This document shows, piece after piece, positions 1-3,253 of a stretch of 3,253 bases of DNA. How positions within the stretch are numbered: the first letter of the stretch is position 1; each line of letters opens with the position of its first letter. Source of the stretch: Naegleria gruberi (Eukaryota); assembly GCA_000004985.1 (NCBI GenBank), contig GG739230.1. The stretch is one strand, 5' to 3'. The notes beneath the pieces are model-generated. The model was not told where the DNA came from. It saw only the letters and a program-made list of their open reading frames with translations, and did not search any database. The position numbers and the translations under genes were made by a program.

Positions 1-5
1 AACCA

Positions 6-3000
6 ATGGTTCTTGAATCTGTATTATCTGAAGATAACAAGGTCTATTCAGACGCAAAGTCATACTGTCAACTGTTGTTGACTTGTGCCATTGCTTGTGA
101 AATTTCGTACATGCCTGATCCATTGTACACATTAAACAAGGAGTATTCCCAATTTGAGCATGGTATCAAGAAACTATGTAGTAGTATTACTAATGATATG
201 GACGCAAAGGCAACACTTGAAACAAGATATGTTGTGGCTGATTGTTCTGATGAAAATCGTAAAAGAATTGTTGTAGCAATTAGAGGTTCCTACTCCAAGT
301 CTGATATTTTGACAGATGTAAAGTTGATCCCTGCCATGAATTACTATGGATATGGCGTTTTACATAGTGGCTTCTTGGAAAGAGCCAAATTCATTCCACT
401 TGATTACTTTTTAGAAAAGATTAACGAAGGTTATCAAGTTGTTATTACTGGACACAGCATGGGTGGAGCAGTTGGGGCCATCCTTGCAACGCGATTGATG
501 CAAGCTACTGAAGCAAAGGCCATCAAGAAACCACCAATTCAATTCATTGGTTTTGGAGTTCCCTTGCTGGCTGATGTTAAGTTCAAAGAAAGAATTCTAA
601 AAGATGAACAGTCGAACTATTTCCATTTTTATATCAACGAAAAAGATTGTGTTCCAAGATCTATTAGTATTGTTAGTGAAATTATCAGTCTTTCTGCTGA
701 ATCAGATCTGATTGACCAAGTGTCAAACTTTCTAAAAACTGTTGTGTCGGCAATCTCCAGTATTACAGGAAGGGTTCATAGAGCAGAAATAATTAATTCT
801 GGTATATCTGTTTTCCAGTGGTTTTCTAAAGTAATTGCCAAGGTAATTCACAAATATGCACCACAGTTTTCTCCTTTTGGTAATCACATTCACATTTCCT
901 ATTCTAACAATAAGCAAATAGTTACTGAACATCAAGAGGAAATTTACGATTTAAGCGACAAGTTGGCAGAGATGTTCAGTAGAGAGAAACTGGAAATGAT
1001 TCAACACCACAAAATGACCAATTACTTTCATGAGGTGTTGAAGATTTGTGACTGTTTTGAATTCAAAAAAGATTGCTTTCTCAAAGGTTATTTCAATAAG
1101 AAAGCAGAAAAAATGCAAGATTTGCATGTTCCAGAAAATTGGTCCTTCGTTCCTCTTAGATGGGTTAAGAAGCAAGATGAAAATGCAGATGCCTTTGAAG
1201 GAAAGGAGTGCTACTCTGTTCGTCTGATTGTAAATGAAGCTACCGTTGATGTAAACTTGACACTAATTTCAAAGAAATTTGTGAATTACATTACAAAGGT
1301 TGAGATTATCAATCCTATTTGTCAGCAGGTGAGTGTTCGTGATGAGATGAATGGTGTTACTTATTGCCTAAGCGGAATCGTGAAAGACTTTTGGAAACAT
1401 AATACTTTGCATGTCAAATACCTACAAGTTAAGTTTACAACCCATTTCAACTCTGTTATTTGGGATCTTCCTGTTAGCCATGTAACTCCAGAAGTTGGAC
1501 AAAGTGTAAAGGAGGAGAAAATTTCCAAGTTACCAGTTGACCTCTTGTATATGTATGCTTTGAGTTTTATTTTCGCTACCAGCAAAGTTGAAGATGAATC
1601 GATAAGAGCGAAAAGAAGCAATTTACTCAGATTACTCGGAGATCTTGATGAACTCAATGAAGGGAGTACAATTCCAAAATCCAATATTGACAGTCAAGAG
1701 TTGAATATGAAACTATTAAGAATGTTCTTTGAGGGAACAAACGAGCAAGTTGGAGATTATGGTAAATTGTTCCATCTTAACTTTTCATTTTCCACTGAAA
1801 CAGCTAAATTGAGTGAAGAATCGTTGACTTTTAGAGATTTAGTTGATAAGAAATTTTTAACAGTTCTCCACCATAATTCAGTTCAATGTTCCTTAATTAA
1901 GGAAATGTTTTCTGAAAAGATTGGAATGGGAGCCAGTGCAGCAGGCCTTGGTATTAGCGCTGGTGTTTGTTCTGGTTTACTTTTCGTCCCAGGCATAAAC
2001 CTCTTTGCAATTGGTGCTCTGATAGCAACAGGAGTGGTGAGCTTGGCAAGTTTTGCAGCATTTATGGCCAATTATGTTAGGAAGAATAGAGATGTATTAG
2101 ATTATGAGCAAAATCTTAAAACATTCATGGACAGCTTTTATATAGTCTATTCACACAGTATACCTACTTTGTATCACTTTGAAAAATTGATTTTTGATTG
2201 GACTCGCACCAATTTATTGAAGTATGATGATAATGCTTACATTCTTGACCACTGGTCAGAAGTTTTCGGAAAGGGGTCTACCATTGGTTGGGTCAGTGTC
2301 TCCGAAAGGAAGAAAGTATTGAGAGTGTTGAAATCTGCGTGTATTAACTATCAAATCAGACAAGAATTGATGAAAAACTTCTACGTTGGAGTTGTTGGAA
2401 TGAAGAAATGTGGAAAATCAACATTTGTCGAAAAGTTCCTTCATAGAAATGCTAACGCCTCAAGTATAATAGCTACAACTGAAATTCAAGCATACCCACT
2501 AACAAGTAACTCATCCAATTTTGCTGTTTGGGACTTCCCACACTATGAAAGTCAGGATCATCTCCACAAAGTTCAATTTATTACTTCTCGTTTTTTATTG
2601 GACTATATTGTTGTTGTATACGATGCCCTTTCCAAATGTGATAAAGAAGAATGCAAAGAACATATCAATGTTATCAAACAAAGTAATGATCACAGATTCA
2701 TTGTTTTAATGAACAAGGCAGATGCGTTATATAAGCCAAACATGAATATGACAAAAGACCATTTTGATGACACAAGAAGGGAATGTTCCCTCAAACTTGG
2801 TGTAGATATTTCAAGAGTAATTTTGACCTCAGTTGACCCAGCTATAAATAATATCCACCAATTGAAACCTTGGGGTGTAAACATGATGTCAGAAATAAGA
2901 GATGTAATTTGGGAAGATTTAAAGACAACAGCAAAACGAACAGTTGCAGAGGTTGAACAAGAATGGAATAGTTTGAAGAAGTATGATGCCCTTAAAGTTA

Positions 3001-3215
3001 GCATTGAATTCAGAAGAAAGGGAAAGAATTCCTCCTTTTGCTTCTCTTGGGATAAATTAAAGAATTTGCAATTCAGAGAACTTGTAGAAGAGCTGAAGAA
3101 TGAATTTGATTATGACAATATCAAAATAACCACTAAGAATTCATTAGAAGAGATTTCAGATATGCAACAGTTACTAGAACATGAGGATCATGAATTCATT
3201 GTAGAAAAACAATAA
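6..3215 (+). CDS. Large multidomain protein (1069 aa): N-terminal class 3 lipase (alpha/beta hydrolase), central glycine-zipper transmembrane hairpin, C-terminal IRG/IIGP-like P-loop GTPase with helical tail
   Basis: A 3210-nt uninterrupted ORF from the ATG at 6-8 to the TAA at 3213-3215, followed by a second in-frame TAA. Recognisable catalytic motifs of two enzyme families occur in-frame (GHSMGG, DCVPR; GMKKCGKST, NKAD). Every other ORF in the window is under 110 aa and nested inside it. Only 5 nt lie upstream, so the true start could be further 5' of the window, although the N-terminus aligns sensibly with the start of Lipase_3 domains. Confidence 0.92.
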   Translation: MVLESVLSEDNKVYSDAKSYCQLLLTCAIACEISYMPDPLYTLNKEYSQFEHGIKKLCSSITNDMDAKATLETRYVVADCSDENRKRIVVAIRGSYSKSDILTDVKLIPAMNYYGYGVLHSGFLERAKFIPLDYFLEKINEGYQVVITGHSMGGAVGAILATRLMQATEAKAIKKPPIQFIGFGVPLLADVKFKERILKDEQSNYFHFYINEKDCVPRSISIVSEIISLSAESDLIDQVSNFLKTVVSAISSITGRVHRAEIINSGISVFQWFSKVIAKVIHKYAPQFSPFGNHIHISYSNNKQIVTEHQEEIYDLSDKLAEMFSREKLEMIQHHKMTNYFHEVLKICDCFEFKKDCFLKGYFNKKAEKMQDLHVPENWSFVPLRWVKKQDENADAFEGKECYSVRLIVNEATVDVNLTLISKKFVNYITKVEIINPICQQVSVRDEMNGVTYCLSGIVKDFWKHNTLHVKYLQVKFTTHFNSVIWDLPVSHVTPEVGQSVKEEKISKLPVDLLYMYALSFIFATSKVEDESIRAKRSNLLRLLGDLDELNEGSTIPKSNIDSQELNMKLLRMFFEGTNEQVGDYGKLFHLNFSFSTETAKLSEESLTFRDLVDKKFLTVLHHNSVQCSLIKEMFSEKIGMGASAAGLGISAGVCSGLLFVPGINLFAIGALIATGVVSLASFAAFMANYVRKNRDVLDYEQNLKTFMDSFYIVYSHSIPTLYHFEKLIFDWTRTNLLKYDDNAYILDHWSEVFGKGSTIGWVSVSERKKVLRVLKSACINYQIRQELMKNFYVGVVGMKKCGKSTFVEKFLHRNANASSIIATTEIQAYPLTSNSSNFAVWDFPHYESQDHLHKVQFITSRFLLDYIVVVYDALSKCDKEECKEHINVIKQSNDHRFIVLMNKADALYKPNMNMTKDHFDDTRRECSLKLGVDISRVILTSVDPAINNIHQLKPWGVNMMSEIRDVIWEDLKTTAKRTVAEVEQEWNSLKKYDALKVSIEFRRKGKNSSFCFSWDKLKNLQFRELVEELKNEFDYDNIKITTKNSLEEISDMQQLLEHEDHEFIVEKQ
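48..905 (+). other. Lipase class 3 (Lipase_3-like alpha/beta hydrolase) domain, aa ~15-300, probable triad Ser151/Asp214/His(294 or 296)
   Basis: CQLLLTCAIACEISY matches the N-terminal helix typical of this family. RIVVAIRGSYS (nt 264-296) matches the conserved 'VVAFRGT' strand. VVITGHSMGGAVGAILA has the nucleophile elbow GHSMG at nt 450-464 (Ser codon agc at 456-458). FYINEKDCVPRS has the Asp-x-VPR motif (Asp codon gat at 645-647), characteristic of Rhizomucor-type and DAD1/PLA1-type lipases. The His assignment is tentative. Confidence 0.85.
906..1922 (+). other. Central region of unknown function (aa ~301-639), soluble, mixed charge, Cys-containing (ICDCFEFKKDCF)
   Basis: I recognise no diagnostic catalytic motif here. 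There are no long hydrophobic stretches. A Lys-rich patch lies at aa 352-390 (KKDCFLKGYFNKKAEK...RWVKKQ). It could be a lipid/membrane-binding or regulatory linker domain. Confidence 0.3.
1923..2078 (+). other. Predicted transmembrane helical hairpin with glycine-zipper (aa 640-691)
   Basis: GMGASAAGLGISAGVCSGLLF-VPG-INLFAIGALIATGVVSLASFAAFMANYV is about 50 consecutive apolar/small residues. It has a G649xxxG653xxxG657 glycine zipper and a central Pro-Gly turn. It is flanked by the charged residues E638/K639 upstream and RKNRD downstream. This is locally the most GC-rich part of the gene, because of the GCN/GGN codons. Confidence 0.7.
2367..2885 (+). other. P-loop GTPase domain, IRG/IIGP-like (G1 2397-2420 GMKKCGKS; putative switch-I Thr824/825; G3-position WDFPH 2529-2543; G4 NKAD 2712-2723)
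   Basis: Walker A GxxxxGKS/T is preceded by the hydrophobic strand FYVGVV. NKxD, the guanine-specificity motif, is preceded by the hydrophobic strand RFIVLM. G1 to G3 is ~45 aa and G3 to G4 is ~60 aa, matching Ras-superfamily geometry. The W-D-x-P context of G3 and the GKS P-loop resemble immunity-related GTPases. The G3 Gly is replaced by His. Confidence 0.8.
2886..3212 (+). other. C-terminal charged, predicted alpha-helical/coiled-coil tail (aa 961-1069)
   Basis: It has heptad-like charged stretches (EIRDVIWEDLKTTAKRTVAEVEQEWNSLKKYDALK; LQFRELVEELKNEFDYD) and an acidic end (EHEDHEFIVEKQ). It is analogous to the helical C-terminal domains of IRG/dynamin-like GTPases. Confidence 0.45.
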
Positions 3216-3219
3216 TAAA
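3213..3219 (+). promoter_or_regulatory. Stop codon merged with AATAAA/TAAA polyadenylation-like signal (caaTAATAAAcc), followed by a T-rich tract at 3242-3250
   Basis: The stop TAA is at 3213-3215, AATAAA is at 3214-3219 and TAAA is at 3216-3219. About 22 nt later comes cTTTATTTTT. No GC-rich stem-loop precedes the T-run, so this does not look like a rho-independent terminator. It resembles a eukaryotic (e.g. trichomonad-type UAAA + U-rich) 3' end. Confidence 0.35.
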
Positions 3220-3253
3220 CCAATACAATCAAGTTTAAGACTTTATTTTTGTA

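Follow-up and report, generated by a model that had tools for sequence, protein, structure and literature searches.

A Naegleria gruberi protein joining a class-3 lipase, a membrane hairpin and a noncanonical G domain: a candidate nucleotide-switched lipase of a eukaryote-wide family

The window considered here, i.e., the whole stretch of 3253 bp that was analysed, is a contig of Naegleria gruberi (GG739230.1, assembly GCA_000004985.1) filled by a single open reading frame (ORF) of 1069 codons. The complete ORF, 1069 amino acids plus stop, lies at nt 6..3215 on the plus strand, as do all features described below, and its product has 100% identity to P0001, an N. gruberi "predicted protein". 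From the base composition, a frame as long as this has a chance of P ~1e-37; 300 shuffles of the sequence gave ORFs of up to 166 codons, and the longest ORF in the other frames of the contig is 107 aa. Scans of the window for Rfam families and tandem repeats gave no matches. Read from the N-terminus, the protein starts with a Lipase_3 domain, to which a beta-sandwich and a helical region are joined; a glycine-zipper hairpin and a helical linker then lead to a P-loop GTPase, and a small module forms the C-terminus. All of these are resolved in the predicted full-length model, which is confident (pLDDT 82.5, pTM 0.81). The features that an earlier, sequence-only reading had listed, namely the ORF, the lipase, the hairpin and the G1 and G4 motifs, were all recovered in place.

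A second N. gruberi gene model, P0002 (635 aa), has the same sequence with aa 309-746 removed and suggests, along with a contig that is no longer than 3253 bp, that the long protein could be an artefact, whether through two genes joined in assembly or through an intron left unspliced; the sequence-only reading had named nt 900-1900 as the place where its view might fail in this way. However, the residues dropped in P0002 hold the conserved His335 motif, the beta-sandwich, helices and the hairpin, most of this region is modelled confidently, and it is kept in Willaertia magna and in dozens of full-length relatives. The Willaertia orthologue has 58% identity to the N. gruberi protein and is collinear with it over the whole length (51-70% identity per segment, the region missing from P0002 included). 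A chimera is dismissed because the full length, nt 900-1900 included, is collinear with Willaertia and at least 50 full-length relatives, and the improbably long open frame likewise speaks against an artefact. A hidden intron was also considered at aa 735-766, a stretch skipped by the Willaertia gene model, and rejected: the Willaertia frame runs on with homologous residues, and in the N. gruberi DNA the frame is unbroken at this place. The 1069-aa protein is thus a genuine single polypeptide, neither an assembly chimera nor a hidden-intron artefact, and the contrary reading, whose probability is close to nil, is effectively refuted. The gene has a single exon, so constructs should be easy to make.

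The N-terminal part, aa 17-350 (nt 54..1055), is a class-3 lipase domain with the alpha/beta-hydrolase fold, whose core matches Pfam Lipase_3 (PF01764) at residues 89-220 (E=1.2e-16, 61.3 bits against a cut-off of 22). The nucleophile and acid that had been read from the sequence are confirmed: Ser151 (nt 456..458) sits in the GHSMGG elbow and is Ser in 40 of 50 full-length relatives, while Asp214 (nt 645..647), the triad acid of the EKDCVPR motif, is Asp in 49 of 50. To these we add a predicted triad histidine, His335 (nt 1008..1010), in a conserved QxHxxxxY motif found in 42/50 relatives. This His is invariant among 18 catalytic members and is lost along with the Ser in pseudo-lipase members. 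As judged from these motifs, the N. gruberi triad Ser151/Asp214/His335 is intact.

Fungal class-3 lipases, such as those of Rhizomucor miehei and Rhizopus, are small, secreted, single-domain enzymes, and their solved chains have 260-360 residues. The N. gruberi protein differs from these and from plant PLA1 in lacking a signal-peptide-like start, in having five further modules fused to it, and in the ~120 residues that separate the Asp from the His. Part of this spacing is taken up by helices inserted after Asp214 and ahead of strand beta8 (aa 216-284, nt 651..857; helices 216-227, 233-253 and 259-284). This insert, modelled at lower confidence (pLDDT 54-70), is lid-like and of the EDS1/PAD4 type. 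The closest resemblance of the lipase domain is to the lipase-like domain of plant EDS1/PAD4; the alignments to these proteins extend through the insert, and the two have the PFG strand in common as well as the EDS1-type insert of helices. However, the C-terminal helical EP (EDS1-PAD4) domain of EDS1/PAD4/SAG101 was not detected in the N. gruberi protein, which has a membrane hairpin and a GTPase that the EDS1 family lacks, plus an intact triad; moreover, the family described here occurs in protists and invertebrates, unlike EDS1/PAD4/SAG101, and not in plants.

EDS1, PAD4 and SAG101, the best solved relatives, act in immunity without a need for catalysis. This raises the reading of the N. gruberi protein as a signalling scaffold of the EDS1 kind, in which the lipase-like domain would mainly bind a ligand or partner, the output would in fact be switched by the G domain, and paralogues with and without catalysis may form pairs. 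Besides the shared insert and PFG strand, this reading draws on the variation of the triad, which is kept in 38/50 full-length representatives and lost (Ser and/or His) in the other 12; all of these 12 retain the P-loop Lys, Arg785 and Thr824. Since those 12 have no triad, lipolysis is not a universal output of the family. On the other hand, the triad is intact in N. gruberi, in Willaertia and in 19/19 representatives with a canonical DxPG motif in the G domain, which argues for selection on catalysis there, and we regard a mainly scaffolding role as improbable.

The lipase is followed by a seven-strand beta-sandwich (aa 402-489, nt 1209..1472; pLDDT 79-95 in the model), with no Pfam match, and by a modelled helical region that precedes the membrane segment (aa 501-642, nt 1506..1931). 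The membrane segment itself, at aa 643-692 (nt 1932..2081), consists of two hydrophobic helices with a Pro-Gly turn between them at 662-663, a GxxxGxxxG zipper at 649-657 and Kyte-Doolittle 19-mer means of up to 2.12, which bears out the glycine-zipper hairpin proposed to separate the two enzymes. It has low pLDDT in the full-length model, as is usual for membrane segments, and its predicted topology could be either bilayer-spanning or monotopic. A hydrophobic segment is found at this position in 46/63 relatives; membrane anchoring is not universal in the family, because the other 17 have none. The N-terminus of the N. gruberi protein is acidic, not hydrophobic, so a signal-peptide-like start is lacking, again as had been noted from the sequence. 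Modelled helices (aa 693-789, nt 2082..2372) link the membrane segment to the G domain and include Arg785 (nt 2358-2360), conserved in 49/50 relatives, and a helical pair follows the G domain (aa 961-994, nt 2886..2987). The protein ends in a bbab(a)b module (aa 998-1068, nt 2997..3209; pLDDT 57-92 in the model), present in 29 relatives, whose order of elements suggests a beta-grasp; its profile gave nothing significant against PDB and Pfam, and no sequence relatives. The sequence-only reading had missed the beta-sandwich, the helical region at 501-642 and this C-terminal module, along with His335 and the DFPH form of G3 described next.

The G domain (aa 792-960, nt 2379..2885) has the expected fold and is, by profile comparisons, a TRAFAC-class domain of the Era/EngB/EngA type, scoring 30.9 bits with Pfam MMR_HSR1 (cut-off 21.9) and 27.9 with Roc (cut-off 27); NCBIfam returned small_GTP alone for the protein, below its cut-off. 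The G1 or P-loop motif GMKKCGKST (residues 798-806, nt 2397..2423) carries Lys804, a Lys in 50/50 relatives, the G2 Thr824 is a Thr in 48 of 50, and the G4 motif NKAD (residues 903-906, nt 2712..2723), which gives guanine specificity, ends in Asp906, conserved in 40 of 50. The spacing of the motifs is Ras-like. A GTPase with these G1 and G4 motifs stands as it was first read. The exception is G3, which is DFPH (nt 2532..2543) and not the canonical DxxG: His846 replaces the glycine, as it does in 27/50 relatives, while 19/50 retain a Gly as D[FL]PG, and the residue that corresponds to Ras Gln61 is aromatic. Both enzymes had been taken to be apparently competent in catalysis; the intact triad is in line with this for the lipase, and competence is doubtful for the GTPase, because His replaces the G3 glycine. 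The Gly-to-His change could abolish switching altogether, as Ras G60A and Gs-alpha G226A are mutants in which the conformational change does not take place.

Era, EngB (YihA) and EngA (Der) are soluble ribosome-assembly factors in which G3 is DxPG. The N. gruberi G domain is of the same type but has D[FY]PH at G3 and lies within a lipase-bearing membrane protein, and the known role of these factors appears to offer no parallel to such a setting. The domain had also been called IRG-like. Foldseek does give IRGB10 and Irga6 as its first GTPase matches, over ~290 columns, profile comparisons with IRG structures reach E-values of 1e-10 to 1e-8, and the IRGs (Irga6, Irgb6, Irgb10, IIGP1C) likewise have a G domain with helical regions on both sides. 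However, the protein has no match to Pfam IIGP (PF05049) at E<=1, and IIGP is absent among the 25 families listed for 26 G domains of the family, where the other 21 families were each matched by at most one member. The IRG label is thus replaced by that of a generic Era/EngB/EngA-type TRAFAC (MMR_HSR1) domain.

A hairpin anchor, together with helical bundles flanking the G domain, also recalls mitofusin and atlastin, and 17/26 family G domains give weak Dynamin_N matches. The protein could accordingly be read as a membrane remodeller, in which dimerisation of G domains would tether or fuse membranes and the lipase would edit lipids locally as an accessory. Several features count against this. 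The G domain is small and nearer EngB/Era, whereas that of mitofusin/Fzo1 and atlastin is larger; the N. gruberi protein scores 17.3 bits with Dynamin_N against a cut-off of 27; the domain order is reversed, its G domain coming after the hairpin in the chain; a fast hydrolysis cycle is unlikely with a noncanonical G3; and nothing in those proteins corresponds to the lipase, beta-sandwich and C-terminal module. We consider remodelling very improbable.

With an exhaustive HMMER search, the same layout was recovered in at least 50 full-length representatives, in Heterolobosea, Paulinella, Cavostelium, Salpingoeca, Hydra, an annelid, rotifers and amphioxus; there are named members from Paulinella, Cavostelium, Salpingoeca, Hydra, Owenia, Brachionus, Didymodactylos and Branchiostoma, and 39 representatives have E<=1e-30. 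Relatives included in the Pfam scans carry both Lipase_3 and MMR_HSR1. Sequence comparison establishes that the order of the parts is conserved from Heterolobosea to animals, across eukaryotic supergroups, which answers the earlier question of whether the fusion is conserved. A homologous-protein search returned the same three proteins whether it was started from the single protein or from a 23-sequence family alignment. Every named member is uncharacterised and labelled generically, as "predicted protein" or "lipase-type domain-containing protein". No description of the family or its architecture was found in the literature searched, nor in the portions of PMC3417536 and PMC8296547 reached by term search, in agreement with the earlier impression that this is not a described family.

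The sequence-only reading had gone further and proposed a self-contained sensor, switch and membrane-attacking effector of cell-autonomous immunity or suicide: on infection, GTP-dependent oligomerisation on a pathogen vacuole or on the cell's own membranes would free the lipase to destroy the membrane, as in IRG/GBP proteins or bacterial abortive-infection phospholipases. The family has a patchy distribution at odds with the species tree, in that rotifer sequences group with Naegleria and Paulinella and not with other animals; many representatives are diverged and paralogue-like, pseudo-enzymes included; C-termini vary among members, as with the SAM domain of P0032; and member genes are single-exon in animal-like contigs. 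Traits of this kind are common in conflict-related gene families, and the kinship of the lipase domain with plant immune proteins and the IRG matches of Foldseek point the same way. Against this stand the lack of an IIGP match, noted above, and a hairpin that anchors the protein permanently, whereas IRG/GBP proteins are recruited from the cytosol. PADLOC, whose models cover prokaryotic anti-phage defence, gave 0 families at E<=1, and no Death, TIR, CARD or NACHT-type domains appear in Pfam scans of the N. gruberi protein and 15 relatives, where the SAM domain of P0032 is the sole immune-type domain. With 12/50 representatives lacking the triad as well, the case for a self-contained effector is weaker than it was put, and we judge an immune role of membrane attack unlikely.

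The reading we prefer, with a little less than even confidence, is that the gene encodes a membrane-resident class-3 lipase under nucleotide-switch control, in an uncharacterised eukaryote-wide family. Both enzymatic domains would face the cytosol, because a two-helix hairpin is combined with the absence of a signal peptide, and they would sit at the surface of whichever membrane or lipid droplet the hairpin is inserted in. The G domain is predicted to bind guanine nucleotide, since the P-loop Lys, the G2 Thr and NKxD are present, and, through the helices flanking the hairpin, it would set the position of the lipase domain or the state of its lid; hydrolysis of lipid in that membrane would therefore be confined to one nucleotide or assembly state. 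Self-association of the G domain and the glycine zipper probably also feeds into this control. With DFPH at G3 and an aromatic residue at the position of Ras Gln61, intrinsic hydrolysis is probably slow, or dependent on a partner or dimer, and the switch may serve as a long-lived nucleotide-bound latch, not as a fast Ras-type timer. We infer the coupling of the G domain to the lipase from the conserved fusion and the compact model. Candidate settings are the turnover of organelle or lipid-droplet lipids, or a stress or defence response.

Both the lipase and the G domain are of a familiar kind, and their permanent fusion through a membrane hairpin is conserved from Naegleria to amphioxus. GTPase control of lipases is usually split between separate proteins, e.g., Arf/ELMOD2, or IFGGA2 with ATGL. 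Mouse IFGGA2 binds the lipase ATGL on lipid droplets, with GTPase and lipase as separate proteins (PMC7957830). If the G domain gates the lipase, the N. gruberi protein would provide self-contained switching of lipid hydrolysis on a membrane. The ROCO proteins, e.g., LRRK2, share the concept of a G domain in one chain with an enzyme that it is thought to regulate, but they combine Roc with COR and a kinase, whereas the N. gruberi protein has neither COR nor kinase, carries a lipase and is membrane-integral. The clade-wide change of DxxG to DxPH, together with the near-invariant Arg785, is a natural experiment on a G domain without the switch-II glycine.

The EDS1/PAD4-like lipase domain offers a non-plant outgroup for a domain that is central to plant immunity, and the recurrent loss of the triad in the family parallels the non-catalytic use that plants make of EDS1-type domains. 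A bolder view, which we consider unlikely, is that the EDS1-type module has an ancient eukaryotic relative in this family, wired to a membrane anchor and a His-in-G3 G domain and acting in cell-autonomous defence or regulated cell death, where nucleotide-dependent self-assembly in the membrane would release phospholipid hydrolysis or, in pseudo-lipase paralogues, regulate it. If true, plant EDS1 signalling, animal IRG-type membrane immunity and bacterial phospholipase effectors would be linked in one ancestral design.

A giant-virus origin was considered for AT-rich metagenome members of the family and dropped, as viral contigs and BFVD folds gave stand-alone class-3 lipases or GTPases only. 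The full-length matches named in the all-protein HMMER search are all eukaryotic, and the gene context of five members looks eukaryotic as well, with hAT transposase, HTH_animal, AMPK1_CBM, and split MutS and kinase genes.

The protein encoded by the window joins a class 3 lipase, a hydrophobic hairpin and a G domain in one polypeptide, and the fusion is conserved. An exhaustive hmmsearch of 1.84 billion representatives, with a profile of two heterolobosean sequences, returned 1113 matches at E ≤ 1e-3, of which 263 pass E ≤ 1e-10 and 39 pass E ≤ 1e-30; many matches are 900–1250 aa long and align end to end. Fifty representatives, ranging from heterolobosean to animal, span the lipase as well as the G domain, and Pfam finds Lipase_3 and MMR_HSR1 in most of the relatives scanned. 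The sequence-only reading had not recognized the architecture as a described family, and this impression holds: the named members carry only generic labels ("uncharacterized", "hypothetical", "Fungal lipase-type domain-containing protein"), and no description of a lipase–hairpin–GTPase architecture was found in the literature searched. The component domains are of known kinds, as is the fusion of a G domain to an enzyme; the novel element is the membrane-anchored EDS1-type class 3 lipase as the partner, together with a clade-specific noncanonical G3 motif.

The window is an entire small Naegleria gruberi contig (3253 bp, 35% G+C) with a single ORF on the plus strand (nt 6–3215, 1069 aa); the longest ORF in the remaining five frames is at most 107 aa, and neither tandem repeats nor Rfam families are present. 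At this base composition 7.7% of codons are expected to be stops, the chance probability of a 1069-codon open frame is about 1e-37, and the maximum in 300 shuffles was 166 codons. The translated ORF matches an N. gruberi "predicted protein" with 100% identity. The worry that the fusion might be an assembly chimera or hide an intron can be set aside, given a collinear orthologue in Willaertia magna (1040 aa, on a 418-kb contig), the full-length relatives and the unbroken N. gruberi frame; an artefact reading of the ORF is essentially excluded. Identity between the two orthologues is 64% in the lipase, 51% in the middle, 70% in the hairpin region and 61% in the GTPase and tail.

Two deposited gene models depart from this picture. 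In N. gruberi, a 4507-bp contig carries a second model, P0002, of identical sequence but with aa 309–746 spliced out; it thereby loses the His335 motif as well as the beta-sandwich, helical region and hairpin. All full-length relatives conserve this stretch and most of it is modeled confidently, so P0002 most likely represents an annotation artefact on a duplicate or allelic scaffold. The Willaertia model places a 95-nt intron after FEKLI (10190–10290 of its locus, L001), where the N. gruberi DNA is uninterrupted. The Willaertia frame runs on through this intron (LQWTHNN...HWSEIF versus FDWTRTN...HWSEVF in N. gruberi), and the continuation is homologous to N. gruberi aa 730–757 up to a stop, after which coding resumes in a different frame; the break is a very short intron, a frameshift or an assembly error.

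The lipase motifs proposed from the sequence, namely the nucleophile elbow GHSMGG (Ser151) and EKDCVPR (Asp214), are in place, and Pfam Lipase_3 matches residues 89–220 with 61.3 bits against a cut-off of 22. In the AlphaFold2 model the alpha/beta-hydrolase spans aa 17–350, with a helical insert (aa 216–284) between Asp214 and strand β8. A profile built from 18 family lipase domains matched rice PAD4 (8e-24), a Rhizopus lipase (1e-22) and Vitis EDS1 (1e-22). The EDS1 and PAD4 alignments extend through the helical insert as far as a common "PFG" strand, and that of EDS1 reaches the His motif, whereas those of fungal lipases end at the Asp.

Ser151, Asp214 and His335 (QxHxxxxY) are invariant in 18 catalytic members, and the predicted triad is intact in 38 of the 50 full-length representatives. 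The other 12 (P0012, P0014, P0018, P0023, P0024, P0025, P0026, P0031, P0033, P0038, P0055 and P0102) have lost Ser and/or His (GHGLG, GHRLG, GFEFG, GHCxG and others), six of them both, a pattern that supports the triad assignment and shows that pseudo-lipases arose repeatedly in the family. The P-loop Lys, Thr824 and Arg785 persist in all 12, which without exception fall within the clade with His in G3 (DxPH clade). These paralogues recall the plant proteins EDS1, PAD4 and SAG101, and a non-catalytic scaffold of the EDS1 kind is accordingly a conceivable but improbable role for the protein; an EDS1-type EP domain left no sign in the window protein or the profile searches.

The AlphaFold2 model, run on a 76-sequence family alignment, has a mean pLDDT of 82.5 and a pTM of 0.81, with low confidence only at aa 1–12, 302–314 and the hairpin (636–685). 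Hydropathy bears out the proposed hairpin as the sole strongly hydrophobic stretch (aa 643–692), two helices joined via Pro-Gly with a GxxxGxxxG zipper at 649–657; the N-terminus, predicted to lack a signal peptide, is indeed acidic and without a signal-peptide-like segment. A hydrophobic 19-mer (Kyte-Doolittle ≥1.5) separates the middle region from the G domain in 46 of 63 relatives, among them members of the distant animal and choanoflagellate branches, so that membrane anchoring is probably ancestral in the family. Relatives without such a segment overlap the pseudo-lipases only in part. P0012 and P0025 carry Ala/Thr/Gly-rich low-complexity inserts of ∼170–190 aa where others have just the hydrophobic hairpin.

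Between the lipase and the helical region lies a confidently modeled seven-strand beta-sandwich (aa 402–489, nt 1209–1472, plus strand) without a Pfam match, which might be a C2- or PLAT-like lipid- or partner-binding module. Helices occupy aa 501–642 and 693–789 and, after the G domain, two more (aa 961–994) precede a ββαβ(α)β module with a beta-grasp-like order of elements (aa 998–1068, nt 2997–3209, plus strand). No sequence relatives of this module were found in PDB or Pfam; within the family it was detected in 29 relatives, confined to the Naegleria-type clade, and in the relative P0032 a C-terminal SAM domain replaces it.

The G domain (aa 792–960 in the model) has the GTPase motifs first noticed, G1 GMKKCGKST (Lys804) and G4 NKAD (903–906), with Ras-like spacing, and exceeds the Pfam cut-offs for MMR_HSR1 (30.9 bits, cut-off 21.9) and Roc (27.9, cut-off 27). 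The label "IRG-like" fared less well. In searches with the family G-domain profile, EngA/Der (1.6e-18), EngB (1.6e-12), and Era and eIF5B (∼1e-10) come first, followed by Irgb6, Irga-type and Irgb10 proteins (1e-10 to 1e-8); the first GTPase matches in Foldseek are IRGB10 and Irga6, but with a TM of only 0.31–0.33. Among 26 family G domains, Pfam lists MMR_HSR1 in all 26, GTP_EFTU in 17, Dynamin_N weakly in 17 and AIG1 in one, and IIGP is not among the matches listed. The profile ranks, low TM and Pfam matches thus leave the IRG label as a loose structural likeness at best, and by its sequence this is a generic Era/EngB-type TRAFAC GTPase. A mitofusin- or atlastin-like remodeling GTPase with an accessory lipase seems very unlikely.

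The P-loop Lys is kept in 50 of 50 representatives and is equaled in conservation by Arg785 (nt 2358–2360), in the IRxxL motif of the helix directly before strand β1, which is present in 49 and replaced by Lys in the other; it could act as an arginine finger in cis, make a dimer contact or latch domains to one another. In the animal branch, G1 and G3 are canonical and G4 is often degenerate (NQCG, NKCG, SHCG or SQCS in place of NKxD, in P0046, P0059, P0078, P0080, P0090, P0095 and P0107), and the base specificity of these G domains may differ.

The G3 motif is atypical, reading DFPH in N. gruberi (aa 843–846, nt 2532–2543, plus strand) and DYPH in Willaertia. In 27 of 50 representatives, including heterolobosean, rotifer-type and Paulinella sequences, His stands in for the Gly of DxxG. 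The canonical D[FL]PG is found in 19, among them Hydra, Owenia, Branchiostoma, Salpingoeca and Cavostelium, and it is the form retained in the amoebozoan branch as well as those of animals and choanoflagellates. An aromatic residue follows G3 directly, at the position of Ras Gln61. The G3 glycine gives the flexibility for GTP-dependent movement of switch II, which is blocked in Ras G60A and Gs-alpha G226A, and GTPases that are hydrophobic at the Gln61 position (Era, EngA and MnmE, for example) depend on other catalytic arrangements. Loss of this Gly, along with the aromatic residue, makes a standard Ras-type timer unlikely in the DxPH clade.

The conserved order of parts, the intact predicted triad, the nucleotide-binding motifs, the hairpin and the compact, confident model are established. 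The reading that we tentatively favor, at somewhat under an even chance, is a hairpin-anchored lipase on the cytosolic face whose position or lid state is set by its own G domain. Lipase and G domain would both lie on the cytosolic side of the membrane or lipid droplet in which the hairpin sits; the G domain would act via the hairpin-flanking helices, self-association through the glycine zipper and a G-domain dimer would probably contribute, and hydrolysis of membrane lipids would consequently depend on nucleotide or assembly state. In mouse, separate proteins provide a precedent: the IRG IFGGA2 binds ATGL on lipid droplets (PMC7957830).

The named members, a minority of the family, include the rotifers Brachionus plicatilis, B. 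calyciflorus and Didymodactylos carnosus, as well as Paulinella chromatophora, Cavostelium apophysatum, Salpingoeca rosetta, Hydra vulgaris, Owenia fusiformis and Branchiostoma. In a neighbor-joining tree the rotifer sequences cluster with protists, not with other animals, which could reflect ancient paralogy or horizontal transfer. A distribution so patchy and at odds with the phylogeny is compatible with the role in conflict or stress first proposed for the protein, as are the numerous diverged paralogue-like representatives, the pseudo-enzymes and a C-terminus that varies; we still regard this role as unlikely. PADLOC models gave 0 matches. No full-length relatives were found in viral contigs or viral structure predictions. 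Family members on metagenome contigs are single-exon genes with eukaryotic-looking neighbors (hAT transposase, HTH_animal, AMPK1_CBM, and split MutS and kinase genes). On three such contigs, L083, L084 and L086, the family genes are uninterrupted single-exon ORFs, and the other genes appear eukaryotic and fragmented by introns.

What the first reader, a model, noticed from the sequence alone, without database searches (positions are those of the whole stretch)
2526..2543. G3/switch-II motif lacks the invariant glycine: W-D-F-P-H instead of DxxG
At the position dictated by Ras-like spacing, ~45 aa after the P-loop and ~60 aa before NKAD, the sequence reads FAVWDFPHYES. The hydrophobic strand, Trp-Asp and Pro match the IRG-type 'WDLPG' G3. 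The glycine that contacts the gamma-phosphate is a histidine (cac, 2541-2543). G1 and G4 are canonical, so nucleotide binding should be retained. The switch-II and hydrolysis mechanism may be altered. That could mean slow intrinsic hydrolysis, a requirement for a partner or dimerisation in trans, or a His acting catalytically. The P-loop is of the 'GKS' rather than 'GMS' type.
Basis: partly seen in the sequence, partly recalled or inferred. Interest (0 to 1): 0.6.

Follow-up and report, generated by a model that had tools for sequence, protein, structure and literature searches.

The report
GTPase family with histidine replacing switch glycine
A Naegleria membrane protein that joins a lipase to a GTP-binding domain carries a histidine where almost all GTPases have an essential glycine, and most of its relatives in other protists and in rotifers share this histidine, so it is a selected, untested variant of the GTPase switch and not an error.

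Summary
Nucleotides 2526-2543 encode V841-W-D-F-P-H846 of a single 1069-aa ORF (6-3215, +) from Naegleria gruberi. The protein has a class-3 lipase, a beta-sandwich, a hydrophobic hairpin, a G domain and a small C-terminal domain.

H846 sits exactly where the Gly of DxxG belongs:
- It follows the Asp that ends strand beta3 in a confident AlphaFold model.
- It aligns without gaps to the Gly of EngA, TrmE, Irgb10 and an IIGP-family protein.
- No DxxG exists anywhere in the protein.

The His is not a private change. Among 81 aligned homologues, 60 have D-[FY]-P-H and 13 more distant ones keep D-[FY]-P-G. G1, the switch-I Thr (81/81), the G3 Asp and NKxD all stay conserved. Switch II/alpha2 is more constrained in the His-type members.

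The closest named relatives are Era/EngA/EngB-type and IRG GTPases, but the protein belongs to none of them, and the family is uncharacterised.

I infer a working guanine-nucleotide switch with a remodelled switch II. The His may take over gamma-phosphate sensing or water positioning, since the Gln-cat position is aromatic. A P-loop Lys (K801) lies at the K+/Arg-finger position. A slow or locked, RGK-like switch is the main rival. None of this has been tested biochemically.

The parts
6..3215 (+). Complete CDS of a 1069-aa lipase-GTPase fusion protein (Naegleria gruberi 'predicted protein')
   Evidence: P0092 is 1069 aa, 100% identical, and lies on a 3253-nt record. Full-length AF2 model has pLDDT 82.7 and pTM 0.80.
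270..665 (+). Class-3 lipase core (aa 89-220). GHSMG nucleophile elbow is aa 149-153 (S151, nt 456-458). D214 and H335 complete the putative triad.
1203..1475 (+). All-beta (sandwich-like) middle domain, aa ~400-490, with no family match
   Evidence: Secondary structure of the full model. No Pfam hit.
1923..2069 (+). Hydrophobic hairpin aa 640-688 (two helices around P662-G-I-N), the presumed membrane anchor
   Evidence: Kyte-Doolittle maxima of about 2.0-2.1. pLDDT is below 50 in the full model.
2373..2885 (+). G domain (aa ~790-960), TRAFAC-class and Era/EngA/EngB/IRG-like
2397..2420 (+). G1/P-loop GMKKCGKS (aa 798-805). K801 (nt 2406-2408) occupies the position three residues before the P-loop Lys.
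   Evidence: G798, G803 and K804 are conserved in 81/81 and S805 in 77/81. Position 801 is K in 58 and N in 20.
2475..2477 (+). Switch-I threonine T824 (G2)
   Evidence: Invariant in 81/81.
2532..2543 (+). G3 motif D843-F-P-H846, with His in place of the DxxG glycine (the finding)
2544..2603 (+). Rest of switch II and helix alpha2 (aa 847-866). Y847 is at the Gln-cat position. S849, K855, Q857, L864 and L865 are co-conserved with the His.
   Evidence: mean column entropy is 1.79 in His-type against 2.32 in Gly-type members, while the rest of the domain gives 1.94 against 2.03.
2712..2723 (+). G4 NKAD (aa 903-906), the guanine-specificity motif
   Evidence: N903 and D906 are each conserved in 70/81.
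2994..3209 (+). Small C-terminal alpha/beta domain (aa 997-1068), with no family match
   Evidence: Secondary structure of the full model. No significant Pfam hit.

Best explanation
Shown: the C-terminal G domain of this membrane-anchored lipase-GTPase protein has a G3 motif D-F-P-H, and H846 occupies the position of the DxxG glycine. This His is the norm in an uncharacterised eukaryotic family found in Heterolobosea, in rotifer assemblies and on many environmental contigs. The more distant members still carry D-[FY]-P-G. All residues that hold Mg2+ and the phosphates (P-loop GK[ST], switch-I Thr, G3 Asp) and the guanine base (NKxD) are conserved. Switch II/alpha2 is more constrained in His-type than in Gly-type members.

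Inferred: the domain still binds GTP/Mg2+ and still senses the gamma-phosphate, because T824 is invariant. It does so with a rebuilt switch II. The backbone NH of residue 846 can still reach the gamma-phosphate. The imidazole adds a polar group next to the gamma-phosphate or the attacking water. It would thereby stand in for the missing Gln/His catalytic residue, since position 847 is aromatic, as in HAS-GTPases, which bring their catalytic group from elsewhere. K801 sits at the P-loop position where K+-dependent GTPases have the cation-binding Asn; 20/81 relatives do have Asn there. From my own knowledge, hGBP1 and atlastin carry a cis Arg finger at this position. K801 may therefore supply the activating positive charge in cis.

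The GTP state would then control the membrane-bound protein as a whole: lipase access, oligomerisation or partner binding. That link is speculative.
For: Identity of the position:
- beta3 ends at D843, in a model with pLDDT 90.5.
- H846 aligns to the Gly of TrmE, EngA, Irgb10 and an IIGP protein.
- the alignment between DxPH and DxPG members is gapless.
- there is no DxxG in the protein.

Selection:
- H in 60/81 and G in 13/81; D843 79/81, P845 79/81, T824 81/81, G798/G803/K804 81/81, N903 and D906 70/81 each.
- S849, K855, Q857, L864 and L865 co-vary with His. Switch-II entropy is 1.79 against 2.32, while the rest of the domain gives 1.94 against 2.03.
- DYPH is kept even in members that have lost the lipase Ser.

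HAS-type Gln-cat position:
- position 847 is most often F, L or Y in His-type members (41 of the 47 falling in the four commonest residues; S accounts for the other 6).
- (bioRxiv 10.1101/2020.08.16.253419): HAS-GTPases hydrolyse GTP with catalytic groups supplied from other places.

K801:
-.
- (PMC6310460): the counterpart of MnmE Asn226 is usually Gly or Ala, and is Asn or Asp in K+-dependent NTPases.

Fold relatives:
- the K+-dependent Era-like group (EngB, Era, EngA, MnmE, FeoB).
Against: No coordinates, nucleotide-bound model or biochemistry were available, so the direction in which the H846 side chain points is unknown.

In Ras, replacing this Gly even by Ala (G60A) traps the inactive 'state 1' and drastically impairs intrinsic GTPase activity (PMC4867591). 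A bulky His could therefore disable the switch instead of helping it.

The position is not absolutely fixed inside the His-type group. N, P, D, R and L occur in 7 sequences, and Pro has no backbone NH at all.

In E. coli Era, a switch-II His (H67) was concluded to be structural, not catalytic.
Confidence: 0.5

Rival explanations
1. Locked or very slow switch (nucleotide-binding pseudoGTPase). The His abolishes the glycine-dependent switch-II movement, so the domain binds GTP or GDP constitutively. It then serves as a structural or assembly module of the lipase protein, as proposed for RGK proteins, whose G3 is DxWE.
For: G60A Ras is trapped in state 1 with strongly impaired GTPase activity. 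RGK proteins naturally carry DxWE instead of DxxG and are thought to deviate from the canonical switch (PMC4081519). Switch II/alpha2 is unusually conserved in His-type members, which would fit a fixed interface. The position tolerates N, P, D, R and L in a few members.
Against: The switch-I Thr, whose only known role is Mg2+/gamma-phosphate contact in the GTP state, is invariant in 81/81. The G3 Asp is present in 79/81. Degenerate pseudoGTPases such as EhRabX10 (G3 DTQDME) lose the G2 Thr and other motifs as well. The near-exclusive choice of His, and not any bulky residue, argues for a chemical role.
Confidence: 0.3
2. Interface residue acting in trans. H846 lies on the face that G domains of IRG, MnmE, dynamin, septin and Toc types use to dimerise across the nucleotide. 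It would contact the partner subunit, its nucleotide, or another domain of the same protein, so that hydrolysis requires oligomerisation on the membrane.
For: The nearest named families (IRG, MnmE, EngA, Toc, mitofusin) include nucleotide-dependent dimerisers. The protein has a membrane hairpin that would concentrate it in two dimensions. The full-length model has pTM 0.80, which suggests a fixed arrangement of domains.
Against: No dimer model or contact map could be computed. Nothing places H846 at an interface. This reading overlaps with the best explanation and does not exclude it.
Confidence: 0.15
3. Artefact: a sequencing error, a strain-specific substitution, or a misplaced G3 motif.
For: None found.
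Against: His is present in 60/81 independent homologues from different organisms and assemblies. There is no DxxG in the protein. Structure and alignments agree on the position. Gly (GGN) to His (CAY) needs two base changes.
Confidence: 0.01

Closest known systems
Era-like / TEES GTPases (EngA/Der, EngB/YihA/YsxC, Era, MnmE/TrmE, FeoB), which are HAS-GTPases and K+-dependent GTPases
   Different: The G3 Gly is His, and position 801 is Lys in the window protein. NCBIfam equivalog scores are far below their cutoffs (Era 20.3 against 237, YlqF 15.2 against 208). The G domain is fused to a lipase and a membrane hairpin. No link to the ribosome is evident.
IRG / p47 immunity-related GTPases (Pfam IIGP, PF05049)
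   Same: The 'WDxPx' context matches (window WDFPH against Irgb10 wDlPG). The weakest significant hit of the exhaustive search, P0086 (E 8.8e-4), is a true IIGP protein (6e-41). A His-type-only profile aligns to it at 88% probability, E 3e-6, with H opposite G. IRG structures head the Foldseek list. Both are GKS-type and both act at membranes.
RGK small GTPases (Rad, Gem/Kir, Rem)
   Same: This is a natural family in which the G3 Gly is replaced (DxWE), with a non-canonical switch (PMC4081519). It is a precedent for a conserved non-Gly G3.
   Different: RGK belongs to the Ras-family branch, and the Pfam Ras score for the window is below threshold (18.3 against 21.6). The replacing residue is Glu, not His. 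Switch I is also degenerate in RGK, whereas T824 is invariant here.
GTPases with a catalytic His one residue after the Gly (EF-Tu/IF2/eIF5B 'DxPGH', Sar1, SR-beta)
   Different: Here the His is at the Gly position, not after it. The family alignment is gapless between DxPH and DxPG members, and Gly-type members have no His at +1. The motif is therefore not a PGH that lost its Gly.
Class-3 lipases and the lipase-like plant immune proteins EDS1/PAD4/SAG101 (for the N-terminal domain)
   Different: No known class-3 lipase or EDS1-family protein carries a G domain. A full-text search for 'class 3 lipase' together with 'GTPase domain' returned nothing.

Membership tests
P-loop GTPase G domain (TRAFAC class; Pfam MMR_HSR1 PF01926) | G1 GxxxxGK[ST] | tested here: met
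   GMKKCGKS at aa 798-805. G798, G803 and K804 are conserved in 81/81.
P-loop GTPase G domain (TRAFAC class; Pfam MMR_HSR1 PF01926) | Switch-I Thr (G2) | tested here: met
   T824 is invariant in 81/81.
P-loop GTPase G domain (TRAFAC class; Pfam MMR_HSR1 PF01926) | G3 DxxG at the end of beta3 | tested here: not met
   The motif is DFPH. The Asp is present and the Gly is replaced by His. There is no DxxG in the protein.
P-loop GTPase G domain (TRAFAC class; Pfam MMR_HSR1 PF01926) | G4 [NT]KxD | tested here: met
   NKAD at aa 903-906.
P-loop GTPase G domain (TRAFAC class; Pfam MMR_HSR1 PF01926) | Profile score above the curated cutoff, and the G-domain fold | tested here: met
   [not shown]
P-loop GTPase G domain (TRAFAC class; Pfam MMR_HSR1 PF01926) | Guanine-nucleotide binding and GTP hydrolysis | not testable with these tools
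   This needs biochemistry.
IRG / IIGP (PF05049) | Match to the IIGP profile | tested here: not met
   IIGP is not listed for the window protein at E<=1 or for its G domain at E<=10. The outgroup P0086 scores 141 bits.
IRG / IIGP (PF05049) | G3 'DLPG' with Gly | tested here: not met
   WDFPH aligns to wDlPG and to WDVPG.
IRG / IIGP (PF05049) | Detectable homology of the G domain | tested here: met
   phmmer from the window to P0086 gives E 8.8e-4. hhalign of A4 against P0086 gives 88% probability, E 3e-6. Irgb6 scores 2.9e-5. The similarity is remote and no closer than to EngA, EngB or Era.
Era / EngA / EngB orthologous groups (NCBIfam equivalogs) | Score above the equivalog cutoff | tested here: not met
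   Era NF000908 scores 20.3 against 237, TIGR00436 13.4 against 116, YlqF 15.2-15.9 against 208, and Obg 11-12.7 against 280-300.
HAS-GTPases | Hydrophobic residue at the Gln-cat position (G3 Gly +1) | tested here: met
   Y847 in the window. F is commonest (28), followed by L (7), Y (6) and S (6) among the 60 His-type members.
Cation (K+)-dependent GTPases | Asn or Asp three residues before the P-loop Lys, which ligates the cation | tested here: not met
   The window has K801. The family has K in 58, N in 20, S in 2 and R in 1. The definition comes from PMC6310460.
Cation (K+)-dependent GTPases | K-loop in switch I and K+-stimulated hydrolysis | not testable with these tools
   This needs a structure with nucleotide, or an assay.
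RGK GTPases | Ras-family G domain with G3 DxWE | tested here: not met
   Pfam Ras scores 18.3 against a cutoff of 21.6. The motif is DFPH, not DxWE. RGK is an analogy only.
Class-3 lipase (PF01764) | Profile match, GxSxG nucleophile, and Asp and His of the triad | tested here: met
   Lipase_3 scores 61.3 against 22. GHSMG is at aa 149-153. D214 is present in 28/30 and H335 in 23/30. Activity was not tested.

The most novel reading that the evidence does not exclude
DxPH defines a new catalytic solution among GTPases. The histidine that replaces the 'invariant' switch-II glycine would itself sense the gamma-phosphate and position or activate the attacking water. A cis P-loop lysine (K801) would replace the K+ ion or arginine finger. 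Together they would make a self-sufficient GTPase that gates a membrane-anchored lipase in bacterivorous protists and rotifers. The bootstrap tree does not unite the His-type sequences, so the change may even have arisen more than once.
Probability: 0.25. Interest if true: 0.7.

Novelty: new variant of a known kind. Interest (0 to 1): 0.5.

Why it matters
The Gly of DxxG is one of the few residues treated as near-universal in GTPases. Its backbone NH reads the gamma-phosphate, and even Gly-to-Ala cripples Ras. A whole family keeps every other nucleotide-binding residue but has fixed a His there, and close relatives still carry Gly. That gives a natural experiment on what the glycine is needed for, and on how else a switch II can work.

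The host protein is also unusual. It is a class-3 lipase tied through a membrane hairpin to a G domain whose nearest named relatives include the immunity-related GTPases. No member has been studied, so the family is a candidate GTP-controlled membrane lipase in amoebae and rotifers.

Tried and rejected
- **Missed DxxG:** rejected. There is none in the protein.
- **'DxPGH that lost its Gly':** rejected. DxPH and DxPG members align without gaps, and Gly-type members have no His at +1.
- **Single origin of His:** the first NJ tree suggested a basal Gly-type grade. With the G3 column removed, 0/100 bootstrap replicates unite all non-Gly sequences, and the window's subgroup is recovered in only 51/100. 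The number of origins is therefore unresolved, and I withdraw the single-origin reading.
- **Circularity in profile A3:** A3 contained the IIGP-family protein P0086, so the IRG scores are inflated. I repeated both with a His-type-only profile, A4.
- **Word-index protein searches:** these found almost nothing (1 and 6 hits). Only the exhaustive search revealed the family.
- **Searches that failed or were empty:**
  - The search for related loci on viral contigs failed because no conserved stretch was available.
  - The afdb50 fold library was unavailable.
  - The look-up of encoding contigs had no record for P0001.
  - PADLOC returned no hit.
- **Literature:** searches for a lipase-GTPase fusion or a G3 His precedent found nothing specific. 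The library is incomplete, so this is weak negative evidence.
- **Side-chain geometry:** the structure tool returns no coordinates, so the geometry of H846 and K801 could not be measured.
Full report
**What is in the window.** The 3253-nt window holds one long ORF (6..3215, +, 1069 aa). All other ORFs are short and lie inside it. It is identical to a Naegleria gruberi 'predicted protein' of 1069 aa recorded on a 3253-nt record (P0092). A second public model of 635 aa (P0001) removes aa 311-744.

Pfam finds a class-3 lipase (aa 89-220, 61.3 bits) and a generic G domain (MMR_HSR1 30.9 bits, Roc 27.9 bits) at aa ~794-906. A full-length AlphaFold model (pLDDT 82.7, pTM 0.80) shows these parts:
- a lipase (to about aa 350);
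- a beta-sandwich (aa ~400-490);
- a helical region;
- a low-confidence hydrophobic hairpin (aa 640-688);
- helices leading into the G domain (aa 790-960);
- a small C-terminal alpha/beta domain (aa 997-1068).

**Check of the observation.** Nt 2526-2543 translate to V841-W-D-F-P-H846, and cac at 2541-2543 is H846. G1 is GMKKCGKS (aa 798-805) and G4 is NKAD (aa 903-906). The spacings are 45 aa (G798 to D843) and 57 aa (H846 to N903).

**Is H846 really at the G3 glycine position?** Four independent lines agree.
1. There is no DxxG anywhere in the 1069 aa.
2. In a confident model of aa 734-1008 (pLDDT 90.5), strand beta3 is aa 839-843 and ends at D843, where the Walker-B/G3 Asp belongs. H846 lies in the loop before helix alpha2.
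3. HMMER aligns 'fAVWDFPHY' to T. maritima TrmE 'fRIVDTAGV'. It aligns the family consensus 'liDyPHf' to EngA 'iiDtPGl/liDtaGl' and to Irgb10 'iwDlPGv'.
4. hhalign of a His-type-only profile against an IIGP-family protein pairs WDFPH with WDVPG.

**Is the His private to this sequence?** No. The word-index search found only the N. gruberi protein itself. An exhaustive HMMER scan of 1.84 billion representatives found 86 homologues, 41 of them at E<=1e-10.
- In a MAFFT alignment of 81 G domains, the column holds H in 60, G in 13, N in 2, P in 2, and D, R, L and a gap once each.
- The neighbouring D843 and P845 are each conserved in 79/81.
- G798, G803 and K804 are conserved in 81/81, S805 in 77/81, and the switch-I T824 in 81/81. 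N903 and D906 are each conserved in 70/81.
- The alignment between D-[FY]-P-H and D-[FY]-P-G members has no gap, so this is a positional replacement.

Named members are a Willaertia magna orthologue (62% identity, DYPHW), proteins in the rotifer assemblies Brachionus plicatilis and Didymodactylos carnosus, and an entry labelled Hordeum vulgare. The rest come from environmental assemblies. Of 30 long homologues, 28 also carry the lipase domain, including the Gly-type P0043, so the fusion is a family trait.

**What changed together with the His.** Columns that separate His-type from Gly-type members cluster in switch II/alpha2: S849, K855, L856, Q857, L864 and L865.
- Mean column entropy of aa 844-866 is 1.79 in size-matched His-type subsamples, against 2.32 in Gly-type members.
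- The rest of the domain gives 1.94 against 2.03.
- The replacement therefore came with a more constrained switch II.
- Position 847, the Gln-cat position, is most often F, L or Y in His-type members, which is the HAS-GTPase signature.
- The P-loop residue three before the Lys is K801. The family has K in 58 and N in 20.
- In MnmE this is Asn226, the K+ ligand. Most P-loop NTPases have Gly or Ala there, and K+-dependent ones have Asn or Asp (PMC6310460).
- From my own knowledge, hGBP1 (R48) and atlastin carry a cis Arg finger at this position.

**Evolutionary direction.** Gly-type sequences are the most distant from the window. In a first NJ tree rooted on the IIGP protein P0086 they formed a basal grade. 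With the G3 column removed, bootstrapping never united all non-Gly sequences (0/100), and it recovered the window's subgroup in 51/100. I can therefore say that DxPG is the state shared with all outgroups. I cannot say whether His arose once or several times. Gly to His needs two base changes, and the one-step intermediates Arg and Asp each occur once in the family. That is anecdotal.

**Nearest known families.**
- Foldseek puts Irgb10, Irgb6, Irga6 and GM4951 first, but their E-values are barely better than those of EF-Tu, GIMAP or Arl13B.
- My first profile (A3) contained P0086, which turned out to be a true IIGP protein (PF05049, 6e-41). Its IRG scores are therefore inflated.
- A His-type-only profile (A4) gives EngA 4e-9, EngB 1.6e-5, Irgb6 2.9e-5, Era 5.5e-5 and TrmE 1.5e-4. 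It gives 88% probability, E 3e-6, against P0086.
- The G domain is thus a divergent member of the Era-like/IRG neighbourhood of TRAFAC GTPases.
- It does not match the IIGP model or any NCBIfam equivalog, and it belongs to no described family.
- No paper describing a lipase-GTPase fusion or a G3 His was found.

**Mechanism: what is shown and what is inferred.** Shown are the position, the conservation, the intact binding residues and the co-constrained switch II.

Inferred is that the domain binds GTP/Mg2+ and still reads the gamma-phosphate, because the invariant T824 has no other known role. The Gln-cat position is aromatic and the His is chosen almost exclusively. My preferred reading is therefore that the imidazole works next to the gamma-phosphate or the attacking water, and that K801 supplies a positive charge in cis.

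The main rival is a locked or slow switch. Ras G60A is trapped in state 1 with strongly impaired GTPase activity (PMC4867591). RGK proteins with DxWE deviate from the canonical switch (PMC4081519). In E. coli Era, a switch-II His was judged structural. A few family members tolerate N, P, D, R or L at this position. Against simple decay, pseudoGTPases such as EhRabX10 also lose the G2 Thr and other motifs, and that is not the case here.

A trans role across a G-domain dimer is also possible. No tool here gave coordinates or a nucleotide-bound model, so these readings cannot be separated computationally.

**Verdict.** It is a conserved family trait in an uncharacterised lipase-GTPase family, which makes it a new variant of a known kind. 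Interest is moderate. It would surprise GTPase specialists and is directly testable with a few mutants, but its functional meaning is still open.

Noticed in passing
window 2406-2408 (K801, P-loop GMKKCGKS): The P-loop residue three before the Lys is Lys here. The family has K in 58/81 and N in 20/81. This is the position of the K+-binding Asn of MnmE-type GTPases. From my own knowledge, it is also the position of the cis Arg finger of hGBP1 and atlastin. It may be a built-in activating charge.
   Followed up: partly
window 456-458 (S151) and homologues in alignment A2: The lipase triad S151/D214/H335 is intact in the window protein. The nucleophile Ser is present in only 19/30 long homologues (G, C, E, R and D also occur). 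Those members still keep DYPH, so some members look like pseudo-lipases with a conserved G domain.
   Followed up: partly
[not shown]
   Followed up: no
window 1923-2069 (aa 640-688): A Gly/Ala-rich hydrophobic segment of about 48 residues has a central P-G-I-N turn, and pLDDT is below 50. It is probably a membrane hairpin that would put the lipase and the G domain on the same side of the membrane.
   Followed up: partly
window 2994-3209 (aa 997-1068) and 1203-1475 (aa ~400-490): The full-length model predicts two confidently folded domains without any Pfam match. One is a small C-terminal alpha/beta domain (strand-strand-helix-helix-strand-helix-strand). The other is a beta-sandwich.
   Followed up: no
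window 936-2237 (aa 311-744): A second public N. gruberi gene model (P0001, 635 aa) removes this 1302-nt stretch as if it were an intron. The stretch is in frame, has no stop codon, is conserved in homologues and is confidently folded. The 1069-aa model (P0092) is the credible one.
   Followed up: partly
L001 1-22805 (contig of the Gly-type relative P0043): This is a gene-dense 32-kb environmental contig, mostly ORFans. It carries a DUF5906 (primase/helicase-like) protein, a PT-TG/colicin-DNase-like protein and an acetyltransferase. It may be giant-virus-like, whereas the contig of P0016 carries eukaryotic CASP/CUX1 and NHL genes.
   Followed up: no
homologues P0023, P0058, P0100, P0028: Family members are annotated in rotifer assemblies (Brachionus plicatilis, Didymodactylos carnosus) and in a Hordeum vulgare cDNA entry. 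The patchy distribution could reflect horizontal transfer or contamination.
   Followed up: no
window 2358-2360 (R785), 2103-2105 (Y700), 2181-2183 (E726): Three residues in the helices that precede the G domain are invariant in 30/30 long homologues. R785 lies in the helix running into beta1. Their role is unknown.
   Followed up: no

Follow-up and report, generated by a model that had tools for sequence, protein, structure and literature searches.

A Probable Helical-Hairpin Membrane Anchor between a Class-3 Lipase and an Atypical GTPase in Naegleria gruberi

Introduction

A predicted protein of Naegleria gruberi carries an apolar block, residues 640-691, with a class-3 lipase domain on its N-terminal side and a P-loop GTPase on its C-terminal side. 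The most likely reading of this block, to which we give a probability of roughly 0.7, is a helix-turn-helix (helical hairpin) membrane anchor with both of its ends in the cytosol. Taken alone, a helical-hairpin membrane anchor is nothing out of the ordinary, and the usefulness of this one comes from its context. The evidence lies in the composition of the block, its position and boundaries across a eukaryotic protein family, the spacing of its small residues, and the structure predicted for the rest of the protein.

Open Reading Frame and Domain Layout

The window, which is the whole stretch of 3,253 nucleotides analyzed here, holds only one long open reading frame (ORF), encoding 1069 residues and having its stop codon within the coordinates given below. 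The product matches P0001, a “predicted protein” of Naegleria gruberi, at every residue. Nucleotides 1923-2078 of the plus strand translate exactly into GMGASAAGLGISAGVCSGLLFVPGINLFAIGALIATGVVSLASFAAFMANYV, which are residues 640-691 of the ORF. An antisense ORF at 1883..2071 was rejected as a gene, as it overlaps the Gly/Ala codons of the conserved sense ORF. The features are as follows:

6..3215, plus strand: full ORF, from its translation and its identity to P0001
270..665, plus strand: Lipase_3 domain, residues 89-220, from Pfam (E=1e-16) and from PDB sequence and Foldseek matches
906..1829, plus strand: middle region, residues 301-608, with helical segments and an all-beta domain at about residues 400-490
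1830..1922, plus strand: entry helix to the hairpin, residues 609-639, confident in AlphaFold2 (AF2) to about residue 636 and ending in SEK-I
1926..1988, plus strand: predicted hairpin arm 1, residues 641-661, MGASAAGLGISAGVCSGLLFV, from hydrophobicity and motif scan
1989..2000, plus strand: turn P662-G-I-N665, from orthologue conservation and an AF2 helix break at 660-665
2001..2078, plus strand: predicted hairpin arm 2, residues 666-691, LFAIGALIATGVVSLASFAAFMANYV, running on into the exit helix
2079..2135, plus strand: basic flank R692-K-N-R-D and exit helix to residue 710, from AF2 and the family alignment
2385..2723, plus strand: P-loop GTPase core, residues 794-906, from Pfam MMR_HSR1, motifs and Foldseek

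The lipase domain is matched by Lipase_3 (PF01764) at 61.3 bits, compared with a gathering cut-off of 22, and Foldseek places the N-terminal domain with the lipases. The nucleophile elbow GxSxG is G149-H-S151-M-G153, while D214 and H296 are putative triad partners, suggested by the conserved D-x-V-P and H-x-x-Y motifs. Read at this level, the class-3 lipase of the family is catalytically plausible. In a PDB sequence search the best matches of the domain are the lipase-like proteins PAD4 and EDS1, and Rhizomucor lipases also match. Unlike PAD4 and SAG101, the Naegleria protein keeps the GxSxG serine; it lacks the EP domain of EDS1/PAD4, whereas those proteins lack the central hairpin.

The GTPase core is matched by MMR_HSR1 (PF01926)/Roc over residues 794-906 (E=3e-7, 30.9 bits, gathering cut-off 21.9), so that the lipase and the GTPase named in the first-pass annotation of this DNA do flank the segment. 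Its G1 motif (GxxxxGK[ST]) is G798-MKKCGKS and its G4 motif (NKxD) is N903-K-A-D. At G3 the canonical DxxG is replaced by a G3-like motif, D843-F-P-H846, with His in place of Gly. This DFPH is the family consensus at G3, and DxPG is kept only in the Hydra/Salpingoeca-like clade. Dynamin_N matches the P-loop only (residues 794-826), at a below-threshold E=0.005. The top Foldseek matches of the GTPase module are Nog1, EngB, IRG and EF-Tu cores, among which the IRG GTPases Irgb6, Irgb10, Irga6 and GM4951 recur; neither atlastin nor mitofusin is found in the top 50. The Naegleria protein has no IIGP Pfam match, and the IRGs have no central hairpin. The likeness to EDS1/PAD4 and to the IRGs concerns generic domains only (E of about 1e-7 to 1e-8). 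Judged by its Pfam matches and motifs, the GTPase C-terminal to the hairpin is a generic TRAFAC GTPase, atypical at G3.

Composition and Hydrophobicity of the Block

The block is a run of 53 residues without D, E, K, R or H, in a protein of which 28% of residues are charged. In 5000 shuffles the longest uncharged run averaged 18.6 residues and never exceeded 46 (analytic expectation about 9e-6), and the second-longest run in the protein itself is 16 residues. The hydrophobic segment reported at first pass is thus present, and far beyond what shuffling yields. In the block 48% of residues are Gly, Ala or Ser, compared with 16% in the rest of the protein, and Gly alone reaches 17%, compared with 3%. 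Kyte-Doolittle hydropathy averages 1.7-2.1 across the block, and nowhere in the protein does it peak higher. The first-pass annotation had divided the segment into halves of about 20-24 residues at V-P-G. The division stands, while the halves measure 21-23 residues (641-661) and 26-28 residues (664-691).

The two arms differ in their predicted affinity for the membrane. With Hessa scale values summed plainly, without positional weighting, arm 1 is marginally hydrophobic (about +1.7 to +3.2 kcal/mol) and arm 2, which is more hydrophobic than any other segment of the protein, sums to about -0.1 to +0.3, predicting insertion. Helper arms of hairpins are commonly marginal in this way. The block is preceded by SEK and followed by RKNRD.

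The segment has no counterpart in the profile collections searched. A Pfam scan of residues 600-731 gave no match at E<=10, NCBIfam scans of the hairpin and middle regions gave none, and a phmmer search of the hairpin against the PDB returned nothing below E=0.68. Six family hairpins scanned alone against Pfam matched DUF3040 only, at E=0.7-8. The middle region, residues 301-608, is conserved in the lipase–GTPase family, and a Pfam scan found no Pfam family in it.

Family Distribution and Conservation

When the full protein was the query of a word-indexed homologue search, the matches were itself, an alternative gene model and a Willaertia protein, and no others. A profile search retrieved 108 representatives of an uncharacterised eukaryotic family, with members in Naegleria, Willaertia, Hydra, Symsagittifera, a rotifer, Paulinella and Salpingoeca; its distribution is patchy, across Discoba, Rhizaria, choanoflagellates, cnidarians, acoels and rotifers. 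Searching with the family alignment returned metagenomic fragments only. PADLOC gave no match on three family members, and no description of a lipase–GTPase family was found in the literature, conflict-system reviews included. Among the long members, Lipase_3 is present in 30/32 and MMR_HSR1 in 25/32.

An equivalent apolar block of 40-59 residues is found in 41/65 members, 110-165 residues before the P-loop. The blocks are divergent in sequence, with low conservation and variable length, and alike in composition (A 16%, G 16%, L 13%, V 11%). About one third of the family is missing the long block, and some members have no apolar element at all; therefore, the anchor is not essential to the core function of the family. 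The boundaries of the block are basic. Lys or Arg occupies position -1 in 31/39 members and position +1 in 29/41, and Lys plus Arg number 2.6 per 12 residues before the block and 2.0 after it, compared with a background of 1.5.

Willaertia keeps the block despite a deletion of 4 residues, and the core G657-LLFVPGINL-666 is invariant between it and Naegleria. In the closest clade the turn reads [FI][VI]PG[ILV]N, and the central PG is conserved in this clade and in the Hydra-like clade, and frequent in the family. Arm 1 varies from 13 to 23 residues among relatives, being 13-16 in the closest clade. Y701, in the exit helix, is invariant family-wide.

Predicted Structure and Topology

The AF2 model of the protein has a mean pLDDT of 81.9 and a pTM of 0.79. 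Residues 637-685 form its only long internal low-confidence stretch, with confident helices on either side. The pLDDT of the segment is 30-48, so that the helix-turn-helix geometry is weakly predicted; an AF2 sub-model gives a helix at 648-659, a break at 660-665 (LFVPGI) and a helix at 666-674/680-710. In neither AF2 model does the hairpin pack against any domain. A buried soluble core, the alternative that the first-pass annotation had itself raised against a membrane hairpin, is rejected on this ground, the remainder of the protein being modelled confidently by AF2 and this stretch left unpacked.

The same low confidence, with the 48% of small residues and the low conservation and variable length in the family, is what would be expected of a flexible linker, a low-complexity, disordered Gly/Ala/Ser-rich spacer between the two domains that never meets a membrane. 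In disordered linkers polar or charged residues prevail; this segment has no charged residue in 53, its remainder is rich in L, V, I and F, and it forms the top hydropathy peak. Its small residues also show helical periodicity, and the conserved basic boundaries and central turn indicate a structured element. We reject a disordered linker, which is very improbable for a segment so hydrophobic and so helically periodic.

Apart from the hairpin, no apolar segment occurs in the 640-residue N-terminal part, and a nucleotide-binding domain makes up the C-terminal part; therefore, both are placed in the cytosol. For residues 640-691 we infer membrane insertion, an N-in/C-in topology and packing within the hairpin. 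The hairpin would be the tip of two long helices, inbound at about 609-661 and outbound at 664-710; it would enter or traverse the membrane of an organelle, or the surface of a lipid droplet, and return at P662-G663. The lipase and the GTPase would thereby be held side by side on the cytosolic face. A two-armed hairpin, plausibly membrane-embedded and keeping both enzymes on the same side, had been proposed at first pass, and its positional conservation and basic flanks speak for it. The arm lengths are ambiguous as to spanning: the Naegleria arms of 21 and 28 residues could span a bilayer, whereas arm 1 of the closest clade could not. The short arm 1 in that clade (13-16 residues) favors a monotopic or asymmetric insertion, as far as length can tell.

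Insertion could also be conditional. A latent hairpin would be shielded by the soluble domains at rest and freed for insertion by a GTP-dependent change, in the manner of colicin pore domains or the Bcl-2 family. The segment lies directly upstream of the GTPase, between long helices able to act as a lever, its Ala/Gly-rich composition may resemble that of colicin-type hairpins, and some family members are of a soluble type without the hairpin. This is nevertheless improbable, given that AF2 packs the segment against no domain in either model while modelling the rest confidently, that an uncharged stretch of 53 residues with basic boundaries is typical of constitutive anchors, and that PDB searches gave no sequence or fold similarity to colicins or Bcl-2.

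Glycine Spacing within the Hairpin

The first-pass annotation had assigned GxxxGxxxG packing motifs to this segment and proposed a glycine zipper driving oligomerisation or membrane perturbation. Under the Kim-2005 definitions, an apolar helix counts as a zipper when it carries (G,A,S)xxxGxxxG or GxxxGxxx(G,S,T). One strict GxxxGxxxG is indeed present (G649/G653/G657), with two GxxxG, all within arm 1, and the Kim-2005 definitions are matched twice there (A645/G649/G653 and G649/G653/G657). These counts are no higher than in composition-matched shuffles (GxxxG p=0.39, zipper p=0.15, Kim-2005 p=0.16). The Willaertia hairpin, that of the closest orthologue, has no zipper motif, G653 being changed to Ser and 4 residues deleted. 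Of 41 family hairpins, 16 carry the motif, compared with 15.2 +/- 2.7 after shuffling, and the strict zipper is counted 10 times against 8.8 expected.

A different spacing is enriched. In the pooled family hairpins Gly at i+4 has z=-0.9 and Gly at i+7 z=3.7, a value reached in 0/1000 shuffles, and G/A/S has z=2.6 at i+3 and z=2.4 at i+4, in pooled statistics which treat related hairpins as independent and so overstate their independence. In the Naegleria segment alone, G-x6-G is observed 3 times against 1.2 expected (p=0.09, not significant). Small residues fill 78% of the heptad a/d/e positions in arm 1 and 58% in arm 2, compared with 42% and 25% at other positions, and in arm 2 they form an Ala/Gly/Ser stripe. 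The i+7 spacing of Gly fits antiparallel packing inside the hairpin; the high Gly/Ala/Ser content would let the two antiparallel arms pack tightly together. Small residues on the a/d/e faces, with Gly at i+7, would correspond to the “GAS-Left” code and not to a homo-oligomerising zipper.

These results bear on the reading of the segment as an oligomerisation or pore module, in which hairpins packing through GxxxGxxxG faces would form a homo-oligomer that is channel-like or perturbs the membrane, on the model of VacA, MscL and bacterial glycine-zipper toxins. The motifs of arm 1 and the very high Gly content of the block are in its favor, and many large GTPases work as membrane-bound oligomers. 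We consider it unlikely all the same: beyond the shuffle statistics, the lack of i+4 enrichment and the loss in Willaertia, the motif is confined to the weakly hydrophobic and most length-variable arm, and curated glycine-zipper and C19orf12-type Pfam families gave no match even at E<=10. A conserved glycine zipper is rejected on the shuffle statistics and the Willaertia comparison; as a motif it is not supported, and is a by-product of composition. With the motif neither enriched nor conserved, the analogy to VacA and MscL is therefore unsupported. Where an apolar segment is rich in Gly, a match to GxxxGxxxG does not argue for a glycine zipper; what is conserved here is composition together with i+7 spacing, a signal that indicates antiparallel packing between the arms of one hairpin.

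Comparison with Known Systems

The membrane-anchor reading finds its closest parallels in the class I, or ER-to-lipid-droplet (ERTOLD), monotopic hairpin proteins, which include oleosin, caveolin-like hairpins, UBXD8/AUP1, GPAT4 and ANKRD22 (PMC12687448). Their hairpins consist of two hydrophobic alpha-helical segments with a kink between them, frequently at a central proline, with positive flanks and cytosolic termini, and often anchor lipid-metabolising enzymes (PMC12687448). The Naegleria protein shares the kink between the arms, at P662-G663, the basic flanks on both sides and an attached lipase. It differs in that its hairpin is far richer in Gly/Ala/Ser, lies in the middle of a protein of 1069 residues and not near a terminus, and has no sequence homology to any of them in Pfam scans. 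At 52 residues (arms of 21 and 28) it is also long enough that it could span the bilayer, whereas arm 1 of the closest clade, at 13-16 residues, is too short to do so.

Among transmembrane glycine zippers, which include C19orf12, VacA, MscL and the bacterial Cdz/TelE toxins, C19orf12 has two Gly-rich helices with a Pro/Gly turn, and its authors favor a helix-helix interaction within the pair (PMC4470416). The Gly-rich apolar helices are alike, but in Naegleria and its family the enriched spacing is i+7 and not i+4. In GAS-Left pairs of the Walters and DeGrado survey, as far as it is related in PMC7495484, small residues lie at heptad a and d/e of an antiparallel helix pair. The Gly i+7 and G/A/S i+3/i+4 enrichment of the family and the a/d/e stripes in both arms agree with this code, which is a packing code and not a protein family, and which is read here from sequence, the AF2 confidence being too low for geometry.

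A tethering of the GTPase by two apolar helices, as in our reading, also recalls the hairpin-anchored large GTPases. Atlastin/Sey1-RHD3 and mitofusin/Fzo1 hold a GTPase on the cytosolic face of an organelle through two close hydrophobic helices, with cytosolic ends. Their GTPase belongs to the dynamin superfamily and lies N-terminal to the hairpin, whereas that of Naegleria is C-terminal to it, with the lipase on the N-terminal side. Membership of the atlastin/mitofusin class was rejected, as the domain order and the type of GTPase are wrong.

Implications

A far-reaching and speculative proposal, doubtful as a whole, is that the lipase–hairpin–GTPase proteins may form a class of eukaryotic lipases, ancient and so far unrecognised, that reside in membranes and are switched by nucleotides. 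The Gly/Ala-rich hairpin would do more than tether the protein passively: as a monotopic wedge it would partition onto the monolayers of lipid droplets, or onto membranes that are curved or damaged, and set the lipase active site at the bilayer, and GTP-dependent assembly of the atypical DxPH GTPase would gate lipolysis. Such a protein might be a cell-autonomous device of membrane remodelling or defence, functionally like IRG/GBP proteins but with its own lipolytic effector.

The hairpin marks a wholly uncharacterised family that pairs a class-3 lipase with an atypical GTPase, probably on a membrane surface, and offers a simple experimental handle on it. If the anchor reading is true, the predicted site of action of the enzyme is an organelle, on its cytosolic leaflet, or a lipid droplet.

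Coding Context and Flanking Domains

The 1069-aa product of the sole long ORF is identical in a database search to P0001, a 'predicted protein' of the heterolobosean amoeba Naegleria gruberi. The peptide quoted in the first-pass annotation is the exact translation of nt 1923-2078 (residues 640-691), and the lipase and GTPase that it placed on either side of a hydrophobic hairpin are both confirmed by Pfam.

Features of the window and its product
6..3215, + strand: sole long ORF, 1069 aa (ORF scan of 3253 nt)
Residues 89-220, + strand: Lipase_3 domain (Pfam, E=1e-16)
Residues 794-906, + strand: MMR_HSR1/Roc-type P-loop GTPase (Pfam, 30.9 bits against a cut-off of 21.9)

The lipase keeps its nucleophile elbow (GHS151MG in P0001), and the GTPase its G1 (G798MKKCGKS) and G4 (N903KAD). 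Foldseek matched the N-terminal domain to lipases, EDS1 and PAD4, and the best PDB matches of the GTPase module (window ~2380-2830) include the generic TRAFAC cores Nog1, EngB and EF-Tu. The IRG proteins Irgb6, Irgb10, Irga6 and GM4951 recur among the latter, and the plant immune proteins PAD4 and EDS1 are the best PDB sequence matches of the lipase domain; both resemblances are similarities at the level of the domain only. The G3 position reads D843-F-P-H846 instead of DxxG (window 2532-2543, aa 843-846). 'DFPH' is the consensus in most family members, while canonical D-x-P-G is retained by the Hydra, Symsagittifera and Salpingoeca-like clade. Because the switch-II glycine is lost, the motif hints at an atypical mode of hydrolysis or switching. 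AF2 also models with confidence two domains that lack a Pfam family: one, all-beta, belongs to the middle region (window 1206-1475, aa ~400-490); the other is a small alpha/beta domain at the C-terminus (window 2988-3212, aa ~995-1069).

A second N. gruberi model, P0002 (635 aa), is 100% identical to P0001 but omits aa 307-746, hairpin included (window 924-2243). This gap is probably a gene-model artefact, an intron predicted across a continuous ORF, though P0002 may instead represent a hairpin-less isoform. The hairpin codons are also overlapped on the minus strand by a 62-aa antisense ORF (window 1883-2071), which most likely arises from the run of GC-richer Gly/Ala codons (GC 0.39 around these codons, against about 0.35).

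The Apolar Block

Residues 639-691 form a 53-residue run free of D/E/K/R/H, in a protein composed 28% of these residues. The block is more than chance: the second-longest such run is 16, the longest in shuffles of the protein averages 18.6 and reaches 46 at most (n=5000), and the analytic expectation for 53 residues is about 9e-6. Small residues (G/A/S) account for 48% of the segment and 16% of the rest, and the protein's top hydropathy windows all fall inside the segment. With Hessa biological scale values summed without weighting for position, arm 2 (666-686) totals about -0.1 kcal/mol, for which insertion is predicted, and arm 1 (641-661) a marginal +1.7 to +3.2 kcal/mol. Pfam gave no match to the hairpin, glycine-zipper family or other, even at E<=10; no PDB sequence match to it was found, and no counterpart was seen among the Foldseek matches.

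Conservation across the Family

A word-indexed homologue search returned only P0002 and the Willaertia magna orthologue (P0003, 58% identity). Willaertia retains the apolar block, with an invariant GLLFVPGINL core. Its model lacks ~30 residues (FDWTRTNLLKYDDNAYILDHWSEVFGKGSTIG, window 2214-2303, aa ~737-766); the W...F..G block missing there is conserved in other members, and the gap probably reflects an intron called in error.

A profile built from residues 301-1069 of Naegleria and Willaertia, searched exhaustively, yielded 108 cluster representatives, of which 61 fall below 1e-10. Long members carry an N-terminal Lipase_3 in 30/32 cases and MMR_HSR1 in 25/32; the family thus conserves the order lipase, middle region, hairpin, GTPase. 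Named members, all annotated 'uncharacterized', come from Hydra vulgaris, Symsagittifera roscoffensis, the rotifer Didymodactylos carnosus, Paulinella micropora, P. chromatophora and Salpingoeca rosetta. The family (relatives P0004-P0109) is patchy across eukaryotes, occurring in Heterolobosea, Rhizaria, choanoflagellates, cnidarians, acoels and rotifers.

An apolar Gly/Ala-rich block occupies the same profile-alignment columns in most members. Of 65 representatives whose sequence reaches far enough upstream, 41 have one (mean hydropathy >= 1.2) of 40-59 aa (median 47), lying 110-165 residues upstream of the P-loop. Its sequence is poorly conserved; its composition (A 16%, G 16%, L 13%, V 11%, I 9%, S 7%, pooled) and layout are conserved. 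The turn is [FI][VI]PG[ILV]N throughout the closest clade and AGPGL in the Hydra-like clade. K/R stands directly before the block in 31/39 members and directly after it in 29/41, and each 12-residue flank holds 2.6 (before) or 2.0 (after) K+R against a background of 1.5. Downstream stands an invariant Tyr, Y701. In a minority of members the apolar element is shorter and has a central Pro (P0017, P0024) or is absent (P0021, P0027, P0029, P0038), so the anchor is common but dispensable for the family fold. Between hairpin and P-loop, Y701, E726 and R785 (window 2106-2108, 2181-2183, 2358-2360) are invariant or nearly so family-wide, hairpin-less members included, and may provide a link between helical stalk and GTPase.

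Predicted Structure

Full-length AF2 with a 73-sequence family alignment reached a mean pLDDT of 81.9 and a pTM of 0.79. Within the chain, confidence drops over a long stretch only at 637-685 (pLDDT 30-48), which two confidently modelled helices, 609-636 and 686-710, bracket. When residues 596-1069 were modelled in a second run with a curated alignment, helices were placed at 648-659, 666-674 and 680-710, the first two separated by a break at 660-665 (LFVPGI); the apolar part again had a confidence of about 40. AF2 predicts a hairpin geometry only weakly, and in the models the segment projects like an appendage from the end of two long helices. A buried soluble core, which the first-pass annotation had set against a membrane hairpin, is modelled in neither run; the segment is left unpacked. 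A disordered linker through the low-confidence stretch is very improbable, and a latent hairpin that the GTPase would free seems unlikely.

Glycine Spacing

The segment does contain the GxxxGxxxG packing motif first read there: one copy, with two GxxxG, all within arm 1. It is, however, not more than chance, whether by composition-matched shuffles (p=0.39 for the GxxxG count, p=0.15 for GxxxGxxxG) or by the Kim-2005 glycine-zipper definitions (p=0.16), as given in PMC4470416. By these definitions the Willaertia hairpin has no zipper motif at all, because of a 4-residue deletion in arm 1 and a G653 to Ser change.

Residue spacing in 41 pooled family hairpins against within-segment shuffles (the hairpins share ancestry, so independence is overstated)
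Gly at i+4: 46 observed, 51.4 expected, z=-0.9
Strict zipper triplets: 10 observed, 8.8 expected
Hairpins with a Kim-2005 motif: 16 of 41, 15.2 +/- 2.7 expected
Gly at i+7: 70 observed, 48.2 expected, z=3.7, 0/1000 shuffles
G/A/S at i+3: z=2.6
G/A/S at i+4: z=2.4
G/A/S at i+8: z=2.1

A conserved glycine zipper was rejected, the element being neither conserved (0 in Willaertia) nor enriched (16 hairpins against 15.2 +/- 2.7; no excess of Gly at i+4). In the Naegleria segment alone, the G-x6-G count of 3 against 1.2 expected is not significant (p=0.09). In arms 1 and 2 of that segment, 78% and 58% of positions in the best a/d/e heptad register are small residues, against 42% and 25% elsewhere. 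PMC7495484 describes small residues at heptad a and d/e positions as the GAS-Left code, the way in which antiparallel TM helix pairs most often pack, and small-xxx-small as GAS-Right. Since small a/d/e residues are the GAS-Left code, the conserved spacing fits arm 1 packing on arm 2. It is unlike a zipper face for homo-oligomers, and the oligomer or pore that a zipper would drive is improbable.

A Candidate Membrane Anchor

We favour, at a probability of roughly 0.7, a helical-hairpin membrane anchor with both ends cytosolic (N-in/C-in), which would hold lipase and GTPase side by side on the cytosolic face of a membrane. The block itself, its hydrophobicity, its conserved position, basic flanks and periodicity and its lack of burial in the models are direct results, from which insertion, topology and the packing of one arm on the other are inferred. 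With arms of 21 and 28 aa, the Naegleria hairpin could span a membrane; in the closest clade, whose turn is as in Naegleria, arm 1 measures just 13-16 aa, which favours a monotopic or asymmetric wedge. Such a wedge resembles the class I lipid-droplet proteins, whose two helices meet at a central proline kink and are flanked by positive charges (PMC12687448), and a lipid-droplet or ER-surface location would be attractive given the attached lipase. Atlastin or mitofusin class membership is ruled out by domain order and GTPase type. The element may work like known hairpin anchors; by sequence it is outside every known hairpin family. Literature searches found no published description of a lipase-hairpin-GTPase family; this surrounding family, so far undescribed, is of more interest than the hairpin itself.

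What the first reader, a model, noticed from the sequence alone, without database searches (positions are those of the whole stretch)
258..665. Lipase catalytic machinery intact: predicted active, cytoplasm-facing class 3 lipase
The oxyanion-strand RGS, the nucleophile Ser in GHSMGG and the Asp in the D-x-VPR motif are all present in correct order and spacing (Ser151 to Asp214 is 63 aa). A downstream His (HIHISY, aa 294-296) is a plausible triad member. With no signal peptide, the enzyme is not a secreted digestive lipase. Its substrates would be intracellular or organellar membrane lipids. That fits an effector role better than a metabolic one.
Basis: partly seen in the sequence, partly recalled or inferred. 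Interest (0 to 1): 0.5.

Follow-up and report, generated by a model that had tools for sequence, protein, structure and literature searches.

The report
Membrane-anchored lipase fused to a GTPase

Summary

The proposed histidine is wrong. H294 and H296 sit inside core strand β8 and are conserved in only 6-7 of 62 relatives. The conserved histidine is H335 (56/64) in Q-H-H-K-M-T-N-Y-F, 43 residues after the invariant F-G, the same spacing as G214 to His257 in Rhizomucor lipase. Loss of Ser151 in relatives goes with loss of the oxyanion R-G and of H335, not of H294/H296.

"Cytoplasm-facing" is plausible. There is no signal peptide, and a hydrophobic hairpin (641-690) puts the lipase on the same side as the C-terminal Era/EngB-like GTPase. 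"Active" and "effector" are untested. The closest solved relatives, EDS1/PAD4, keep triads that are dispensable for immunity. I had no model coordinates, so triad geometry was not measured.

About 39 of the 150 best database representatives share the whole architecture, from amoebae, rotifers, Hydra, amphioxus and choanoflagellates. None is characterised.

The parts
6..3215 (+). Complete ORF, 1069 aa plus stop; identical to a Naegleria gruberi 'predicted protein'
   Evidence: P0001, 100% identity; contig length equals window length, so this is an mRNA record
54..1061 (+). Class 3 lipase (alpha/beta-hydrolase) domain, aa ~17-352
282..290 (+). R93-G94-S95 at the end of strand 87-92; S95 is the equivalent of the RML oxyanion residue Ser82
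   Evidence: G94 is present in 54/71 and R93 in 46/71 relatives. Their loss goes with loss of Ser151 (p=1.4e-5 and 2e-4, not phylogeny-corrected).
291..332 (+). Lid-equivalent segment YSKSDILTDVKLIP (helix 98-104), aligned to the RML lid SSIRNWIADLTFVP
   Evidence: pLDDT drops to 66-83 here, which is compatible with a mobile element.
450..467 (+). Nucleophile elbow G-H-S151-M-G-G between strand 144-150 and helix 152-170
   Evidence: Ser is present in 59/76 relatives, G149 in 71/75 and G153 in 71/75.
645..659 (+). D214-C-V-P-R: catalytic acid after strand 206-211
   Evidence: Asp is present in 67/69 relatives. It aligns to RML D203 and EDS1 D187.
651..836 (+). Three-helix insertion (helices 216-227, 233-253, 259-277) between the acid and strand beta8; same position as the aF-aH 'extended lid' of EDS1
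   Evidence: AF2 secondary structure, pLDDT 54-69. The EDS1 lid is described in bioRxiv 10.1101/2021.12.15.472806.
876..902 (+). It is equivalent to RML F213-G214-F-L-H-A and is not the catalytic His.
   Evidence: Strand 293-297. G292 is present in 64/64 relatives, H294 in 6/62 and H296 in 7/62. The profile aligns this strand to 'YRPFG' of PAD4/EDS1.
1002..1028 (+). Q-H-H335-K-M-T-N-Y-F: proposed catalytic histidine motif (H335 = nt 1008-1010)
   Evidence: H335 is present in 56/64 and Y340 in 62/65 relatives. It lies at the break between helices 326-335 and 337-350, with pLDDT 91. G292 to H335 is 43 aa, as is RML G214 to H257. Its loss goes with loss of Ser151 (p=0.014).
1203..1475 (+). Ig-like beta-sandwich, aa ~400-490 (includes the family motif [ST]-H-F-N at 479-482)
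1503..1910 (+). Helical domain, aa ~500-635 (includes the family motif L-P-V-D-L-L-Y at 509-515)
   Evidence: No solved relative and no Pfam match.
1926..2075 (+). Hydrophobic hairpin aa 641-690: two Gly/Ala-rich helices around a P-G-I-N turn, followed by R-K-N-R
   Evidence: Kyte-Doolittle means of 1.55-2.12 over aa 643-691. pLDDT <50, as expected for a membrane segment modelled without a membrane. Flanking residues.
2076..2372 (+). Helical linker before the G domain, with near-invariant Y700 and E726 and invariant R785
2373..2885 (+). TRAFAC GTPase domain, aa ~790-960: G1 G-M-K-K-C-G-K-S (798-805), G2 T824, G3 D-F-P-H (843-846, atypical), G4 N-K-A-D (903-906)
2997..3209 (+). C-terminal beta-beta-alpha-beta-(alpha)-beta unit, aa 998-1068 (beta-grasp-like by secondary structure only)
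   Evidence: It can be aligned only in the nearest relatives.

Best explanation
Shown: the N-terminal ~350 residues of this 1069-aa Naegleria gruberi protein are a class 3 (Lipase_3) alpha/beta-hydrolase domain. It has nucleophile Ser151 in G-H-S-M-G, acid Asp214 in D-x-V-P-R, the oxyanion-strand R-G-S95, a short lid-equivalent helix, and a three-helix insertion between the acid and strand beta8. Inferred from conservation, spacing and strand topology: the third triad member is His335 in Q-H-H-K-M-T-N-Y-F, not the HIHISY histidines, which lie inside strand beta8. Inferred: the domain is a competent serine acyl-hydrolase acting on lipids of the membrane it is tethered to. The tether is an Ig-like sandwich plus helical module leading to a hydrophobic hairpin (aa 641-690). 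The hairpin returns the chain to the same side of the membrane, where an Era/EngB-like GTPase and a small C-terminal domain follow. Because the GTPase needs cytosolic nucleotide and the N-terminus has no signal peptide, lipase and GTPase are both on the cytosolic face. Most likely mechanism (inference only): the nucleotide state or GTP-dependent self-association of the G domain controls whether the helical lid insertion uncovers the active site. That would make it a GTP-gated membrane lipase. The biological process it serves (membrane or organelle remodelling versus defence) is not determined.
Against: Triad geometry could not be measured, because the tools return no model coordinates. His335 follows beta8 only after a 13-residue disordered loop (302-314) and two helices, so its placement depends on the model (though local pLDDT is 91). 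The closest solved relatives, EDS1/PAD4, have intact triads that are dispensable for immune signalling in Arabidopsis, a lid that occludes the site, and no appreciable substrate cavity. Of the 63 relatives aligned at all three positions, 14 lack a complete triad while keeping GTPase motifs, so the lipase-like domain can persist without catalysis. The helical insertion is modelled at low confidence (pLDDT 54-69). The G3 motif is D-F-P-H rather than DxxG, so normal GTPase cycling is not assured. The hairpin is only moderately hydrophobic and aligns poorly across the family. No experimental data exist for any member (searches found no literature).
Confidence: 0.6

Rival explanations
1. A lipase-like domain that no longer hydrolyses lipids. 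As in EDS1/PAD4, the alpha/beta-hydrolase fold with its helical lid would serve as an interaction scaffold or small-ligand pocket. The GTPase would be the real engine of the protein.
Against: In this protein and in 49/63 relatives at only 20-30% identity, Ser, Asp and His are all retained. The oxyanion R-G is lost together with the Ser. That pattern is expected if catalysis is under selection in most lineages. The EP domain that gives EDS1 proteins their signalling function is absent.
Confidence: 0.25
2. One reading: the triad is Ser151-Asp214 plus a histidine of H-I-H-I-S-Y (H294 or H296).
For: These histidines follow the Asp by 80-82 aa and are conserved between Naegleria and Willaertia.
Against: Residues 293-297 form a core beta strand, whereas catalytic residues of alpha/beta hydrolases sit in loops after the strands. 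H294 and H296 are present in only 6/62 and 7/62 relatives and are not lost together with the Ser (p=1.0 and 0.33). The strand is the counterpart of RML 'F-G-F-L-H-A-G-E-E-Y-W-I', whose His is not catalytic; RML uses H257, 43 residues after the G.
Confidence: 0.03
3. A cell-autonomous defence effector. The GTPase would target the protein to pathogen-containing or damaged membranes, in the manner of immunity-related GTPases, and the lipase would attack them.
For: Foldseek finds IRGB10, Irgb6 and Irga6 among GTPase matches (E=6.6e-6 to 1e-4, up to 295 columns), and the profile search finds Irgb6 and Irgb10 at E~1e-7. The lipase domain is nearest to plant immune EDS1/PAD4. The phyletic spread is patchy, there are many divergent members, and active-site loss is recurrent, which is typical of conflict-related families.
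Confidence: 0.12

Closest known systems
Fungal class 3 triacylglycerol lipases (Rhizomucor miehei lipase, PDB 3TGL/4TGL; Rhizopus 6A0W)
   Different: The fungal enzymes are small, secreted, disulphide-bonded, single-domain enzymes. This protein has no signal peptide, a ~75-aa three-helix insertion between Asp and beta8, ~40 aa with extra helices between beta8 and the His, and 700 further residues (sandwich, helical domain, membrane hairpin, GTPase).
Plant EDS1 / PAD4 / SAG101 lipase-like domains
   Same: These are the best sequence-profile and fold matches among solved structures. S151 and D214 align to EDS1 S123 and D187. Both have the 'Y-x-P-F-G' strand and a helical insertion between the acid and that strand, at the position of the EDS1 aF-aH lid. 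The Asp-to-His distance is similar: 121 aa here and 130 aa in AtEDS1.
   Different: There is no EP domain. This protein is not from a plant, and it is fused to a membrane hairpin and a GTPase. EDS1 proteins act as heterodimeric receptors for nucleotide-derived signals, and the triad is dispensable in Arabidopsis. Nothing suggests that mode of action here.
Membrane-anchored, cytosol-facing class 3 lipases such as sn-1 diacylglycerol lipases DAGL-alpha/beta (comparison from general knowledge; not tested here)
   Same: A Lipase_3 catalytic domain is held at the cytosolic face of a membrane by hydrophobic helices, with a large regulatory insertion inside the catalytic domain.
   Different: DAGLs have four N-terminal transmembrane helices and no GTPase.
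Era/EngB-type (MMR_HSR1) TRAFAC GTPases; membrane GTPases with hydrophobic hairpins (mitofusin/Fzo1)
   Different: The hairpin precedes rather than follows the G domain. G3 is D-F-P-H instead of DxxG. No heptad-repeat fusion machinery was recognised, and the protein carries a lipase.

Membership tests
Class 3 lipase (Pfam PF01764, Lipase_3) | Match to the family HMM above the curated threshold | tested here: met
   61.3 bits against a cut-off of 22, E=1.2e-16, aa 89-220. 41/41 full-length relatives also match.
Class 3 lipase (Pfam PF01764, Lipase_3) | Alpha/beta-hydrolase fold superimposable on solved class 3 lipases | tested here: met
   [not shown]
Class 3 lipase (Pfam PF01764, Lipase_3) | Nucleophile Ser in G-x-S-x-G between a strand and a helix | tested here: met
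   G-H-S151-M-G; strand 144-150 and helix 152-170. It aligns to RML S144 and EDS1 S123.
Class 3 lipase (Pfam PF01764, Lipase_3) | Catalytic Asp after the following strand (D-x-V-P) | tested here: met
   D214 follows strand 206-211 and is present in 67/69 relatives. It aligns to RML D203 and EDS1 D187.
Class 3 lipase (Pfam PF01764, Lipase_3) | Catalytic His after the last core strand, within hydrogen-bond distance of Ser and Asp | tested here: inconclusive
   H335 is the only well-conserved His downstream of beta8 (56/64) and has the RML-like G-to-H spacing. Distances could not be measured because no coordinates were available. Sequence alignment of this tail to RML or to PDB entries was not significant.
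Class 3 lipase (Pfam PF01764, Lipase_3) | Oxyanion-hole residue equivalent to RML Ser82 | tested here: met
   R93-G94-S95 aligns to RML R80-G81-S82.
Class 3 lipase (Pfam PF01764, Lipase_3) | Measured acyl-ester hydrolase activity | not testable with these tools
   This requires recombinant protein and assays.
EDS1 / PAD4 / SAG101 family | C-terminal EP (EDS1-PAD4) helical domain following the lipase-like domain | tested here: not met
   [not shown]
EDS1 / PAD4 / SAG101 family | Lipase-like domain with a helical lid insertion between the acid and the 'Y-x-P-F-G' strand | tested here: met
   Helices 216-227, 233-253 and 259-277 precede F291-G292. The profile aligns this strand to PAD4 and EDS1 'YRPFG'. 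The EDS1 lid is described.
Era/EngB-like TRAFAC GTPases (Pfam PF01926, MMR_HSR1) | HMM match above threshold and G-domain fold | tested here: met
   [not shown]
Era/EngB-like TRAFAC GTPases (Pfam PF01926, MMR_HSR1) | Canonical G1 (GxxxxGK[ST]), G3 (DxxG) and G4 (NKxD) motifs | tested here: inconclusive
   G1 GMKKCGKS and G4 NKAD are present. G3 is D-F-P-H: His replaces the Gly here and in 43/66 relatives, while 15/66 have Gly.
Immunity-related GTPases (IRG, Pfam IIGP) | Match to the IIGP HMM or specific fold similarity above other GTPases | tested here: not met
   [not shown]
Secreted (digestive) lipases | N-terminal signal peptide | tested here: not met
   Residues 1-20 are hydrophilic with net charge -2. 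Helix 17-33 is part of the fold with pLDDT up to 97. This used simple criteria only, not a dedicated predictor.

The most novel reading that the evidence does not exclude
This protein represents an ancient, uncharacterised pan-eukaryotic family of GTP-gated membrane lipases. Its catalytic domain would be the closest non-plant relative of the EDS1/PAD4/SAG101 lipase-like domain, sharing its helical lid insertion. On that reading, the plant immune 'lipase-like' module would descend from an active, GTPase-coupled membrane lipase. The family's repeated loss of the catalytic Ser in animals and protists would parallel the EDS1-to-SAG101 transition from enzyme to scaffold.
Probability: 0.15. Interest if true: 0.7.

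Novelty: new variant of a known kind. Interest (0 to 1): 0.42.

Why it matters
On its own, an intact class 3 lipase motif set in a protist protein is ordinary. Three things lift it somewhat.

(1) Correcting the triad to S151-D214-H335 tells anyone who mutates or models this protein which residue to touch.

(2) The lipase is one module of a conserved architecture: lipase, Ig-like sandwich, helical domain, membrane hairpin and GTPase. Members occur in Heterolobosea, Amoebozoa, Rhizaria, stramenopiles, CRuMs, choanoflagellates, cnidarians, rotifers and amphioxus. I found no literature on it and only 'hypothetical' annotations. A lipase physically coupled to a GTPase switch would be a new way to regulate lipid hydrolysis at a membrane.

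(3) Among solved structures, its lipase domain is most similar to the plant immune proteins EDS1/PAD4, including the position of the lid insertion. That gives a testable lead on where that enigmatic 'lipase-like' domain came from and whether its ancestor was catalytically active.

Tried and rejected
(1) The word-indexed homology search found only the protein itself, an alternative gene model and the Willaertia ortholog. Repeating it with the 87-sequence alignment (my E-value cut-off of 1e-20 was also too strict) again returned only those three. The exhaustive HMMER search was needed.

(2) Triad geometry: the AF2 model is returned only as pLDDT and secondary structure, and no coordinates appear in /data. 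Ser-His-Asp distances could therefore not be measured.

(3) Aligning the beta8-to-His tail profile to RML and to the whole PDB gave no significant match. The H335 = RML H257 / EDS1 H317 equivalence rests on conservation, spacing and topology, not on a residue-level alignment. The profile hits to AtEDS1 that span the His were not among the alignments printed.

(4) The AFDB50 fold library was unavailable.

(5) PADLOC defence models gave no hit. NCBIfam gave only a sub-threshold small_GTP match.

(8) Literature searches for Naegleria class 3 lipase, Lipase_3+MMR_HSR1, lipase/GTPase/EDS1 architectures and PTSG_02605 found nothing on this family.

(9) Bacterial origin of the metagenomic members annotated 'EngB': the contexts inspected look eukaryotic (hAT transposase, HTH_animal, sparse genes).
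Full report
WHAT THE WINDOW IS. The 3253-nt window holds one long ORF on the + strand, nt 6-3215, 1069 aa. It has 5 nt of leader and a short A/T-rich trailer; all other ORFs are 107 aa or shorter. The protein is 100% identical to a Naegleria gruberi 'predicted protein' whose contig length equals the window length, so this is an mRNA-type record. A second N. gruberi model (P0002, 635 aa) is the same gene with aa 306-739 spliced out. The nearest homologue is a 1040-aa Willaertia magna protein, 58% identical and collinear.

CHECK OF THE OBSERVATION. The stated interval 258-665 corresponds to aa 85-220 and coincides with a Pfam Lipase_3 match (aa 89-220, E=1.2e-16, 61.3 bits against a cut-off of 22). 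Pairwise alignments put R93-G94-S95 on R80-G81-S82 of Rhizomucor miehei lipase (RML), Ser151 on Ser144 and Asp214 on Asp203. I recalled the RML sequence from memory and verified it as identical to PDB 3tgl_A. In Arabidopsis EDS1 the same residues align to S123 and D187, which are the published EDS1 triad positions.

THE HISTIDINE IS A DIFFERENT ONE. HIHISY is at aa 294-299, outside the stated coordinates. An exhaustive HMMER search of 1.84 billion cluster representatives gave 879 hits. I aligned the query with 86 of the best (A1, 87 sequences).
- In that alignment S151 is kept in 59/76, D214 in 67/69 and G292 in 64/64.
- H294 is kept in only 6/62 and H296 in 7/62.
- H335 is kept in 56/64 and Y340 in 62/65, giving a family motif H-x-[IML]-x-x-Y.
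- The S-D-H335 combination is intact in 49 of 63 sequences aligned at all three positions.
- Where the Ser has been lost, the oxyanion G94 (p=1.4e-5), R93 (2e-4), H120 (1.3e-3) and H335 (0.014) tend to be lost too. H294 (p=1.0) and H296 (0.33) show no such link. These Fisher tests are not corrected for phylogeny.
- In the AlphaFold2 model of the whole protein (mean pLDDT 83.4, pTM 0.80), residues 293-297 (N-H-I-H-I) are a core beta strand.
- That strand is the counterpart of RML 'F213-G214-F-L-H-A-G-E-E-Y-W-I', whose own His is not catalytic.
- H335 sits at the break between helices 326-335 and 337-350 (pLDDT 91), downstream of that strand. The alpha/beta-hydrolase topology requires the catalytic His to come after the last core strand.
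- The distance from the invariant Gly to the His is 43 residues both here (G292 to H335) and in RML (G214 to H257).
I conclude that the triad is S151-D214-H335. The limitation is that the tools return no coordinates, so I could not measure hydrogen-bond distances. Sequence alignment of this tail to RML or PDB entries was not significant.

By sequence profile, rice PAD4 is best (E=2.6e-31), against 3.5e-25 for the best fungal lipase. The Ser-to-Asp module alone finds EDS1, PAD4 and EDS1L at 2e-8 to 4e-3 but fungal lipases only at ~0.04. The profile also aligns the family's 'Y-x-P-F-G' strand to 'YRPFG' of PAD4 and EDS1. Between Asp214 and that strand the model has three helices (216-227, 233-253, 259-277; pLDDT 54-69). 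This is where EDS1 carries its 'extended lid' of helices aF-aH. The short helix 98-104 after the oxyanion Ser corresponds to the classical RML lid.

TOPOLOGY. Residues 1-20 are hydrophilic with net charge -2, and helix 17-33 is an integral, confidently modelled part of the domain. Homologues start at the same point. There is thus no sign of a signal or transit peptide, although this rests on simple criteria only. The only strongly hydrophobic stretch is aa 641-690: two Gly/Ala-rich helices around a P-G-I-N turn, followed by R-K-N-R. It is modelled with pLDDT <50, as expected for a membrane segment. A hairpin puts both flanks on one side. The C-terminal flank is a GTPase that needs cytosolic nucleotide, so the lipase is most simply placed on the cytosolic face.

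THE REST OF THE PROTEIN AND THE FAMILY. After the lipase domain the protein contains:
- The hairpin, then a helical linker with an invariant Arg785.
- A small beta-grasp-like C-terminal unit.
The GTPase motifs G1 (GMKKCGKS), G2 (T824) and G4 (NKAD) are canonical. G3 is D-F-P-H: His replaces the usual Gly in 43/66 relatives, while more distant members keep D-F-P-G.

About 39 of the 150 best representatives share the lipase + hairpin/linker + GTPase layout. All 41 full-length members tested match Lipase_3, and 36 match MMR_HSR1. Named members come from:
- Brachionus and Didymodactylos (rotifers)
- Hydra vulgaris
- Branchiostoma
- Salpingoeca rosetta
- Cavostelium (Amoebozoa)
- Paulinella (Rhizaria)
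- Rigifila (CRuMs)
- Chromulina and Dinobryon (stramenopiles)
- Willaertia
All are annotated as hypothetical, 'lipase, partial', 'fungal lipase-like domain-containing' or, wrongly, 'EngB'. The genomic contexts I inspected look eukaryotic. I found no publication on the family.

HOW IT MOST LIKELY WORKS. Shown: a class 3 lipase fold with nucleophile, acid, oxyanion residue and a conserved downstream His, covalently linked to a membrane hairpin and a GTPase. Inferred (confidence ~0.6): it is a competent serine acyl-hydrolase working on lipids of the membrane that anchors it, from the cytosolic side. The G domain's nucleotide state or GTP-dependent self-association would control access to the active site through the helical lid insertion.

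The main rival (~0.25) is an EDS1-like non-catalytic scaffold or ligand pocket. In its favour, EDS1's triad is dispensable in Arabidopsis, no substrate cavity was found, and 14/63 relatives lack a complete triad while keeping GTPase motifs. Against it, the triad and oxyanion residues are retained together across very divergent lineages.

COMPARISON WITH WHAT IS KNOWN. The domain is a member of the class 3 lipase family. The HMM, fold, Ser, Asp and oxyanion criteria are met; the His geometry is inconclusive; activity is untestable here. It is not a member of the EDS1 family, because the defining EP domain is absent. It nevertheless resembles EDS1 and PAD4 more than it resembles fungal lipases in sequence profile, fold score and the position of the lid insertion. 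It works most like membrane-anchored, cytosol-facing class 3 lipases such as DAG lipases; that comparison comes from general knowledge and was not tested. The GTPase belongs with Era/EngB-type TRAFAC GTPases but has an atypical G3.

VERDICT. As a lipase domain it is ordinary. As a lipase-hairpin-GTPase architecture conserved across eukaryotic supergroups and entirely uncharacterised, it is a new variant of a known kind and of moderate interest (0.42).

Noticed in passing
window 2532-2543 (aa 843-846): The GTPase G3/switch II motif is D-F-P-H instead of DxxG. His occupies the Gly position in 43/66 aligned relatives, while more distant members have D-F-P-G (15/66). The G domain may hydrolyse GTP unusually or act as a nucleotide-binding switch only.
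   Followed up: partly
window 921-2222 (aa 306-739): A second database gene model for the same N. gruberi gene (P0002, 635 aa) removes aa 306-739 as if it were an intron, joining ...NNKQI to YDDNAY.... Collinearity with Willaertia and AF2 pLDDT >90 over most of this span indicate that the long model in the window is the correct one.
   Followed up: partly
window 2190-2279 (aa ~729-758); L001 8001-11218: The Willaertia magna ortholog model lacks ~30 residues that are confidently folded in the Naegleria model (block mean pLDDT 80-95). This is probably a mis-called intron in the Willaertia annotation.
   Followed up: no
[not shown]
   Followed up: partly
window 2997-3209 (aa 998-1068): The C-terminal beta-beta-alpha-beta-(alpha)-beta unit (ubiquitin/beta-grasp-like by secondary structure) can be aligned only in the closest relatives. 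It was not searched separately.
   Followed up: no
window 2358-2360 (R785); also Y700 (nt 2103-2105) and E726 (nt 2181-2183): An invariant Arg and two near-invariant residues lie in the helical linker just upstream of the G domain across 41 full-length relatives. They may have a regulatory or arginine-finger-type role.
   Followed up: no
L003 4775-6796 (-): In a metagenomic contig carrying a family member (P0015), the gene 1.5 kb downstream encodes a Dynamin_N-domain protein. This is a single observation and its significance is unknown.
   Followed up: no
alignment A1 (relatives P0012, P0014, P0017, P0019, P0020, P0023, P0027, P0032, P0043 and others): The catalytic Ser is recurrently replaced (G, C, R, E) in full-length relatives that keep the GTPase G1 and G4 motifs. 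This points to repeated enzyme-to-pseudoenzyme transitions within the family.
   Followed up: partly
window 3210-3221: The ORF ends in tandem stop codons TAA TAA, which overlap an AATAAA hexamer.
   Followed up: no
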